A program made the position numbers and the translations under genes. The notes beneath the pieces are model-generated. The model did no database searches. It was not told the DNA's origin and saw nothing but the letters and a program-made list of their open reading frames with translations. Shown piece after piece: positions 1 to 64,000 of a stretch of DNA of 64,000 nucleotides. Numbering within the stretch: the stretch's first letter is position 1; each line of letters starts with the position of its first letter. The stretch lies in the sequence record NC_061444.1; one strand, written 5' to 3'.

Positions 1-710
1 TACAGGTTTGGTGTTCCCCAGTATATAGAGAAGAAACTTCCGCCTGAGTTGTTGAAGTTGATGTTCTTATACGTGACTGCGTATTGCAACCTGTTAGCTG
101 GAACGCCGTTGGCGCCCATAACAATGTTACCGTTGCTTGACCATGCATACGAAGGACCAGCGACGTTAGTGAACGAATCCAACGTCTCAGGGTACACGAA
201 GACACCCATATTGGTTGTATACATGTTGTTGCCTTGCTGGCTGTTAAGCTGTCCATTGGCAACAATATTCAGTGTGCGGTCTATACCATAAGCAGCTTTC
301 GCTTGTGGTATGCTATCACCCGTCGGCACAGTAATCATACCGAGAGGATCACTCAGATTGAGAGCAAACTGACGTTCCATGTATCGGTAGCTCGGCACTG
401 TAGGTTGGTTCACAGGAGCAAGTGTTCCTGTTACTGTACCGTTATTGCTGGAATACGTATGGCTAACCAGACGAGTATGTAACCAGCGGCGTGTACCATC
501 AGCACTGACACCCGCTGCAGGGTTAAGCGGAATCTCTCCGTTTGTCGGATAGTCTCTGGCGCTCGTCACAGATTTTTCAGCACACAACTTAACGAACCCG
601 TTCCATGTCAAAGTGCCCATGTCTGGCTTAGGCGTGGACGCTTCGAACAGGAACAGGCTTCGTTCTATCATATGCTTTTGAGCGGTACGTTTTGACGGCA
701 CAAAAAGCAT
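1..710 (-). CDS. Hypothetical (likely virion fibre-associated) protein, truncated at window start
   Basis: Manual translation gives an open frame from ATG at 710 (MLFVPSKRTAQKHMIERSLFLFEASTPKPDMG...) to the window edge; not in the ORF track because it has no stop in the window. Confidence 0.75.
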   Translation of the reverse strand, partial: MLFVPSKRTAQKHMIERSLFLFEASTPKPDMGTLTWNGFVKLCAEKSVTSARDYPTNGEIPLNPAAGVSADGTRRWLHTRLVSHTYSSNNGTVTGTLAPVNQPTVPSYRYMERQFALNLSDPLGMITVPTGDSIPQAKAAYGIDRTLNIVANGQLNSQQGNNMYTTNMGVFVYPETLDSFTNVAGPSYAWSSNGNIVMGANGVPANRLQYAVTYKNINFNNSGGSFFSIYWGTPNL

Positions 711-722
711 ATGCCACCTACC

Positions 723-1319
723 TTAGTACAGAATGACAGTACCAGACTGCGCACTATCGAATGTGATGGTGAGCTGGCTGTTGCTGTCATGTACGATTGA
801 CTTAGGTTGAACCTCTTCCGTACCTTGATAGATGCGCACCGCTGGGTGATAGCCGAGATTGTGAGTAACAACCCACACAGCTTCATCAGTGAATGATGTG
901 GTGAACGCTACGGTAGGAGTAGGCAGACCGCTCTCGATACCAGACAGAAGCACAGCGGTACCGGCAACGGGTTCAGGGAACAGCACGATAGTCGTGTTTG
1001 CATCCTGAGCTTTGATGGAGGAAGGCTGAACCACTTCGCCGTTCTCGTCGTAGCACTGCACGATAGGCGTAGCAGTATTCATGTTGTGTGCGATTTCCCA
1101 GCGAGATGACGCAGATGCCTGAGCATAACGGTACATCGTCATTTGCTGCGTCAGTGGCACCCAGATAGGCAGAGTTTCGAACTCAACACAGAACATAAGA
1201 CGCTTGTCCATGAAGATTGCCATGCCGGGCTGCGGGTTCTCAGGCCAGTCAGTTACTTCTGCGAACTTAAAGTTCTTGATTGAGCCGAACGCTAAGTCTA
1301 AGCTCCCGATGACTTTCAT
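723..1319 (-). CDS. Virion structural protein with two W-x-x-x-HN(L/M)(G/N) beta-domains
   Basis: ORF 723..1361; start moved to MKVIG (1319), which has an AGGAGA RBS, because the longer start overlaps a terminator. Two repeats: RWEIAHNMN...VVQP and VWVVTHNLG...EVQP. Confidence 0.7.
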   Translation of the reverse strand: MKVIGSLDLAFGSIKNFKFAEVTDWPENPQPGMAIFMDKRLMFCVEFETLPIWVPLTQQMTMYRYAQASASSRWEIAHNMNTATPIVQCYDENGEVVQPSSIKAQDANTTIVLFPEPVAGTAVLLSGIESGLPTPTVAFTTSFTDEAVWVVTHNLGYHPAVRIYQGTEEVQPKSIVHDSNSQLTITFDSAQSGTVILY

Positions 1320-1338
1320 AAATCTTCTCCTGAAAGGT

Positions 1339-1366
1339 AAAAAGGGCAGGCAGATGCCCACCCTTT
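1339..1366 (-). terminator. Rho-independent terminator
   Basis: Minus strand GGGTGGGCA-TC-TGCCTGCCC-TTTTT downstream of 1388..3019. Confidence 0.75.
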
Positions 1367-1387
1367 ATTTTATGCTACTGAGTCGAA

Positions 1388-3019
1388 TTACACTTCTGGT
1401 TCAACGTAGGCGTTAGTACCAGTCACGAAAGCAATTGCGACTTTCTTAGCAGTAGTCAGCTCAACGCGCAGGCTGTTTGCGTCGATGAACACGATCTCAT
1501 CAGGAATGATCTGATAGCCGGTGTCGTCAACAACAGTAACGGTACCGTACTTCACGCCAGCGTTGTGGGTGAAGGTGTGCGCTGTAGCAGCAACATCACC
1601 GCTAGCGGTTTTGTCGTACTGGTACAGTTTAGCAGCGGAGCCGCCTGCAGAAGCTGCGATGGTGTCAACAACGAACTTCTTGCTTACCGCAGAGTTGTCC
1701 GTGTAGTCTGCGCTATCACCGGTCAGAGTGATTTCCACAACAGAGCCACCAGTAGCGTCGATGAAGCCGCCGGCAGTTTTAACCGCAGCAACGTCAACAG
1801 CGATTTTGCTATTGGTAGTGTCCTGTTTCAGGCCATCACCCAGAGCAGCAGCAGCAATCTGAGTGTAGCCAACGCCACCATCAGCAATTGCCAGACCATC
1901 TACAGAACGGGCCAGAGTAGCGCCGTCCAGTTTAACGCGAGTAGAACCAGCGTTATCTTCCAGACCACCAGCAGCGTCCAGCTTCGCAGTCACAGCGTTA
2001 GAGGTGATCTGAATACCAGCACCAACAACGACGTTAACAACGTTACCAGATTTGTTCAGACCGTCACCGGCGTTGAACTCAGAAGCACCGCCGAAGGTAG
2101 TCCAAACAGTGCCGTCAAAGCGACGATACTCTTTGATATCTTTGATCCACGTTACAGCGCCACCCGCTTCGCTGCCAGTTGGGTCGAACACGATCTTGAA
2201 CTCGGTACCATCATAGCGCACGATCATGTTATCAACCAGACCTGTGATGCTACCGAAGTTCGGGTTGATCTGGTCAGCAGCCAGAATCAGGTACTGCTTG
2301 CCAGCTACCAGCTCTGGGTCAAGAGTGCCGTCATGCTGGATAGCGTCAGAATCGTGCAGCCAGTCGATGCCAGCAATCGCGTTCTCGATATCAATCTTAC
2401 GCGCAGCATCGTTCGGGTTAGCTGGTGCAGCCAGGTTAGCAACGGTATTACCGTTAGCGTCGAGGTCACCAGTCAGTTGGCCATTAGCCGCGTTCAGCTT
2501 GCCGCCCAGAGCAGTTTCGTTCGCGTTAGCTTTGTTGCTAACAGCAGTGATCTGAGACTGGATGTTAGAGCTTGCGCCAGACAGATAGCCCAGTTCAGCA
2601 GCAGTGACGTTGGAGGTTTGCAGTTCGCTGTCAGCGCCAGCGATAACAACACCGTTCTCGGTCAGGCCGGTGATTTTGTCTTGCTTGGTAGAAACAACGG
2701 TTTCAACGTGTTTCTTAGAAACAGCAGCGTTGTCAGCAGAAGCAGACTGGTCAGGACCAGACAGTTCGAGGTCAGCGGTCATCGCCACTGTACCGTCTGC
2801 GAGGATAACGCCCTCTACAGAACCACCGCCAGTGCCGAACTCTTTGATTGCAGTACCGTCGAAGAATTTGTACTTCTTATCGGTGCTGTTATACCAGATA
2901 CGCGCTTCTTGTGATGCGACCAGATCGCCAACCTGTGGATCAGTTGCCAGAACTTCTGGACGGAAGTTCTTGATCTGTGCGCCTAACATTAAGTCAAGAT
3001 TACCAGTACGCATTGTCAT
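1388..3019 (-). CDS. Fibre-like virion protein (543 aa)
   Basis: Stalk-like motif LDANGNTVANLAAPANPNDAARK, Gly/Ala-rich beta repeats, C-terminal FTHNAG domain; strongly biased codon usage. Confidence 0.65.
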   Translation of the reverse strand: MTMRTGNLDLMLGAQIKNFRPEVLATDPQVGDLVASQEARIWYNSTDKKYKFFDGTAIKEFGTGGGSVEGVILADGTVAMTADLELSGPDQSASADNAAVSKKHVETVVSTKQDKITGLTENGVVIAGADSELQTSNVTAAELGYLSGASSNIQSQITAVSNKANANETALGGKLNAANGQLTGDLDANGNTVANLAAPANPNDAARKIDIENAIAGIDWLHDSDAIQHDGTLDPELVAGKQYLILAADQINPNFGSITGLVDNMIVRYDGTEFKIVFDPTGSEAGGAVTWIKDIKEYRRFDGTVWTTFGGASEFNAGDGLNKSGNVVNVVVGAGIQITSNAVTAKLDAAGGLEDNAGSTRVKLDGATLARSVDGLAIADGGVGYTQIAAAALGDGLKQDTTNSKIAVDVAAVKTAGGFIDATGGSVVEITLTGDSADYTDNSAVSKKFVVDTIAASAGGSAAKLYQYDKTASGDVAATAHTFTHNAGVKYGTVTVVDDTGYQIIPDEIVFIDANSLRVELTTAKKVAIAFVTGTNAYVEPEV

Positions 3020-3037
3020 TCTCCTGAGTGCGTGGGA

Positions 3038-3781
3038 TTAGAAGAAGTTACTTTCGCAATCATCAAGGCTGCAACGCAGTGCTTGATATGCAGTGATTCG
3101 TTCTTCCGTTAGATTGATATACTTATCATCAATATTGTACTTCACTCGGACAGGAACATTGTACCCGTCGAGTAGGCCGTGTCGTTGATACACTTCAAGG
3201 CGAAGTACCGGTGCGCTGACCTGTCCGTGTTCCATGATGTTCAGGTCAATTTTGTCGGCGTAGATGAACGGACGCTCTCTGTTACACAAGATGTAGTCTA
3301 TCTCATGCAAATTAAAGAGTGTGAAATTCATATAGCCAATAATGAACTCCGCAATCAGCCTAAATGTCTCCGACATGTCAGACCGAAACTGTTGTGTGAG
3401 AATCAGGTCAACGTGCGGTCGTATCGCTACGCGCATGTCATACCAACTCTCACAGAACAGCGCTGGGAAGTCTTCAGGGTGATGAGCCATAAGGCCCAAC
3501 ACATCATTTTCCGTATCTGCGAAAGAGCTTAGGATTTCAGTGGCATCCTCATCTGTCTGAATGCCACAGCCAGTTGAAATAAAACGACGCTCAATGTCTC
3601 TCAACCAAGACTCTGATGCAGATAGGTATTGAAGCAGTGTTTCTCTTGCGGCAGCCGTGAACTCATGCCTGGTAGAGTCAAGGACTTCTCCAAGCATAAA
3701 GGCTTTCGCTTTGTAGAAATCACTATAGCGTTCGGCAGTAAACCGTCTGAACCCTATGTTATTCTTCAAATAGCCCATCAT
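3038..3781 (-). CDS. Hypothetical protein (247 aa)
   Basis: Long ORF overlapping the upstream stop; no recognised motif. Confidence 0.7.
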   Translation of the reverse strand: MMGYLKNNIGFRRFTAERYSDFYKAKAFMLGEVLDSTRHEFTAAARETLLQYLSASESWLRDIERRFISTGCGIQTDEDATEILSSFADTENDVLGLMAHHPEDFPALFCESWYDMRVAIRPHVDLILTQQFRSDMSETFRLIAEFIIGYMNFTLFNLHEIDYILCNRERPFIYADKIDLNIMEHGQVSAPVLRLEVYQRHGLLDGYNVPVRVKYNIDDKYINLTEERITAYQALRCSLDDCESNFF

Positions 3782-4296
3782 CGCAATGCCCTCAAATCAT
3801 TCAACTCCGCGTTGCCTTGAGCATTCGGGGTTGTATAAAGAGAACTGGATATGCTCTGCAATCGCAGACCGAGCTTCTCAAGTTCCTGCTGGTTCCCGCC
3901 CAACTTGTCAAGCACTTCGCGCATAAGATCGACTGAGCTTTGATGGTCACGGGACTGCTGAGAGATGATACGTTCAAAGCGCTGCATCGCACGAAGAACA
4001 GAGTTCAAGCCCTCTTTCATATCCAAATTATCGACTGGCGCGGAGTCGGAGATTGCTTGAATCATCCGCATCATTTGCGCCAAGTCGGCTTGCAGCAGAC
4101 CATCATCTGGATTGATAGTGGCCGCTGCTGCTTCCAGCTCTGCGTTCCGCGACTTCAACTGCTCCAGCTCCTCAAGCTGAGGAAGCAGTTTCAACCAAAC
4201 GTAGGCACCGCCCGCGATTAGTAGAACAACAGAGAAGACAGTCGCGTAGTTGGACGCAAGCAACTTGTCTAAAATATCCGCCCACATTATATTCAA
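3778..4296 (-). CDS. Single-pass membrane protein with coiled-coil C-terminus
   Basis: Hydrophobic segment YATVFSVVLLIAGGAYVWLKLL followed by heptad-rich helices. Confidence 0.7.
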   Translation of the reverse strand: MNIMWADILDKLLASNYATVFSVVLLIAGGAYVWLKLLPQLEELEQLKSRNAELEAAAATINPDDGLLQADLAQMMRMIQAISDSAPVDNLDMKEGLNSVLRAMQRFERIISQQSRDHQSSVDLMREVLDKLGGNQQELEKLGLRLQSISSSLYTTPNAQGNAELNDLRALR

Positions 4297-4577
4297 CCCT
4301 TACAGGTGTTATCGTTCAGGTCGACGATGACCCGTTCGGCACCTGGTTCGTTTACGTCAGTGGTTTTGTACGTGTGCGCCATCCGAGGCTTGAACTCTAA
4401 GCAGCTCTGCCCGTAACGACCATCAACAACACAAATGGCCGACAAGCAACTGACATCTTCCTTGAGAATTAAGTTTTCAGGAGATTGGTTAACACTCCTA
4501 ACAGCAGTGATCACGAAACCCACCACAGCGAGAGAAATGACAACCACAATGGCAATCCTAATTCGCTTGGCTTGCAT
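4293..4577 (-). CDS. Small N-terminally anchored membrane/exported protein with four Cys
   Basis: MQAKRIR followed by IAIVVVISLAVVGFVITAV; Cys-containing C-terminal domain. Confidence 0.7.
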   Translation of the reverse strand: MQAKRIRIAIVVVISLAVVGFVITAVRSVNQSPENLILKEDVSCLSAICVVDGRYGQSCLEFKPRMAHTYKTTDVNEPGAERVIVDLNDNTCKG

Positions 4578-4612
4578 TTCGGTTTCTACCTCATGGTCCT
4601 TTTATATGACTG

Positions 4613-4620
4613 AAATTAGC
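4613..4620 (-). promoter_or_regulatory. Candidate phage promoter motif GCTAATTT
   Basis: Intergenic, 36 nt upstream of ATG 4577; same octamer recurs upstream of other genes. Confidence 0.5.
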
Positions 4621-4641
4621 GAACCACTTGAATATAGGAGG

Positions 4642-5667
4642 TTATTCCTCCAATACTCCGCTAATCTCCGAGAACATATTTTTGTACACTAAGGAACCAT
4701 CCAGCTTGTCCAGTCTATCAACGAGAACATACAGTCTGGGTGACGTGCGAATATTAGTCCACGTCTTCTCATTACGATCAAGTCCACCAAGTGTCGGGAC
4801 AATGACTATGCTGAGATTTTTGTTTGCCCTGACGAAGCCTACGTCGATGTGCTTCCTGTTTATACTCCTGAACAGCCTGTTGATTGCGTCCAAACCTACA
4901 GGCCGATTAAATTCCGTATCACTGACTGTATTGACTAAGCTGATGAGTATCCCTTTGTCCTTACCTTCGATCTCAAACAACGCAGCTTTCAGGTCAGCAA
5001 CCGTCGAAGCAGAGAAGTATGAAACATCGTGGTTATAGTCCTTGAGACAACTGCCGAGCGCACGGGCAGATTCGATATGCGCAGCATTGTCATCTCTAAG
5101 GATATACACAGGAGCGTCTGCTTGGTAAGTCCGAGCAGCCATGAGATTGATAAGATCACAAGAGGGCTTGCCTACTGTGGCTAAGCCCTTATTTGCAATG
5201 AAAAACTTATCTTTGTACACATCGTAAATGTTTGGTGGCATGTACTTCATGTAATCATCGTCCAGACTAAGAATCATTCGAGGCTTAGTTAACTGGACGA
5301 CGAGTTGCATACTGCGAAGTGATGCCCTATATTCCGTATCAGATAAAACTCGACTAATCGGAAGGTATTGTACGACAACGAATCGGTCATCAATCGAATC
5401 GACAACCGAACGTATGAGCGTACTGCCTAGCGAGGGACCGGCAGAGAATTGGGTAACGAGCATCAAGCTATCTTCAACTAAGCCTTTAGACTCTGACAGC
5501 GTGATACCGTTACCCGTTTGCTTTACCGAACGCTCCCACGTTATTGTGGGGTCGTCTCGCTGATCGGCATGTACATCAATTGCGCTACACCAGAGACAGG
5601 CTCCAAGAATGTAAGCAGCAATACGTTGTCTGGATCTGCTTCTGCCGGGTTGACGGTTTCCGGCCAT
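4642..5667 (-). CDS. Exported protein resembling type I periplasmic-binding / ABC substrate-binding-like sensor domains
   Basis: Signal-peptide-like N-terminus (RQRIAAYILGACLWCSAIDVHA); KPRMILSLDDDYMKY and VYILRDD...STVADLKAALFEI resemble ABC_sub_bind-type domains (recognition by eye). Confidence 0.5.
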   Translation of the reverse strand: MAGNRQPGRSRSRQRIAAYILGACLWCSAIDVHADQRDDPTITWERSVKQTGNGITLSESKGLVEDSLMLVTQFSAGPSLGSTLIRSVVDSIDDRFVVVQYLPISRVLSDTEYRASLRSMQLVVQLTKPRMILSLDDDYMKYMPPNIYDVYKDKFFIANKGLATVGKPSCDLINLMAARTYQADAPVYILRDDNAAHIESARALGSCLKDYNHDVSYFSASTVADLKAALFEIEGKDKGILISLVNTVSDTEFNRPVGLDAINRLFRSINRKHIDVGFVRANKNLSIVIVPTLGGLDRNEKTWTNIRTSPRLYVLVDRLDKLDGSLVYKNMFSEISGVLEE

Positions 5668-6365
5668 AGGACTTCTCCTCTCTCGTCAGTGACGTAAGGA
5701 ATGCCTGCCCCTTTGCCCAATCCATGACGCAAAGCCCATACTGTGTCGGCATTCTCTTGCACAAACACAAGCCCTTTAACCGTTGCCTCGCCAGTCGCGT
5801 TTTCCAGTGCAGTGACGCGCGAAGTAAGTAACTGTGCGTCAGACTGAATAGTTCGAATCGCAGCGAGGTTCGAGTTAACGCGCTGGTTCATGTTGTTAAA
5901 CATGGTGAAGAACGAGTTGTTCATCGCCGTGCGAACGCCGTCCGTATAGGACTTAGGAATCAGCTCATCGTTGTCAAACGTTGTCACGCCTGTACGAACG
6001 AGAACTTTACCGGTAAGACGTCCACCACTTGCGCTGATAATCTGAGGCGCTGGCAAATCAGCTTCGTCCCAGACTTGAACAGTGGTCATCACCGTGTTGT
6101 AGTCAGTCTCTTCCTGCCACGTATTTTTGTACGGAGCAGTAGCAGTCTTAGACTTACGGCGCAGAACTTTTTTATAGTTAGCGCTCGTGCCGTCTGCGAT
6201 AATCCAGAGACCGTTCAGTGGAAAGACATGCGTAACAGGTTCGGCGAACGCTAAGATGATCATAACGTCTGCGCTTACCTTGTACACGATATTGTTCGAC
6301 GCTGACAGACCTTGCTGCTGGGCAAGACTAATCAACGTGTCCACGTAGTTAGTCAACTGGCTCAT
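5541..6365 (-). CDS. Virion structural protein with C-terminal W-x-x-x-HGLG domain
   Basis: 274 aa; short coiled coil then VWALRHGLG...EVLWP domain paralogous to 723..1319. Confidence 0.7.
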   Translation of the reverse strand: MSQLTNYVDTLISLAQQQGLSASNNIVYKVSADVMIILAFAEPVTHVFPLNGLWIIADGTSANYKKVLRRKSKTATAPYKNTWQEETDYNTVMTTVQVWDEADLPAPQIISASGGRLTGKVLVRTGVTTFDNDELIPKSYTDGVRTAMNNSFFTMFNNMNQRVNSNLAAIRTIQSDAQLLTSRVTALENATGEATVKGLVFVQENADTVWALRHGLGKGAGIPYVTDERGEVLWPETVNPAEADPDNVLLLTFLEPVSGVAQLMYMPISETTPQ

Positions 6366-6825
6366 CCGAGACTCCTAACGTTTTAAGAAGGGTAGAACTT
6401 GAATCGGAGAAGGCCTTAGCAATAAGTTTGGCAGCAGCCTTATCGACGACGAGAGTGCTGATACGCCCTTTTGTATTGCACACGATAGTCTGTGGCGAAT
6501 ACTGCGCGAGAGCAAGGGCGAATAGCAGATGATTACCCAAGTCACCAGAGATACTCACTTCAACGTCCAGTTCAGGCACGTAGACATTCTGGTTAATTGT
6601 GGCAACAAACTGCGCCAGCACTTCCGGGTCGTGCTCAGGAGGCGCTGTATCATATCCTGCTACAAGATCAATCTGACCAGTAGCAGGGTCGTATGCGAAA
6701 GCTGATGGGTCACCGAGGATGCGACTGAATAGCTCGTCACTTACCTCGATGCAGTCATCGTCTGTCTTCTCACGCACACGGCCGACAATCGAGTTATCGG
6801 CACGGTTGATTCTGATAATCGGCAT
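6349..6825 (-). CDS. Hypothetical protein, possible fibre assembly chaperone
   Basis: ORF 6349..6834, ATG at 6825 (MPIIR); lies directly downstream of a fibre gene. Confidence 0.55.
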   Translation of the reverse strand: MPIIRINRADNSIVGRVREKTDDDCIEVSDELFSRILGDPSAFAYDPATGQIDLVAGYDTAPPEHDPEVLAQFVATINQNVYVPELDVEVSISGDLGNHLLFALALAQYSPQTIVCNTKGRISTLVVDKAAAKLIAKAFSDSSSTLLKTLGVSDEPVD

Positions 6826-6826
6826 A

Positions 6827-7648
6827 TTAATCACCTACCGCTGTGTACCAGAAGTCCCAGCCAGCAGTGTTAGTGCCAGTAGACTTAATGGTGAAGCCAC
6901 CTAACAAGGCGTTCTCATTCATCGCGCTAGTACCATCCAAGTTGTAGAGCGTGTATGTCTTCGCTTGGTTGAGTGCAGCATTCACAAACGTAATCTGAAT
7001 GCTGATACAGCGGTTGATGAATGCCGTGTTAAACACAACGTGAATTGTGTCTGTGGTTGATGCGTTCACGACTCGACCCATGTTATGAGTAAAGCCAGTG
7101 TTCATATCACGGTTGCTGCCAACCCATGCGTTAGGGATAACAGCACCAGTCACAGGGTTCAGTGCTTGCGATACACGATACTCGTCGATAGCAGCATCAC
7201 GACCTGGGCTACCGGTAGGACCAGTAGCGCCAGTAGGCCCAACAGCGCCTGTGTTGCCAGTAGCGCCTACAGGACCCGTGTTGCCAGTAGGACCGTTGCG
7301 GCCACGCGGACCACGAGGGCCCGGGCAACCGTCTTCACCGTCACGGCCATCGCGTCCGTCAGCTCCGGGAAGACCGCGTAAGCCTTCTTTACCCTGCTTA
7401 CCTTCGCGGCCAGATTTAAGCTGGTCAGCAGTGGGCAGACCTAGAACGTTTGATTGACTACCGTCAGGCCAGATGATCGTTAGCGTACCGGTAGTCGTAT
7501 CGAACTGCGCACCCTGAGAGCCGGGAATCTTTGCAGCTTCTGCTGGGTCGATAAACGCAACAGCAGTGGCCGTCTTCTTACCTAACACTTTACCAATGGG
7601 GTCAGTGCCACCGTCGATGAGTGCAGGATTAATCTTCGTAAGAGACAT
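6827..7648 (-). CDS. Collagen-like fibre protein (paralogue 4)
   Basis: Continuous Gly-X-Y run from GREGKQ to GRD; conserved FDTTTGTL...GLPT pre-domain; C-terminal beta tip domain. Confidence 0.85.
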   Translation of the reverse strand: MSLTKINPALIDGGTDPIGKVLGKKTATAVAFIDPAEAAKIPGSQGAQFDTTTGTLTIIWPDGSQSNVLGLPTADQLKSGREGKQGKEGLRGLPGADGRDGRDGEDGCPGPRGPRGRNGPTGNTGPVGATGNTGAVGPTGATGPTGSPGRDAAIDEYRVSQALNPVTGAVIPNAWVGSNRDMNTGFTHNMGRVVNASTTDTIHVVFNTAFINRCISIQITFVNAALNQAKTYTLYNLDGTSAMNENALLGGFTIKSTGTNTAGWDFWYTAVGD

Positions 7649-7659
7649 GGGCTAAACTC

Positions 7660-7863
7660 CTAACCAGTCAGTGTTGTCCAATCAGGTTGTCCCGATTGTC
7701 CGGCTTCTGGGTTTTTGACTTTCGTGTTATTGACAGTCATACGAATCCAACGCACACTGCCGTCAGAATCTTGCCACCGGACTTTCGTTCCACCGTATGC
7801 TAAATTAGCTACCCATCTGTCTCTGCTCGGGTCTTTGAATGCTAAACGTGCATAAGCTGGCAT
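7660..7863 (-). CDS. Small fibre adaptor-like protein (67 aa)
   Basis: GGAG RBS; Trp-spaced pattern similar to the N-terminus of 10796..12814. Confidence 0.65.
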   Translation of the reverse strand: MPAYARLAFKDPSRDRWVANLAYGGTKVRWQDSDGSVRWIRMTVNNTKVKNPEAGQSGQPDWTTLTG

Positions 7864-7872
7864 AAGCTCTCC

Positions 7873-10752
7873 TTAACTATCCACTTCGTCAGGTTCCCAG
7901 CACAGGATAGGTCTGCGCCACACTTGGAATACACCGATAGGGTCTGCACGACCTCCATCAATGAAGCAGTCCATAGTGCGTCCGCCTGAGTTCCCGCTCT
8001 GCATCAACGTCACAAGTCCTTCTGTCCATGACGCACGACCACCTGAGTCAGCTTCGAACAACCCTTCCCACACCATATCGAAAGCGCCTTTCCACGCATT
8101 GAAGTGATGTGATGAATAAGCACCGTCACCAACTGTACACAACACCATGTACTGATAATCTTTCACACACGGAATGTTGTAGTTGTTACCACGAGGAACA
8201 GAGGTACCGTTAGCGTTGAAGATACACTCCCAGCCAGTACGGTCAGCAGAACCTGTAGTCAAGAACAGAGGACGACGAATGATCATCATGATTCCGTTCT
8301 CGGTACCGTTGTTACTAGATTTCTCGCAGTACGCATTGCAGCGCAGTGAGCGGTCAACAGTGAACGTGGTCGAGTTCGAGAAGTCACGGGTGTAGTAGTT
8401 CGATCCCCACTTAGGCAGATACTCTGCTGGTGGAACGAAGAAGTGACGTTCAGCGAGTTCAATCTCACCGTAACGGTCATAGGCAAACACGATGTACTCG
8501 TAGCCAGCATCAATTGGAATGTTATGGCCTTGAGTGCCTGGGCCGTTCCATTTCCAAACTACCTGCCAATCGTTTGAGTCACGCGTTGCTTCTTCGGTAA
8601 TCAGATTGTATTTGCGTTCGTAGACGTGCCACACTTTCCCTTCTTCTGTGGTGTTGATATACAACGAGTTCGGGTCATTGATATTCCCGTTCTCAGTGCC
8701 GCAATAAATCTTATGCGACGCACCAGCAGAGTTGTAGATAGTGCCTGACCCGATTGAACCGAACATATCCCAGTTCATCATCAGGTGAGAGGTACACATT
8801 TCGTTCTGGCCGCTACCATCAGAAGTCGTTATGAGATATTCGCACAAGTCTTTGAACGGATATTTAACGTAACGGTTGTTAGCACGGTTGACGACATGCA
8901 CCCAGTCATGAGATTGAATCTTAGGCACAGGGAAGCATGGGTTAGTGACGGACACGACGAAGGTCTTTGTCTCGTACATAGGCAGCTTCTTGAAACGATT
9001 ATCTCTGATCGTTACAGTGTGCTCCATGCCCATTGTCGATGCACCGTCTTGACGACCAAGCACTTTGTAGTACGACAGATGCGCACTCTTGGTGTTTTCG
9101 AACAGGCTGTTAATGCCCATGCTCATGTTACTCTCACGGTCAGTGCCTGTCACATACGGATAACCGTTAGTGTCGAAGTCATAGCCGACAGAGAAGTAAC
9201 TATCAGGGTCAGATGATTTAACGCCACGGTACATTTCGTTCCATGCGTTACCTTCGCCCACACCTGGCTCACCAAACAGTGAGTAAGCAGCGCGGTACAC
9301 ATACTGCGAACCAGCGTACACACGACTCGATGCACCGATGCGATACATTGCAGCAGGCAGTCCGCCCTGCAAACGGTTAACGTCAGCAGTATCGTAAGAC
9401 ACGACATAGACGTAATGGTCAGTGCCGATAGCGTTCAGGTAAGCAGCACACGCAGCAGCATTCGCAACGCCTGGGTTAGTTCCCTCAGCAGAAGCATGAA
9501 TGTCGAACGTTCGGCGTTCAACCAGCGCAAGGTCAGACTTACGAATCTTGTAGACGTTCCAGCCACGACTATCAGTGTATCGTGTGCCATTGAAGATCGT
9601 GTACCCTGTATCGCCTGTATCAAGATAGCGCTGATAGCCTACAACGTGCGAGAAGATTCGGCTACGTGCTTGCAGTGACTGCGCGTTCTCATTCGACCAA
9701 GTGACAGACACATCACCGGCAGCCATACGGGCAGCCCAATCGTCAGGCTTGTACGGGTATGTCGTTACATCGAAGTTCACGCCATACGCATCACCGGGAT
9801 TCACGCAGCAGTTATCACGATAGATGATTGCAGGGTCGAGCACAACATCGTCAGGGATATCAACCTGTCCGCAATAGAACTGTTTCCACGTACCGGGCTG
9901 ACCGCCAATCGTTCCCGGGCCGTTCTGCACTGTGCCTGTGAACTGATATGCGGCAGAGAGTTCGTAGTTAATCTGGTTATGTAACTGAGCAACGTTAGTC
10001 CATGCGATGTGATTGCCAAACGCGTTGACGCTCTTAGCTTTCGCGTTCACGGTAGACGCAACGTAGGCTTGACCGTTACTGCGAATGCCTAACGGGTTGA
10101 AGATAGCATTGAAGTTTACGTTACCTTCGAACGCACCTTTCTGCAACACAATCAGGCTCACGCCGTTTCGATGCGCTTCACGCAAGGCATTGAGCATCGC
10201 TGTAGGCATACTCTGGTTAGTCGCAGACAGCAGCAGCATTACGCAACTGAACTGTTTGAAGTACCGGTAGTCGCCGTTGTAGCCGTAAGCACCAGCGTTA
10301 ATCTCTTGCCAGCTATGCGCCAGCATGTCGAGAGGCATACGCTGCATGTAGCCTACAAGCTGGCCCCACGATTCCATTGCAGTATCATCGTTCACTGGCG
10401 CAAGGTCAGAGATGACAAGCATGGTGCTACCGAGAGTAACGTTTGAGTTATAGCCGCGTTGCGTAAGCAGATGACGCAGCACACCCATGTTGTTAATGTT
10501 CTTGTTGCGGTAGTTCCCCAGCCAGCCGTAGCTGCCGTTAACCATAGGGCTACCTTCACGAACAAAGCGACCGTTCATATAGACAGCACCGAAACCGCAC
10601 ACGAACGCTTGAGCATGACCATCAACTACAAACGAAGTGAAGCGTGTACCATCAACGGCCATAGCATCTACGCTTGCTTGGGTGCCATCACCTGGGCTAC
10701 CGCTAAATACGGGAGTAATGCCTCGCGCATATAAGCAACTTTGTTGCAGCAT
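7873..10752 (-). CDS. Large tail-fibre component with an ILEI/PANDER (GG)-like domain
   Basis: 959 aa; segment RGWNVYKI...RTFDIH...YVYVVSYD...YRAAYSLFG resembles the GG domain of T4 gp35 and FAM3 proteins; C-terminal repeated W-x-x-(V/I) modules. Confidence 0.6.
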   Translation of the reverse strand: MLQQSCLYARGITPVFSGSPGDGTQASVDAMAVDGTRFTSFVVDGHAQAFVCGFGAVYMNGRFVREGSPMVNGSYGWLGNYRNKNINNMGVLRHLLTQRGYNSNVTLGSTMLVISDLAPVNDDTAMESWGQLVGYMQRMPLDMLAHSWQEINAGAYGYNGDYRYFKQFSCVMLLLSATNQSMPTAMLNALREAHRNGVSLIVLQKGAFEGNVNFNAIFNPLGIRSNGQAYVASTVNAKAKSVNAFGNHIAWTNVAQLHNQINYELSAAYQFTGTVQNGPGTIGGQPGTWKQFYCGQVDIPDDVVLDPAIIYRDNCCVNPGDAYGVNFDVTTYPYKPDDWAARMAAGDVSVTWSNENAQSLQARSRIFSHVVGYQRYLDTGDTGYTIFNGTRYTDSRGWNVYKIRKSDLALVERRTFDIHASAEGTNPGVANAAACAAYLNAIGTDHYVYVVSYDTADVNRLQGGLPAAMYRIGASSRVYAGSQYVYRAAYSLFGEPGVGEGNAWNEMYRGVKSSDPDSYFSVGYDFDTNGYPYVTGTDRESNMSMGINSLFENTKSAHLSYYKVLGRQDGASTMGMEHTVTIRDNRFKKLPMYETKTFVVSVTNPCFPVPKIQSHDWVHVVNRANNRYVKYPFKDLCEYLITTSDGSGQNEMCTSHLMMNWDMFGSIGSGTIYNSAGASHKIYCGTENGNINDPNSLYINTTEEGKVWHVYERKYNLITEEATRDSNDWQVVWKWNGPGTQGHNIPIDAGYEYIVFAYDRYGEIELAERHFFVPPAEYLPKWGSNYYTRDFSNSTTFTVDRSLRCNAYCEKSSNNGTENGIMMIIRRPLFLTTGSADRTGWECIFNANGTSVPRGNNYNIPCVKDYQYMVLCTVGDGAYSSHHFNAWKGAFDMVWEGLFEADSGGRASWTEGLVTLMQSGNSGGRTMDCFIDGGRADPIGVFQVWRRPILCWEPDEVDS

Positions 10753-10771
10753 GTTATGTCCTTAGATCGAT

Positions 10772-10794
10772 AAGAGGGGCCGAAGCCCCTTCTT
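10772..10794 (-). terminator. UUCG hairpin, probable terminator
   Basis: Minus strand GAAGGGGC-TTCG-GCCCCTCTT overlapping the stop of 10796..12814; short U tail. Confidence 0.55.
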
Positions 10795-10795
10795 G

Positions 10796-12814
10796 TTATG
10801 CAAAGACCACGTTCGAGATCGAGATATAGTCCATATTAACACCGTCACCCCTATCCCAACTTGAGGTAACGTAGAACCAGATTTCTTCACCTGCTGCAAT
10901 GTCTACAGGGACGTTGAATGTCTGGATGTTGCGGTTATTTCCCGGAACGAATGTGAAGCCAGGGTTAGAGCGCTCACTCCATGTGATACCACTATGGAAC
11001 GAACCCTGTTTACCTGTGTACGCGATGTTGACTGTAACCTGAGTAATGCGACGTGTGAAGAAGTTGTTGAACTTGAACCAACCCTTCGAGCCACCCCAGA
11101 GAACACCGTAGTCACCGTCCTGCACTCGTACTTGCGACCAGAAGTTACCAAAGCCACGGCCACCAGTATGCTCAATCTCGTAGCAGTACCACGGGAATGG
11201 ATCAGCTTCTGGAGGCTGCGCGTTGCCACCTTCGATTGTCACACAACGATAAGGAACAGTGAAGTCACTCACGTTAATCTTAGGAGGCTGAATAGGACAG
11301 TACACAAAGTACGACCAATCACATCCGATAGGTGCTGTCACGCGAACTGTGATGTTAGCGCGAAGCACATGCTCAGGGTATTTCCAAAATTCGAGTGTGC
11401 CTGTACGACCCGCTGCAACGATTGACGTATCAAGCAGAGTCATGTTCTGGTCAAACACTTCGAACTTGGTATCAAACGAGTTCGCTACACAAACAACAAG
11501 CCCGGCGCGAATGTCCGTCTGAGTTCCTAATGCAAAATTATCTTCTGTGGTTGGATGGCCAGCAGAGTACACGCTATAACTCTGGCAAGGGTGCATGTAT
11601 TCACGCGCACCACGTTCGCCCGGGCAGTAGAGACTGTAGAAGCAACTCGCAAGTGATGAAGCATTACCAAAGTCTTTACTGACGACGCGCACCATGATAT
11701 CACACGCAACGCCTTTCGGGTCAAAGTAGAAATACAGATAACCCTCGCCGGTCTTCGCATCAAGTGTGGTAGCGATACGCTGGCCACCCTGATAGACCTC
11801 GATGAAGTCGAACGTATCCCATGACGTGTAATCGAGATACATCCAACCTGCAATCCAGCCGATGAAGTGATAGTATTCAAACGCGTTAGCATTCTGAATA
11901 CGCTCAGTAATAGGCCAGACTGTTGCGTGACACGGTGCTGGGAAGATTGGGCTACCGATATAATCAGGATGAATGACGTCAGGGAAGTTGATAACGTCAT
12001 ATGCAGCTTGACTATCGAGGGCCAACCCACCACGGTCAGACGGTGCAGAAAGACGAGGCGGATATACTTCTAAGCTCCAGCTATATCCCTGCGTTGTGCG
12101 CACACGTACCATGATACGCATATCAGCAGCGTCAGGGTCGAACTGGAATTTGATACGAGAGCGACCTGTCAGCTTGCCACACGTTGAAGCAACACGCACA
12201 CCCATGTGATACACATCGACGCTTGCACCAGCAGGCGCATACGAGGCAATCATCAGCTCGACATAACCTTCGATAGCTGGCATTGCATAATACGTTTCAG
12301 TGACAACAGCACCACGTCCGTGAACAGACGCATATGGTACGTTGGGGTTAGCATAGGTACCTAGCCCTGCACGAGAAGCAACACCAGTAGGGTCGTATGA
12401 TTCGATGGCCTTGATGCCGGGGCGATTGAGAGATCGACCAGTAGGAGGAGCAAAAGAGTTGACAAGACCGAAGCCAGTGCGACCAGCATCAGGCAGGTCA
12501 AACCCTGCAGGATAGCCTGTAAGGATATCGTACTTCTCACGACCGCCACTCCCTATGCCGTTGCCGGAGCCTTTGGTTGTTGACGTAGGACCGCCACCAC
12601 ACGCGCCCGTTTCGAGATTCGAACACGGGTCATCGTATGTAGGGTCAAACGAGTCATCAATGTGATGCCAACGCTGACCCCACTGGTTACGCACACTGAA
12701 CTTCTCTGGAGTTAAAGGTGTCCAGTCTCCAGCATGTGTGCGTATGAACATGGGCGTGTCCACACAGTCATGCCAACCGTTATTCGCAGCATTACGAACG
12801 CGAAAACGAGACAT
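10796..12814 (-). CDS. Fibre-associated protein with three tandem beta-sandwich repeats
   Basis: 672 aa; three repeats of about 100 aa (VDVYHMGVRVAST / IEVYQGGQRIATT / FEVFDQNMTLLDT); possible C-terminal carbohydrate-binding module. Confidence 0.65.
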   Translation of the reverse strand: MSRFRVRNAANNGWHDCVDTPMFIRTHAGDWTPLTPEKFSVRNQWGQRWHHIDDSFDPTYDDPCSNLETGACGGGPTSTTKGSGNGIGSGGREKYDILTGYPAGFDLPDAGRTGFGLVNSFAPPTGRSLNRPGIKAIESYDPTGVASRAGLGTYANPNVPYASVHGRGAVVTETYYAMPAIEGYVELMIASYAPAGASVDVYHMGVRVASTCGKLTGRSRIKFQFDPDAADMRIMVRVRTTQGYSWSLEVYPPRLSAPSDRGGLALDSQAAYDVINFPDVIHPDYIGSPIFPAPCHATVWPITERIQNANAFEYYHFIGWIAGWMYLDYTSWDTFDFIEVYQGGQRIATTLDAKTGEGYLYFYFDPKGVACDIMVRVVSKDFGNASSLASCFYSLYCPGERGAREYMHPCQSYSVYSAGHPTTEDNFALGTQTDIRAGLVVCVANSFDTKFEVFDQNMTLLDTSIVAAGRTGTLEFWKYPEHVLRANITVRVTAPIGCDWSYFVYCPIQPPKINVSDFTVPYRCVTIEGGNAQPPEADPFPWYCYEIEHTGGRGFGNFWSQVRVQDGDYGVLWGGSKGWFKFNNFFTRRITQVTVNIAYTGKQGSFHSGITWSERSNPGFTFVPGNNRNIQTFNVPVDIAAGEEIWFYVTSSWDRGDGVNMDYISISNVVFA

Positions 12815-12823
12815 GCTTTCTCC

Positions 12824-13315
12824 TTAAGGACGGACCCAAATACTTCCGGGTGGAATCTCCTGATCTAACGCAGGGTCAGAATCTTGAACGAAGACAGCCA
12901 CGACTCCTGGGTTTCCTGGTGCACCAGTAGGACCAGTAGCACCAGTAGGACCCGCAGGACCACGAAGACCAAGATAGCCTTGCTTGCCTTGCTGACCATC
13001 ACTGCCTCGTGGCCCCGGACAACCATCAGTGCCTCGACGACCATCTTTACCCATCAGGCCGTCGATACCATCACGACCGGAAGGACCTACGCCACCAGCA
13101 GGACCATAGCCGATGCTGTGAATAGTTGGCAGTCCTGCAATTTGCAGTTTGCCGATATTGGGTATGTTGATTGCGAGCACACCAGTAAGCGCATCGAATG
13201 CACCATTGAGTGTGCTATCGTCTTCTGACGTGTCAACGTTAATCCCACCTTGAGTCGCTACAACAGGACCAGACGCGTTGGCCTTGATAAGCGATATATC
13301 AACCTTCTCCACCAT
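12824..13315 (-). CDS. Collagen-like fibre protein (paralogue 3)
   Basis: Gly-X-Y run; FDALTGVL...GLPT pre-domain; ends PGSIWVRP. Confidence 0.85.
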   Translation of the reverse strand: MVEKVDISLIKANASGPVVATQGGINVDTSEDDSTLNGAFDALTGVLAINIPNIGKLQIAGLPTIHSIGYGPAGGVGPSGRDGIDGLMGKDGRRGTDGCPGPRGSDGQQGKQGYLGLRGPAGPTGATGPTGAPGNPGVVAVFVQDSDPALDQEIPPGSIWVRP

Positions 13316-13324
13316 GATTACTCC

Positions 13325-13957
13325 TTACGGCCAGGTAGTGCCTTGATCTTTTGTAGGGTCTACCCACACGGTGCCGGGTGCGACATTTCCGGGCTGGGTA
13401 GCACTCACGATGATAGACAGACGACCAGCAGGACCTGCTGCACCAGTAGGACCAGTTGGGCCAGTAGCGCCAGTTGCTCCTGTAGGGCCTGTACCGCCAC
13501 GAGGGCCGGTAGGACCAGTAGGCCCCATAGGACCTGTGCGACCATCTGGGCCAGTAGGACCGACAGGACCCGGCAGACCATCACGACCATCCGGCCCAGG
13601 AAGACCCTGCTCGCCGTCAGGACCTACCTCACCGTCACAGCCCTGTTCGCCCGGGTTTCCATCACGACCATCACGACCGTCTTTACCATCAGCGCCTGTC
13701 TCACCCCTGCTGCCTTGACGACCTTCAGGGATATCAGATGCAGTAGGGAATCCACCTACTTTGACTGACTGACCGTTAGCGAACTTGAGAGTAAGAATAC
13801 CCGAAGTCGCATCGAATGACGAATCAGCAGTTATCTCTGACGGTACATCAGCATCGTTCTGGTCTATTGTCAGAACGCCAGACTGAGCACGAATTGCAGT
13901 AGCAGTAGTCGAAGAACCAGCCTGAATGAGACCGGTCTTAACTTTAATCAGACTCAT
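13325..13957 (-). CDS. Collagen-like fibre protein (paralogue 2)
   Basis: Long Gly-X-Y run rich in GPT/GAT; FDATSGIL...GFPT pre-domain; ends PGTVWVDP. Confidence 0.85.
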   Translation of the reverse strand: MSLIKVKTGLIQAGSSTTATAIRAQSGVLTIDQNDADVPSEITADSSFDATSGILTLKFANGQSVKVGGFPTASDIPEGRQGSRGETGADGKDGRDGRDGNPGEQGCDGEVGPDGEQGLPGPDGRDGLPGPVGPTGPDGRTGPMGPTGPTGPRGGTGPTGATGATGPTGPTGAAGPAGRLSIIVSATQPGNVAPGTVWVDPTKDQGTTWP

Positions 13958-15396
13958 TACGTTTTCTCCGCTTTCGCAACAATATCCGTGTTGTGTGCGA
14001 GCACATCACCAACGAAGTAGCAATCAAATGGGTCAACGTCGATATCGACTGTCTTCACTTGAGCATCTATGCGTCGGAACTCGTATACAGCAACAGGTCC
14101 TTTGCGACCCAAAACAGTTTGTCCAGCTTGCACATCACGCGCAGGAACATAACGCCACACGCTGTCATCGTAAATCAAGACAGGGTGTTCGTGCGTGAAC
14201 TTCTGTCCGTTGATAACGTAGTAATGATCTTCTTCGCCGTATTTTAATCCGACGACTGTAGCGTTTACAAGATTACCTTTCAGACTCGGTGAAGACCACT
14301 GACGGAAGTTCTTAGGCTGATTAGAGAAGCTGCGCAAGCTATCGCCCACACGCAAGTCCTCGACAGCTTTAGGTCCTGTGATTGTTTCAACCTCAGAACC
14401 AAACACGATACAGCCAGACGCTTTGTTGATAGGGTTACGTGCCACAACAGTCAGAGCAGAACTCACTGTGACAGTTGGACGTGACGTTTGCCCCATGTCA
14501 GTTACTACGCAACGGATAGTGCCTTTGATTACTCGATCAGCACCAAGTCCGAGACGCAGATAGAAGTTAACGACACAGGTTGAGGATGTTGTCGCACTGA
14601 GCGTTACACCCTCTGTAGTTGTGATAGTCCACTGATACTTATAGGGACCAACACCACCACGCGCGTTAACAGGCAGATACGCAAGCGAAGTAAACACATC
14701 AGAACCCTGTACTGCACGTTGACCAACCATGTACAGACTTGATACTGACGCAGCAAGAGGTGTTATCGTAGGCAGAGGCGGCGCAGGGGTAACGTTGTTC
14801 GTCGGGTATAACCACACAAACACTTTACCATCCGTAGGCTGCGTACTTGACAGCACGGCAGTAGTGATAGGCGCTGGGCCTGTAGGACCTGTTGCACCAG
14901 CAATACAGCTTGGACCCGTGTTGCCACGAGGACCACGTATGCCGGGAGGACCCTCAGGACCGTCTGGGCCTGTAGGGCCATCAGGACCCATGCGACCAGT
15001 ATCACCCTGAGGACCGTCTTCGCCGTCACGTCCGGGATCACCTACAGGTCCAGTCTTGCCTCTGTTGCCAACTTTGCCTTGACAGCCGGGACGCCCTGTT
15101 TCACCGTCACGACCATCTCGTCCATCACGGCCAGGAGCACCGGGAGCGCCTCGACGCCCCGGTTTACCTTCACCGAACATAGCTACAGTAGGAAGTCCGG
15201 GAACGTTAATCACATCCCCGTTCTTCTTGATGAACACCAACACACCTGTCTTGCTGTTAAATCTTACGCTTGCGAGTTGTGTAAGAGCAGCAGTGTCCGA
15301 TTGTTCGAACTGTGCGCTACCACCAACACCCACCAGCGACTTACCTTCATCGTTGGCGGTTGTTTCGATTTGCGAAAGTTTTAACTGTGTTGTCAT
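13957..15396 (-). CDS. Collagen-like fibre protein (paralogue 1) with a beta-sandwich domain and C-terminal Hint domain
   Basis: Gly-X-Y run, FNSKTGVL...GLPT pre-domain, Ig-like middle, then CIVFGSEV...THEHP...LAHN-T. Confidence 0.85.
13990..14412 (-). other. Intein-like Hint domain (141 aa, no endonuclease)
   Basis: Cys1 (TGT at 14410-14412), block B T-x-x-H-P (FTHEHPV), block F Asp region (TVDIDV...YFVG), terminal His-Asn followed by Thr. Confidence 0.85.
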
Positions 15397-17732
15397 TTCG
15401 GTTCAACCTTAATGCACAAGTTACCAGACAGTTTCGAACCGTAGCTTGTGATCTGCGAATCAGTGATACGCACCTTAGCAACGATATCAATGAAGCCTTG
15501 AGGTTGGTTCTCAATGAGCACCGTGTACATCTGCGTCAGGCTAACGTTTGAATACGCGATCACCTCTGTCAGACTTGCATCAGAAGTAACAACGTTAAAG
15601 CCAGCGCTGCCAGTACCCTTGAGGCCACGACCGTATTCAGCTTCGGCTGTGCCTGGGACTTTGAACGACAGAACGTACTCGATATGCTCTTTACCGCTGG
15701 TGGCCGCGAAGCCTGGGCCCAGTTGACACTGGAAGTCAGCGATACACGTAAGCATAACACCCTTAGTGAAGTCGATACGCTGAACGATGGTCAGTTCTTC
15801 GGAATCTTCGACTACCTGCTGGATGTTGTACATGTTCTTTGGATCGGCTTCTTCGGCGAGCGCCTGAGTGTTGCTGATCGTAATCTCAGGCCACGTACCT
15901 TTAATCAGAATACCTTCGCCCTGAATGATTTCAGGAGCAGCGATAGGCACGTCGATAGGAGGCAGACCTTGACGTTTGAACATGTAACCGGTCGGTGTAG
16001 GGATAGCATCAATGATGACACCATCAACTGAACTGTCTTTCGAACCCACCGCCATTACGTTCTCGAAGATTGTGATTTCAACGAGGGTATCAGCAGGGAT
16101 AGGCGACAGCGTTTTCAGCACATTACCAGCGACAGTGAACTCTTGCGTGTGTACTGTTAGACCGCTCATAGCCACAACGCAGTGTGACTTATTCAGAGGT
16201 GTAGTTGGCAGTACAAATGTATCAGCATCATAAGGCAAGCGATACTGAGCAACACGAATACGAGTAGACCAGTTGGCGCGTTCTTCATATCGAGCTACAT
16301 AGAAAGTGTATTTCTGACCGGACGGGATTGCTTCTGTCAGCGTGACGCTGTTACCGTTCGTGAGTTTATACACGGTGGTAGGCTGCCACGTACTACCGAC
16401 AACGCAGAAGATCATGTCCACGCTATCAATCGGTTTACTACCGAGTTTAAACAGAGCAGTCTGACCGTCACCAACACCTTCGTATGTTTCGAACAACACA
16501 ACGTGACCTTGCGACGGTTCGATACGGAACTGACGCATATCAAGCTGCATACGCTGTTCAGGATAAGACGAAAGCAGAAGCTGATCGTCAACAACGCTAT
16601 ATGCAGTGCGCGGTTGAAGCACGCCAGACGTACCGAGCAGCAAGTCAGTTGAGCTATCGAGAATCTCGGACAGCGTGTAACGTAACTTGTCAGGAGTAGC
16701 TGTAGTTACGACAGAACTAAACAGCATCTTGCCGGGAGGAACGAACAACGTACCAGTAGTCTGACGAGTGCTACCTGCAACAGGTCCCCAATAAGGCTGC
16801 GCGTCTTTGCCTCTGTACAATGCCCATGCTTCTGGTACATCGTTATTCAGCGGCCACGGAATGCCAGCAGTCGGAGTTGTTGGGTTAGTGATACGACGCC
16901 ACACAGCAATCGAAGTCTGAGCACTAACGAAAGGAATCGCGCTGTCCATGTTGACGAGCTGGCCTTTCGTGTACTTGAAGTGACGACAAGCACCTGAACC
17001 AGTACCTGAGATTGTTTGCAGCAGCACAACTTCGTTCTCTTTAAGACTGGTGATTGACGCAATCTTAAAGGTGTTCGCGTTGATGAAACCGGCAGCAGTA
17101 ATCTGGCCGCTGAAAATACGGTCATGCTCACTGAAAGCCCAGTAATACGAACCTGCACCATAGCGATACGCAGTACCCGGAGAGCGTGTGCCGTCAGAGT
17201 TGACGTGCATATCAAGAACTGACACGGCGTTGAACACGTTGTCGTTCAAGCTCGGAAGGTTTTGCAGCGTTGCCACACTCGGAATAGAAGTGTAGTCAGC
17301 CATTTTAACAGCAAGAATCTTTTGAATGTCCTGCTGGATGTGTACGAGAAGACTCACGCGACTAATAGAGTTCGGTACAGCAATGATAGGCTCTTCCAAG
17401 ACAACGTGACCGAAAGGTCGGTTATCTGAGAGCATGATCAGTATCTCACCTACTCGTTTAAGCGTTTCACCTTCAACGTATTTAACTTTAATGTCAAAGA
17501 CGAAGCGGGCACTGTTCTCGGTAAGAACCTGAACATATGACAATGCGCCCGACGCAAGCTCGTTGCCAAGTAACTTCTCTGGAACCACAGACGGGTTAGA
17601 GCCTACAAAGTCACCTGCTTTGAATGCCACGGGTGTTACAGCAAGTCCACCAGCATTCGCGTTCGCAACGGCCTGTTCTCCCTGAGGCGTTAGACGCAGA
17701 GCGTTAACGTAGATAGATTCAGTGGCCATCAA
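15393..17732 (-). CDS. Tail collar/fibre attachment protein (779 aa)
   Basis: N-terminus [14 protein letters not shown]...FKAGD resembles the P2 gpH / DUF3751 baseplate-attachment domain; repeated GDGQTALF...Q...Y modules. Confidence 0.65.
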
Positions 17733-17769
17733 AGAACTCCTTGGGTTTTAACTGTCATAAATTACGATA

Positions 17770-17813
17770 AAACAAAAAGGGAGCCAGGAACATGTAGCTC
17801 CGGACTCCCTTTA
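17770..17813 (-). terminator. Rho-independent terminator
   Basis: Minus strand AAAGGGAGTCCGGA...CCTGGCTCCCTTTTTGTTTT. Confidence 0.8.
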
Positions 17814-17815
17814 TT

Positions 17816-20800
17816 TTACTGGTAACGCACAGTGATAACAGAGGAACCGAAAGCACGAGCGTTTGTACGATAGATCAAGACGTTCTCTGTCAAGTTATCG
17901 TAAACCACTTTGCCAACAATTGGACCTTTCTTACCGTTATCACCAGTGACAGGCCACTGAGCACCGTCAAACCCTTGCCACCCTTTGTTCACTGTTCCCG
18001 TACTGTCTGCGGCTGCGCTGAATACAGCTTGACCGTAAGACTGTCTGACAACGAAGTAACCGTACTCGTCTTGTTTGGTAGACAACACGAACTGGCCACC
18101 TGTCTTAGAACGTAAACGCGTAGGCAACTGAGCGAGTGCAATACTCACGCCAGTAATACCGAAAGGCGCAACACCGAAGCGTGGATAAGATGACATGGCT
18201 TTCATGAAGTGCGTCTGCGTAAGCGTCTGCTGTCCTTCGATGTAGATAGCCTTGACACCAAAGTCGGTATCGTTAAGCAAAGAGGCTATGGTCAGTCGTC
18301 CAGTTTGGGCATTGATAGTGATGCCTTGAACATCAACCACGTCGCCCTTACTGTTGGTGATCTGCCACAGACACTTAGCCGACACGTCATCTTTCACAAA
18401 CGTACCTGTACGACCGAGCAATGCGTTCATCTGCATTGAGCTGTCATCACGCACATTCGTGTAACCACCAACTGTCAGGTCTTGCGGGAAACCAATGCCT
18501 GGGCATGTGATCTCTTGGACGAGACTGATAGTTGTGCGCTGTTCAGTGATGATACATTCAACCTTAACTTTCTGCGGGTCTTTCGAAGCAGGGAAACGGA
18601 AAGTACCGTCCTGTGCTAACGTGAACCCACTGACAGATTCAATCACGTTCCACTGGAACTCAACCGAGTTCGCATCAGGCAAACGGCTTGAGCCAGTAGC
18701 ACCGGAGCGTCGAGTATAGAACGCAGTGAAGCGGTAATCAGTGTTAGGGCTGATATTACCTGGAGGGTTTTCAATGTACCCGTTCAGTATCGTGTTTTGT
18801 GTCTGGAGCTGGATCGTGCGAGTGCCTGTGATTGTTTCATCAGCAAGCGATTCTGGATTCTGCTTTGTGAACACAGCAACGAGGTTAATCACACCATCAG
18901 ACAGTTGAGACTGACCAATGAACAAGTGACCGTTCAGGGGATCGATTGATACACCATCAACGTTTGTCTCGTCACCGATAGACCAGATAGCGTCTGTCGT
19001 AATGATTTCTGCGTCAGGGTCGATGATAACACGCAGGTCAAATGGCACGTACCAGCGTCCGTTCTCGTAACCAATAGTCGGGTTACGATCTGATACATCC
19101 CACACAACGTCAGGGCCTGTGATGCCGATTGAACGCAGATAGGTATTCGCCTGAACGAGATACACAAGCAACGTCTTCTCAATCTGATACTGGTCGCACG
19201 AATAGCGAGCGCGAATCAGCACAGCACCGTTAACGTTCTGTCGTGGCGTAAGCGAACCCTCAGCATCAATCTCGGCGACGATATCAGTTGTCGGCACAAG
19301 CATCTGCGTATTGTTCGGACCAGGCTGGACATAATAGTTATTCAGTACCGTCCACTCAGAATCAACTTCGAGATCGAACGTCTTCGGTGTGTCCTCTGCA
19401 TACGAACCATCAAGAGTACGAACGATGCCACCAGTCTTGTATGTGTTGACCAGAGTGTATGACTCGGACAGCACATCAGCACTGATTTGCGTTGCACCCT
19501 CAATACGACTGTTGACGATGTTGTTAATGCTCTGCTTAGGCTGAGGCGAAACGGTTAGGTCAATCTTATTGCTCACTCGGAAGAATGAAGCGATAACCTG
19601 AGTGGCCGTATCGTAATCGTACTTGCTCTTACCTGTTTGCAGAATAGCACCATCGAAGTATGCTTTGTTCAGGTCTGCGATACTGCCTATTGCGTTGAAC
19701 ATCGGCAGCTTGCTGATATTCATTGCACGGAAGTCTTTATAGTCAATCGGTGTGCGACCCTCGACGATTTCGACGACAGCAATACCGCTATAACGACCAG
19801 GCGAGAACTGGAGGAACTTGTACTCGTCAGTTTCCTTATCAGGCCAGTTGCCTACCCACTCAGCAGCAGTCACATACTCCTGACTACCATCAGCGTAGGT
19901 TGCAAGCAGACGAACGAACGTGCGTGACTTCTCATACATCAGGTCAGGACATTCGATTGTGATACTGTCCACCAGCGAGCGCGTAGGTATCAGTTGTAGG
20001 TCACGGTAGTTTGTGAGGTGCGTTCCCTCGAACTCATATTCCATGCTGATACGCGCAGAGCCATGCAAGTCACCCTGATAGTAAAGCACATACTCTTTTA
20101 CGCTGCGTCCCATGATCGGATCGTACACAGTGTTGTTGCTTAGGCTAACAGTCAACGTTACCCAGCGAGCGTAGTCAGGATGATCAGGGTCGAACTGACT
20201 TGGGTCCTGTCCCTGCTCAACTGCCTGTTGCTGCAATCGGATTGTACGCTGTCTCGCTTCTTCGATAGCAGACGCAGACGGAATGTACTCAACCTTAACA
20301 GCAGCCGCAGCAGCATAAGACAGGCCGTTATTCCACAGACACACAACAGGCAGCATCAGTGTACTACCGCTACTGATTGTTGGGCTGGAACGCAGGTCAA
20401 CTGACTTAGGAATCATGATCGTGTCGTTAACGAGAATGATTCGGTTGAACGTTACCGTAGAGCTACCGTCAATGAACGTGAAGTTCAGAGCGTATTTTAC
20501 AGCATCACCGCTAACCAGAGGTGCTTCGAACTCACCTGTCTGAGTATCGACACGCGGGATAGCGCTGACAGATGTTGCTTTGTCTTCGCTACTAAACCAG
20601 ATGCCAAACACTTCGGTGTAAGCAACCACGATCGAGGGATCACGCGCATCAATCTGAGCCTGAGTAGCAGACGTGAGAACGTACAGAGCCATTGCTTTTG
20701 GTCGAATGATATCACGCTCAACAACCGTCTCAGGAACAACGAGGTCAATCGTTGCCAGCTTAATGTCAGGCGCCTTCATCACAACCTGCTTCACTGCCTC

Positions 20801-22351
20801 GACAGGAGTGACTTCACCGAACACCGCATAGATAGAAGTCAGATAGTCAGAACGCATGACCTTAGACTTCAAAACGTTCTCTACGATTTCGGTATGCTCG
20901 CTGGTGGTACGCGCCTGAGCAGTACCCAGCTTTGACGTTCCATCGTTGTAGGTAACAGCATACTTGAGCGCAATCTCTTCGCCTTGTGGCACTTCGTCAT
21001 CAATGATGATACGCAGTTCAGTAGGCACTAGGTCCTTAACGCTACGATTAACATCGAACTCCTGCGTCTTGGTCATATCAAACTGACCTTGAAACGCAAC
21101 GCTGATATCGATCTTCGAGTCAGCATCGACGCTAGGCAGATTGAGAGTCGTACCGTTGAACGTACCGAGAGTAGCAGACAGCGCAATCATACCGCTATCG
21201 GTCAGCTCTTTCGTCGAACCTGTAGCAAGATACTTACCGTACACACGGACTTTCGCACTCGCATTACCGTACAGCGTAGGGCATTCAATAACAAGCTCGT
21301 CAGGGTCAGGCTCAACACCCATAGGATAGATGCGCGACTCAAGCGCTTGCTGTGTGCCATTGTAGGACAGCGTGAGATTGATAACAGAGATCGCAAGAGG
21401 CTCATTGAAGCGCACTGCATTACCGTCACGCTCTGCAATCCACGAACTGTCTTCTACCCACACTTCGACCGTCTGCTCGGTATTATCGCTGTAACGGATA
21501 ACAGCACCGAACGTCGTCCACTCACCGCCACGAATGAACTCAGGTTGAATGAACGCGATAGACTTCTGCAAAGGTGCACCAACGATGAAGCGTCTAACAG
21601 GCTCGACAACAACGTGCGCACCTAGATACAGTTTAGCACTCAGGTTGATTGCGGCATAAACACCTTCGAGGACTTCTTCGATAGGCGCCCACTGATAGAA
21701 CAGGTCTGCGATGCGACGATAGAACATAGCAGAACGCGCAGTGTACTGTTGGATATCGTTGTTGACAGGCTCAAACCCTATGTGGTTATTGAACCAGTCT
21801 TCTGCTTCTTGCTGCGTCATGCCTACTTCTTGCAGCGCATTAACAACATCCTTCTCGGCGTCTTTTGTGATCGTCAGATCAAGACCACCATCAATCAGTT
21901 GCGCGTCAACTTCGAGGTTAACCTTGTTCGACTTGTACCACGTACCGCCATCTTGGATAAGAGTACCAAGAGGAGTAGGCACAAACGTTTGATAGTCAGC
22001 AGTGTATAAGCGAGAGGCATCGAACTGACCACCTAACAACATGCTCACAAATCGAGGCCACTGAGTTGTACCAGATACTTGCTGCCAGTCAGGTAAGCAG
22101 TCGATAACACGTTTCAATGTCGGCAAACGATACTGCATCAGGTCGCGCGTGATGTTGATACCGAGCTGGCGAATACTCGCTTCGGCCAGCTCGTCGTTTG
22201 AATCCGCATTGATGCGACGAATGTTTAACAGTTGCTTGATTGTCTCAAGGTTCTGCTCGTCGTTGTGTGCATCGAGTATCTCGAACAACTCTGCCCATGC
22301 TTCGTTGGCTTCAATGAAGTCAATGTTAAAGGCTAGAGTGTTTGATTTCAC
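17816..22351 (-). CDS. Large baseplate wedge / fibre-network protein with tandem Ig-like domains (1511 aa)
   Basis: Follows the baseplate J-like gene; N-terminal wedge-like domain then repeated Y-x-DG(S/T) Ig-like modules. Confidence 0.65.
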   Translation of the reverse strand: MKSNTLAFNIDFIEANEAWAELFEILDAHNDEQNLETIKQLLNIRRINADSNDELAEASIRQLGINITRDLMQYRLPTLKRVIDCLPDWQQVSGTTQWPRFVSMLLGGQFDASRLYTADYQTFVPTPLGTLIQDGGTWYKSNKVNLEVDAQLIDGGLDLTITKDAEKDVVNALQEVGMTQQEAEDWFNNHIGFEPVNNDIQQYTARSAMFYRRIADLFYQWAPIEEVLEGVYAAINLSAKLYLGAHVVVEPVRRFIVGAPLQKSIAFIQPEFIRGGEWTTFGAVIRYSDNTEQTVEVWVEDSSWIAERDGNAVRFNEPLAISVINLTLSYNGTQQALESRIYPMGVEPDPDELVIECPTLYGNASAKVRVYGKYLATGSTKELTDSGMIALSATLGTFNGTTLNLPSVDADSKIDISVAFQGQFDMTKTQEFDVNRSVKDLVPTELRIIIDDEVPQGEEIALKYAVTYNDGTSKLGTAQARTTSEHTEIVENVLKSKVMRSDYLTSIYAVFGEVTPVEAVKQVVMKAPDIKLATIDLVVPETVVERDIIRPKAMALYVLTSATQAQIDARDPSIVVAYTEVFGIWFSSEDKATSVSAIPRVDTQTGEFEAPLVSGDAVKYALNFTFIDGSSTVTFNRIILVNDTIMIPKSVDLRSSPTISSGSTLMLPVVCLWNNGLSYAAAAAVKVEYIPSASAIEEARQRTIRLQQQAVEQGQDPSQFDPDHPDYARWVTLTVSLSNNTVYDPIMGRSVKEYVLYYQGDLHGSARISMEYEFEGTHLTNYRDLQLIPTRSLVDSITIECPDLMYEKSRTFVRLLATYADGSQEYVTAAEWVGNWPDKETDEYKFLQFSPGRYSGIAVVEIVEGRTPIDYKDFRAMNISKLPMFNAIGSIADLNKAYFDGAILQTGKSKYDYDTATQVIASFFRVSNKIDLTVSPQPKQSINNIVNSRIEGATQISADVLSESYTLVNTYKTGGIVRTLDGSYAEDTPKTFDLEVDSEWTVLNNYYVQPGPNNTQMLVPTTDIVAEIDAEGSLTPRQNVNGAVLIRARYSCDQYQIEKTLLVYLVQANTYLRSIGITGPDVVWDVSDRNPTIGYENGRWYVPFDLRVIIDPDAEIITTDAIWSIGDETNVDGVSIDPLNGHLFIGQSQLSDGVINLVAVFTKQNPESLADETITGTRTIQLQTQNTILNGYIENPPGNISPNTDYRFTAFYTRRSGATGSSRLPDANSVEFQWNVIESVSGFTLAQDGTFRFPASKDPQKVKVECIITEQRTTISLVQEITCPGIGFPQDLTVGGYTNVRDDSSMQMNALLGRTGTFVKDDVSAKCLWQITNSKGDVVDVQGITINAQTGRLTIASLLNDTDFGVKAIYIEGQQTLTQTHFMKAMSSYPRFGVAPFGITGVSIALAQLPTRLRSKTGGQFVLSTKQDEYGYFVVRQSYGQAVFSAAADSTGTVNKGWQGFDGAQWPVTGDNGKKGPIVGKVVYDNLTENVLIYRTNARAFGSSVITVRYQ

Positions 22352-23811
22352 TGGTTCATCTTCCTTTCGCTATACAGGATGTTGATGCGAAGGTTACGCA
22401 GCGCAACGTATTCGAGAATCGTGTTAGGAATGATATCCTGAACAGGGCTTTCGATGTTGCAGTAGTCTACTTCCGGACGACGCACAGGGTTATCAGGGTC
22501 TGTCCAGTCGTACAGTACACGGTCCATGATATCAGACAGCGCAAGACGTTTACCAAGCATTCCCGGACGACGCTCAAACAGTTTAAGCACGGACTGTTCG
22601 AGTGTAGCCTGATTCGACTCACGGTTGCCTGGAGCATCAGCATACAGAGACACATTCAAGATGCAGTCAATCTGTAGCTTATCAGGGTTCCACGATTGCA
22701 CATCGAGAGGGCTGTTGAACTGTGCAAGCCAGTTAAGGAACTTACTCCACTGGGCAGAAGTAGGGTTAGGGTTGATGCCGCCCCACGTGCTCGTATTGCG
22801 AGGAAGTACGCACACACGAACAACACCCTGCCACTCTTTATCGTTAGGTGCAATCTCTGCCTGTCCTTGAACGATAACGTCAGCAACATCAGGGTAAAGC
22901 GCAATAGCAGCTTTCCACTCGTCACGGCGAATCAGCTTCTTGCGGCTACGGCCAACGATTGGTGCGTAGTTGCGATAGTAGGCAACAGGCGTTTCATCAG
23001 AGCCGCCGAGAATCGCGCTGACTGTTTTACCCTGTAGCTGAGGGTTAGACAAGCACTGCACCTTCAGGCCGATACTGTCTGTGTTGCCACTAGCGCCAAG
23101 AGACTTAATGCCTTGCACTTTCAGCGTATAGCCTGCTGGTGGCTGTGCCCCCCACTGCTCACCGCCAAACTGAATCTCAACGTCACCGTCATCGGTTGTT
23201 ACGTCAAGGAAGATTTGCTGATCAGCATATGCTTCAAACAGACACTTAGTGAAACGCTGGAACTCAATCTTCGTGCCAGTAGGATGTTCGAACCAGACAC
23301 GCAGATCATCAGTCAGTTGGAAGTTGCTTGTGCCCAAACGAATCGACATGTAATCGACAGTGTTAGGTACAATCTGGCTGAACGTAAACACTTCACCGAT
23401 AATGAAGTCAACGTTCTTCACTTCGCCGGGTTCCCACTGCGTAACGTCAGCAAGCAACGCATTGAAGTTACCGATAGTGAATGGCGTGTACTTATCGTAT
23501 GACTGTTTCACCGAAGTCAGATTGACAACGGAGGCAGTCACGGTAGATACAGATTTGCGTCCTATATCTACACCCAAGTAGCGGGCGTTAGCGAGTACGG
23601 ACGAGTTACGTCGTGCCAGCCTACTGAATGCTTCACGCGCTGCAATCAAAGACGCATAGGCGTTCGTCACACCGAGATCACCGAGCGCATCAGCAAGTAA
23701 CGCAGTCAATGAACTGACCTGTGCGTCTGTCCAGTAGCTGGACTTGTTAATACGATTCAGGAAGTCTTGTGCAAACTCCTCATGAGTCGTGTATGTATTA
23801 AGCATGGACAT
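22348..23811 (-). CDS. Baseplate wedge protein, T4 gp6 / baseplate J-like
   Basis: 487 aa; AAREAFSRLARRNSSVLANARYLG, IQFGGEQWGAQP, GGSDETP motifs; position after gp25-like gene. Confidence 0.8.
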   Translation of the reverse strand: MSMLNTYTTHEEFAQDFLNRINKSSYWTDAQVSSLTALLADALGDLGVTNAYASLIAAREAFSRLARRNSSVLANARYLGVDIGRKSVSTVTASVVNLTSVKQSYDKYTPFTIGNFNALLADVTQWEPGEVKNVDFIIGEVFTFSQIVPNTVDYMSIRLGTSNFQLTDDLRVWFEHPTGTKIEFQRFTKCLFEAYADQQIFLDVTTDDGDVEIQFGGEQWGAQPPAGYTLKVQGIKSLGASGNTDSIGLKVQCLSNPQLQGKTVSAILGGSDETPVAYYRNYAPIVGRSRKKLIRRDEWKAAIALYPDVADVIVQGQAEIAPNDKEWQGVVRVCVLPRNTSTWGGINPNPTSAQWSKFLNWLAQFNSPLDVQSWNPDKLQIDCILNVSLYADAPGNRESNQATLEQSVLKLFERRPGMLGKRLALSDIMDRVLYDWTDPDNPVRRPEVDYCNIESPVQDIIPNTILEYVALRNLRINILYSERKMNQ

Positions 23812-23812
23812 G

Positions 23813-24235
23813 TTACTGTGCCCTCATTGCAAACGTAATGGATTGTTTGTCTTCGAGCTTAGGACAACGCCATGTGATTACACACACGTAGGTCTGCTCG
23901 TATTGTTCGCTCATGGTACACGCTGTCTGCACACCAGTTACATCTTGCGTCAGACCATTGTATGGGTCTTCGAGTGCGAGGCGCATGTACGTTGCAATCC
24001 AGTCTGCTGTAGTCTGGTCGAACGGTTCAAAGAGATATTGATACACGTCTGCACCGAAGTTCTCACGCCACTTACGGGACTTCTTGCGCGTACCAATTAC
24101 CATCAGAATCTTCTGGACAATGCTGTCCATGTTCTGAACGTTATCGCGGGGTTCGAGTTGAATCCACGCATTGATATCACAATAGATGCGCTCACTAGTG
24201 GGCACGTCTATCAGTCGAACTCCGATTCCTGCCAT
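23813..24235 (-). CDS. Baseplate wedge subunit, gp25-like
   Basis: 140 aa; IVQKILMVIGTRKKSRKWRENFGADVYQYLFEP fits the gp25 signature. Confidence 0.85.
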   Translation of the reverse strand: MAGIGVRLIDVPTSERIYCDINAWIQLEPRDNVQNMDSIVQKILMVIGTRKKSRKWRENFGADVYQYLFEPFDQTTADWIATYMRLALEDPYNGLTQDVTGVQTACTMSEQYEQTYVCVITWRCPKLEDKQSITFAMRAQ

Positions 24236-24525
24236 TAGCCAAATCTCACGTTAGAGCTGCCGTTAGAAGCAGTGTCACCACAACTGTTTGGGTCACCAGC
24301 TCGCTGGGCAGGCTTGCCATTGACACGCACACTGGAGCCTGAGATAGCTGTACCTGTATGAGGTGGCTTCTTCGGTTTCCAATGTGGCTTGTACTTATCG
24401 CCGTTACGAACACTGCCTTTGCCATTCACGAACACGTTAGACGATGCTTGTGCCGGAACAACAGGGAAGTAACCGTTATGTCCAGTAGAAAGGTCAGTGC
24501 CTAGACGAATAGCTTTCTGTCCCAT
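24235..24525 (-). CDS. PAAR spike-tip protein (T4 gp5.4-like)
   Basis: MGQKAIRLGTDLSTGH...VFVNGKGSVRNGD...VRVNGKPAQRAGD; ATG at 24525 with AGAGGAGA RBS. Confidence 0.9.
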   Translation of the reverse strand: MGQKAIRLGTDLSTGHNGYFPVVPAQASSNVFVNGKGSVRNGDKYKPHWKPKKPPHTGTAISGSSVRVNGKPAQRAGDPNSCGDTASNGSSNVRFG

Positions 24526-24575
24526 GATATTCTCCTCTGTTAGGCACAAATTAGCTTGTTATGCAGTAGAAACGA

Positions 24576-24604
24576 AAACGGGCGACCCGAAGGCCACCCG
24601 CTTT
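24576..24604 (-). terminator. Rho-independent terminator of the small structured RNA
   Basis: Minus strand GCGGGTGGCC-TTCG-GGTCGCCCGT-TTTCGTTTCT. Confidence 0.85.
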
Positions 24605-24804
24605 CTATGCTTGGATTTGTGTCGCTTACTCCCTCACACCCGAAGCGAGTGCCCGGTAGCCGAAGCTACTAAGCTGGAGTGACTGACCGAGAGTGAAGCC
24701 GCATCAAACGGCAACTGTAAGTGACTCTCGGAACATGATAGCAAACGACCAAGCATCGCAATTGCTATCAGCGACACGTAGAACAAAATCATGTTTGCTC
24801 CTTG
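24605..24804 (-). ncRNA. Putative compact multi-stem, pseudoknotted RNA of unknown class
   Basis: Three perfect 8-bp stems (GTGTCGCT/AGCGACAC, GATAGCAA/TTGCTATC, CCGAGAGT/ACTCTCGG), a cUUCGg hairpin, an 8-bp loop-to-tail pairing (ATGCTTGG/CCAAGCAT), own promoter and terminator; G.U pairs favour the minus strand. Confidence 0.7.
24634..24792 (-). CDS. Possible 52-aa hydrophobic peptide encoded inside the structured RNA
   Basis: AAGGAG RBS 5 nt before ATG; MILFYVSLIAIAMLGRLLSCSESHLQLPFDAASLSVSHSSLVASATGHSLRV; below the ORF-track length cut-off. Confidence 0.35.
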   Translation of the reverse strand: MILFYVSLIAIAMLGRLLSCSESHLQLPFDAASLSVSHSSLVASATGHSLRV

Positions 24805-24811
24805 TGTCTCT

Positions 24812-24840
24812 ACTGTAAGTAAAACATTTGCAAATGTCGA
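24812..24840 (-). promoter_or_regulatory. Sigma70-like promoter with a 14-bp palindrome across the spacer
   Basis: TCGACA-N17-TACAGT on the minus strand; perfect palindrome ACATTTGCAAATGT at 24824-24837. Confidence 0.55.
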
Positions 24841-24849
24841 TCAAGTTAC

Positions 24850-25810
24850 TTCGAGTTGCCCTTCGCCCAACATCACTAGGGTTTCAACTCTCTTTCTCTC
24901 TTTACCGCCTGGGCTGCGGAAACCGCACACAAGAACAACACATCAAGGACACACGGCGGAAAAGTGAAAAAGTTCCGTATGCCCTAACAGCATCGCTCAA
25001 GCGAAGGAGGTGACCCATCGGTGATCTGCGGTGGTTGATACACTCTTTAACAATCGCTCTTGTTGTGCATTAGATCGTGGTAGGAACGCGATTGACCGCT
25101 AACAAGTCCTATACGATATTTCACTACCCGGAAAAGTGGGCAAGCTATGGCAGCACGTCAACGGCAGCATGGCGCGGACACACTCCATTGAACATTGTTA
25201 AGGGCAATGCTCAACAGGCTGTGTACAGCTTTGACCAAACGCAGAGTCGCTCGTCGCCCAACATCACTTGAGTATCTCGTCTACGTTCTTTTACTCCCTA
25301 GATACCGTGAAAAGGCACGGCACCCATGAGGGTCGCGGATGTTTATCACATTAAGACTCTTACAGTTCAATCCTGTACGCAGTGTGTTGAGTCGTCCGCT
25401 GGATGACACACTACATACCCTCACCGTGTTGTACATCGGTAGGAAAGAGCTGGTGGAATTGTCATGGAGAGTAGATATCTCCCCAATGCACACTGTTATT
25501 GCCAGCCAGTGTGCATCAGGCAGCGTAACTGCGAACTGCTGTCCCTAAAAGAGTGGCCACAACGCTGAGAATACGTTCTACCAGTCTACGTGCCTAGAGG
25601 CTGCTGCCGTGCTATGTCGTAAAGATGAAAAGAACTGGGCCTTGTGGGCGTCAGCGGCAGAGCAACAGTCTATCACGTGGGTGCCGGGGTTGTCCTCACG
25701 ATTACAGAGCATAAGCTCAAACCGGCTGGAGGCTCACATGCCGCCAAGAAATACAGCGCGTGAGTTTATGGACCAGCAAGAGACTGCCCGCGAAGTAAGT
25801 CTCTTGCTAC
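24850..25810 (+). ncRNA. Putative large (~950 nt) structured RNA of unknown class
   Basis: No convincing CDS; more than a dozen hairpins and long-range helices, including 10- and 11-bp perfect stems; G.U pairs mostly favour the plus strand. Confidence 0.55.
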
Positions 25811-25848
25811 AACTTGATATTACTATCTGCAATTTTTATTTACAGATT

Positions 25849-27612
25849 TTAAAACGCTTTACGTTCGATATTCGAATATAAAGTTTCATACGGCTCAGAG
25901 TACAGTTCAGGACCGCGTTGAGCGCGTACAGTCACGTAACCAGTGTGACGGTTGAAGTCAGTGATTTCGACTGTAGGCTGTTTAGGCTTGAGAGTCGCAT
26001 AAATAGGAGCGTTCAGAGTTGGTTCGTCTGTCTGAATCTTATTTACAGATTGCAGAGCAGCGCCTGAAAGCGTAGGCAGCTTGAATCGCAGTTCAGCACG
26101 TTTCTGTCCGAACGCTGCGCGAATCATACCGTTTTCCAGCTTCACACCGTTCTGCTTGAGATATGCAGCGATGCGACGACCGATACCCGTAAGCTGATCG
26201 CGAGTGCGTGGGTCGAACGTACCTTCGAAGCTGATTGCTTCTTCCGGTTGACGTACAGACAGATGCAGACCTGTGTTGAAGTAACCTTCGGTCAGAAGAC
26301 GAAGCACTTCTTTGACAACCTCTTTCGTGTTCTGATTGATAGCAGCAACACGCAGCTCAGGCACGTCTACTTTGATCGGGTCACGCAGTTCGGTCTGGTT
26401 GTCCATGTAGCCGAGTGAAATGTGTTTCGCATTGGCATACGTATGCTGCAACACACCAGTAGCGCGAATCAACACAGAGCCGCCTTTAGCGAGGTCATAC
26501 AGTTCATCGCTGGTGGTTGTGCTGAACAGATAGTAGTCTGTAGGCACTGCCATGCGATTAACAGCTTCAACCGCTTTCGTCTGCGCTTCTTTCACAGTCT
26601 TACCGAAGACAACACGACTACGGTTAGGCTGAGAGGCAGACACAGGGAAGAACGCACCGTAAACAGCCTGCACGTTTTTCTTAATAGGCTGATCAGAAGC
26701 AATCTTCTTACCGCCAGCGAGCGGAGGCAGCTTAACGCCCACCAGCTTACCTTTGACGATATGCTTGTTTTCTTTAACAGGCTTGAGACTGTCGATCAGC
26801 TTAGACAGTGACGCACCATCGAGAATCTTCTCAAGCGGAACAACAAGGTTCTGCGGCAGATAGTGTTTCTTGCGATACGTGTAGATAACGGTGTCTTTCT
26901 TGACCTGCAAAGGCGTAGCCATATTGCGACCAACAACACCGACAGGCTGGAACGTGTTTGCTCTGTCGTTAGCGATTGAGCCAAACTGTTTAGTGAACTC
27001 AGTCTGACCGATGATGTTAGCGACACGCAGATGACCACGAACGATAAACACAATCTTCGGTTCATCTTTCAGGCGCAACTCGTAGCGGTCACGGTTCAGA
27101 TAAACCAGGCTGTACTTGTCGCCCTTCTCCAGCTCAAGGTCATACTCGTCGTTAGCGTCATCGACAACGACTTTCTTACCCTGATACGTAGCGTAAGTGC
27201 GAGCACCGGCAGACTCAGAAGCGATCTGCATTGCCTTACCGGTATTAGATAGCGATGCAGCGAAGTCACGCACGGCTGGCATCAGGTCGAATGAAGACGC
27301 TACAGAATACGGTTCGCGCTTATCGCCAAGATGCAGATGCACGGCGCTTGTGCTGGACATGAAGACTGTTGTACCTACATCTTCGTGCTTACCAGCAAAG
27401 TTCAGGCCGCTGATACGTTCGATGGTATTCGCATTCAGTGATTCGAAGCGTACATCGCTACCAGCAGCGAAGTCAAAGATTTCACCGTGACGCCAAGCAT
27501 AGGCAACGTTGCTGGAGCTAAGGCCAACAAACGCATCGCCAATTCGGCTGACGGTTAACGGCATGATACTCAGATCACGAATGATCGAGGACTGCTTTTT
27601 AATGAGGTTCAT
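25849..27612 (-). CDS. Hypothetical protein, candidate internal head protein (587 aa)
   Basis: Contains the ~65-aa domain shared with three other ORFs (TYATYQGKKV...KGDKYSL), preceded by SES-A. Confidence 0.7.
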   Translation of the reverse strand: MNLIKKQSSIIRDLSIMPLTVSRIGDAFVGLSSSNVAYAWRHGEIFDFAAGSDVRFESLNANTIERISGLNFAGKHEDVGTTVFMSSTSAVHLHLGDKREPYSVASSFDLMPAVRDFAASLSNTGKAMQIASESAGARTYATYQGKKVVVDDANDEYDLELEKGDKYSLVYLNRDRYELRLKDEPKIVFIVRGHLRVANIIGQTEFTKQFGSIANDRANTFQPVGVVGRNMATPLQVKKDTVIYTYRKKHYLPQNLVVPLEKILDGASLSKLIDSLKPVKENKHIVKGKLVGVKLPPLAGGKKIASDQPIKKNVQAVYGAFFPVSASQPNRSRVVFGKTVKEAQTKAVEAVNRMAVPTDYYLFSTTTSDELYDLAKGGSVLIRATGVLQHTYANAKHISLGYMDNQTELRDPIKVDVPELRVAAINQNTKEVVKEVLRLLTEGYFNTGLHLSVRQPEEAISFEGTFDPRTRDQLTGIGRRIAAYLKQNGVKLENGMIRAAFGQKRAELRFKLPTLSGAALQSVNKIQTDEPTLNAPIYATLKPKQPTVEITDFNRHTGYVTVRAQRGPELYSEPYETLYSNIERKAF

Positions 27613-27620
27613 ATAAATCC

Positions 27621-28055
27621 CTAATACGAAACAATGCGGAAGGCGTTCTGCTTGAGCAGGTTAAGATTGCCCAGCATCAAGCTGTACGCAAGAGTACCGT
27701 GCTGTTCGAGCAGACTGTCAGGTACAAGTGACCCGAAGTAAAGCGCTTTGTCTGGTCGAGTGTTAATCTCTTCGCCGGTAGACTTCATTGCGTCAGGGAC
27801 AACGAAGCACCACGGTTCAGCAACGTATTTACCTTTGACGTACTGAATCCTATAGCCAACAGCCATGTGCTGGCCTTTGGTTGGGCGATACGAAAAAACA
27901 TCCGTGTTCTGATTACGCGACTTGCGAACAGAGAACAACGACATGGTTAAAAATCGCTGTTCGAACTGTGGGATGAACGCGTTGTCTTCGCAAATCTTTT
28001 TCAGTACCGCCTCCTGTCGAGCTTTTGGCATCGACGAGAACAGGCTTAAATTCAT
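27621..28055 (-). CDS. Hypothetical protein (144 aa)
   Basis: Tightly packed ORF in the operon. Confidence 0.65.
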   Translation of the reverse strand: MNLSLFSSMPKARQEAVLKKICEDNAFIPQFEQRFLTMSLFSVRKSRNQNTDVFSYRPTKGQHMAVGYRIQYVKGKYVAEPWCFVVPDAMKSTGEEINTRPDKALYFGSLVPDSLLEQHGTLAYSLMLGNLNLLKQNAFRIVSY

Positions 28056-28666
28056 GACAGTCTGGCGAGAATTTGACGAACAACATCAGACACTGAATTG
28101 ACCTCAGTGTCGATAACCAGATCGAAACCACCAGGCACTTCAAGGTAGCGTTGGTTGTATTGCTCGTACACTTCTTTGGTCTGACGCTTCTCGATACGGT
28201 CTTCACCGCCGATACGAATCTTCCTGCGTTCAATGGAAGTTTCATAGCTACACGTCAGCAGCACGGTCAGACGATTCTCAGGAGCGAGTGCTTCCCAAGT
28301 ATGCTGATAGATGTGCGCGTTAACGTCAGACTCACCTGCCTGATAGACATAGGTGGATGGGTAGCCTCGGTCAGCGATGATGATCGTGTTAGGTTCGTTA
28401 GCGAGAATGCGCTCATACGCAGTCATCGTCGAGGAACGTGCAGCAAGGAACAGCAGCAGTTCGGTTCGAGGGTCCATATCCTCATTAAGAGGATTCGAGT
28501 TGGACAGCAGAACGTCACGGATGTGCTCGGCCAAAGGCGTACCTCCAGGCTCACGTAAGCGCAGAGTATTAATACCGCGTTGCGTCAGTATCTCAGACAG
28601 AGCAGTACATACGGTAGACTTACCGCCACCTTCACCGCCTTCAATTAAAACATAGGTTGGTTTCAT
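28052..28666 (-). CDS. tmk: Thymidylate kinase
   Basis: P-loop IEGGEGGGKST, REPGGT, ELLLFLAAR and ADRGYPSTYVYQ motifs. Confidence 0.95.
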   Translation of the reverse strand: MKPTYVLIEGGEGGGKSTVCTALSEILTQRGINTLRLREPGGTPLAEHIRDVLLSNSNPLNEDMDPRTELLLFLAARSSTMTAYERILANEPNTIIIADRGYPSTYVYQAGESDVNAHIYQHTWEALAPENRLTVLLTCSYETSIERRKIRIGGEDRIEKRQTKEVYEQYNQRYLEVPGGFDLVIDTEVNSVSDVVRQILARLS

Positions 28667-28675
28667 AATGAGTCC

Positions 28676-29167
28676 TTAGGCAAAACGCCCACCACGCCAT
28701 GCGGCTTTAATGAGCAATTTCGCCACGATTTCGTTCTTCATTGTCTTTCGCTTGGCGTTGCTTCTGACAGATGCAGAGCCGAACTTATTCACGACAATCA
28801 AACCACAACCGAGTTCTTTGATTCGGTCAATGATGCGTTCGCCGTGCGATTCAAACAGTTGTTCGTCAATGATGAAGTACATGCGCATACAGAAAGGCAA
28901 ATACTTGTGCCACTTCTTGTCGGTGTTGAAGTCAGCCCAGCAACTCTTTACCTCAGTGATAATCATATCGCATTTGGTATTCAGGCAGAACACGTCAGCC
29001 CTTAAGTTACCATGCTTAATCAAACCAAGTTCAATGTGGCATGAATAGCGTTTGTCAATCCAGTAGCGCTGTGCAGCTTCTGTAAGAAAGGCCGTCTTAT
29101 CAGGACGGCTCATTGACTTGAACACGGCAGTCTGAATGGGTTCAGCTTTGCGCCTACTATAAGCCAT
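28676..29167 (-). CDS. MmcB-like PD-(D/E)XK nuclease-family protein
   Basis: ELGL...RADVFCL...IITEVKSCWADFNTDKKWHKYLPFCMRMYF fits the MmcB family pattern. Confidence 0.8.
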   Translation of the reverse strand: MAYSRRKAEPIQTAVFKSMSRPDKTAFLTEAAQRYWIDKRYSCHIELGLIKHGNLRADVFCLNTKCDMIITEVKSCWADFNTDKKWHKYLPFCMRMYFIIDEQLFESHGERIIDRIKELGCGLIVVNKFGSASVRSNAKRKTMKNEIVAKLLIKAAWRGGRFA

Positions 29168-29615
29168 ACGAGTCGATAATGTCCAGGGCTTGCTCTACGA
29201 TAGGACGAAGTTTCTTATCCAGTTTGCGCAGAGCTTTATCAGCTTTAAACCATTTGCGTTCACGCGTCAGAGCTTCATCATACTCGGTCAGCATAGTCTT
29301 GACCTTCATGATGTACCATTCAACGTGTTGCGCACGGCCGGTTTTGCCTTTGACGTATCGCATGATATCTACGAAGTCTTTCGGCTTACCGAGAACACCA
29401 GCTTCTTCCATAGCTTCTTTCAGCGCACTGTCGAGGGGCGTCATTCCTTTTTCAACTCCGCCTTTCGGCAGACCCCAGTTGCCAGCATGTGTGGTGCGAA
29501 TCAGCAGCAGCTCGACCGTACCATCACTTCTCTTTCTGTAAGGAATAACGCCAGACTGCTTACGAGGTTTCTTCTCGTGTGGCAGTTTGGCAGACAATGA
29601 TACGTTGATCATCAT
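29157..29615 (-). CDS. Nudix hydrolase
   Basis: Nudix box GGVEKGMTPLDSALKEAMEEAG; QSGVIPYR...LLLI...WGLPKG resembles Ap4A/DIPP-type Nudix enzymes. Confidence 0.9.
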   Translation of the reverse strand: MMINVSLSAKLPHEKKPRKQSGVIPYRKRSDGTVELLLIRTTHAGNWGLPKGGVEKGMTPLDSALKEAMEEAGVLGKPKDFVDIMRYVKGKTGRAQHVEWYIMKVKTMLTEYDEALTRERKWFKADKALRKLDKKLRPIVEQALDIIDSYGL

Positions 29616-30118
29616 AATGAATCGAGTCCCCGTGGCAGGTCAACATCCCACGAACCAGCATTATCTTTCCACAGACCTTGTTGCTGCAACTCTTTATACG
29701 CTTCATAAAGAGACATGCGCGCCTGAGGCGAAAGCTCGTTCACGAATCCCGGCATGTTGTACGAATACGAGCAGCCAGGGAAGTATTGCAGACGACAGGA
29801 TTCATACGTGTCAAACACGATGCGACCTTCTTCGTCTGCTACAACGGAATGCGATGCCATACCACCTTGACCGAGTACAACAATCTCGTAGTTAGGGTGT
29901 TTGTTGTAGACACGCTGAATGAACTCGGCGGCTTCTGCAAACGGACGTGCCACTTGCGCAGCGCGATGACAATTCTGTTCTACCGCAGACTCAGAAAGAG
30001 AGCGAGCGCCAGTCAGATTCATAGCCGAGGCAAAGATAAGAGTTGCGAGCGATTTAGGCTCGACGGCGGTGGGGAAAAACTTTGTGCCCCACGCTTGTGA
30101 TAGCGAAAGCATGGACAT
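29612..30118 (-). CDS. Hypothetical protein (168 aa)
   Basis: GGAG RBS, upstream GCTAATTT motif, N-terminal SLS. Confidence 0.7.
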   Translation of the reverse strand: MSMLSLSQAWGTKFFPTAVEPKSLATLIFASAMNLTGARSLSESAVEQNCHRAAQVARPFAEAAEFIQRVYNKHPNYEIVVLGQGGMASHSVVADEEGRIVFDTYESCRLQYFPGCSYSYNMPGFVNELSPQARMSLYEAYKELQQQGLWKDNAGSWDVDLPRGLDSL

Positions 30119-30150
30119 CTCCTTATACGATAGTCTCAGCTAAATTAGCG

Positions 30151-30441
30151 TCAGTCGCGCGGACAGTTAAGCACTTGCTTGCGATTCTGCATAAAGTCAC
30201 GCGGTGCAGGCCCCGAGATAACGACAGCATGTTCCACACGATGCTTGGTCGGCTTCTTAGACACGTTGCAGCCAGCATGAGACAGTGCATCGAATGCACG
30301 GTCAGCAGCAGGACCTGAGATAACAAGCGTATGCGCGAAGAAGGGTTTACCCACCTTCTTCATCGTTCTGCCCATCAGTTCGTAGATGCGTTGCGCTTCT
30401 GTTACAGACGGCACAGCACCACACCAGATATCAAACGTCAC
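30151..30441 (-). CDS. Hypothetical protein (96 aa)
   Basis: Packed ORF; internal repeat AHTLVISGPA / EHAVVISGPA. Confidence 0.65.
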   Translation of the reverse strand: MTFDIWCGAVPSVTEAQRIYELMGRTMKKVGKPFFAHTLVISGPAADRAFDALSHAGCNVSKKPTKHRVEHAVVISGPAPRDFMQNRKQVLNCPRD

Positions 30442-31163
30442 TTGGTGTTCTCCTTAATCATAAGGAGACCATTGAAGATACCGAACTTATCAGTGAAATC
30501 ACTGAGGACGTTATGGAGACTGCCGTTATCACCAGGGCCACCGTAAGGATTAAAACCTGTGATGTTGATTTGCAGATGCGATGAACTGACGGTATCGCGT
30601 CCCTTTTCCGCAAGAAAGATGGTATTGCCAGAAAAGCGCTGCTTATCAGTAATGAGCACACCCATGTTAGACCACGTACGGGAAGAGGTTTCCAGCACAA
30701 AGACAGACGCTTCGAAAAAGTTGCATCCCAGCTCTGGCTTGATATCTTCAATGTACTGAGCATCTTCATGGTCAGCAACAACAACGTCCAGCGTAATGAA
30801 ATCAATCGCATCGCGGCGGTTGCGCAACCAGACTTGCATACAGCGCTCAAAGTAGTCAGCCAGCGCACAGCAGATGCAGCTATAGTTCGACGGGTTTTTC
30901 TTGGCGCGTGGTATGGCTGTAATGCTGCGTTCATTGAATTTCCAGCTAATGTGATCAGTTACAAGGGTACCGCTCTGCATCTCAACGTCTTCATCATTAA
31001 TGAAGAACAGGTTGGTGCGTTGCATAGCAATGTTGGACATAACGTGAAGTGCGCTGCCCTGTAGACCCAGAGGGTGCTGAATCATAACACGGGCAGTAAC
31101 GACACGAGGAACCCCGCCGTCCAGATAAGCGAAGTTCATAACACGTTGTAATACAGTGCGCAT
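30438..31163 (-). CDS. Hypothetical protein (241 aa)
   Basis: Long ORF between the spike gene and 30151..30441. Confidence 0.65.
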   Translation of the reverse strand: MRTVLQRVMNFAYLDGGVPRVVTARVMIQHPLGLQGSALHVMSNIAMQRTNLFFINDEDVEMQSGTLVTDHISWKFNERSITAIPRAKKNPSNYSCICCALADYFERCMQVWLRNRRDAIDFITLDVVVADHEDAQYIEDIKPELGCNFFEASVFVLETSSRTWSNMGVLITDKQRFSGNTIFLAEKGRDTVSSSHLQINITGFNPYGGPGDNGSLHNVLSDFTDKFGIFNGLLMIKENTK

Positions 31164-31173
31164 GATGCGTCCT

Positions 31174-31962
31174 TTAGTTCAGGTTGATTGTCTGTCCATT
31201 TACAGTTACTTCCTGACCCGCTTCGATGCTAACAGCACCTTTAACATCAAGCACGTCGTCGCCTTTAACAGTGACCTTGCGATTGCCATCAATCTCAACA
31301 GTCTGGTTGCCTGTAATCTTCGTATACTGATTGCCACCATCACCCTTCGCAGTACCTTTAAACTTGATACGCTTCTTGGGATCAGGCTTGAGATTCTTAG
31401 GCGTCATCGTTGGGTCATTCAGAATGTAATCAGGGATATCATTCTTCGTGCCCGTGACGATAAGCTGCTGGTTGCCGACAATCGTTTGGTTAACATCACC
31501 CATGATTGTCATGTGGAAATCACCAGACGTAACGAGGAAGTGTTCGTTAGTCATGCGGTCAATGATTAACTGCGTACCGGTAGACAGACGCACACCAATA
31601 CGATGCGGATAGTTGACGAGGAACTCAGGCAGAATGTCTGCTTTCGTCATGCGCACGTTAGTAGTGTACATGCCCTCATGCAACTGACCTGTAGGGAACT
31701 TGACGCTCACCTTAGCACCACGAGTCGGAATGAACGACGCACCGAACACAACTCCAGTAGAGCCGCCTTTCAGACCTTCGAGATGACCAACAGCAGGACG
31801 AATCCACGGTATCATCTCGTCAGCAATGTCATCACTCAGGCCCATGATACGCGCACGAATCTGACCGATTTGTTGAGGGTCGTTATTGTCTATAACGATT
31901 GCCTCATATTCCATTTGCGGGTCGATACCCTTCTTCCCGTTAACTGTATTGAGTGGAATCAT
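31174..31962 (-). CDS. Baseplate central spike, gp5/VgrG/gpV-like
   Basis: N-terminal OB motif YEAIVIDNNDPQQIGQIRARI...WIRP; C-terminal beta-helix repeats (ITGNQTVEIDGNRKVTVKG). Confidence 0.85.
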   Translation of the reverse strand: MIPLNTVNGKKGIDPQMEYEAIVIDNNDPQQIGQIRARIMGLSDDIADEMIPWIRPAVGHLEGLKGGSTGVVFGASFIPTRGAKVSVKFPTGQLHEGMYTTNVRMTKADILPEFLVNYPHRIGVRLSTGTQLIIDRMTNEHFLVTSGDFHMTIMGDVNQTIVGNQQLIVTGTKNDIPDYILNDPTMTPKNLKPDPKKRIKFKGTAKGDGGNQYTKITGNQTVEIDGNRKVTVKGDDVLDVKGAVSIEAGQEVTVNGQTINLN

Positions 31963-33854
31963 TTGTTCACCCGTGGTAAATACATTTCGAGCTTCTCACC
32001 GTCAGGCGTACCGTGCTTGCCTGAACCGTCAACAGTACCGTCACCGAGAGAGCATAAGAAGTTACGCAGGTTCTCTTCCTGCTGACGAATGAGTTGCGCA
32101 AGGTTAGTGCTTGGTCCGAGCAGCTTGCTGATAGACAACGCATCCAGACACTTATCAGGCAGAGCATCAGTCAGCATACGGTTCATGTCGTCAATCTTGT
32201 TACTGACACAACGCTGATTGATCTGAGGACCATCAAGATACTCAGCAGGGATATCACCGTTAGCGATCAAGCTGTTCACATCACCTGTGAATCCACTGAG
32301 CATGTTTTCCATAGCGTCGATGCGTCCTGCAAGTGCACCGAGTATGCTGCCTTTGTAGTTGATTGCCAGATTGACACTCAGCTTCTCAAGGCTGTTCAGC
32401 ACGTTACAGATACCTGTTAGGTACTTGGCCATGTTGAACTCTTGCATCAGGCTGTTCAGGTAGTCAACACCTTCACCGTACTTAGCGGCCAGCTCAGGGA
32501 ACTTGAACATCTCGCTATCAGTCTGGAACTGGTCAAGCATGATATCAAGCTGTAAGTTGTGCTGCTGCGCTATCCAGTCAATAGGGTTCGAACCGTCGAG
32601 CGCCTGTTTGATGTTCGCGTTAATCTGGAACGGACGCAGGACATTAGCAACAGTAGACAGAGGCGTTTGAATGATGTTCGATCCACCGCCAATGTTCGAC
32701 GTACCCTCAACAGGTGTGAAGTTACGACTCAACAGGAATGCTTCACTGTACATGCCGCCAACGAATACGCGGGTACGTCCGATGACAAGCCATTTGCCTG
32801 ACACCTTGATATCGGTTTCAACTTGACGCTGACCGTTAATCACACCAGCAGATACGTCAACGATATCGAACAGGTCTACTTCCGGGCATCCACCTAGTAT
32901 GAGCGCACGAGCAGTTTCAGTGTACGTCATTGATTGACGCTTGTTCGAGTAGTATGCCTGTTGGTATTTATCGTGCAGGTTGATATCGTTCGTCGGTCGA
33001 GCGTATTGCTTGCGTGTACCTGCAATATCACCACGAGTGTCGCTGTTAATGTTCAGCGGGTCGGTGCTCTTAACAGTCACAGACGAAAGCTCATTCGTCT
33101 TACCGTCAGAGTCTGTCCATAACAGCTTCTCGCCGTAGTTAGACATACCGTTGAACACACCACTCATGGACTTGGGACGAAACTCATGCAAGTTATACAG
33201 TGGAGTATCGCCAGTCGGTTTGTGGTTGAATAGCCAATACGCTTTCGGGTCGTCTTCGAATAGCTTGTTGATATCACGAACGACCATGCGCTTGTCAGCA
33301 GTGATGAACATCTTCGGCAGCGCTTCTTCCGATATCCACATGTGCTGTTCGATTTCGTGACAGAACTTCTTAGGGCTTGATGCAGCAGATACCCAGTTCA
33401 TGATATCAGAGGTCTGCACGTCACCGAAGTCAGGCGTTAGACCGCCAAACGATGCAACTTGTTTGAGAGCGTCGATAGAAGTACCGCGTATGCTAAAGCT
33501 GCGGGTATCGAAGATGAAGGTCGGTGCGTCGAGAATGCACAGCACATTAAGCATCGGTGTGCCACCTTCACCGTACTCCCTGACTGCGAATACAGAGAAC
33601 GTAAGCGTTGACGCTGATTCCTGATCAGGGCCCATCACCATCGTTATCTTAGTGCCGTCCACAATCGCGTGAGTGGATCGTAATACGTTCGTCTGGTCAG
33701 AGAATATGATCAGAGCGCAGGGTAAAGCAAAGGTGTTTTCGTAGACGTGTACAGAACGAATCAAGTTAGGCATAGACGGCGGTGCTTTGCCGTCTAACAG
33801 TAGCCCAAAATAACCTTGATCCTTCACGCCACCAGAAGTTGCGTGGTCAGACAT
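31959..33854 (-). CDS. Baseplate hub protein, gp27-like, with helical C-terminal extension
   Basis: 631 aa next to the spike gene; hub-like features (VHVYEN, DIKVSGKWLVIG). Confidence 0.6.
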   Translation of the reverse strand: MSDHATSGGVKDQGYFGLLLDGKAPPSMPNLIRSVHVYENTFALPCALIIFSDQTNVLRSTHAIVDGTKITMVMGPDQESASTLTFSVFAVREYGEGGTPMLNVLCILDAPTFIFDTRSFSIRGTSIDALKQVASFGGLTPDFGDVQTSDIMNWVSAASSPKKFCHEIEQHMWISEEALPKMFITADKRMVVRDINKLFEDDPKAYWLFNHKPTGDTPLYNLHEFRPKSMSGVFNGMSNYGEKLLWTDSDGKTNELSSVTVKSTDPLNINSDTRGDIAGTRKQYARPTNDINLHDKYQQAYYSNKRQSMTYTETARALILGGCPEVDLFDIVDVSAGVINGQRQVETDIKVSGKWLVIGRTRVFVGGMYSEAFLLSRNFTPVEGTSNIGGGSNIIQTPLSTVANVLRPFQINANIKQALDGSNPIDWIAQQHNLQLDIMLDQFQTDSEMFKFPELAAKYGEGVDYLNSLMQEFNMAKYLTGICNVLNSLEKLSVNLAINYKGSILGALAGRIDAMENMLSGFTGDVNSLIANGDIPAEYLDGPQINQRCVSNKIDDMNRMLTDALPDKCLDALSISKLLGPSTNLAQLIRQQEENLRNFLCSLGDGTVDGSGKHGTPDGEKLEMYLPRVNK

Positions 33855-33856
33855 GA

Positions 33857-34276
33857 TTAGCCCTCAGCGTCAAGCTCAATCGCAATGGCTTTCAGACGCG
33901 CAGCGAGCAGCTTGAGATCAGCAGACTTCGCTTGCATGTTGAATCCACCACGACCAGGCTTGATTTCAGAATCGTTTTTGGTGTTGTACCACTTACGCAC
34001 TTCAACGACACGGTTACCGGCATCATCGTTAGCGAGGTCTACAGACAAGAAGCCGTGAGGTCCAATCTGAATACGAAACAGTTCAGGCTCAGAAGTCTCT
34101 ACACGCGTTTTCTTCTTTGCCTTAGCAGGCTTCTCTTCCTTCTTGGCCTTCTTCTCTTTCGGCCGCTTGAGTTCTGCATCTTTCTCAGACAGTTTCTCGG
34201 ACTTCTTAGACTTCTTCAAACTGTCCTTGATCTTCTTCGCTTTCACACCAACGATTTTGCCGTTAACCATTGCCAT
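33857..34276 (-). CDS. Lys-rich protein with PC4-like ssDNA-binding domain
   Basis: N-terminal K/E-rich tail; C-terminal FLSVDL...VEVRKWY...KPGRGGFNM fits PC4/YdbC-like fold. Confidence 0.65.
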   Translation of the reverse strand: MAMVNGKIVGVKAKKIKDSLKKSKKSEKLSEKDAELKRPKEKKAKKEEKPAKAKKKTRVETSEPELFRIQIGPHGFLSVDLANDDAGNRVVEVRKWYNTKNDSEIKPGRGGFNMQAKSADLKLLAARLKAIAIELDAEG

Positions 34277-34569
34277 TATATTTGCGTCCTCTTAACTTGT
34301 TTTATTGCGGCACTAGGACGCTTCATGGGAATTGCCATAAGCATACCGGCAGTCATCTCAGATGGATGCAGCAGCGCGTTAGCAATAAGCAACAATGCCC
34401 AGTTAGCGTTCGTACCGTATGTATTGTGCGACAAGAGTTGAGGGTTACCCTCCATAGAGGCGTCGATACGAATCGGGTTGCTATAGATAGAGCTATCCAC
34501 ATCGTCGAACACTTTCATGGTCAGAGGGTCTATCCCCCACTTGTCAATCACTGCGATTGTTTCAGCCAT
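34276..34569 (-). CDS. Baseplate wedge protein, T4 gp53 / LysM-like
   Basis: 97 aa; NPQLLSHNTYGTNANWALLLIANALLHP...G...IP. Confidence 0.7.
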   Translation of the reverse strand: MAETIAVIDKWGIDPLTMKVFDDVDSSIYSNPIRIDASMEGNPQLLSHNTYGTNANWALLLIANALLHPSEMTAGMLMAIPMKRPSAAIKQVKRTQI

Positions 34570-35360
34570 TTTCTCAAGTCCTCTCGCGTTACTGCGAAGT
34601 AGCTACTGACCTGCAGGATGAAGTCAACGCTGATAGGGTTACCCGTCCCGTCTTCCCACACGTTATCGAAGTTAGCATTGACGCTATCAATGACGCATGG
34701 ACTCATTGAGAAGAAATTACCAATATCAACGAAGAACGCCTCACTGTCCTCCAGAATGTTACCGATTGCAGCGTTAGCAGCATCAGCACCTTGGCCACTA
34801 GCAGCCATAGTGAGCGTTTCCATGCTCACAGACTTCAATGGACTAGGGCCCGGAGGTAGCAGCAGACCGCCTTTTTCTGACGGTGCACACAGCGACAGCA
34901 GGTTGATAGTCGTATCAACAACTTCGGTCTTCGTATCAGAATAAGCATCAACGAAGATAGGCAGATCGATTGAGAGATAACTCGGTCCGCCCCACACGCG
35001 AGCACTTGCCAGCTTGTGCATAGAACTTGCACCAGCAAAGCGCAGAGCTTTATCAGCAGCTTGTGCCGTGTTGCCAATGAACTGACCAGCAGCACCAGCA
35101 GCACCGCCAACAGTAGCGAGAGCGTTACCGCCTTTCTCTGCAAGGTCAGCAAGTGTCGTGTTAGCGAACGGTGCATCCCATTGAGAAGACAGGCTGAATG
35201 AGAAGTCAGGTGGAATGAATCCAGTGAACTTGATTGTGCCACTTTTGTTGTAGATCTTAACGCGATACATGTTGTCTACAGAGATAACATCATCACGGGA
35301 TCGTGTTGCACCAACAGCAGTGGCTTGCCCACCATCGGCGGGCATCAGATAGTTAGCCAC
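34548..35360 (-). CDS. Baseplate / tail-tube initiator (gp48/gp54-like)
   Basis: 270 aa; DIGNFFSMSPCVIDSVNANFD...PISVDFILQVSSY; position after the tape-measure gene. Confidence 0.55.
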   Translation of the reverse strand: MANYLMPADGGQATAVGATRSRDDVISVDNMYRVKIYNKSGTIKFTGFIPPDFSFSLSSQWDAPFANTTLADLAEKGGNALATVGGAAGAAGQFIGNTAQAADKALRFAGASSMHKLASARVWGGPSYLSIDLPIFVDAYSDTKTEVVDTTINLLSLCAPSEKGGLLLPPGPSPLKSVSMETLTMAASGQGADAANAAIGNILEDSEAFFVDIGNFFSMSPCVIDSVNANFDNVWEDGTGNPISVDFILQVSSYFAVTREDLRKWLKQSQ

Positions 35361-35372
35361 ACAAACTCCTTA

Positions 35373-38069
35373 TCACATGTAACCCATAGTAATCATATTC
35401 AGCATCGGGTCATCCATGAAGATTGGAATCGAATCGAGTGAGTGTGAGTTACTAGGGTTAGAGCCACTTGAACCTTTCGAGCTTGGGCGAGATACTGCAC
35501 CGCCTTTAGGCTGATTGGCTGTTTGAGTTGGTGGAGGCGCCGCAACAGCAGGTTCAGGTACTTCTGTACGAGCAATGTCTCCAGGTGTTACGAGAGGCAC
35601 ACGCTCAACAGGAGCTTCTGGCTGTACTACAGGCTCAATGCGTTTCACATCAGGAGCCGCAGCCGCAACGAGTTCATTCAAACGACGCTCATGTTCTTCA
35701 GGAGTAGACTTAGGCGTAACCGGACCACGACCTGTTAAGTCAGGCAGTGATTCTTTGTTTGCGTCAACTTGAGTATTGCTGTAATCGCTACCGCTACCCT
35801 TAGGTAAGTCAGGGAAACGTTTAGCGATCTTGGCGTCAAGCTCCGCATCTGGGTTATTTACAGCTTTCTTCTTTCTGTCTGCTTCTGCAACTTTGAGCAA
35901 CACGTCCTTCTCGTTCTGCGCTCGCATCGCAACGGACTGCCGCGTCTGAGCATCAGATGACTTGAAGTATTTGTCGGTAGTCGCTGCCTTGTAGTCCTGA
36001 ATTGTCTTAATCAATTCTTCATCGGACATTGAGTTAACGTCTTTACCCTGTAGCGCATTAGAGATGACGCTTGTACCTGCACCATACTGCACAGCGGTGC
36101 TATACATCAGCTCCTTGACACCAGCACCACGCTTCGTCAAATCAACACCCACTTCGTTCTGCATCTTAGCAGCAAGAGGTGCATAGTGAGTACGCGTGAT
36201 ATAGTCAGACTGCGCTTTATCGAACTCGGCGCCTTGAGAACTCGCAACGTCTTTGTAGACAGAGTTGAACTGAGCGGTTCCCGGAGCAAGACCACCGAAG
36301 CGTTGCAGGAACGGTTTACCTTCAGGGCTGTTCAGGAAGTTCATCATGCTACCGTTGTTCGTAGCGAGCTGGTGTTTGCCATAAGACACACCGCCATAAT
36401 CACCACGACCAGTAGACACAGTGCCTACACCACGACCACCGGATTCGAACTGCTCAGACACAGAACCAAGACCGCCCTCAGCAATTGCTTTGTTAGCGAT
36501 GTCGGTTACTTGTTTGCTGTCATAACGCTTAGACGGTTGTGCTCGCATCGGACCTTGATACGTGCCGCCACCAGTACCACCCATACCCATCAGACCCATG
36601 AAGCTGAAAGGTGAGACAGATGGTGCAGGGAACTTCGCTTTGTTCTCGTTCTCTGCGGTAGTGTCGTTGTACTCGTCCATCTTCTCTTTGCGGTCTTTCT
36701 CACCGTCAGCGAGCATCGTGTCTGTTTCATCAGTTATCTTATCAGCAACATATTCACCGATAGAGTTACCGAAGTAGTCACCCAAGATGCCACCCAGCAA
36801 GCCACCAAGAGCAGCACCGGCGGCAGTGCCAACAACAGGAACGACTGAGCCTAACGTACCGCCAATCCACGCGCCAGCAACAGCACCTGTAGTGCCACCA
36901 GCAGTCCCGCCGATAGCGCCGCCAGTTGCTTTCTTCTTCTCATGCGCTTTCTCTTGGTCAGTCATCGTTTCGTCTGCGTCGATGTGCTGCATATCGTTCG
37001 CAAGCGACAGACCGTTACCAAGAGCAGGACCTACAACAGGAATCTTCTTCGCAGCACCAGCAAGCAACAAGGAAGCACCAGCAACAGCAGCGTCTTGTGC
37101 TTCTGACGGAGGCTTGGGTGCATCACCCTTAGCAGCTTCTTCTGCGCGTTGAATCTCGGGTTGTTGAGCAACTGGAGCAGGGGCCTCAGCAGGAACGGCC
37201 TGATTGTCAGGCATACCCGCACCGCCGTTCCCAGCATTATCTTGCTCGAACTTCTCTTGCGATTCGTTCTTCAACCACAAACCACCAGCAGTAGCAGCAG
37301 CGAGAGTACCGAGAGTTAACAGCGCACCAGCCTTGCCTCTTAATCGTGGGAATCTGCGTCGAGGAAGGTTGCGCCCCGGACCTCTGCGTGATCCTGAACT
37401 GCGTCCGTAACGTCTGCCACGGCGATTACGACCACCGGTACGACGACGGCGATTATCGCTGCCATTATCACCGAAATCAGGACCGCCGTTATCATTTTCA
37501 TCAGGGCCTCCATCATCGTTTGCACCACCGGTTCCGGGGCCACCAGCACCAGGCTGATTACCGTGAGGGTCTGACTTAGCGCGGTTCTTCTCTTTGAATG
37601 CTTCACGCTTTTCCCACTCAAGCCAATCTTCGAGAGCTTTCTGCGTCTTCGTTGAGACTGCATTACCCTCTTTGATTGCTTTAACGATATCGTCACCAGA
37701 CTTCTCACCTGCAATGAACAGGTCTTCGAGCGCTGATTCAACTTCACGTGGGTTTGGTTGCTGCGATACAGCACGAGGAGAAGCTGGTGCATCGTTATCA
37801 CTAACGTAGCGCACACGCTGATTGGCCATCTTCTCGCGCAATGCTTTTGCTGCACGGTTCTTAGCGCGTGACCCAGGACCGACGAATACAATTTCTTCGT
37901 CATACATCTCTGGGTCATAATCAAGTTCGTAATCAACCGCAGGTGAATCGTTAGCGGCTTTACGTTTGCGTCGCGCTTTAGGCATACCGGCAACAGAAGG
38001 ACTAACGCTGTCTGCATGTTCGATCATTAGTTCGAGTGCGGACAACTCTTTCTCTTGTGGCTTAGCCAT
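35373..38069 (-). CDS. Tape-measure-like protein with glycine zipper and muramidase-like domain
   Basis: 898 aa; GGAIGGTAGG...AAGAALGGLLGGILG zipper; SEQFESGGRGVGTVSTGRGDYGGVSYGKHQL resembles the VgrG3-type peptidoglycan hydrolase. Confidence 0.7.
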   Translation of the reverse strand: MAKPQEKELSALELMIEHADSVSPSVAGMPKARRKRKAANDSPAVDYELDYDPEMYDEEIVFVGPGSRAKNRAAKALREKMANQRVRYVSDNDAPASPRAVSQQPNPREVESALEDLFIAGEKSGDDIVKAIKEGNAVSTKTQKALEDWLEWEKREAFKEKNRAKSDPHGNQPGAGGPGTGGANDDGGPDENDNGGPDFGDNGSDNRRRRTGGRNRRGRRYGRSSGSRRGPGRNLPRRRFPRLRGKAGALLTLGTLAAATAGGLWLKNESQEKFEQDNAGNGGAGMPDNQAVPAEAPAPVAQQPEIQRAEEAAKGDAPKPPSEAQDAAVAGASLLLAGAAKKIPVVGPALGNGLSLANDMQHIDADETMTDQEKAHEKKKATGGAIGGTAGGTTGAVAGAWIGGTLGSVVPVVGTAAGAALGGLLGGILGDYFGNSIGEYVADKITDETDTMLADGEKDRKEKMDEYNDTTAENENKAKFPAPSVSPFSFMGLMGMGGTGGGTYQGPMRAQPSKRYDSKQVTDIANKAIAEGGLGSVSEQFESGGRGVGTVSTGRGDYGGVSYGKHQLATNNGSMMNFLNSPEGKPFLQRFGGLAPGTAQFNSVYKDVASSQGAEFDKAQSDYITRTHYAPLAAKMQNEVGVDLTKRGAGVKELMYSTAVQYGAGTSVISNALQGKDVNSMSDEELIKTIQDYKAATTDKYFKSSDAQTRQSVAMRAQNEKDVLLKVAEADRKKKAVNNPDAELDAKIAKRFPDLPKGSGSDYSNTQVDANKESLPDLTGRGPVTPKSTPEEHERRLNELVAAAAPDVKRIEPVVQPEAPVERVPLVTPGDIARTEVPEPAVAAPPPTQTANQPKGGAVSRPSSKGSSGSNPSNSHSLDSIPIFMDDPMLNMITMGYM

Positions 38070-38071
38070 TA

Positions 38072-38914
38072 TTAACCTCTTCGACCTTTCTGCGCTGCTT
38101 TCGCAAGCGCTCGCTGCTCTTCGGCTTTGTTCTTATCGTGAACGTAAGCACTATGCCAGTAAAGCAGTTTGTTGATCGTTATATCGTCCGGCACATAGAT
38201 GTTCTTAGCCGACGCAAGGTCGAGCGTCATGTTCATCATAGACGTATCGGAGAACACGCGGAAGTAACCGAGGATATCAATTGGACTTTTGTACGTGTAC
38301 GTGCGGAAACAACGGTTGCACTTGTGAGTGGTTTCCAGTTCGCAGCTAACGTACACGTAATTGCTGGCGTTAAGCAACTCAACAGGGGAAGCGTATTCAA
38401 GAGTTTGCGCGAGAGGGATATCGCTGTCGATATACATCGCATTCATTACCTGAGTACGGTCTTCTGTCTCTGCAAGCAACTCAGCATCAATCCAACGCTG
38501 AACGGTAGGATGGCGCAAGCCTTGTGGAAGGTCGCGCCACTTGTGCGTCACTATCTTCTGACGCATAACCTCTTCGGTGTTAAGCAGATTGCATTCTACT
38601 TCGACGAACTTACGTCCTCTTGGCCTGTCGTAATAACGTTCTCCGCGCATATCAACAAAGAACGTTTGTGTGCAACGCCACTCGTAAAGACGATGCGACT
38701 GCGGCCAACTATTTCTGTCGATCATTGCCAGCATGTAACGGAAGTCTTCGAGGTACATATCACGAATACGAACGTTGGTGAATCGCTGCAACGTATCAAC
38801 AAAGAGTTCAGGCAGTTTGTGTTTCTGTGCGTTGAACAGACTCGACATTGCATCAGCAGTTACCTGCATGATACGAACATCTGACCTGCCTGAGGGGAGA
38901 TATATCTCTAACAT
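38072..38914 (-). CDS. Baseplate hub assembly / tail chaperone (gp26-like) with CxxC
   Basis: 280 aa; begins YLPSGR, contains HKCNRCFR; paralogous to 38914..39597. Confidence 0.55.
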   Translation of the reverse strand: MLEIYLPSGRSDVRIMQVTADAMSSLFNAQKHKLPELFVDTLQRFTNVRIRDMYLEDFRYMLAMIDRNSWPQSHRLYEWRCTQTFFVDMRGERYYDRPRGRKFVEVECNLLNTEEVMRQKIVTHKWRDLPQGLRHPTVQRWIDAELLAETEDRTQVMNAMYIDSDIPLAQTLEYASPVELLNASNYVYVSCELETTHKCNRCFRTYTYKSPIDILGYFRVFSDTSMMNMTLDLASAKNIYVPDDITINKLLYWHSAYVHDKNKAEEQRALAKAAQKGRRG

Positions 38915-39597
38915 CAGTTAACAAAGACCGATGGGTTGAGATCCCATGCGCGTGTGCTGCGACGCTGGCAATGAGGACACAGGAGTTCGATATCGGTTAG
39001 CAGACCGTGACGAGAAGCGCGTACCCACTCGGACAGTTCAAGCCAGAGAGTGAGGTCAGATTGTTCTTCAAGCAGTGCAACGTTACCGTCGAAGTCACTC
39101 CCCATGTGAGCTACGTGCCAGCTAAACATATCTTCCGATGCACGTTCGTAGTGACGCATACGAGGCAGATCGAAACGCTCATGCTCTGCGTTAAGCACTG
39201 CGATAGACATGGACGTTTCATCAATCACGCCAATGTTGTTTGCAGCACACGGGAACGTATTGATAACGCCACCGTCAGGTCGCAGTTCATTCACGATACC
39301 ATCGGAATATTCAAACAGCGGTTTATTGCAACGCCAGTACGTGCGCAGAGGCAGTACCGTGTTCATCCACATACGCTGTTGGAAGACGAGTGCAAACGCA
39401 TCAGGTACAGTCAGTTCATCAAGCGGGATGTTCAGGCAAGGAGCGAGAGCATCAAGCAGGATGTACTTCATATCCTTAGCGTCAATTGCTTTAGCGATAG
39501 CGCGGTTCTCTTTACCAGCAAAACGACGCATCTCGAAAACGTCAGGTAGTTGCGCTTTATAACCACGCGACGGTAAACTCGCTGTTTGAATTTCCAT
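38914..39597 (-). CDS. Baseplate hub assembly / tail chaperone (gp26-like) with CxxC
   Basis: 227 aa; begins SLPSRGY, ends LCPHCQRR. Confidence 0.55.
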   Translation of the reverse strand: MEIQTASLPSRGYKAQLPDVFEMRRFAGKENRAIAKAIDAKDMKYILLDALAPCLNIPLDELTVPDAFALVFQQRMWMNTVLPLRTYWRCNKPLFEYSDGIVNELRPDGGVINTFPCAANNIGVIDETSMSIAVLNAEHERFDLPRMRHYERASEDMFSWHVAHMGSDFDGNVALLEEQSDLTLWLELSEWVRASRHGLLTDIELLCPHCQRRSTRAWDLNPSVFVN

Positions 39598-39607
39598 AGT
39601 TCTTATC

Positions 39608-40120
39608 TCACATCATTGGACGGGAAACATCAAGAGCCATTTGAACAGACCACATAGCACGTCCACCGGTTCCGTTAAGCGTAATGCTTTGACCACCGAT
39701 AGGCCAGCAGTTGCGGAGCTGCTGTTCGCCAACCATTTGCCCTTGGTTGTCGTATAGCTCAATGATAAGGTTTTTCTTATACACAGACGGCAATCTAAAA
39801 CCACCAGTGTACGGGTTCTGAATCAAGTTCTGCCATGCAGTGAAATACTTCATCACTGCGAGCTTCTGGTCAAGACCAAACAGCAGACTGAATCCGTCAA
39901 CGCTCGAACCGTGTGGCCAGTTGATAGTAACCGTAGCCACTTCTTTTGATTTCGATTGATAGACGGAGAATGGCAGGTCAACTTCTTCACACGCGAACGG
40001 GCTTAACGATACATTACCAATTACAGGAAATTCTCGCACACGCCACTTGTCTTGCATGAAGGGATCGTCAAGGCCAGGAGCAGAAGAATCATTCAGGTCA
40101 TCAAGCGTTGGCAACGGCAT
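39608..40120 (-). CDS. Tail tube protein paralogue (gp19/gp54-like)
   Basis: 170 aa; YKKNLIIELYDNQGQMVGEQQLRNCWP parallels the tube gene at 40849. Confidence 0.7.
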   Translation of the reverse strand: MPLPTLDDLNDSSAPGLDDPFMQDKWRVREFPVIGNVSLSPFACEEVDLPFSVYQSKSKEVATVTINWPHGSSVDGFSLLFGLDQKLAVMKYFTAWQNLIQNPYTGGFRLPSVYKKNLIIELYDNQGQMVGEQQLRNCWPIGGQSITLNGTGGRAMWSVQMALDVSRPMM

Positions 40121-40122
40121 GA

Positions 40123-40797
40123 TCAGTCCTCTACAATAACAAGCACAGGTCTAACAGCATCGTCGAACTTGAGGAACGTAGCGCCAACCAGATAGCCGCC
40201 GTTTTCAATTTGCTTGACTACAGCTTTCTCATAATCCGTTTCCCACTTCTCACGCTGATTAGCCTTGTAGCCGTCAAACGTTTCAGACGCATCGTAGTAG
40301 TTATACGTGCCGCCTGTTGGCATTGGGATTCGAGCAAGGAACTCAATACGACCAGCGTTCTTAAACTTGGTCTTACGCAGTTCTTGAGTCAGCTTAGTGT
40401 TCTCTGCTTTAGAGCCGGGAACAGCCTTGAACGGTTTCTTCGGTTGTGGTTCTTTAGGCGCAGCAGGGAGTTTCTCACGCGCAGAGGTATTTTTATCAGT
40501 CGCTTTCTTAACGCGAATGCCGGACACAGTACCAGTGAACGGACGACTGCGGCCAAGCAACGAACGTGCTGTAGCAGCATCGACTTCAAACACTACCGAC
40601 GGATCATCCTTATGCAGCACATAGAACTTGTTGCGCTTTGAAGCCTTGATACCGAAAACATCTTTCTCCTCGATATCAGCTTCATGCTCTTTGTTCTCAA
40701 TGCTTACCTTGCGCTTACCTTCGAAGCGATACCAGTCGCAATCTTGAATAGACACGTCCGGCAGTTTACGTGCGCTCTCGCTCAGTAGAATAAGCAT
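40123..40797 (-). CDS. Hypothetical protein, candidate head protein (224 aa)
   Basis: LLSESA then shared domain DWYRFEGKRKV...EKDVFGI...RSRPF. Confidence 0.7.
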   Translation of the reverse strand: MLILLSESARKLPDVSIQDCDWYRFEGKRKVSIENKEHEADIEEKDVFGIKASKRNKFYVLHKDDPSVVFEVDAATARSLLGRSRPFTGTVSGIRVKKATDKNTSAREKLPAAPKEPQPKKPFKAVPGSKAENTKLTQELRKTKFKNAGRIEFLARIPMPTGGTYNYYDASETFDGYKANQREKWETDYEKAVVKQIENGGYLVGATFLKFDDAVRPVLVIVED

Positions 40798-40812
40798 AGT
40801 CTCTCCAAAACG

Positions 40813-40842
40813 AAAAAGGGCCAGAACGAATCTTGGCCCTTG
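40813..40842 (-). terminator. Rho-independent terminator after the tail tube gene
   Basis: Minus strand AAGGGCCAAGA-TTCG-TTCTGGCCCTTTTTCG. Confidence 0.8.
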
Positions 40843-40848
40843 TGTTTC

Positions 40849-41361
40849 TTACGATGCGAGTTCGGCGTAGTCGAAGGACCATTCGATTGATACCGGAACA
40901 GCCTGCGCAGCACCAGAGAACTGCAAGTCAGGAACCTGTTTCGGCCACACACCGTAGATGTTGTACTCAGCAACTACAGAGCCGTCCATATCGAAGATAC
41001 GGAAGATTGCTTTGGTCGCGTAGTCAGCTTTACGTGCGCCCAGCTGGGTTTGAGTAGCACGAACGAACTCATGCCATTCTTCCAGTTGTTTGTACACTGC
41101 CATTTCTGAGTTTTCGTTGTACTCAGTGGACAGCGCGTGAGAGAAGATCTTACGACCAGCGTAGTTGAGCTGGTGGCCGAACGCTTCTTTCAGCACTTCT
41201 TCCAGAGTAGAACCTGGCTTAACACCAGTCTTACAGAACAGGCGCAGAGTACGCGCATAGTCCGTACCACCGACAGGCGGGTTTGGAATCAGGAACTCGA
41301 AGTTGTCATCGAGTAACGGATCTTTCGTAGACGCAAATTCGTCAAGAGTTACCTTTGGCAT
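40849..41361 (-). CDS. Tail tube protein (T4 gp19-like)
   Basis: 170 aa after the sheath gene; YATKAIFRIFDMDG...YNIYGVWP...FSFD-type terminus. Confidence 0.85.
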   Translation of the reverse strand: MPKVTLDEFASTKDPLLDDNFEFLIPNPPVGGTDYARTLRLFCKTGVKPGSTLEEVLKEAFGHQLNYAGRKIFSHALSTEYNENSEMAVYKQLEEWHEFVRATQTQLGARKADYATKAIFRIFDMDGSVVAEYNIYGVWPKQVPDLQFSGAAQAVPVSIEWSFDYAELAS

Positions 41362-41372
41362 CTAAAAGCTCC

Positions 41373-43058
41373 TTAGAGTGCACCAGAGTTAATCAGTTGC
41401 AGCGCGTACTGAATATCGCCGACAGGTGGCACGATAGCAGTTACGTGAATGCGTTTGGTGTAGCGAGTCGGGTCAAGGAACACGTCGATGATCAGATCGC
41501 CACGCGCTTCGTCTTCTGCGGTGTTGTTCTTGTAGTCACACTGGACTGCATACCAACGCAAACCACGGCCGGTCTTAATCGGTTCGAGGATTGCTTCCAT
41601 CGCAGACTTCTGGCGCTGTTTCAGAATGTCGTCGTTCGGTTCGAAGACAGCACTCAGGTTGTTAGCGCGAGCAGAAGCATGAAGCATTGCCAGCAGACGA
41701 CGAATGCCGATATCCTGCAGCGGGCTCTTAGTGGTGTACGTTGTATCAGCACCCCACATGAAGATACCTTCACCTTCGAATACAGCAATCGGGTTAATCT
41801 GGTTGTCTACCAGAATGTCACGGTCGCCTTGTTTAAAGCGATAGCGCACGTCAGTAGCGAAGTCCAGCTTACCACGATTCAGACCGCCAGGTGCTAACCA
41901 CGATGCTACTTGGTCGGCAGTCAACATGCAGTACGCCATACACACAGACGCTGGCACGTAGTAGTCACGCGCGTTGTCATTGTCACGGGTTTTAACGTCA
42001 GCGTTCGAGATAGCCGACCAAGAACCGATGATAGAGAACTCTGCTTGCTGATAAGGCTTGTTACCGCGACGATACGCAACAGCGTTGTCACGCGACTGCA
42101 ACGGAACAGGAACACCGTGAGTGGCGATACAGTCCATGCGGCTCTCAGCCAATTCATCGATCTTGTTCGCAATCACAGGATGCTCAAGACCACCAGAGCA
42201 CAGAATGCCAGCCTGAACATCTTCCCAGTCACGGTAGTTGTCCCACGCGCTAAGGACAGCAGACAGACTCTGATTAGCGATAGTCGCGTCAGAATGGTCT
42301 ACGTCAATAACAGAACCGTCACTACCACCAGTGAACTGACCGTTAGGAGCAGTCGGGTTTGTTGGGTCAGCAGGGCCACCGCCGATGGAGTTGATGACCA
42401 CATAGTTCGGGTCTTCCAGCAGCTTGTAGTGGTTTTCGTTCAGCTTAACGCGGATGTACTTGGAGTTAACGTTGATAACGTCTTCAATGAAGAACTGATT
42501 ACCAGCTTCGTCTTTCCAGTAGCGCGTTGTAACAGTGTGCGTTTCCAGCGGCGTGAGATAACCGACTTGATACACTTTGATCAGGGACTTATAGCCCAGA
42601 GGATCTGTTACGTCAGGCTCGAACGTGATGTACAGGTTGTTCGCCGCTGCATACTGAGACATTGCGTAAATCAGGCAGATATCGCGATCAGAGAAAGCAA
42701 TCTGCTCAGGGTCAACAAGTCCAGCGTCACCGAGAGGGCGGCAGGTGGCAAAGTTATTATAAGTTGTGAGGTACACACCTGCGTATTTCACAGAGAGAGC
42801 GACACGCGTAATGTTCAGCTTGGTTGCTTTCGTCATCAGAAGTTTTGCGTTCTGGACGTTGTTAGCGTACTGCCCCGTTGCTGGACCAAAAATTGCGTCA
42901 ATCTCATCCTTAGAGGTAACAGTTGTGTTAACACCCACAGGTCCGCGAGGGAACGGCAGCACCAGAGTACACATGCCATACTGCACAAGTGACGCTTGGT
43001 TGCTGCGGTCATTCTCCTGCGAATAGACCCCCGGAGAGGGGTGATTAGGTTGTAACAT
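41373..43058 (-). CDS. Contractile tail sheath protein
   Basis: 561 aa; SPGVYSQE N-terminus, WLAPGGLNRG, NQINPI...WGADT, IGIRRLL, CDYKNNT sheath motifs. Confidence 0.92.
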   Translation of the reverse strand: MLQPNHPSPGVYSQENDRSNQASLVQYGMCTLVLPFPRGPVGVNTTVTSKDEIDAIFGPATGQYANNVQNAKLLMTKATKLNITRVALSVKYAGVYLTTYNNFATCRPLGDAGLVDPEQIAFSDRDICLIYAMSQYAAANNLYITFEPDVTDPLGYKSLIKVYQVGYLTPLETHTVTTRYWKDEAGNQFFIEDVINVNSKYIRVKLNENHYKLLEDPNYVVINSIGGGPADPTNPTAPNGQFTGGSDGSVIDVDHSDATIANQSLSAVLSAWDNYRDWEDVQAGILCSGGLEHPVIANKIDELAESRMDCIATHGVPVPLQSRDNAVAYRRGNKPYQQAEFSIIGSWSAISNADVKTRDNDNARDYYVPASVCMAYCMLTADQVASWLAPGGLNRGKLDFATDVRYRFKQGDRDILVDNQINPIAVFEGEGIFMWGADTTYTTKSPLQDIGIRRLLAMLHASARANNLSAVFEPNDDILKQRQKSAMEAILEPIKTGRGLRWYAVQCDYKNNTAEDEARGDLIIDVFLDPTRYTKRIHVTAIVPPVGDIQYALQLINSGAL

Positions 43059-43114
43059 CGTGAATCTCCATAAGAATGGGCATCGTGTAACGACTGTATG
43101 AAATTAGCGAGAAC

Positions 43115-43459
43115 TCAATAGCAAACCACATTAACTCGCTGATCCACGTCACTTACCAGAACGGATTGTGCCATCTTGCCTGTAAGCGTGAATTGCCCTT
43201 CGATAATCATCTGGCCACCAGCGAACTGGAGGATGATTGGCTCTGCGGTATCAATGTACAGCAGACCTTTAATCTCAGGCAACTGATAGCCTTTAGGTCC
43301 GACGATAACACTCTGCATCTGGAAATCACCATCAAGGGGAATCCCTACAGCGTGTGACTGTCGTTTGAGAATAGCGTTCTGGTTAGAAGTAACAGAGCGC
43401 ACACGACTATCAATGACAAGAGTACGGTCGAGCTTACGATACTTCTCGCGTGTGTACAT
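43115..43459 (-). CDS. Hypothetical structural protein (114 aa)
   Basis: Packed ORF between neck-like gene and sheath. Confidence 0.6.
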   Translation of the reverse strand: MYTREKYRKLDRTLVIDSRVRSVTSNQNAILKRQSHAVGIPLDGDFQMQSVIVGPKGYQLPEIKGLLYIDTAEPIILQFAGGQMIIEGQFTLTGKMAQSVLVSDVDQRVNVVCY

Positions 43460-44142
43460 TAGTCTACTTCCTCCTCGTCTTGTTCAGCAGCAGCGCGTGG
43501 ACCGAAGTCGATATCAATCTCGGTGTTTTCAGTAATCTCACCGTAGTTGTTTATCTTCGCCTGCTCCATGTTGAAACCAATCTTCGAGTGAATCGTGATT
43601 GGAATCTCCAGTTCGAAACTGCCGGGCGTACTACCTTCATCGAGGTCATCAATGTTAGGCATAGGCAGAGAGTCATCCAGCTTGACACGCGCAGTCCACT
43701 TAGCAGTAGGCATCTCAATAGAGAAACTCATGAGATCTGTCAGGCCCGCTATCATCGCTTGCTGCACGAACAACAGCGCTTGGTCGATGTTCATAAACTT
43801 AACGAACAATGAACCGGTAAGCGTAATAGGGAAGTAGTAGTTAGTGACGACGATTGCGTTCGTATCGTCTTTGCCTAACGCCCAGCCACTGCCATGACGT
43901 GCGATGTTCTTAATGTTCACGGACTCTTCACGGTTGAATGCGATGTTCGGTAGTTTGAACCAACCGTATGGATAGTCAGTGCTTTGATTGTTCGTTGCAC
44001 GAATACCCTGCTTAGGGTTGTTATGCACAGACCAAACAAAACGCTTTAACCCGAAGCCCTGTCTGAATTGACGCTGAAAGCCAAAGATGGTTGCTCGTAG
44101 CGATGTACTGCCCTTGAGCATACCTGCAATGTTTGCACTCAT
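43459..44142 (-). CDS. Probable neck / tail-terminator protein
   Basis: ORF 43459..44217; start moved to MSANIA (44142, GGAG RBS) because the longer start overlaps a terminator; position between capsid and sheath. Confidence 0.5.
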   Translation of the reverse strand: MSANIAGMLKGSTSLRATIFGFQRQFRQGFGLKRFVWSVHNNPKQGIRATNNQSTDYPYGWFKLPNIAFNREESVNIKNIARHGSGWALGKDDTNAIVVTNYYFPITLTGSLFVKFMNIDQALLFVQQAMIAGLTDLMSFSIEMPTAKWTARVKLDDSLPMPNIDDLDEGSTPGSFELEIPITIHSKIGFNMEQAKINNYGEITENTEIDIDFGPRAAAEQDEEEVD

Positions 44143-44160
44143 TTGCGGTGCTCCAGATAC

Positions 44161-44190
44161 GAAAAAGGGCAGCCTATTGGCCACCCTTTT
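44161..44190 (-). terminator. Rho-independent terminator
   Basis: Minus strand AAAAGGGTGGCC-AATA-GGCTGCCCTTTTTC. Confidence 0.75.
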
Positions 44191-44209
44191 GGTTACCCGT
44201 AATCGGGTG

Positions 44210-44617
44210 TTAATCAAGTCGTAAACGAATCAACGCGGAAGGGGCAGATGAATCGGATTCGATTGCATCGTCTGCATCATCCTCTTCTTCATCATTAAGC
44301 TCGTCTTCCAATTCGTCTTCAACATCTTCGTCGGAGTTGAGACTAATAACTTCGTCGTCATACAACGACTGTTCTTCCTCGGCATTAAGCTCTAAAGCAG
44401 CAGACAACGCAGCAACGGATTCGCTCATACCGGATGCGCTACTCACAGAGTTTACCAAGCAAGAAGCCTGGAAGTTATCAGCGAGTTCGCATTCGAGAAA
44501 GTCCTCAGTGTCTGGAGCAACAGCAGCTTGCGCAAGCAAGCGAGCAGCATCAGTCCACTGTCCGTCACGCGCTGCGACGATTGCCAGTGCAGCTAAGGAA
44601 CCAGATAAAGTCTTCAT
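44210..44617 (-). CDS. Small acidic head-associated protein (135 aa)
   Basis: Follows the capsid gene; Asp/Glu-rich C-terminus with S-x-S motifs. Confidence 0.65.
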   Translation of the reverse strand: MKTLSGSLAALAIVAARDGQWTDAARLLAQAAVAPDTEDFLECELADNFQASCLVNSVSSASGMSESVAALSAALELNAEEEQSLYDDEVISLNSDEDVEDELEDELNDEEEDDADDAIESDSSAPSALIRLRLD

Positions 44618-44634
44618 GCTTGGTCCTCAGTAGT

Positions 44635-44658
44635 GAGGGCAGCGTTATGCTACCCTCG
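44635..44658 (-). terminator. Stem-loop after the major capsid gene (processing/stability element, no U tract)
   Basis: GAGGGTAGC-ATAAC-GCTGCCCTC on the minus strand. Confidence 0.45.
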
Positions 44659-44670
44659 TCGCACAGTCAA

Positions 44671-45771
44671 TTATCCGCGTACTGCTTTCGCTACTGAACG
44701 CACGTTCGCCAGAGTGAAGGAGAAGGTGCTGGACAGCAGCCAGCCGCGGTCGGTGTTACCCTGGTTAGCGCCAGAAGTTGGGGTAGACTGGGTGCCGCCA
44801 CGAGTGGTGTACACTGCGTGGTAGTCCTGGTCAGCCAGAACGTACAGTTCGCCGTCGTTCAGAACGCGGTGCTCTGGAGCGCGGAAGCCGTCAGTTACCA
44901 GTTCCATACCCAGCAGAGTACCCAGACGACCAGTAGTGATCAGGTCGTATTTGCTTACCGGGTCCAGAGCAGAGGAGAACTGATCGTTACCGACGATATC
45001 GTTCCAGTAGTCCTGCGCCATCACAGCGGTGCTAACAGGCAGCGGCCATGAAGACACAGAATTTTTCAGAGTAGACAGCAGACGCGGAGTCAGGTCACCG
45101 TGAACCCAGGTGATAGGGTTAGCGATGCCAACAGCCTGGTCACAAGCGCGTTTCCACAGACGGTCTTCTGCAACCATGATAGAAGACAGGCCGTCTTGTT
45201 GAGCGCGGTCCAGCAGGTCGCCGTTGATCTGGTCCAGATCCATTTTGCTAACGCGGATGTTGGATTTCAGTTCAAACTCAGCAGGCGTGTAGACACGGCC
45301 GCGGAACTGACGGTAACCGTAGTCGGTAGGACCAGTTGCAATGATCGCTTCCGCCTGGTGGATTTTCAGTTCGATACGAGCGATATCGCCCTGACGAACG
45401 GTAGCGCCTTTACAAACTTTGCGCAGCAGGCCAGCACGTTCAGCACGGTCTTCGATAGATGCAACGATAGATGCACCCAGAGAAGCCCACTTCTCGCCGC
45501 TGCTATCAGCAACAGCTTCTTGGAACAGCTCAACTTTCTCAGCGTCGGTCAGACCGTTCTGAGCGCCGGAGTGAGAGTGAACGATGTTACCGTTGGCAGC
45601 TTCTTCCATCAGACGGCTGATGTTACGCAGAAGGTCTTTGTTGGAGTAGGCGTTGATTTCGCCGGTGCTCTCACTCAGAGCCAGGTCGCCCTTACCGCCG
45701 TAGCGCAGGTCTTCAATTGGGGCACCGTTACGCAGAGTTACTTTTGCGCCGCGCATTAAGGAATTGTTCAT
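44671..45771 (-). CDS. Major capsid protein (HK97 fold)
   Basis: 366 aa, very strong codon bias, follows protease-scaffold-decoration genes; AEDRLW and GRLGTLLGMELVTD motifs. Confidence 0.85.
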   Translation of the reverse strand: MNNSLMRGAKVTLRNGAPIEDLRYGGKGDLALSESTGEINAYSNKDLLRNISRLMEEAANGNIVHSHSGAQNGLTDAEKVELFQEAVADSSGEKWASLGASIVASIEDRAERAGLLRKVCKGATVRQGDIARIELKIHQAEAIIATGPTDYGYRQFRGRVYTPAEFELKSNIRVSKMDLDQINGDLLDRAQQDGLSSIMVAEDRLWKRACDQAVGIANPITWVHGDLTPRLLSTLKNSVSSWPLPVSTAVMAQDYWNDIVGNDQFSSALDPVSKYDLITTGRLGTLLGMELVTDGFRAPEHRVLNDGELYVLADQDYHAVYTTRGGTQSTPTSGANQGNTDRGWLLSSTFSFTLANVRSVAKAVRG

Positions 45772-45830
45772 TAGTTGCTCCTGAGAATAATCTCGTAAGT
45801 TTCAGTTCAAACAGTTACGGTGCGCGACGA

Positions 45831-46538
45831 TTAGGCGCCGTAAGAGGAAGACATTTCAACGATCAGGTAACCGCGATCAGTGGTCGGTGCCTGTTTGATG
45901 ATGCAGCCTTTCAGCACAGTACCCTGGCCGCCGATAGTCAGCAGACCGTTCGGGCCGAGAGTCGGGTGAATCACGTTGTCAGCAGACCAGTCAGCAGTCG
46001 GGTCAAACATAGAGGTAGCGATGTTACCCAGTTTGATGTAGCCGACGCGGCCTTCAACGTTAGACGGCAGACCACCGATAGGTGCATCAGCAGTGTAAGA
46101 ACGCGCTTCGGTCACGGTCAGTTCGTAAGCATACTGGATGCGAACTTTCTTACCCTGGTCGTCAGCGTGGAAGTACAGGTCAGCACCCTGAACACCAACA
46201 GCGCCAGCTTCGGAAGGAGCAGCGTTCGCTTCCTGATCAGCTTTAACGCCGTCGATTTTAACCAGCAGTGCGCCAGCGTTCGGTACGCGTGATGCAGTGA
46301 ACTTTTTGGTAGCGTCGATAACGAACTCTTCAACACGGTTCATGTGCGCAGGCGGCATAGAGCGAGCCAGAGCAAAACCGGCGAATACTTCGTTAGCAGC
46401 ACCAGTAGACAGACGCAGGAAAGAGTGGCCGCCTTCACGGGCCCAAACCAGCGCAACGCCTTCTTCGTGAATTACTTCGCCCGGCAGCAGGTCAGCTTCC
46501 TGGGTCTGTACGATATCGGTAGCATTTTGAAACAGCAT
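45831..46538 (-). CDS. Capsid decoration / stabiliser protein
   Basis: 235 aa, highly biased codons, directly upstream of the capsid gene. Confidence 0.55.
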   Translation of the reverse strand: MLFQNATDIVQTQEADLLPGEVIHEEGVALVWAREGGHSFLRLSTGAANEVFAGFALARSMPPAHMNRVEEFVIDATKKFTASRVPNAGALLVKIDGVKADQEANAAPSEAGAVGVQGADLYFHADDQGKKVRIQYAYELTVTEARSYTADAPIGGLPSNVEGRVGYIKLGNIATSMFDPTADWSADNVIHPTLGPNGLLTIGGQGTVLKGCIIKQAPTTDRGYLIVEMSSSYGA

Positions 46539-46590
46539 GATGTTTCTCCAATAAGAGAGATTAGAAAGTAACTGTCAGGGTACGCCTCAG

Positions 46591-48612
46591 TTAACCGAGG
46601 CGCAGACGGGACAGCTTATCTTCGAATGAGCCAGTGGAAGCTGAACTCTGGGATTCAACGGTGTCGTTGTCCTGAGCAAGCAATTCAGCAGCGGTCGCCG
46701 CAGCTTTTGGCTGAGCGGTTACAACCTGCTGTTGAACAACCGATGCGCGTTCAGCACTTACAGTGCCAGCAGCAGCGTCGATAGACTCAGAGATTTCGTT
46801 CTGGGCGACTTCGGACTTGCTCATGAGGTCCATCGCTTTTGACAGCGAAGTAGTCAGGAAGTCTTTGCCGTGAGCGATAAACGCACGTTCAATCAGAGCG
46901 CGAGGCTCTTTGATACCGGCAGCAGACAGAGAGCTAACCAGACTATCAACGATTGGGTTGCGTACATCACCCCAGAAGTTTTTGGTAACACCCAGCTGGG
47001 ATGCAGACAGGGCAGCGACGAAGCGATCAGTGTAAGCTGAGGTTGCTTCTTCGATAGTGCCGGTAACGTTCGCAGTAGCTTCGCTAATACGTGCGTCAGA
47101 CTGCGCAGCCAGAAGTTTTTCGACAGGCATTTCAATCTGATACGGCATAAAGCCGAACGCTTCACAGGTACCAGTAACACCCGCCTGATTCAGAGAGTGT
47201 GATACTGCACGAATGAAATTATCAGATGCGAAAGATTTCACCGCATTTTCTTCGCCTACAGCATTAGACACAGAAGCGAGGGTAGCGCGAGCAAGCGGCT
47301 GGCCATCGTAGTACATGTGTACAGTGTTCAGAGTGCCAGTAGCGCGGCTCAGGCTTACCAGAGCAGGGTCCAGCGTACCGTGTTGCGCTTGTGCAGTGGA
47401 CAGACTATCGAAGGTGCGAGAGACAGTGCCGCTTTCAGAGTCGATATCGTCTTCGTCGTCGAGGTCGAGATCGTCTTCTTCCAGATCTTCGTCGTCGAGG
47501 TCTTCGTCTTCGTCGTCAGAACCGGATTCAGAGTCGATATCATCTTCTTCCAGATCTTCGTCGTCGAGGTCGAGATCGTCTTCGTCGTCGAGATCTTCTT
47601 CGTCATCGGAGCTGGATTCAGAATCGAAGTCGTCTTCTTCATCTTCTTCCAGATCATCCATGTCTTCGTCGTCGAGATCTTCTTCGTCCAGATCTTCTTC
47701 GTCGAGGTCATCCTCGTCGTCGATATCATCGTCTTCGTCATCGTTAGATGATTCAGAATCGAAGTCGTCATCCTCGTCGCCAGCGTCTTCGTCGTCGAGG
47801 TCGTCTTCTTCAATGATATCAATGTCGCTATCGTCGTCGCCGGACTGAGATTCAATCGGCTCGTCGACCAGAGCGGCAGAACAGTGCGCACAGAACACAG
47901 GCTCTTCATCAGAGCTTACAGTGAACGGCTGTTCGCATTTAGCGGAGCAGCTATACATGTGCGCTTCGACTTCACCGTCAGCAGAGGACAGCGCAGCGAG
48001 AGCTTCTGGAGCTTCTTGCGGTTCGCATTTCTCAACAGACTGGCCGGTGTACGGGTCGAAGTTTACGGCAGTAGCAGCGTTGAAGCTACCAGTACCAGAC
48101 AGCGCGGTGAACGCGTGTGCGTTGCTCAGTGCCAGCGCGAAGTTACGTTGTGCAGCTTCGGCAGTCTTGCCTGTAGCAACCAGACCAGTGTGTTCGATTT
48201 GTTCGTCAGCAGAAGCGGATTCGGCCAGGAACTGAGTAACACGCTCGTCAGTGATTTCTGACAGGTCAGCAGAGCACGACGGGCAGCAGCCCTGAACCAG
48301 AGCAGCAGAGTCAGAGATAACGTGGCTACCACAACCATCAAGACAGATGGTGTAATGAGCTTTCACATCACCAGCAGTGGACTGCGACTGGACTTCGGCT
48401 TTCTCAACCAAATCAGGATGCTCCACCAGCAGTTCTTCACCGCCGTTCGGATTGTAGAGATCAGCGCCACTCTGCGAAGCAAAGCCTACACCATCAGAGG
48501 ACCCGAAAATCATCAGGTTCTGACCGGTTGCAGTACGGCGAAAGTTCTCTACTGCCTGATTATGGTTTTGACCGACACACAGGATACCCGCGAGTTGGGT
48601 AATCTTTGGCAT
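46591..48612 (-). CDS. Prohead scaffold protein with two Cys clusters and a long acidic tract
   Basis: Between protease region and capsid; CLDGC...CCPSC and CSAKC...CAHC; ~140-aa D/E tract; likely start MPKI at 48612. Confidence 0.65.
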   Translation of the reverse strand: MPKITQLAGILCVGQNHNQAVENFRRTATGQNLMIFGSSDGVGFASQSGADLYNPNGGEELLVEHPDLVEKAEVQSQSTAGDVKAHYTICLDGCGSHVISDSAALVQGCCPSCSADLSEITDERVTQFLAESASADEQIEHTGLVATGKTAEAAQRNFALALSNAHAFTALSGTGSFNAATAVNFDPYTGQSVEKCEPQEAPEALAALSSADGEVEAHMYSCSAKCEQPFTVSSDEEPVFCAHCSAALVDEPIESQSGDDDSDIDIIEEDDLDDEDAGDEDDDFDSESSNDDEDDDIDDEDDLDEEDLDEEDLDDEDMDDLEEDEEDDFDSESSSDDEEDLDDEDDLDLDDEDLEEDDIDSESGSDDEDEDLDDEDLEEDDLDLDDEDDIDSESGTVSRTFDSLSTAQAQHGTLDPALVSLSRATGTLNTVHMYYDGQPLARATLASVSNAVGEENAVKSFASDNFIRAVSHSLNQAGVTGTCEAFGFMPYQIEMPVEKLLAAQSDARISEATANVTGTIEEATSAYTDRFVAALSASQLGVTKNFWGDVRNPIVDSLVSSLSAAGIKEPRALIERAFIAHGKDFLTTSLSKAMDLMSKSEVAQNEISESIDAAAGTVSAERASVVQQQVVTAQPKAAATAAELLAQDNDTVESQSSASTGSFEDKLSRLRLG
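47440..47790 (-). repeat. Degenerate coding repeats producing D/E-rich units ending in DSES
   Basis: Recurring plus-strand tcgtcgtcgaggtcgagatcgtcttc and gagtcgatatc units. Confidence 0.7.
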
Positions 48613-48690
48613 GGTTAAAACCCTCATAGAATTTATAGTCGTTGAATCGACAGGTTGAAATTAACGATTGCAGAAAAAATTCAAGTATTT

Positions 48691-49821
48691 TTAAATTTTT
48701 CTGCTATCAATGTCAGTTTGTGGAATATATCTGTTTTCGAAGTATTTCGACACTACTTCGACGCCATTTAACGTATAAACGTTACGTAGGCTATATCCCC
48801 AAACCATCAGTTCAGCAAGCGTTGCAAAGTGCTCCGCAGGTACTGATTTAATGGTTAACGCGTTCATAGAATCCGGGTGGATTTTCTTGCCGCGAATAGC
48901 CTGTTCGAACTTCATACGGTCTACGTTACGCAGCATTGTATGGTCCACAAAGTGGGCTAATTCATGCGTAATAACGTGTGCCATAGACAGGCTATTATAA
49001 CCACCTAGTAGCTGTACTAGCTGCGCTGGATGGATTGATATTGCACCATACAGGAAGCCATGTACGCGATACGTTGCGATGTGACTACCACCACTATCTG
49101 AGTTAGCTTTTAACACGCCAACATACAGACGTTTAAATGGCAGTTCAAGGTTCAGGCCAACGCCCGGCATAACGTTTTCCTGAATGTCTTTCAGAACATA
49201 ATCAGGAGGGCTAATGCCGTTTTTCTCAAGCGTAACGCCCGGCACACGCAAATCATCCATACCCAGTATTTCAAGATGCACACGTCCGCACTTCTTGACA
49301 GGCTTGGTTGCGTAGTTATTAGGCGTACCACCCGGATAGATTGCCGAGGCATATTTCAGTGGTTTGAAATTACCAAAATCAGGCATATCAGCCACACGAC
49401 GCTGCGCTGCTTTCATTGAATCAGGCGTGTCTTCTTCGCTCTGTTCAGGCGCTACATCAGGTGTTGGTTCCGGCTCAGGCTCTTTGTTGAGTTTAACAGG
49501 CTTGGCTTTGGGTTCTGGTGCTGGTGGCTCAGGCTTCTTCTGCTTCTCCTCGTAAGGAGTGAAGTCGAAGTCAGGCTTAAAGAGAGCGTCAGGCTTAGCA
49601 GTGAATGGGCGACTATTCTGAATGAGCTTGTCACCGTCTTCTCCACTGATTGCATATGCCTGATCGTATTTAGGGTGGGCTATGTAGTACAGGTCGCTGT
49701 TTACTTTGAGAAGGCCAATGACCTCTCGCGGTTCCATATGGACGCCGTTTGAGATCATTGCCGCCTGCCCAAGATAGCGATAGTACGAATAGTCTGCGAT
49801 TGCTAGACCTTCCGGCATCAC
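48691..49821 (-). CDS. Zincin-like (HExxH) protein with N-terminal shared domain
   Basis: VITHELAHFVDH and downstream EHFA; N-terminus SYYRYLG...EVIGL...NSRPF. Confidence 0.65.
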   Translation of the reverse strand: MMPEGLAIADYSYYRYLGQAAMISNGVHMEPREVIGLLKVNSDLYYIAHPKYDQAYAISGEDGDKLIQNSRPFTAKPDALFKPDFDFTPYEEKQKKPEPPAPEPKAKPVKLNKEPEPEPTPDVAPEQSEEDTPDSMKAAQRRVADMPDFGNFKPLKYASAIYPGGTPNNYATKPVKKCGRVHLEILGMDDLRVPGVTLEKNGISPPDYVLKDIQENVMPGVGLNLELPFKRLYVGVLKANSDSGGSHIATYRVHGFLYGAISIHPAQLVQLLGGYNSLSMAHVITHELAHFVDHTMLRNVDRMKFEQAIRGKKIHPDSMNALTIKSVPAEHFATLAELMVWGYSLRNVYTLNGVEVVSKYFENRYIPQTDIDSRKI

Positions 49822-50597
49822 GCCATCCTTAACAGATGTTCTTTGTACGTTGCAGCACAGGCGAATGCTGGGTCATCTACGCTACTGCATTCGAAGCCGG
49901 TAAGCATCTTACAGTCACGATATACCAGACGGCCTGTACGCGCATCGAGATAGGTTGGTTTGTTAAATGCTGTGTGCGAACAGAAGTTACGCATCTTAGG
50001 CGTCACCAACTGACCACAGATACTGCACTTATACGCACGGTACGTTGTGCCTTTGCTGTACGTGTTCAGTTCACCGCTCAGGATTCGGTCGCAGCGTTCT
50101 TTACAACGCGTACGGTCAAACGCCAGCAGCAGAGTCAGACGTGCGTGGTCGCCACGGAAGTTCTTGAGCTTAGACAGGTTGCTGTCAAAGATCATACCCA
50201 TAGCCTGACGGTAGTCTTTGTTGTTGTGCTCGATAAACGTCGGCTTACCAATGAACGTCTGATATGCAAGACGGCCTTGGTCTGGGTTGAACGTCAACCA
50301 CTCTTGCAGACTAAACGCATCACCGTTAGTGTTCGGTAGTTCAGTGATGTTTACCGGAACAGGAACGATGATATAGTCGCGGATATCGCGTGATGTGTTG
50401 TACTGCTCGGCCGCTTTAGGCAACCACACGTTCACGTCAAGGTTAAAGGAGCCTGTCTGAATACCGAAGCGAGAAGCATCCACACGAATAGATTTAGCTG
50501 TACGGCTAACATCTTCTTTGTGCATGTCAATCGCGTTCAATCCGACGAGGCCCATGTCTGACGTATCAAACGATTCAGACTTTACTGTCTGGGTCAT
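49818..50597 (-). CDS. Prohead maturation protease with Cys cluster
   Basis: PNTNGDAF...GKPTFIEHN...FECSSVDDPA fits HK97/T4-type prohead protease His/Ser motifs; CSICG...CSH insert; likely start MTQTV at 50597. Confidence 0.8.
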   Translation of the reverse strand: MTQTVKSESFDTSDMGLVGLNAIDMHKEDVSRTAKSIRVDASRFGIQTGSFNLDVNVWLPKAAEQYNTSRDIRDYIIVPVPVNITELPNTNGDAFSLQEWLTFNPDQGRLAYQTFIGKPTFIEHNNKDYRQAMGMIFDSNLSKLKNFRGDHARLTLLLAFDRTRCKERCDRILSGELNTYSKGTTYRAYKCSICGQLVTPKMRNFCSHTAFNKPTYLDARTGRLVYRDCKMLTGFECSSVDDPAFACAATYKEHLLRMA

Positions 50598-50607
50598 CGT
50601 GTTCTCC

Positions 50608-51024
50608 CTATTGGAAATTGTTGATGTTATCAACGCTTGCGTTGGCTAAGCGGACACACCCCTCTTCAACTTGAAAAGCATTGAGTCCGTCCATAGTGCT
50701 TAACCAGTAGCGTAGCCGTCCATCTGAAATTACTGCGTTTTCAACATACGCAAGAACTTCTCGGCCTGAATCTTTCAGTGTAGCAATAACCTCAACGCCG
50801 GGATAAAACACGTCGAAGGATTTCGTACTGAATATAGGCTTGACGATATCCTTCTCCGGAACCGGGTGCTGTGCGTAGCGACTTCCAATCATATAGATAG
50901 CTTCATCTTTATTGATCAGAATCGAATTGATAGTGCCACGCAGAATACACGGTGAGCAATGCTTCGAGGGAACTTCAAACGAAACAATGTCACCAATGTT
51001 ATAGTCAAAAGAGAATTGCGGCAT
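50608..51024 (-). CDS. Hypothetical protein with two SH3/Tudor-like repeats
   Basis: YNIGDIVSF... and FYPGVEVIA... repeats; ATG 51024 with GAGG RBS. Confidence 0.6.
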   Translation of the reverse strand: MPQFSFDYNIGDIVSFEVPSKHCSPCILRGTINSILINKDEAIYMIGSRYAQHPVPEKDIVKPIFSTKSFDVFYPGVEVIATLKDSGREVLAYVENAVISDGRLRYWLSTMDGLNAFQVEEGCVRLANASVDNINNFQ

Positions 51025-51025
51025 G

Positions 51026-51904
51026 TTAACCTCGCAATGCACCACGCGCCCAAGACTTAGCGAGAGCCAGAGTCATACGCGCAGGGTTATGCAGCTTGAC
51101 TTCACCTTTATGGACAGCAGTGAACGGTTCATGCGCGTTCGCACTACGTCCTGAGCGATACGCAGCTTCGTTGAAACCATCAAACAGGGTTACTACCCAG
51201 CCTGTAGATTTCTCAGAGCATTCACCACACGCTTTATCCCACGCAATCTTACCGCACACACGTCCACCAGCATTGACAGCATAACTAATCTGCTCAGTGC
51301 CTTTGTAGATATCAGGCGACTTGATGGTCTTGAACGTTACGCGAGAAGCAGACTCAGAGCGTGGAACCATCTTCTCTTTCAGCGCTTCAATATCCAGCGA
51401 CGACCAGAACGATTCAAACAGCGCAGCAAACTTCTGCTCGATAGGCAGATTGATCGCGTTGATTTGTGCGATGGTACTGGAGCTATCGTTGAGCACACGG
51501 TTAATGAAATAACCGCCGATAACGACAGGCATCTGCGTTCCCTGAGAGCCAGCCGTCAGGCCAGCTTTCTTGCAATAGATCTCAGACAGACCGATAGCAA
51601 GACGTGCCATAGTCATGAACGTTTGCTTCTCGGTCGAGTTCGCAATCTCAGTGTAGATACGCGCAGCGATAGCAGGAACGACAGTACGCTTTGCCACACT
51701 CAGAATATCCTCTGGCGTGATTGACTGACCTAGCTTTTTACGCGCAGCCAGTTCAAAGGCGTTAATCAGGCTTGCTTTGTTCGCTGGTGTCAGAGACTCC
51801 CCTAACTTGATAGTCATCTGCTCGGAGCTGCTCACTATGTTCGGAGCTGGAGCCGTCTTGAGTCTCTGCACCCCCGACGTTGACTTCATTCGCTGTACTG
51901 TCAT
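51026..51904 (-). CDS. Hypothetical protein (292 aa)
   Basis: AGGAAG RBS; long ORF whose start overlaps the glycosyltransferase C-terminus. Confidence 0.65.
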   Translation of the reverse strand: MTVQRMKSTSGVQRLKTAPAPNIVSSSEQMTIKLGESLTPANKASLINAFELAARKKLGQSITPEDILSVAKRTVVPAIAARIYTEIANSTEKQTFMTMARLAIGLSEIYCKKAGLTAGSQGTQMPVVIGGYFINRVLNDSSSTIAQINAINLPIEQKFAALFESFWSSLDIEALKEKMVPRSESASRVTFKTIKSPDIYKGTEQISYAVNAGGRVCGKIAWDKACGECSEKSTGWVVTLFDGFNEAAYRSGRSANAHEPFTAVHKGEVKLHNPARMTLALAKSWARGALRG

Positions 51905-53009
51905 TTGATTCTTCCTGAGTTACAGGCTGCACATATGAGAGCAGCCCAGAGTTCTGAATTGCCTCATTCAGATCTTCACCACGTAGCATGGTAAGTTGAG
52001 CGAGGTAGTTGAGAGCAGGTTCAACCAGACCGAGATTACGACAGCCCCAATAAGCTGTTTCGTAACATAGATCTAAATTAATAGAGGTCTGGTCGAACAA
52101 GAAACTTTTTGGATTCTGCTTAGAGGCATCAATACCTTGAATTGCCATGCCCACCGCGTTCATCATATCGTTGTGACGATAGAAGATATCCGCAATCATA
52201 CCGTAGCATTCAATGCGGTCAGGACGATACGCTATTGCTCGATAACAAGCAGCAATCGCCTCCTGCGTGAAGCCCTGTTTGAACGTTGCTTTTGCCAGTT
52301 CAAGGTTAGCGATTGATACGTAGTCTGCCCACTTAGCAATACCAGCAAGGCGATCTACTTCACGACGCGCATCATCCAGCAAATCAGGGCGTTCGTTGTA
52401 GCTTACTGCGTAGCACAGTTCACGCGCATAGTAGAAACTGCAACGATCATCATGCGGGTAATCACCAACGTCTTTACCCAGCTCAAGCAAATAGTTGCGA
52501 GGCTTTGTCTGGTCAGGGTAATGGTCGGTTGCAAACGATGCTTCTACCCAACGCAAGTTCTGTCCAGGCTTACGGGAAGACAGGACTTCATGCGCACGAT
52601 ACTTCCAGAAGTAAGATCGACGACGATACGCTTTCATCTGCTGGTAGTGACTGTCACCGTTGCGCATCAGAATCCAAACAGCTTCTGCGTGTTTGATGTG
52701 TTTCGTATTGCGTAACGTTTCAACCCAATCAGGATCATCGAAACGTTCGTCAATGTCGAGCCACACAACGAGGTCATCTTCGGAGAACGGCGTAGCGGCC
52801 AGTTCACGACTCGCGCCTAGATTACGTTCTTCTGATACGTCGAACATATGATACAGGTTCGGGTGCGTGAACGCCGAGATGATGTTAGTAGTCTGGTCTT
52901 CGCTGCCTGTGTCAACGATACTAATCGCATCAGCCTTAGCAACGTGCTTCAACCACTCACCGATATTCTTTTCTTCATTACGGCAGATAGCCGCTACGCA
53001 GATTCTCAT
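51762..53009 (-). CDS. Family 2 glycosyltransferase with TPR repeats
   Basis: ICRNEEKNIGEWL...IVDTGSEDQT, DxD (WLDIDE), HE motif, then helical TPR-like repeats (FYYAREL, ACYRAIAYRPDRIECY). Confidence 0.9.
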   Translation of the reverse strand: MRICVAAICRNEEKNIGEWLKHVAKADAISIVDTGSEDQTTNIISAFTHPNLYHMFDVSEERNLGASRELAATPFSEDDLVVWLDIDERFDDPDWVETLRNTKHIKHAEAVWILMRNGDSHYQQMKAYRRRSYFWKYRAHEVLSSRKPGQNLRWVEASFATDHYPDQTKPRNYLLELGKDVGDYPHDDRCSFYYARELCYAVSYNERPDLLDDARREVDRLAGIAKWADYVSIANLELAKATFKQGFTQEAIAACYRAIAYRPDRIECYGMIADIFYRHNDMMNAVGMAIQGIDASKQNPKSFLFDQTSINLDLCYETAYWGCRNLGLVEPALNYLAQLTMLRGEDLNEAIQNSGLLSYVQPVTQEESNDSTANEVNVGGAETQDGSSSEHSEQLRADDYQVRGVSDTSEQSKPD

Positions 53010-53025
53010 GTTTGCCTCATTTGGG

Positions 53026-53949
53026 TTATACTAAAATGTTACCACTATCCCACCACTGCTTGCCATAGATATCAGACAGGCGATAGTCAAGGATGATAGG
53101 TTGGTCGAGATCGACTTGCAGCATATATTGCTGCGTGTACGGATTCCACACTGTTCTTTCCTCAGTGTAGAGCCGTATCTCAAGTTCAATGTCGCCCTGT
53201 GAGTTTTTCGGTACGAATGGATGGGAATAGTTACCATCAAAGCCCGTACCGAGAGAGTCATCGAAATAAGTGTACGCACGAATTTCTTCCGCGCTGTCGA
53301 TCACGGTAGGCGCATACACTCGATGGTTGTAGTAAGAGGTATAATCAGCAACGGTTGATTGCATGACAGTACGACGCTTGAAAATTCGCTTCACACCCTG
53401 AGCGTCTGTCTCTGCACGATACTGGTTGTAGTACCAGCTAATCTGCGCGAACTTGACAGGCTTCAATGATGCCTGACCGGAAGCGTACTTCATGAACGGC
53501 TTCGCAGTGAAACGATGGTATGTCTTCTGCGTGTTCAGTCTGTACACCAGCATCTGATACGTGTGCCACTGATAAACATCAAGGGTAATCGTACCTGAGT
53601 CTGATTGCTGCGTACCGTTAGTCAGGATGTAAGCGAAACAGTCAGCGCCAACGTAACCGCTTCGTGGACTGTAGATGAACGCATCGTTGAAGTTGTTCAA
53701 TCGCACTGTGCCGACCATCGGGTCATTAACCTTGATAGCAGAAAGGTGCCAACCCCTTTGAGCTGGCACCTTATCAAGCACACCCTCAGTAGGGCTATGC
53801 AACGTCACTTCATCACGAGCGCCTTGTAAGATCTTTTCGAGCGTTATCTCAGTTTCACCTGAGTTACGCACTCGCACAGTCAGGTTCGGAGCCAGCGGTT
53901 TATAGTTACGCCAGTAGTCGAACGTACAAGGCAAAGAGAGCATAATCAC
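53026..53949 (-). CDS. Virion protein with cadherin/Big_9-like Ig domain
   Basis: GTVRLNNFNDAFIYSPRSGYVGADCFAYILTNG...GTITLDV. Confidence 0.7.
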   Translation of the reverse strand: MIMLSLPCTFDYWRNYKPLAPNLTVRVRNSGETEITLEKILQGARDEVTLHSPTEGVLDKVPAQRGWHLSAIKVNDPMVGTVRLNNFNDAFIYSPRSGYVGADCFAYILTNGTQQSDSGTITLDVYQWHTYQMLVYRLNTQKTYHRFTAKPFMKYASGQASLKPVKFAQISWYYNQYRAETDAQGVKRIFKRRTVMQSTVADYTSYYNHRVYAPTVIDSAEEIRAYTYFDDSLGTGFDGNYSHPFVPKNSQGDIELEIRLYTEERTVWNPYTQQYMLQVDLDQPIILDYRLSDIYGKQWWDSGNILV

Positions 53950-55904
53950 TCCAGTTTGTATTTGCTCTTGAACTCCGCAATGCTCATAACAGGAATGCCC
54001 TTGTCAATCGCTTTCTGTAGCTTCGCGGAACCAGAGCCAGGGTCTTTAGCAATCAGAATCGACGTGTCAGCTTTCATGCCGTCAGACGCAACGCCACCAA
54101 GTTCGACAATGCGTTTCATCAGGTCACGATCACGCACACCAGTGAATGCTACGTTAACACCTTTGAGCTTGGTGCTAACCACTTTCACTTTCTTCGGTGC
54201 AACGAGAGTCACGCCCATCTCTGAGGCCATCATGTACGACTTGATAGCAGCATCAGCAATCTGAGGAGCCAGCTTATCGACACCGTGCATACTGTTGACC
54301 TTGAGAGTCAGATCAGCAGTCTTACCTTTCTTGAGATATTGCTCAATGTTAGGAATGGCATCGACAACCTTATCAAACGTTGTGTTAGCGCCGCGCATAA
54401 AGAATGAAGCAGTAGCTTTCAGCCACGTATTCATCGGTACACCAGCTTTCAACGCTTTCAGGTCTTTCGCTAACTGACGACCGCGTGAATCACCAACGAT
54501 CTCACGCAACGCAGCCATAGAAGCATCGAACAATTGCTGAGGAGTTTTGATACCAGAAGCAACGAGCAGCTTACACGTACTCGGTCCTGTGTTCGCAACG
54601 TCAAGCCCTTTCAAGAACGAGCCGAGCATACGAGAGTCAGCAGCACTGGTCTTCGTCTTAGCAACGAACTCAACGCCATTGATCTTGTACTGTACGTCAG
54701 GCAGCTTAGGCTTCTTAGCAGGCTTGAGGATTTCCATGATGTATGGAATAACCTTTCCGCTTCGAATCAACTTAACCTTAGCGCCTGGGCCAAGAGGACG
54801 CTTAGGCCCCATGACAGCGCCTTTCTTCTTCGGCTTGAGATAGCCGTGCTCAACGTAGAAGCCGTTGTGCGCAGAAGCACGTTCGACTGTGACACCACCA
54901 GGCATAACAGTAGGTGGGAACAGCGCGACAGGTGCGAGTACACCGTACTTGGACTCTTGATAGATTACGTCTTTGACAGTCACAATAACCGTGTCTGACT
55001 CAACGTTCATCTTGAACTTGAAAGCGTGTTTAGGATTGCTCGCAGTTGCTTTAGGCGTAGGAATATCACGGGTCATTACAATCCCATCAAGTTCATACTT
55101 CGCCTTAGAAATGCGTTTGTCCAACCACGGAATGAGTTCTTCTTCTGACTCGAAGCGCAGAGGACCGAAGTGGCGAACCACCTCAAATCCCCATTTCTCT
55201 AACAGCTTGAACTGCGAAGACTGTTTGAGTGTAGCGCCCTTACCACCGATGATACCGAAGCACACCATGTGGACGTACTTGAACTCTTTCGCTGTTTCGA
55301 AGTTACGTACCAGACCAGATGCAGCGTTACGTGCAGCTTTGAAGCGGCCACCAGCAGATTCATGCAGCTTCGCCATAAAGGTTTTGTACGGGATTAGCGC
55401 TTCACAACGCAACACGACTTGACCTTTCTCAGAGATTTTCTGAGGTATGCGCATAGCAGGTAAATGCTGTGACACGTCTTTACCGTGAGTTGCATCGCCA
55501 CGAGTAAGCGCACGAACAGGTACGCCTTTCTCGTAAACGATCTCAATGCTCAGGCCGTCGAGCTTGTCAGTAAGAATCCAGTCAACGTCTTCTGCCAGAG
55601 CTTTCGTCAACTGCTTACCACCGAGAACGAACTGGTCAAGACTTGCCATTGGTACAGGCAGCTTAACATCAGAATCATCACGCGCACCGACTTTACGCGC
55701 CAGCTTAGACTTAGGCCAGCGCTTGTCGATGTAGTTGCGAATGTGATCGTACACGGCGTCGGATATCAAACCCTCAGAGTCAGTGTGAAACGCATCATCG
55801 AGATGCGCCACCAGCTTCGTCGCTTGAGTTAGATTGAGCGTGTCCAGAATCTTATCAGGATTCTTTTCGAGCCGCTTCAAAGAGATTTGCATGATTTTCT
55901 CCAA
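53946..55904 (-). CDS. ligA: NAD-dependent DNA ligase
   Basis: ISDAVYD, MASLDQ, motif I KLDG, RGD..G.DV, ELDGIV, AFKFK, OB fold, HhH repeats, C-terminal BRCT (VAFTGVRD...KLQKA). Confidence 0.93.
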   Translation of the reverse strand: MEKIMQISLKRLEKNPDKILDTLNLTQATKLVAHLDDAFHTDSEGLISDAVYDHIRNYIDKRWPKSKLARKVGARDDSDVKLPVPMASLDQFVLGGKQLTKALAEDVDWILTDKLDGLSIEIVYEKGVPVRALTRGDATHGKDVSQHLPAMRIPQKISEKGQVVLRCEALIPYKTFMAKLHESAGGRFKAARNAASGLVRNFETAKEFKYVHMVCFGIIGGKGATLKQSSQFKLLEKWGFEVVRHFGPLRFESEEELIPWLDKRISKAKYELDGIVMTRDIPTPKATASNPKHAFKFKMNVESDTVIVTVKDVIYQESKYGVLAPVALFPPTVMPGGVTVERASAHNGFYVEHGYLKPKKKGAVMGPKRPLGPGAKVKLIRSGKVIPYIMEILKPAKKPKLPDVQYKINGVEFVAKTKTSAADSRMLGSFLKGLDVANTGPSTCKLLVASGIKTPQQLFDASMAALREIVGDSRGRQLAKDLKALKAGVPMNTWLKATASFFMRGANTTFDKVVDAIPNIEQYLKKGKTADLTLKVNSMHGVDKLAPQIADAAIKSYMMASEMGVTLVAPKKVKVVSTKLKGVNVAFTGVRDRDLMKRIVELGGVASDGMKADTSILIAKDPGSGSAKLQKAIDKGIPVMSIAEFKSKYKLE

Positions 55905-55931
55905 TCGTCATTAACACTGGTATTTACAGTG

Positions 55932-57758
55932 TTAAGAGGCGATAGGGTCTTTGTTGACAGGGAAGTCTTCGGTCATGTCAAGCACACGATTGAACAGCTT
56001 AGGAGCCATATCTTTCACATGTTCAGCATAATCAAAGAGGTTCTGTTTACGCGCACGGTTCACACGCACCTGACGTACTTCGTCTGGGCTGTTGGTGATA
56101 TCATACAGCGTATAGATGACGATGTTATCAGAGGTAGAATGCGTACTGACGCGCACGATAACCCAATCACGATTGAGCTTCGCGTCTGCCTTGAACCTGA
56201 GCACATCACCCTCTTCTGCTTCCTCAGCGCGATGTTGAGGAGTAGATTTGTTAGCGGCTGCAATCTTCTTGGCAGTCTCTTTCGCTTCCTGCTCTGCGGC
56301 AGCAACGTCTGAGTCTTCGTCTTCGTCTGCGTCGGTTTCGTCTACAGCGTCAGAGGTGTCAGAGGATTCATCCTCCTCTTCTTCCTCGTCTTCTCCATCT
56401 TCACCTTCTCCGTCAGCTCCTTCGTCGTCAACGGAGTCATCATCCACAGATTCGTCGTCGGTATCTGAATCGGCGTCCCCATCATCTGCATCATCAGCAT
56501 CTGGATCGCTATCGTCAACGTCTTCTTCTGCATCAGGGTCTTCCTCTTCTTCGGCAGGCTGCGCTTTCTTACCTGCTTTAGTGCGGACTTTCTTAGGAGG
56601 CACGTCTTCTTCGTCCTCTTCTGGTTCGTCAATGTCTGACAGATCCAGTTCAGGGTCTTCGTGGTCTTGCGAATCATCGCCACCAAACAAAGAGCCTACA
56701 GAGTCTTCGATGTTGAACGCATCGCCAGCGAACGGACTGCGTGACAGGATATCTTCGAGCTTCTGCTCGTCGAGGTCCGCGTCGATTTCGATTTCTTCGA
56801 TTTCATCATCCAAGATTTCTTCCTCGATTACACGCACACGCTTACCGCGCCTATCAATACCATCTTCGTAGACAGTACGTACTTCTGGTTTAGGAACTTC
56901 AACTTCACCAGAACGAACTTTCTTACGTAAGCTGCTGAGTTCAGCTTCACGCTCGCGCTTTTTCTTGCTCGCTTCTTTCTGTAGCTCTTTGCGTTGTTGC
57001 TTCTGCTCCAGAATCTTAGCGTTGTTAGCAAGGCGTTGTGCTTCTTCCTCTTCCTGTGCAGAACGACGACGCGCTCGGCGAACTACACGACGATAGGCTT
57101 TAACGTCTTCTGCTGTGAGAACACCTTTAGGCCAATCATTGAACGGCAGGATGTTGGTGTCATGCACGATCAGGTCATACTGCGCATCATCAACTTTAAG
57201 GAACATGCCCTCAGAGTTAATGACGATACCGCCTTTGCCCTGTCTTAGGAAGCGCACACCAATCATGTCGTTCTTGTACAGCTTGGTCATACCCTTAGAA
57301 GTTTTCACAGGGTATTCAGGGCTTGCAACCATGCGCCACTGATAGTTGTCGAAGTTAACGCCATACACCGATTCAGATGGGACACGACGCGGTGAGAAGC
57401 GAGCAGCATCGAACTGACTGCGACTGAGTTGACGCTCCATCGTCTTAGCACCAGCAGTCTTAGTGCGACCAGTACTCTCACGATTAACAACGTCAGGTAC
57501 CTTGCGCAGCTTCGATGCGCGTTCCATCAGGAACAGGCCAGCAGCTTTGTCGAGTGGAAAGTCAACATGCGGCATATCAGGGAAAATGAGAGTGTAGCGT
57601 CCGCCATTACGCAGCGGGAGAATACCGAAGATATCGCCTTCACGAATCATGCGCTTATGAGTTCGTTGGGATACTTCTTTTCCGCGTGAACCTGTATACT
57701 TCATCCACGCGTACTTCGATACGGCATCTTGATATGATGCAGATACGGAAAGTACCAT
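55932..57758 (-). CDS. Hypothetical protein with two copies of the shared domain, coiled coil and acidic tract
   Basis: ORF 55932..57785; ATG at 57758 (MVLSVSAS); AWMKYTG...EGDIFGI and YQWRMV...KNDMIGV repeats. Confidence 0.7.
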   Translation of the reverse strand: MVLSVSASYQDAVSKYAWMKYTGSRGKEVSQRTHKRMIREGDIFGILPLRNGGRYTLIFPDMPHVDFPLDKAAGLFLMERASKLRKVPDVVNRESTGRTKTAGAKTMERQLSRSQFDAARFSPRRVPSESVYGVNFDNYQWRMVASPEYPVKTSKGMTKLYKNDMIGVRFLRQGKGGIVINSEGMFLKVDDAQYDLIVHDTNILPFNDWPKGVLTAEDVKAYRRVVRRARRRSAQEEEEAQRLANNAKILEQKQQRKELQKEASKKKREREAELSSLRKKVRSGEVEVPKPEVRTVYEDGIDRRGKRVRVIEEEILDDEIEEIEIDADLDEQKLEDILSRSPFAGDAFNIEDSVGSLFGGDDSQDHEDPELDLSDIDEPEEDEEDVPPKKVRTKAGKKAQPAEEEEDPDAEEDVDDSDPDADDADDGDADSDTDDESVDDDSVDDEGADGEGEDGEDEEEEEDESSDTSDAVDETDADEDEDSDVAAAEQEAKETAKKIAAANKSTPQHRAEEAEEGDVLRFKADAKLNRDWVIVRVSTHSTSDNIVIYTLYDITNSPDEVRQVRVNRARKQNLFDYAEHVKDMAPKLFNRVLDMTEDFPVNKDPIAS

Positions 57759-57810
57759 GTTATTGTCTCTATGTTGTACAAACACTCGTTGAAATTAGCT
57801 TACGCGAGGT

Positions 57811-57833
57811 AAAGCGGGGGATTAGCCCCCGCT
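57811..57833 (-). terminator. Rho-independent terminator overlapping a stop codon
   Basis: Minus strand GCGGGG-GCTAAT-CCCCGC-TTT. Confidence 0.65.
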
Positions 57834-60800
57834 CAAATATCCTCTCGCGGCACAGGACATAGAACCACAAGATTCTTCACACACAGTAACCTGAGCCCAA
57901 GTCCAGTAACCGTTAGGCTGCTGGATAGCATACACCACAGAAGGATCGAAGCCCCAGACTTGAGTAGCGTTCTGCAACGCGTCAAGTTCCGTAGCAAAAT
58001 AGCCCTCTTCAAGAGGCTTGTCAATCGAACCGTGATTAGGCTCAACCGTCCATGCTTCGACAACAGGTGCAAGAACAGCGTAAGGCTTGCTGGTGGATCT
58101 GCGTGTCTTATGAATCTCTACACTAATCGGTTTAGGCGTGACAGGATTACCTGCTTTACGTGCAACAGGGATGACTTTCGCCGTGTTAACCTGACGTGTA
58201 CCTAACTCCTCAGTCTTACCGCTCTGACTCGACTGAATGAACTTACCTTCAATCAAGTGAGTGTACACTGTAGGAGTATCGACAGTGTGAGGGTCAAATG
58301 ACTCGTGCTGACCTGCAACTGCTTTCAGATGATAGAAGTCGCTCGGTGCCGGTGATACCGGGTACTGAACAGGTTCTTTCGCCCATTGAGATTCCAGTGG
58401 TGCGCAGTGATAGTACACAGGAGCGTCCATACGACGCACAAACGGAATTTCAGGCATGAACAGAACAGCAGGGTGATAGATAGGATCAACGTATTTCGCA
58501 ACATGCGCATCTACTTGATACGTCATAGTTACTGGAACCCATTGAGGTCTAGCCCAACCGATTTGATACACAGCACTAGGATGAACGTACTGCGCTTCTG
58601 TTACTTCCTGTTGATACAACCCACTAGCAAACGTCAGACGAGGCTGAGTGCAACCACCATCGTACAGTCCGAGATTGTCGACCTTGCTGGCTCCAAGAGC
58701 ATCGACAGGATAGATGGCTTTGTCATCCGCAAACTTCGGCAGAATCTGATCAGGCTTAGCCTTGGTTAAAGTGCGATACTCAGGGCTACGCAGATCGAAA
58801 TACTGCGGCGCTAAGTCAATGTTCTCAACAAAGTTGTTGATGAACGTATCACTAACAGCATACAGCTCTTCGGTGAAGTCAGGCAGGAAGGTATCTACAA
58901 CAATACCTGGACCTTCGACGAACGCAGCACTGAACGAGTCAGATACAGCATCATCACCTACTGTGGCTTCGAACAGAGGGAAATCCGTAACAGTATCTTC
59001 CTGCCCTACTGTGGCTTCGAACAGAGGGAAATCCGTAACAGTATCTTCCTGTCCTACGGTAGCTTCAAATAACGGGAAGTCCGTAACAGTATCTTCCTGC
59101 CCAACAGTAAGCTCGAACAGAGGGAACGTGTCTGACGTAACGCTGTCGGTGTTATCGACAAACGAGGGCAGAGGCATTGTCGTGATGACGTCCTTCTGAC
59201 CCTGTGTGAGTTCGAACAGGTCGAACTTGTCGATGACAATATCAGAACGCGCAATCAGATCGAACATGCGGAAGTTATCCACGAAGTCCTTCTGACCCAT
59301 ATCGAACTGAGGACCAGCTACAACTTGAGGGTTCTCGACATTGCCTTGAACAAACTGATGTCCAGCTATGATCTGTTCGTTCGTAGCTGCACCAGCATCC
59401 ACTTCACGCGCTACAGGTTCACTCGCATGTGTCTGACCTTGTTCGAAGTCATTCCACTGGAGCTGCTCGTCAAGCTCTGGGTCATACACAGGCTCAAGGT
59501 TAACGCTGTGCGTACCTGTACCTATGAACGTCTTATCAACGATAGCAACAGCTTCATTAACAGCGTCTTGAGGTGTCACGTCGAAGATCTGCACAGAGTC
59601 GGTAGCGTATGCGCTATACGACGGGTCGACCGTCATATCGTACAACCAACCGAACGGTGCATTGCCGAACATCAACGTGTGTGGTTGATCGTGCGAGGGC
59701 AGACCGTAGATTTTGAGCATCGTGTCTGCGCACTCGAACGGACCCATAACAAGGCCTTGCTCTTTGTACACACCACGAGAGTCTAGGTCTACAACGACAC
59801 GCACGCCATCAACGTCAAGTAGCATACCGGCAGGAACAGTGAAGTACGTCCAGAAGTTGTCTGGAATGTTGTCGATGAACAACGTATCGCTATCACCCAT
59901 AACATAACGCTCTGCGCGTTTAGTCGGGGCTGGTGTTCCTAACCATTCTGCATCTGCCCACACGTACCATTCATAGCTGAACTGATCAGAGTGGAACTTG
60001 ATCGTGTACTGCTTGTTTTCGGTAGGCGTGAACTTAATGCTGGACGTTCCATTTACAGGTACAGTGACCGTCGTACTACCGTTGGCAAACACAGCACCTT
60101 CAGGCGAGTCGATAGTCAGTGTCAGAGGAACAGTACCTGTGTTCTTGAACACATCAGATTTGACTTCTTTACCGATAGGCATGTATGCCCAGTGACGGCC
60201 TACGTCAATCTGCGCTTCAACAATCGTATAGATACCGAAGCGTGAAGTACCTTTCCCAACATCAACGTCAATGCGTGACGTGTTATTCTCATGCAGAATC
60301 TCGAAGCCGAGCTTTTGATTGTTGCGAATGAGCACAGGCATTGCTGTCTCTACACCATCCACAAAGATCTTAACGCGGTCGTAGTCTTCCTGTCCATCAA
60401 TCAGCACACTGACAGGCACAGCAACGTTAATGCCGCTGATCGTAACGTCTTCGGTGCGGTTCCAAGTGTCGTTGTCAACACCTAGAATGTTCTGCCACGC
60501 GAAAGCGTTAGGTGTGTCGTCAGCTTTCATCTCGAACTGATAGACAGAACGCCCGATAGAAACAGGGAACGACGTGCTGGTGATGAACGCATGACTCAGC
60601 GTGATAGTGACTTCCTGACCGTCGTACACTTTCGTTACAGGTACGGTCGTGGTTGTCGTGACTTCTTTGCCGTCAACAATATCAGTTGTGGTAACGTCAA
60701 TCGTAGCAGCAACAGTCACACCTGCAGGTGCAGTGATAGGCAGAGCGATATCTGGGTCACCTGCATCGACAGTCACTTTGAACGTTACAGACGGACCTAA

Positions 60801-62147
60801 GTTGATGTTGCTCAGGTCAGGCATGTTCACAGTGTAGTCACGGATAGCTAAGTGTTTCAGCCCCGTTGTAGGACGCGCTGCGTAATAGAACAGACGGTCA
60901 TACGTATCTTCCTGCGTATATGGCGGCGTCAGGAGTTCAACGTAAGGCCAACCAGAGCGTGTCTGCGTAGGACTGTCAGCAGAGGCAAAGTCAAACAGCG
61001 CATTGCTACCGTTCGTGTCCATACCTGAAACTAACTTACCACCAGCAGCAGTCCAAGCAGCAGTCGTGTTGAACACAACGAGGTCGTTAGCAACAAGAGG
61101 ACGAGCAGCAACGTTCTGTACGTTGTCACGGATATTGAACTGATAGACGTTAGTACCGTCGTGACCGAAGACGAGTAACGAACTCGGTACGAACTGATAC
61201 CAGAACACGTACGCAGGAGCAGCAGCCGTGTTACCACCCACCAGCTTACCATCAAGCGTTGACAGCACATCATAACTGTCAGAGCCGTTAACATAGAACT
61301 GGTCTGACTTAACAGACGTTTCAATGAACGAGGCATTCAGGTAATGCGCACGTCCATCTACATCAAACGCAACGTAGCTATCTACAGTGTTAGCACCAAC
61401 GCCAGCACGACGACACACAACACGGTTGACCTGATATCCGAGTTGCTTTGGTTCACCGAACTGCGTCATAGCTTCGTCAAGAACATCTACTTGCCCTGAC
61501 TTGTGGAACACTACAGCACTGCGTTTGCCTGTTGAGTCGTAACTGACTTTATAGCCTGCGATATCAACGTCATACATACCGCCGAACACTTTTGTATTCG
61601 ACACATCACCATCAGTGTGAATGTAATACAGCGTACGGGCTGCACGGTCATGGACGATTGATACGGGTTTAGTCAGGTCGAAGAAGGTAGATTCGAAGTC
61701 CGAGAACTTTGCAACACTACCTTGCTGCATGTCTTGAACAGTGGGAATACGAACGCCACCGCCAAGCACAAGACCGCCATACGTAGGATTGATTGCAGCG
61801 CCCAATGGCATTGCATCCATACCACGAGTAACCAGACGATAATCCAGCTCTTTCGTTTGCGGCCTGACAAAGATGCGAGACATAGAATGCACAAGCACCC
61901 ACAAGTCACCGTCTTTGTAATAGAGCAGCACAGGTTGTGTAGCAGAGGCAGCAACTGTCACGTTAGCCAGAAGACTAATCGGATATACTGAACCTGAACT
62001 CGGTGCGATATCCTTTTCTGTGGTAGCATCATCAAACGTACCGCCAACAACACGGAACGTCAGAGCGTCAGTATGGCTCTGGATAGTTACGTTACCAGAC
62101 CACGACTGCGCACCAGTAGCTGATACTACAGGAATCATTTCAGCCAT
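57822..62147 (-). CDS. Large modular virion structural protein (1441 aa)
   Basis: Beta-rich N-terminus, ADDTPNAFAW...VTISGINV module, acidic tandem repeats, Pro-rich segment, Cys-terminated C-terminus. Confidence 0.75.
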   Translation of the reverse strand: MAEMIPVVSATGAQSWSGNVTIQSHTDALTFRVVGGTFDDATTEKDIAPSSGSVYPISLLANVTVAASATQPVLLYYKDGDLWVLVHSMSRIFVRPQTKELDYRLVTRGMDAMPLGAAINPTYGGLVLGGGVRIPTVQDMQQGSVAKFSDFESTFFDLTKPVSIVHDRAARTLYYIHTDGDVSNTKVFGGMYDVDIAGYKVSYDSTGKRSAVVFHKSGQVDVLDEAMTQFGEPKQLGYQVNRVVCRRAGVGANTVDSYVAFDVDGRAHYLNASFIETSVKSDQFYVNGSDSYDVLSTLDGKLVGGNTAAAPAYVFWYQFVPSSLLVFGHDGTNVYQFNIRDNVQNVAARPLVANDLVVFNTTAAWTAAGGKLVSGMDTNGSNALFDFASADSPTQTRSGWPYVELLTPPYTQEDTYDRLFYYAARPTTGLKHLAIRDYTVNMPDLSNINLGPSVTFKVTVDAGDPDIALPITAPAGVTVAATIDVTTTDIVDGKEVTTTTTVPVTKVYDGQEVTITLSHAFITSTSFPVSIGRSVYQFEMKADDTPNAFAWQNILGVDNDTWNRTEDVTISGINVAVPVSVLIDGQEDYDRVKIFVDGVETAMPVLIRNNQKLGFEILHENNTSRIDVDVGKGTSRFGIYTIVEAQIDVGRHWAYMPIGKEVKSDVFKNTGTVPLTLTIDSPEGAVFANGSTTVTVPVNGTSSIKFTPTENKQYTIKFHSDQFSYEWYVWADAEWLGTPAPTKRAERYVMGDSDTLFIDNIPDNFWTYFTVPAGMLLDVDGVRVVVDLDSRGVYKEQGLVMGPFECADTMLKIYGLPSHDQPHTLMFGNAPFGWLYDMTVDPSYSAYATDSVQIFDVTPQDAVNEAVAIVDKTFIGTGTHSVNLEPVYDPELDEQLQWNDFEQGQTHASEPVAREVDAGAATNEQIIAGHQFVQGNVENPQVVAGPQFDMGQKDFVDNFRMFDLIARSDIVIDKFDLFELTQGQKDVITTMPLPSFVDNTDSVTSDTFPLFELTVGQEDTVTDFPLFEATVGQEDTVTDFPLFEATVGQEDTVTDFPLFEATVGDDAVSDSFSAAFVEGPGIVVDTFLPDFTEELYAVSDTFINNFVENIDLAPQYFDLRSPEYRTLTKAKPDQILPKFADDKAIYPVDALGASKVDNLGLYDGGCTQPRLTFASGLYQQEVTEAQYVHPSAVYQIGWARPQWVPVTMTYQVDAHVAKYVDPIYHPAVLFMPEIPFVRRMDAPVYYHCAPLESQWAKEPVQYPVSPAPSDFYHLKAVAGQHESFDPHTVDTPTVYTHLIEGKFIQSSQSGKTEELGTRQVNTAKVIPVARKAGNPVTPKPISVEIHKTRRSTSKPYAVLAPVVEAWTVEPNHGSIDKPLEEGYFATELDALQNATQVWGFDPSVVYAIQQPNGYWTWAQVTVCEESCGSMSCAARGYLSGG
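58957..59126 (-). repeat. 48-bp in-frame tandem repeat (about 3.5 copies; FPLFEATVGQEDTVTD)
   Basis: Units start at 58957, 59005, 59053 and 59101; first two identical, later ones diverge at synonymous sites. Confidence 0.9.
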
Positions 62148-62171
62148 TGTTCACCTCACGATGCGGAAACT

Positions 62172-62196
62172 AAAAAGGGCGCCCGAAGGCACCCTG
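62172..62196 (-). terminator. Rho-independent terminator
   Basis: Minus strand CAGGGTGCC-TTCG-GGCGCCCTTTTT. Confidence 0.85.
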
Positions 62197-62202
62197 TGAG
62201 GA

Positions 62203-63384
62203 TTAGGCTCCGGCGCCTTCTGAGGCTTTATAGCCTTTGAGGAAGAAGATACGCATACCGGTGTTGTTCGGACTGTTAGCAGTCAGAGCTTTGTAGGTAC
62301 GCTTCTTCGGTGTGCTACCGTCGTCTTCCGTTTCGTTGTACACCTGCACGTCGATCTCAGTACCGTTAGAGATAACGTCAGCAGACGCATAACCAATGAT
62401 ATCCATTTCGTACGGGTAGCTGTAGCGCTGGGTATTGAAGCCCGCAGGCAGACGGAAATCGAAGTGGTTATCTTCGGAGAACGGAACCATCTGATACGGG
62501 TTGATAACAGCAGAGCTATCAGCGCTGTGTACGTGTGCCGGTGCTGGTACAGTCGGTGCGTTCACGTCTGACTCACGCACGGTGAAGCGCATGATCTGGA
62601 ATGAACCTGGGCTGTACGATACCGGACGCACTTCGATATCGTTGTTGATTGAGCCGCCACCGTTCACGCTGAACATACAGAACAACGGAGCTTTGCCGTC
62701 AACCACAACAGTACCATCAGAGTTGATAGCACGTTGAACAACGAGCCATGAAGCGCGGCAGCCATCAGAGTCACGACCCTCAACACCGATATGCAGCGCG
62801 AAGCCGTGATCAGTGAAGGACAGGTGATACGTGAACGGAGTCGCTTCCGGGTCGGCCCAAATCAGGCTGTCAGTGTTCTGCTGACCAGCAGTGGCATTGG
62901 TGGCGTTCGTCGGGTAAGACATAGTACCACCGTAATAAACGGAGTTACTTGGTCCTGCGATACCACGATGATAGAAGCACACATCGTTATCACCAGTAGT
63001 ACCGCCAGTAATGCCAGTGTAGCGGGCACCAATCTGACCAGCATATTCAGGTACACCGGCAGCGCTGGTGGCAGCCGTACCGGTCTTGGCGATAGTACCA
63101 GTATCAGAAATCTGCTCAGGCGCAGCACAGTACAATTGAGTGCGCTTCTCTGTGCCCTTCATGGCGATACGCCAGCGTTGTTTACCTGTGCCAGTACCCG
63201 CCAGAGGGTCGATAGTGTTTGTCGCTTCGAGAACGAAAGACACAAGGTCAGTTGTAGGCAGAGAGGACGCGATAGTTCCGTTGTAGCTCACCAGCTGGAA
63301 TCCGTTAGCGATCATATCCTCAAGGATTGAGCGCCACATCTTCAGGTTGCTGGTGAAGCCAGATTTAACAATCAGTTTGTTCAT
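62203..63384 (-). CDS. Abundant-type virion structural protein (393 aa), paralogue of the upstream gene
   Basis: Biased codons; TDHGFALHI...SWLVVQR...PLF...IINP...RYSY..DIIGYASADV shared with 63404..64000. Confidence 0.75.
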   Translation of the reverse strand: MNKLIVKSGFTSNLKMWRSILEDMIANGFQLVSYNGTIASSLPTTDLVSFVLEATNTIDPLAGTGTGKQRWRIAMKGTEKRTQLYCAAPEQISDTGTIAKTGTAATSAAGVPEYAGQIGARYTGITGGTTGDNDVCFYHRGIAGPSNSVYYGGTMSYPTNATNATAGQQNTDSLIWADPEATPFTYHLSFTDHGFALHIGVEGRDSDGCRASWLVVQRAINSDGTVVVDGKAPLFCMFSVNGGGSINNDIEVRPVSYSPGSFQIMRFTVRESDVNAPTVPAPAHVHSADSSAVINPYQMVPFSEDNHFDFRLPAGFNTQRYSYPYEMDIIGYASADVISNGTEIDVQVYNETEDDGSTPKKRTYKALTANSPNNTGMRIFFLKGYKASEGAGA

Positions 63385-63403
63385 GAGTTGTTGTCCCCTT
63401 TAA

Positions 63404-64000
63404 TTAAGCAGCGTCGCCGGTGCCAATAGGAAGCATCAGACGCATACCACGGTTGTCTTTACCGTTAGCGTTCATGCCCAGGTATTTGGTTTTGTTCGTT
63501 GCTTTCAGCGGGTTCAACTGAACTTCGGAGCCAGCAGAGAGAACGTCAGCAGACGTATAACCCAGCATATCTAGTGTAGCGAAGTACACATAGCGCTGAG
63601 TGTTGATCATCTGCGGGAACAGAACGATAGCACGGTTACCTTCTGCAATCATAACCTGCTGGAGCGGGTTGATGATAGGAGCAGAGTCAGGCGTCGGCTG
63701 CACAGCAGACAGTGGAACCGTAGCAGAGTAGATACCCTCTTCGATTACAGTGTAGCGCTGAATAGCGTCTGGCTTGAATGTGTCCGGATCGCCTGCCAGA
63801 CCACCGCCGCAGGAGAAGATTGCGAACAGAGGGCTTTGATCGCCAGGCTTAGTGTCAGTAGACTGAACGCCGCGCTGAACAACGAACCAGCTAAATGCAG
63901 TACCGGTGTTATCGAAACCTTCTGCGTTGATGTGCAGAGCGATGCCGTGGTCGGTAGTGATGAAGTCATACGTCAGAGGGTATGCAGACGTATCAGCAGT
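63404..64000 (-). CDS. Paralogous structural protein, truncated at window end
   Basis: Manual translation shows the 63404..63703 ORF stays open to 64000 (TADTSAYPLTYDFITTDHGIALHINAEG...SWFVVQRG...PLFAIFS). Confidence 0.8.
   Translation of the reverse strand, partial: TADTSAYPLTYDFITTDHGIALHINAEGFDNTGTAFSWFVVQRGVQSTDTKPGDQSPLFAIFSCGGGLAGDPDTFKPDAIQRYTVIEEGIYSATVPLSAVQPTPDSAPIINPLQQVMIAEGNRAIVLFPQMINTQRYVYFATLDMLGYTSADVLSAGSEVQLNPLKATNKTKYLGMNANGKDNRGMRLMLPIGTGDAA

Follow-up and report, generated by a model that had tools for sequence, protein, structure and literature searches.

What occupies the 1323-nt, ORF-poor gap (24526-25848) between a PAAR baseplate-spike gene and gp118 in the Erwinia amylovora jumbo phage pEa_SNUABM_32 (Alexandravirus, 266 kb)? 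In this study, the question was addressed in a window of 64,000 nucleotides, that is, the whole stretch of DNA analysed, taken from record NC_061444.1 (record coordinate = window position + 62000). Both flanks of the gap are minus-strand genes, namely the PAAR gene (24235-24525) on one side and gp118 (25849-27612, 587 aa) on the other, and the minus-strand genes downstream of the gap encode PAAR, gp25-like and gp6-like baseplate wedge proteins and a tail protein. For gp118, domain searches returned a KMPT-N domain only and no PDB sequence match was obtained, while its AlphaFold model was of low confidence (pLDDT 64) and gave no fold match (best E 0.03, TM <=0.11). The sole annotated feature within the gap is gp117, a plus-strand ORF of 47 aa, which is interrupted by stops in most relatives; the gap of these relatives is mostly without annotation, and the occasional small ORF calls disagree from genome to genome. 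An earlier note on this DNA had placed here a large structured RNA of ~950 nt (24850-25810), transcribed against the genome direction and recalling the RNAs ROOL and GOLLD.

The position of the gap and its nearly equal length are kept in all Alexandravirus (70-90% identity), in Sasquatchvirus (Y3) and in Snuvirus (SNUABM_7/45), as well as in two environmental lineages, of which L037 is full length and L034 is cut by a contig end. Measured from the trimmed 5' block to the terminator, the element spans 1208-1309 nt in 14 non-redundant full-length lineages. In all lineages gp118 has a stop of its own, and PAAR a Shine-Dalgarno (SD) sequence and an ATG of its own.

Covariation and strand of the structured RNA

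The 14 non-redundant lineages, of which ~9 are effectively independent, were combined in one alignment (A3), in which RNAalifold detected 297 pairs, 147 of them still pairing through changes on both sides. With RIBOSUM scoring, the minus strand yielded 356 pairs, 166 of them double-changed, with 94.6% canonical cells and an energy of -593 kcal/mol, against 327 pairs, 150 double-changed and -483 kcal/mol on the plus strand. As a control, the gp118 coding sequence from the same 14 genomes, which shares the phylogeny of the element and diverges to a similar degree, was passed through the same pipeline and gave 59 double-changed pairs in sense and 53 in antisense (-417 and -410 kcal/mol, respectively). 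When the 3' partners were slid by 1-3 columns, 40-56 double-changed pairs were counted and 35-42% of the cells paired. A large, multi-domain structured RNA, as the earlier note had proposed, is strongly supported by this covariation and its controls across the 14 lineages.

Cells with G·U outnumbered those with A·C by ~3:1 to 7:1, and several long helices displayed 47-53 G·U cells with 0-1 A·C cells. Among the pairs predicted on both strands, 156 cells were G·U only on the minus strand and 51 only on the plus strand. The compensatory changes, together with the asymmetry of G·U versus A·C, point to selection on a single-stranded molecule of minus sense. The per-module folding z-scores were -1.1, -2.8, -2.3 and -3.1 on the minus strand and -0.6, +0.2, -1.0 and -1.8 on the plus strand. 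Because of the alifold energy, the G·U asymmetry and the per-module z-scores, we assign the RNA to the minus strand, on which it runs in the direction of the neighbouring genes; the direction formerly assumed must be reversed, since the alifold energies (-593 versus -483) and the terminator both indicate the direction of the flanking genes. The folding energy of the 961-nt stretch 24850-25810 is indeed better than that of dinucleotide shuffles (20 per strand), but this is so on both strands (z -2.5 plus, -2.2 minus), and hence the folding-energy test chooses no strand.

A ROOL- or GOLLD-related RNA of ~950 nt on the plus strand, running opposite to the genes, can still draw on the strand symmetry of Watson-Crick helices, on the plus z-score of -2.5 and on the 150 double-changed pairs. 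Against it, the minus strand is ahead on every strand-sensitive measure, the terminator and the small ORF described below both lie on the minus strand, the gp117 ORF is broken in relatives and no ROOL or GOLLD match was obtained, so that we regard it as highly improbable. Barely credible is the view that the gap holds no RNA and consists of decayed protein genes or of something that works as DNA (e.g. an origin, cruciforms or a pac site). Real small genes do occupy the equivalent gap of distant genera, but a tblastn search with 33 small proteins reached only the 3' small ORF, with nothing significant in the 1-kb structured part, and the compensatory changes, the strong G·U versus A·C asymmetry and the tightly conserved length all speak for an RNA.

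Anatomy of the structured RNA

The non-coding ~1.05 kb harbors ~46 helices of at least 3 bp, with multi-way junctions, at least one pseudoknot, duplicated modules and conserved single-stranded stretches. All eleven helices quoted in the earlier note are present in the sequence where it had placed them; as for their conservation in relatives, several are kept with compensatory changes among the 14 lineages, while others are not kept or are ambiguous. All features below are given on the minus strand, from the 5' side onwards.

The 11-bp helix formerly listed at 25775/25808 corresponds to a variable 5' hairpin (25775..25808), of which the hairpin is kept but not the sequence; it exhibits 9 double-changed pairs together with many mismatches in a poorly alignable stretch. 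CCGTG/CACGG behaves in the same way, covarying but lying in a variable, poorly aligned stretch. Module 1 (25586..25731, model R1), a three-way junction with a long bent helix, is the best-conserved domain, with 96.4% of its cells paired and 26 of its 36 pairs changed on both sides, compared with 9.0±2.0 in shuffles (0/500 as high) and at most 9 after sliding. Two of the best-supported helices of the RNA are 25678-25656/25613-25588 (21 bp, 12 covarying) and 25587-25574/25564-25550 (13 bp, 8 covarying). The long-range helix 25161/25610, once taken to close a domain, is not supported: Y3 and SNUABM_45 have a deletion that covers one of its arms, and the other has a local partner in 25665-25661.

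A hairpin of 12-13 bp follows at 25482..25520, which extends the helix ATGCACACTG/CAGTGTGCAT of the earlier note and is 99% canonical, with 49 G·U cells and no A·C cell. Its pairing 25519-25508/25494-25483 comprises 12 bp, and the original helix (25486/25516) is conserved with compensatory changes, having 4 double changes and 22 G·U cells on the minus strand against 0 on the plus strand. Next to be observed is a 12-bp hairpin with a pseudoknot (25335..25417). Eleven of the 12 pairs of its stem (25417-25406/25387-25376) covary, including the formerly noticed helix 25381/25412 with 5/5 covarying pairs. The pseudoknot joins the loop GCGGA (25399-25395) to UCCGC (25339-25335), and two independent compensatory events were recorded in it, GCGGG/CCCGC in SNUABM_45 and GCAGG/CCUGC in L037.

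Module 2 (25173..25334, model R2) consists of a junction, the first copy of a repeated hairpin and a 13-bp hairpin (25217-25185); 94.7% of its cells are paired, and 18 of 27 pairs are changed on both sides, compared with 7.9±1.6 in shuffles (0/500) and at most 8 after sliding. The duplicated module is a hairpin with AGUGAUGUUGGGCGA in its loop and G-GUAAA(A)GA before it, found at ~25297-25240 and ~24905-24853. In the first copy, the loop motif AGUGAUGUUGGGCGA lies at ~25271-25255; in the second (24853..24890), it lies at ~24881-24866 and the stem has 6 bp, 5 of them covarying. The secondary matches of model R2 in relatives fall on this second motif copy. Others among the best-supported helices lie at 25288-25278/25249-25237 (11 bp, 9 covarying), 25217-25205/25197-25185 (13 bp, 8 covarying) and 25117-25107/25085-25074 (10 bp, 7 covarying). 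CATTG/CAATG, in its copy at 25193/25205, is supported by compensatory changes, and TGCGG/CCGCA and GGAGA/TCTCC are likewise conserved with such changes. CAATCGC/GCGATTG and GTCGTCC/GGATGAC came out ambiguous in this alignment, each having 2 double changes in its favour, against 24 mismatched cells for the former and 12 A·C cells for the latter, whereas CTTTACCGCC/GGCGGAAAAG is unconserved, with 0 double changes and 43 mismatched cells. In an energy-free scan, most 4-bp long-range helix candidates stood at chance level, the lineages being few.

Module 3 (24898..25035, model R3) is built of the closing helices 25022-25014/24913-24904, a long helix and a GCGG/CCGC hairpin, and shows 98.9% paired cells and 22 of 32 pairs changed on both sides, compared with 10.4±1.5 in shuffles (0/500) and at most 7 after sliding. 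Two more of the best-supported helices lie at 25003-24990/24941-24928 (12 bp, 8 covarying) and 24985-24975/24956-24946 (11 bp, 7 covarying). The module contains an unpaired invariant stretch, UCACCUCCUU (25013-25004), which matches the 3' end of 16S rRNA, i.e. the anti-SD tail, at 13/14, and which is invariant and, in the consensus, unpaired in the partial L034 and in every full-length lineage but Y3 (13 of 14). The RNA might accordingly be read as an rRNA mimic or anti-SD sponge, with this copy of the 16S 3' tail binding SD sequences. We consider such a role very improbable, since the stretch is missing in Y3 and is not kept in JA11 and L045, fHe-Yen9-02 has CCACCUU, and there is no overall similarity to 16S (Smith-Waterman score 15 versus 16.2±2.0 in shuffles; no nhmmer hit). 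An origin of the RNA from 16S rRNA was rejected on the same absence of significant similarity.

Extent and ends of the proposed transcription unit

The proposed transcription unit covers 24568..25847 on the minus strand (~1280 nt), from a conserved 5' motif to the end of a terminator U-tail. The bounds 24850-25810 and the size of ~950 nt given in the earlier note were therefore too narrow, as the real element extends from 25847 to 24568 and carries a small ORF at its 3' end; the first ~1.05 kb is non-coding structure and the last ~0.2 kb holds the small ORF. We infer that the gap contains a single minus-strand transcription unit of ~1.28 kb, read as a single late transcript. Transcription would run from the conserved 5' motif to the intrinsic terminator upstream of PAAR, as one unit.

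The 5' block (25816..25847, minus strand) follows the gp118 stop immediately and hardly varies across the close clade, in which it can fold into an 8-bp hairpin. Its core, AAATCTGTAAATA-NN-AATT, is common to every lineage examined, distant genera included, right after the gp118 homologue, and we propose the block as a candidate promoter or 5'-end element. In three genera (Yoloswag, SNUABM_5 and L038) a clear intrinsic terminator stands immediately before the motif, which is the arrangement expected for the start of a new transcription unit. A sigma-70 promoter scan gave nothing above shuffle expectation, and the motif does not correspond to the sigma-70 consensus. According to phage papers (PMC7412058, PMC6143709), the PaBG-related 'hairy Myoviridae', the group to which this phage belongs, rely on the RNA polymerase of the host together with sigma factors of the phage. 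The motif is rare, with only 4 copies on the minus strand of the 64-kb window, 2 of which are intergenic; this argues for a locus-specific signal and leaves a role as the general promoter of the phage unsupported.

At the other end, the intrinsic terminator (24568..24605, minus strand) is formed by a stem (24605-24574) and a U-rich tail. The stem is G+C-rich, has 13-14 bp and a UUCG loop, and the structure ends just upstream of the PAAR ribosome-binding site. Across the lineages the stem is 100% canonical and its loop and stem covary, and an nhmmer profile detects the terminator in all distant gaps. The structured RNA could also be simply a stretch of a read-through polycistronic message. Short public contigs were considered as possible transcripts and set aside; the short and metagenomic contigs that bear the locus extend into the flanking genes, which marks them as DNA.

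The small ORF and its predicted peptide

The small ORF (24634..24792, minus strand) comprises 52 codons and a stop, with an N-terminal TM-like helix, and is unannotated in pEa_SNUABM_32. It is open in 13/13 parsed lineages (Y3 was left out, having no automatic parse), with a length of 47-53 aa if upstream alternative starts are allowed in S17 and AD1. All its indels are multiples of three, and the N-terminal hydrophobic helix is kept through visibly synonymous codon changes, e.g. CGT/CGC/CGA/CGG. The ORF thus looks translated and is predicted to encode a small membrane peptide. In its 3' half the ORF coincides with covarying hairpins, the loops of which are of the UUCG/GNRA type, and the C-terminal residues vary in parallel with these hairpins (HSLRV* versus HLHRA*), indicating that RNA structure constrains that part of the ORF. 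Homologues of the peptide occur at the equivalent position in JA11, JA29, Yoloswag, SNUABM_5 and environmental contigs; no family was found in Pfam, PHROGs or NCBIfam, and the relatives are confined to this phage group.

The SD sequence AAGGAGC (24803-24797) stands five bases upstream of the start codon (24792-24790), and a conserved hairpin (24773..24808, minus strand) encloses both. In SNUABM_3 and SNUABM_45 the SD sequence is lost and the structured RNA is kept. A small hydrophobic peptide and an SD sequence occluded by predicted mRNA structure, two of the marks of a type I toxin system, are both found here. The transcript resembles the hok/sok type I toxin mRNAs in being structured, in having its SD sequence within a stem and in the predicted peptide of ~50 aa with a TM helix at the N-terminus; in contrast to them, its leader would be ~1 kb instead of ~0.1-0.2 kb, and it has no family match.

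These features bear on the idea of a giant cis-acting leader, that is, a 1-kb 5' UTR which times or gates the translation of small membrane proteins and has no function of its own, the peptides acting as in type-I-toxin, holin or superinfection-exclusion systems. At least one small ORF always follows the RNA within the unit, an observation that fits a leader equally well. In distant genera several small genes, some of them with TM segments, lie between the RNA and the terminator. In addition, the conserved hairpin encloses both the SD sequence and the AUG of the 52-codon ORF, whose hydrophobic product would be similar in size to Hok. Nevertheless, the RNA is kept in the two phages that have lost the SD sequence, the small genes differ in number between genera and are less conserved than module 1, and neither an antisense RNA nor a toxin family match was found. 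The cis-regulatory leaders known to us are far smaller and simpler, and we know of none near 1 kb with ~46 helices, which counts further against this reading; on balance, we hold a leader to be the main alternative, although a rather unlikely one.

Distribution among distant phages

Modules 1-3 were built as covariance models, with L034 left out of model building. The untrained L034 was recovered by module 1 (95 bits) and by module 3 (35 bits, cut by the contig end). Homologues of gp118 with 41-51% identity occur in Salmondvirus (the Dickeya phages JA11, JA13, JA29 and JA33), Yoloswagvirus, Rivsvirus (SNUABM_5), the Yersinia phage fHe-Yen9-02 and environmental contigs. In the annotated distant isolates, gp118 is followed by the motif and an ORF-free stretch of 620-730 nt, and then by several small genes, the small peptide ORF with the terminator, and PAAR. 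The number of small genes between the RNA and the terminator varies among these genera, and some of the genes have TM helices.

Module 1 matched L045 with 34.8 bits (E ~1e-6), and JA11, JA29 and L039 with 15-17 bits, always 65-70 nt past the gp118 stop and on the same strand. Module 2 matched JA11 with 23.6 bits, downstream of the module 1 match of that phage, and SNUABM_5 with 17.9 bits; in Yoloswag it was sub-threshold (9.1 bits), accompanied by the shared motif and layout. Module 3 matched fHe-Yen9-02 with 25.1 bits. These scores are individually marginal but are made credible by the agreement of their positions, and a shorter, rearranged homologue is probable in four more, distant lineages, as judged from these sequence comparisons. 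A conserved 20-mer of module 1, searched in 596 Gb of bacterial genomes, gave 15 matches, none of which was confirmed by the model, against ~17 expected by chance on our own estimate; the one new viral contig (L081) obtained from the 20-mer search was not confirmed by the model either.

Comparison with known RNA families

At gathering score, no Rfam family was detected in the whole window, and at E<=10 the region 24300-26100, searched on both strands, returned only three chance miRNA-like matches on one hairpin. Having no Rfam match, ROOL, GOLLD, OLE, HEARO, group I/II introns and known ribozymes were ruled out, and the kinship with ROOL and GOLLD suggested before falls with the silence of the ROOL, GOLLD and OLE models. 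A tRNA or tmRNA identity was excluded by a scan that found none (ARAGORN: 0 tRNA and no tmRNA in the 64-kb window). An intron identity was also rejected, as gp118 and PAAR are both complete genes and no reading frame is interrupted in any lineage.

A self-splicing intron, another ribozyme or the remnant of a mobile RNA element would find some footing in the size and complexity of the RNA, which lie within the range of group I/II introns; such introns are comparable in both respects and are known from phages. Even at E<=10, however, no Rfam intron or ribozyme matched; the genes on either side of the element are complete in all lineages, with a stop, an SD sequence and a start of their own; its position is fixed without sign of mobility, and a limited test did not find it in bacterial genomes. 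We therefore judge this explanation improbable.

With GOLLD and ROOL the phage RNA shares a large, ornate, multi-domain architecture, heavy covariation and a frequent association with phages or prophages. It differs from them in having no sequence or structure match, in its occurrence between baseplate-region genes of lytic jumbo phages of Enterobacterales, and in being fused to a small ORF. GOLLD and ROOL measure roughly 0.6-0.8 kb, so that the phage RNA, at ~1.05-1.28 kb, is larger. ROOL often lies near tRNA genes or in prophages of Firmicutes and relatives; the neighbourhood found here is of another kind, with 0 tRNA in the 64-kb window, an Erwinia host and a lytic jumbo phage. ROOL and GOLLD assemble into homo-oligomeric cages, as observed by cryo-EM (PMC12286853).

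Two further RNAs resemble the phage transcript through their link to membranes. OLE RNA is likewise a large, structured ncRNA, found in bacteria and operating as a membrane-associated RNP, and the phage transcript is predicted to encode a membrane peptide; the phage RNA has no Rfam match to OLE and occurs in other hosts with other gene partners. The Staphylococcus RNAIII is highly structured and encodes delta-haemolysin, a small membrane-active peptide; the phage RNA is unrelated to it in sequence and 2.5 times longer, and no sign of targets to which it would base-pair was seen.

Proposed role and significance

Our best explanation, to which we assign a probability of roughly 0.6, is a single ~1.28-kb minus-strand unit of structured RNA and small ORF. 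As to function, we propose a dual-function transcript: the folded ~1-kb RNA would have a stand-alone role, as an architectural or RNP-type RNA comparable to OLE, GOLLD and ROOL and produced together with the baseplate genes, and the transcript would in addition deliver the small peptide. For this functional part we would claim not quite an even chance. It is preferred to a leader because the variable small genes downstream are less well conserved than module 1, and because the RNAs of comparable complexity known to us are all ribozymes, RNP cores or 'ornate' RNAs, none of them a leader.

It may further be suggested, as a tentative proposal, that the RNA belongs to a new class of phage RNAs, giant (>1 kb), ornate and conserved throughout a lineage of 'hairy' jumbo phages of Erwinia, Dickeya and Yersinia, and that it serves as a folded machine or scaffold late in infection. 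Such an RNA might be self-assembling or form an RNP core, with a part in virion or baseplate morphogenesis or in host takeover. The large bacterial and phage RNAs include rRNA, RNase P, group I/II introns, tmRNA, OLE, GOLLD, ROOL and omega-RNAs. Those of such size and complexity are, as far as we know, very few, and each has given new biochemistry or stays a puzzle; if the new-class proposal holds, this RNA would be, to our knowledge, among the largest structured non-ribosomal RNAs of any phage.

No description of the element was found in the literature. A 2023 survey of viral structured RNAs reported motifs averaging 67 nt, which may hold fragments of it. What emerges is a phage RNA bigger than GOLLD, whose covariation is unusually clean even though the set of genomes is modest, and since its carriers are cultivable lytic phages with tractable hosts, experiments are directly feasible. 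Our results also correct the annotation of more than 40 phage genomes, in which a plus-strand gene is spurious and both a small membrane-peptide gene and an RNA gene had been missed.

Junction modules within the RNA

Three junction modules on the minus strand of the structured RNA, at 25678-25588, 25330-25294 and 25022-24904, were observed to follow a common pattern, in which two helices are separated by AU in the 5' strand and AGG in the 3' strand, with UA(A)AGA following the second helix. Moreover, the covariance models built on module 1 (25586-25731) and module 3 (24898-25035) cross-hit, both matching one and the same site in the distant lineage L045. The shared pattern of the three modules, together with this cross-hit, suggests that the RNA grew by internal duplication.

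An invariant unpaired stretch, UCACCUCCUU in the minus sense (25004-25013), matches the anti-Shine-Dalgarno tail of 16S rRNA at 13/14 positions; it is missing from Y3 and is not retained by the distant genera.

Further copies of the conserved 5' motif

The motif that all relatives harbor just after the gp118 stop was also detected elsewhere on the minus strand of the window. A second exact copy, ATCTGTAAATA, lies at 26040-26050 within the coding sequence of gp118, some 190 nt ahead of its stop, and a near copy of it, CTGTAAATACCAGT, occupies 55916-55929 in a short intergenic space, 24 nt ahead of a minus-strand gene of 652 aa. In two separate lineages, the space that separates the conserved motif from the gp118 stop contains a tiny ORF whose product ends in ...GEG*, of 20 codons in SNUABM_22 (about 3323-3399) and of 8 codons in the environmental lineage L034 (5271-5309).

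Coding sequences in and around the RNA

The protein always adjoining the RNA, gp118 (25852-27612, minus strand), contains a single recognised domain, KMPT-N (PF20294), at residues 139-201; its AlphaFold model, which has low confidence overall, gave no match in a fold search against the PDB. On the opposite strand, the annotated 47-aa gene gp117 (25738-25881, plus) overlaps both the 5' part of the RNA and the end of gp118, and is probably a spurious gene call, since stop codons interrupt its frame in most relatives. An annotated 158-aa ORF on the plus strand of SNUABM_22, _18 and _28 is, in the same way, found in that clade only.

Within the RNA, a conserved small membrane-peptide ORF of 52 codons (24634-24792, minus strand) lacks annotation in pEa_SNUABM_32 and is annotated in SNUABM_17, _35 and _2; at least seven lineages have homologues of it. 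Besides the gap that holds the RNA, the window has just one more large gap, 5668-6348, whose 681 nt hold no ORF of 60 aa or more. Downstream of the RNA, AD1 (1872-2000) and three further lineages (L007, L008 and L037) have some 125 nt of additional sequence inserted between the terminator and the PAAR gene; this insert contains an ORF of about 40 aa, which is lacking in the window and annotated in SNUABM_33 and _3.

Follow-up and report, generated by a model that had tools for sequence, protein, structure and literature searches.

Few large, intricately folded non-coding RNAs (ncRNAs) are known, and OLE, ROOL and GOLLD proved to form unexpected assemblies. In OLE, a K-turn serves as the dock for the protein OapC within a large bacterial ncRNA (PMC9723947), and large natural RNAs associated with phages form multimers from RNA only (PMC12286853). 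K-turns and K-loops, in which the kink is closed by a loop, have both been defined (PMC1874613; PMC3001065).

The DNA analysed here, a stretch of 64 kb (hereafter the window), belongs to the Erwinia jumbo phage pEa_SNUABM_32 (Alexandravirus). It encodes a folded RNA of about 1 kb, previously undescribed, which is shared by a group of Erwinia and Dickeya jumbo phages. The RNA contains a 15-mer, TCGCCCAACATCACT on the plus strand, that the original prediction saw displayed on two hairpins and read as a recognition element. We find that these 15-mers are the loops of paralogous copies of a single 28-nt hairpin module, and consider below what the modules may do.

The RNA and its gene neighbourhood

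Read on the minus strand, the locus runs from a promoter-like motif through the folded RNA to a Shine-Dalgarno (SD) sequence with a small hydrophobic ORF, an intrinsic terminator and a PAAR spike gene. The structured, ORF-free body occupies 24804..25830 (minus strand, ~1.03 kb) and is supported by alignment, covarying helices and RNA read depth; both hairpins lie within it. Directly 3′ of the stop codon of a 587-aa gene is a 33-nt element (25816..25848, minus strand), invariant in all lineages, which includes the promoter-like motif AATCTGTAAATA (25848-25837, minus strand). In the more distant relatives Yoloswag, SNUABM_5 and JA13/JA29 this motif again stands ahead of small genes, and CTGTAAATA is also found ~35 nt upstream of the gene start at 55929. 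The 587-aa protein carries a KMPT-N domain and its gene has those of an unassigned 144-aa protein and a thymidylate kinase as upstream neighbours, while PAAR spike and baseplate wedge genes follow downstream of the RNA; the protein families of these neighbours give no clue related to RNA. The terminator (24574..24605, minus strand), found by scanning and conserved, has a stem containing G·U pairs followed by a U tract, and its wobble pairs are specific to the minus strand.

What had been taken for a neighbouring small RNA most likely codes for protein, forming a conserved 52-aa ORF (24634..24792, minus strand) with a hydrophobic N-terminus (MILFYVSLIAIAMLGRLLS...). In 12 of 13 lineages its stop codon keeps its place, indels are multiples of three, the N-terminal half is conserved at second codon positions (entropy 0.24 versus 0.57 and 0.64) and annotated homologues are present in Yoloswag and SNUABM_5; the ORF has no PHROG. 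Five nucleotides upstream of its AUG is the SD sequence AAGGAG (24798..24803, minus strand), identified from sequence and from the consensus fold, where it is held in a local hairpin (GGAGCAAA/UUUGUUCU).

A gap of ~1.3 kb is retained across 46 phage records. The RNA itself occurs in Alexandravirus phages and the SNUABM_45 group, and its conservation extends to Sasquatchvirus, where Y3 keeps the RNA with diverged modules, and to the more distant contig L052, the only new lineage in an IMG/VR scan. The conserved 5′ core gave no matches in the metagenome scan, and E. coli genomes and plasmids showed no similarity. Neither BLAST nor the covariance model found the RNA body or the module in Yoloswag, SNUABM_5, JA13 and JA29; what these relatives retain is limited to the promoter motif, the terminator/PAAR leader and, as found in Yoloswag and SNUABM_5, the small ORF.

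Across an alignment of 13-19 homologous regions, 21 helices could be defined from Watson-Crick covariation alone, and 84% of the pairs in MFE folds of the window sequence alone are kept in relatives, versus 37-42% in slid controls. The RNA body has no conserved ORF. The short ORFs called within this stretch in several genome records are unconserved among relatives. At gathering thresholds, Rfam 15 matched nothing in the 64 kb (GOLLD, ROOL, OLE, group I/II introns, RNase P, tmRNA and 6S included), and relaxing E to 10 over 24400-26000 yielded only four chance matches to miRNA models, all on one hairpin; a tRNA/tmRNA search found none. In RNA run X16, depth is 40-139 across 24676-25801 and 0-4 in the flanking genes. 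The stretch is 10-30 times deeper than its flanking genes in one metatranscriptome, and it alone is seen in metatranscriptome run X20. This RNA of more than 500 nt, with many covarying helices and no conserved ORF, crosses genera and is present and enriched in RNA runs; these are the features of large ornate phage and bacterial ncRNAs, a descriptive class and not a homology family.

Within the body, UCACCUCCUU (25004..25013, minus strand) equals the 3′ tail of 16S rRNA (the anti-SD) and stays unpaired whichever strand's consensus fold is taken; sharing a 10-mer with rRNA does not by itself exceed chance. Wider rRNA mimicry or complementarity was considered and set aside, the longest shared words (11-12 nt) being those expected from shuffled sequence, and the 15-mer loop has just 8 nt in common with either 23S 1056-1063 or 16S 1082-1089.

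Several lines strongly indicate that this RNA is read from the minus strand, from the promoter-like motif through the small ORF to the terminator before the PAAR spike gene; the displayed loop would therefore be AGUGAUGUUGGGCGA. The original prediction had assumed a plus-strand RNA, and on that reading the loop is UCGCCCAACAUCACU, closed by G·U pairs. The plus strand does provide a G·U loop-closing pair where the minus strand has A·C (in all instances of copy 2 and three lineages of copy 1), the better folding-energy z-score (-2.73 versus -1.97, values that do not favour minus and do not tell the strands apart) and, in AAGGAGGUGA, what would be a strong SD sequence. However, when helices are defined without regard to strand, wobble-type exceptions number 47 A·C versus 14 G·T, with 13 helices favouring minus and 3 plus, and among pairs common to the folds of both strands the count is 162 versus 61, again favouring minus. 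Single-sequence folds of the minus strand are better conserved in all three reference sequences. No promoter, terminator or conserved ORF was found on the plus strand, and the neighbouring genes, small ORF with its SD, terminator and promoter-like motif all agree on minus. RNA-run contigs are undirected and the transcribed strand is not read directly from them, but the adapters on both ends of the X16 contig put read 1 on plus, which in most stranded libraries means a minus-strand RNA (weak evidence). A plus-strand RNA is very improbable.

The 15-mers are loops of two copies of one hairpin module

TCGCCCAACATCACT occurs exactly twice in the 64 kb, at the positions originally reported: copy 1 at 24863..24877 and copy 2 at 25254..25268, both exact matches and both minus-strand in the RNA. 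Allowing up to two mismatches added no further match in the 64 kb, and two matches were reached in none of 100 shuffles.

Both 15-mers stand at hairpin tips on the stems first drawn for them, and across 12 related phage lineages both stems show compensatory changes. Hairpin 1 (24853..24890, minus strand), supported by covariation, a covariance-model match of 48.6 bits and the fold, consists of an outer stem GAGUUG/CAACUC, a 3-nt A-rich bulge (AAA), an inner stem CCCU/AGGG and the 15-nt loop. In this stem, 8 of the 10 pairs have changed on both sides and 94% of cells are paired; its covariation score of 0.56 compares with at most 0.19 in slid controls and was equalled in none of 500 shuffles. 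In hairpin 2 (25237..25288, minus strand; covariation and a covariance-model match of 47.4 bits), the outer stem of 8 bp is followed by the internal loop CGAG/CGAC, a bulge AUA and an inner stem CUC/GAG with a flanking A·C, and then by the 15-nt loop. Here both sides have changed in 7 of 12 pairs, 91.5% are paired and again no shuffle of 500 did as well. The MFE form of copy 2 has a different minus-strand inner hairpin, CUCAA/UUGGG with a GUGAUG hexaloop; this was rejected, as SNUABM_17, SNUABM_45 and others compensate the originally drawn stem instead. A site acting at the DNA level (operator, pac or ori) was likewise rejected because compensatory and wobble changes keep the stems and RNA libraries are enriched for the stretch.

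The stems had been described as unrelated; they are homologous. Both hairpins share a 28-nt module, G-AWA-CYCN-[15-mer]-NGRG-C, with cores at 24858-24885 and 25249-25276, ~390 nt apart, and the minus-strand consensus 5′-G AWA CYCN AGUGAWGUYGGGCGA NGRG C-3′. GGNRGUAAARGA precedes both copies. In the SNUABM_22, Alexandra and SNUABM_35/39 lineages the inner stem of copy 1 takes the form of copy 2 (GCTCG/TGAGT, or differing from it by one base), and SNUABM_22 carries the same 28-mer twice. Searched with a covariance model of the module, the 64 kb yields these two sites and no others, and BLAST places it at this locus only, at most twice per genome.

Copy 2 is the more constrained, with 13 of its 15 loop positions invariant in 12 lineages whose whole regions are 53-93% identical. 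In copy 1, changes are confined to central positions; those that vary in the loops are 6, 7 and 9, and they do so independently in the two copies. Recognition elements are marked by just this combination, a loop that stays constant while its stems undergo compensatory substitution, and to this extent the original prediction is borne out. The same loops are seen in the Dickeya phage AD1 and in Erwinia phages.

Docking and other readings of the modules

If the modules are recognised, what feature is being read? The account that we favour, tentatively and just short of even confidence, is that the twin modules of the conserved minus-strand RNA are structure-specific docking elements, not linear seeds. 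Each would be rigid: the invariant loop ends (AGUGA...GGGCGA) could form a 3-nt bulge, AGU, and two G·A/A·G pairs (the GA of GUGAUG against the GA of GCGA) beside the Watson-Crick stem, an arrangement that would make a kink-turn closed by a loop (K-loop, box C′/D′-like). The invariant A-rich bulge below the loop might add a second bend. One protein, of phage or host origin, may then be bound at both copies, as two molecules or as a dimer; less likely than protein binding, the copies could make equivalent tertiary contacts. Either way, the modules would organise the large RNA, whether it acts as a stable ncRNA, as the small ORF's leader or in both roles.

Judged by sequence pattern, the loop ends appear to fit a K-loop. 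The inner stem CYCN/NGRG, which would be the C helix, covaries (CG to UA and AU; UA to AU). AGU is invariant in all 24 module instances and its place in the sequence order fits a 3-nt bulge; alternatively, G2-C13 and U3·G12 could pair instead and leave an 8-nt loop, which fits the changes of G12 to A. Of the bases in the putative tandem pairs, G4 and A15 are kept in 24 of 24 instances, A5 in 23 and G14 in 21; the three exceptions at G14, all A in copy 1 (SNUABM_3, SNUABM_39), weaken one G·A pair. Next to the bulge, all instances of copy 2 and three lineages of copy 1 have an A·C pair, which on the plus strand would be a neat G·U. A GA...GA arrangement in a loop arises by chance in about 1 in 256 hairpin families, and the RNA has dozens of hairpins. 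Y3 does not keep this pattern; in L052 the equivalent hairpin, not recovered by the covariance model, seems by eye to keep GGU-GAUG...CGA beside an A-U stem with the loop interior replaced. L7Ae-type K-turn binders are not known from Enterobacteria.

An explanation compatible with docking is that the small ORF has the entire 1-kb RNA as its cis-acting leader, the modules being operators for a translational regulator; the SD would be hidden, by its local hairpin or by an upstream CCUCCUU, until a factor or processing frees it. We regard both this reading and its mechanism as possible but rather unlikely. In Yoloswag the same promoter motif lies ~35 nt upstream of the homologous small ORF, so the RNA here sits between promoter and ORF; a conserved hairpin contains the SD and AUG, the exposed CCUCCUU is complementary to the SD, and one RNA contig covers the leader and most of the ORF. 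However, SD and anti-SD are not linked by covariation, the anti-SD is not kept in Y3 and 1 kb far exceeds what hiding the SD of a 52-codon gene would need. In X16 the depth of the 5′ domain (25544-25801) is also ~3.5 times that of the remainder, which points to a separately stable RNA and argues against a leader.

The loops may instead engage RNA with no protein involved, through long-range tertiary contacts within the 1-kb RNA or intermolecular contacts in a multimer like those of ROOL, GOLLD and OLE. We think this improbable. In its favour, the RNA is large, multi-domain and rich in covarying helices, and phage-associated RNAs form the RNA-only multimers introduced above. The invariant GGGC and AGUGA stretches might have partners that are invariant too, in which case no covariation would be seen, and two invariant candidate complements of 6-7 nt exist, AAUAUCA at 25821 and AACAUC at 25343. 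Both candidates, however, face the variable loop centre (U6 to A, U9 to C) and are themselves unchanged, and no partner rises above chance. A search for a cis partner found no column that covaries with the A/T positions of the loop. Nor can the two loops kiss, since their identical sequence is not self-complementary.

That the loops are antisense seeds or sponge sites for an RNA acting in trans, such as host or phage mRNA or the apex at 24748-24761, is very doubtful. Fifteen exposed, conserved nucleotides present twice would suit a seed, and the occurrence of the same loops in AD1 and Erwinia phages would make any partner conserved or phage-encoded. Yet the mid-loop positions vary independently in the two copies, and complements in the window are chance-level 9-10-mers (6 sites versus ~3.4 expected, in either orientation). 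The pairing originally proposed with the P2 apex fails: on the minus-strand reading the apex is on the same strand and therefore a look-alike, not a complement, it pairs internally (GCGAU/GUCGU closing a GCUUG pentaloop, the stem showing a compensatory change), it encodes a stretch of a hydrophobic helix in the 52-aa ORF, it lacks covariation with the loops and it stays constant where they change A to T. The apex was also discarded as a third loop copy (GCGAUGCUUGGUCG resembles GUGAUGUUGGGCGA) on account of its own fold and its place in the small ORF. A sponge finds no support, two sites being insufficient.

Comparison with known systems

CsrB/RsmB likewise repeat an identical hairpin loop within one ncRNA. 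They do so in many copies and not two, and the GGA core is lacking from most copies here: the loop core is GGG, with GGA in two lineages only, so that the many GGA repeats of a CsrB-like RNA are not present. Sequence constraint extends here to the stems and bulge, which makes the site a structured module of 28 nt and sets it apart from a short loop motif.

Type I toxin mRNAs (hok/sok-like) and phage leaders that sequester the ribosome-binding site resemble this locus in having a hydrophobic peptide gene, a buried SD and start, and a folded leader. The leader here is several times longer than theirs, and the ORF is conserved beside a baseplate spike gene in five phage genera. Of what a type I toxin-antitoxin pair comprises, the conserved small hydrophobic ORF is present; a toxic role and an antisense RNA are putative.

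The resemblance to ROOL and GOLLD is that of long, intricately folded and abundant ncRNAs in phage genomes (PMC12286853; PMC5737381). Their Rfam models are not matched, the carriers here are jumbo phages of Enterobacterales, and the RNA lies in a baseplate gene cluster instead of beside tRNAs.

For K-turns and K-loops, the likeness lies in a Watson-Crick stem, three putatively unpaired bases on the 5′ strand and then GA, with the GA of the 3′ strand abutting the stem. GUGAUG...CGA in the module resembles box C (RUGAUGA) and box D (CUGA), and, as in archaeal K-loops, the non-canonical side is closed by a loop (PMC3001065; PMC1874613). The module differs in that its D-like box is GCGA and not CUGA, its loop interior (UUGGGC) is itself conserved, the pair adjacent to its bulge is often A·C, and a G of the putative tandem pairs is replaced by A in three instances. 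Guide sequences are absent here, and no L7Ae homologue is known in the bacterial host.

Finally, should the twin modules be docking elements, a protein that binds them would be a direct entry to the function of the RNA, and would also test K-turn-type docking in phages of bacteria that lack classical K-turn proteins. At least 46 sequenced jumbo phages that infect plant pathogens carry the RNA without annotation, and some of them are in development for fire-blight biocontrol; the duplicated 28-nt module, a probable promoter and terminator, a conserved micro-protein and culturable phage-host pairs offer experimental handles. A bolder reading, to which we give little credence, is of a new class of ornate ~1-kb phage RNA that forms a ribonucleoprotein (RNP) through two K-loop-like modules, possibly with the downstream membrane peptide. 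Such a particle would act in infection, for example in processes linked to membrane or baseplate or in a translational takeover through the exposed anti-SD; RNP formation and membrane localisation of the phage RNA are purely conjectural. The parallel is OLE, also a large structured ncRNA whose gene adjoins that of a small membrane protein, found in Bacillota with OapA, OapB and OapC (PMC9723947). OLE is ~0.6 kb and the phage RNA ~1 kb, the one is encoded in cellular genomes and the other in phages, Rfam reveals no similarity in sequence or covariance model, and the 52-aa ORF is unrelated to OapA as tested. Were the bolder reading true, an arrangement like that of OLE and OapA would have arisen independently in jumbo phages.

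Two copies of one hairpin module

The 15-mer TCGCCCAACATCACT occurs exactly at 24863-24877 (copy 1) and 25254-25268 (copy 2), as first noted, and at no other site in the window even when two mismatches are allowed; two matches were obtained in 0 of 100 shuffles. Homologous regions of 13-19 phages (pairwise identity 53-99%) were aligned, and covariation is found in both of the stems first drawn around these loops. The inner stem of copy 1 takes the plus-strand forms GCCCT/AGGGT, GCCAT/ATGGT, GCTCG/TGAGT and GCCCG/TGGGT, and its outer stem GAGTTG/CAACTC, GAATTG/CAATTC, GAATCG/CGATTC and GTTCTG/CAGAAC. Both sides have changed in 8 of 10 pairs of the copy 1 hairpin, with 94% of cells paired and a covariation score of 0.56 (slid controls ≤0.19), and in 7 of 12 pairs of the copy 2 hairpin, with 91.5% of cells paired and a score of 0.37 (slid controls ≤0.07). 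None of 500 shuffles scored as high in either case, so both hairpins, with their conserved loops, are real features.

The stems had been described as unrelated. However, the inner stem of copy 1 adopts the form of copy 2 seen in the window in four lineages (SNUABM_22, Alexandra, SNUABM_35 and SNUABM_39), and SNUABM_22 has the same 28-nt core in both copies. On the minus strand both copies fit the consensus G-AWA-CYCN-AGUGAWGUYGGGCGA-NGRG-C, made up of a G-C pair, an invariant A-rich 3-nt bulge, a 4-bp stem and the 15-nt loop, and both are preceded by GGNRGUAAARGA. Searched with a covariance model built from the 28-nt unit, the 64-kb window gives these two sites and no others (48.6 and 47.4 bits), and BLAST matches the module at this locus only, at most twice per genome. 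On these sequence comparisons, the two hairpins are paralogous copies of a single module. Variation within the loop is all central and independent between the copies: positions 6 (U/A) and 9 (U/C) vary in minus-strand numbering, as does 7 (G/A) in the relative found in sequencing run X16, and SNUABM_1 carries AAGUC at the centre of copy 1 and AUGUU in copy 2. The ends AGUGA and GGGCGA are nearly invariant, and copy 2 is the more constrained, with 13 of 15 loop positions unchanged.

Strand and expression of the RNA

The loop was first read on the plus strand, a reading disfavored by wobble bias, fold conservation and flanking signals. Among 21 helices defined by the strand-neutral criterion of Watson-Crick covariation alone, wobble-type exceptions in plus-strand letters are A.C in 47 cells vs. 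G.T in 14. Since A.C in these letters is G.U on the minus strand, the excess points to minus, and 13 helices lean this way compared with 3 to plus. The same bias (162 vs. 61) is seen in the 216 pairs common to the RNAalifold structures of both strands. Structures predicted from single sequences, where no alignment was used, are better conserved on the minus strand for all three reference sequences; with the window as reference, 84% of pairs are kept on minus and 75% on plus, and both sides change in 165 and 90 pairs, respectively. All flanking signals likewise lie on the minus strand, namely a promoter-like motif, a small ORF with a Shine-Dalgarno site and an intrinsic terminator (24605-24574) whose stem requires G.U pairs. 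Counter to this, the loop-closing pair on minus is A.C in every copy 2 and in three copy 1 lineages, and would be G.U on plus; folding-energy z-scores (minus -1.97, plus -2.73) fail to separate the strands. Taken together, the RNA is very probably read from the minus strand, such that the displayed loop would be AGUGAUGUUGGGCGA.

Contigs from four metatranscriptome runs were compared with 22300-28200. In X16 word depth is 40-139 over 24676-25801 but 0-4 on the flanking genes, and X20 yields only pieces of the same stretch. X12, a run that may include phage DNA, has near-even coverage that is about two-fold higher over the RNA, and in X18 nothing matches 22300-28200. A single X16 contig (24676-25500) spans the boundary where the RNA body meets the small ORF, and depth over the 5′ domain (25544-25801) is ~3.5 times that of the remainder. 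This domain includes the core with the strongest cross-genus conservation (GCUCUGUAAUCGUGAGGA...GCACCCACGUGAU). Contigs themselves are undirected, but one from X16 with adapter remnants at both ends places read 1 on the plus strand, which in most stranded libraries corresponds to minus-strand RNA; this is weak evidence for the minus strand. Its ends, at ~24673 and ~25500, may be processing sites. Near-identical copies of 24550-25850 are present in DNA and RNA runs (among X1-X20) labeled as money, tobacco, manure, straw, food-fermentation and wastewater metagenomes, and papers on gut viromes, slugs and the rhizosphere mention Alexandravirus as well. The phages, or this stretch, seem very widespread, and contamination is possible.

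A conserved locus with a promoter-like motif and a small ORF

Both hairpins lie in an intergenic gap of ~1.3 kb (24526-25848) between two minus-strand genes, encoding a PAAR baseplate-spike protein (24235-24525) and a 587-aa protein with no assigned function (25849-27612). This region matches Erwinia phage pEa_SNUABM_32, an Alexandravirus jumbo phage of 266 kb, at 100% identity. The 587-aa protein has a KMPT-N domain (PF20294, E 1.6e-18), falls in a PHROG of no assigned function and is conserved at identities as low as 41% (Salmondvirus). In 46 phage records the two genes are separated by a gap of equal length. Its identity is 70-89% among Alexandravirus, and no more than about a third can be aligned in Sasquatchvirus Y3 and the SNUABM_45 group. 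Covarying helices occur throughout the gap, grouped into several domains. It matches no Rfam family and no tRNA or tmRNA, and nothing similar was found in E. coli genomes and plasmids.

Directly after the 587-aa gene, a 33-nt element that includes AATCTGTAAATA is invariant across all lineages. The motif (AATCTGTAAATA or CTGTAAATA) occurs at 25837-25848, 26040-26051 and 55921-55929, all minus, and recurs between the 587-aa and PAAR genes in Yoloswag, SNUABM_5, JA13 and JA29. One Yoloswag copy lies ~35 nt upstream of the small ORF, and the window site at 55929 places CTGTAAATA ~35 nt ahead of a gene start. Such positions suggest a phage promoter, and the motif bears a resemblance to the late promoters of T4 (TATAAATA). 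The window has four CTGTAAATA sites, each on the coding strand, and an exact second copy of the motif falls ~200 nt upstream of the first, within the 3′ portion of the 587-aa gene.

The sole conserved ORF of the gap (24792-24634, minus) is 52 aa long. The position of its stop codon is shared by 12 of 13 lineages, indels within it measure 3, 12 or 15 nt, and second codon positions are strongly conserved in the N-terminal half (entropy 0.24 vs. 0.57 and 0.64 for the other two codon positions), a periodicity not seen in control stretches of the RNA. The hydrophobic N-terminus MILFYVSLIAIAMLGRLLS recurs in annotated ORFs of Yoloswag (gp109; MLVFFWMLVVVCLLGR...) and SNUABM_5 (MLAFILSLLAVCLLGK...), in both the last hydrophobic ORF ahead of the PAAR gene. 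A strong Shine-Dalgarno site, AAGGAG, precedes the start codon by 5 nt and falls within a conserved local hairpin. These features are evidence that the small ORF codes for a protein. It is absent from the annotation of the pEa_SNUABM_32 record and annotated in just a few relatives; changes in its C-terminal half are RNA-compensatory and preserve the reading frame.

The resulting minus-strand map runs from the promoter-like motif (25848-25837) through ~1.03 kb of structured noncoding RNA holding both modules to the Shine-Dalgarno site and 52-aa ORF, the terminator and the PAAR gene. More distant genera retain the promoter motif and the terminator/PAAR leader, and the small ORF is found in Yoloswag and SNUABM_5, whereas the RNA body and module escape both BLAST and the covariance model there. 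ORF-free stretches of 0.65-1.0 kb follow the same motif in Yoloswag, JA13 and JA29 (L034:4374-5085; L036:4377-5113 and 5424-6117; L037:4377-5380); they have no detectable similarity to the window RNA and may hold unrelated structured RNAs. Some genome records place short “hypothetical protein” CDS within the RNA (window 25738-25881, plus; L003:1193-1342; L008:1298-1774; L011:1033-1194); these vary between genomes, are unconserved and are probably spurious calls over noncoding RNA.

The element UCACCUCCUU (25013-25004, minus; plus strand AAGGAGGTGA) has the same sequence as positions 1532-1541 of 16S rRNA, in its 3′ tail. Consensus folds of both strands leave the element unpaired; it is conserved in Alexandravirus, the SNUABM_45 group and the relative L052, and missing from Y3. 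It could pair with the Shine-Dalgarno site of the small ORF. The two do not covary, 10-mers shared with rRNA are not above chance in this RNA, and neither similarity nor complementarity to rRNA exceeds shuffled expectation.

Possible roles of the module

What might the paired modules do? Read outward from the Watson-Crick stem (CCCU/AGGG), the loop consists of AGU, GA, eight bases and a GA that abuts the stem. In a kink-turn, tandem G.A and A.G pairs close a 3-nt bulge (PMC1874613); the module has the same order, but a loop replaces the second helix, as in a K-loop, in which the two loop ends would interact with each other. The archaeal box C′/D′ K-loop has the consensus RUGAUGA...CUGA, to which GUGAUG...CGA of the module is comparable (PMC3001065). 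The equivalent hairpin of L052, identified by eye and not recovered by the covariance model, seems to retain GGU-GAUG...CGA beside an A-U stem with the loop interior replaced. Conversely, loop G14 is replaced by A in three copy 1 instances, and Y3 is without the pattern. A K-loop is thus the leading structural candidate from sequence, held at somewhat less than even confidence. Alternatively, the stem may be extended by two pairs (G2-C13 and U3.G12), which is compatible with G12-to-A changes, and with so many hairpins in the RNA, one of them could carry the GA...GA order by chance.

The proposal that the loop is a linear antisense seed does not match the data, as its centre varies independently in the two copies, no alignment column covaries with the A/T loop positions, and 9-10-mers matching either loop orientation in the window outside the two copies are at chance level (6 sites vs. 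~3.4 expected). Its best internal complements, AAUAUCA (25821) and AACAUC (25343), are invariant though the loop centre changes. The suggested partner, the “P2 apex” of a neighboring small RNA (GCGAUGCUUGGUCG, 24748-24761, minus), would, if the modules too are read from the minus strand, resemble the loop rather than its complement. Its own bases pair as GCGAU/GUCGU, closing a GCUUG pentaloop, with a compensatory C-G to U-A change in SNUABM_1; the apex encodes residues AMLGR of the small ORF and is constant in phages with the A-to-T loop change. These observations lend the suggested pairing no support.

The module is best read as a structure-specific docking or architectural element, present twice, a function we infer. 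The original prediction of a presented recognition element survives in spirit, without its strand, its unrelated stems or its partner, and the observation behind it led to a larger structure than was described. No earlier description of the ~1.03-kb RNA was found in Rfam or the literature. Large ornate RNAs carried by phages are already a known kind, exemplified by GOLLD and ROOL. The precedent for kink-turn docks in such RNAs is OLE, a large bacterial noncoding RNA in which the K-turn is a protein dock, and whose gene likewise adjoins that of a small membrane protein (PMC9723947).
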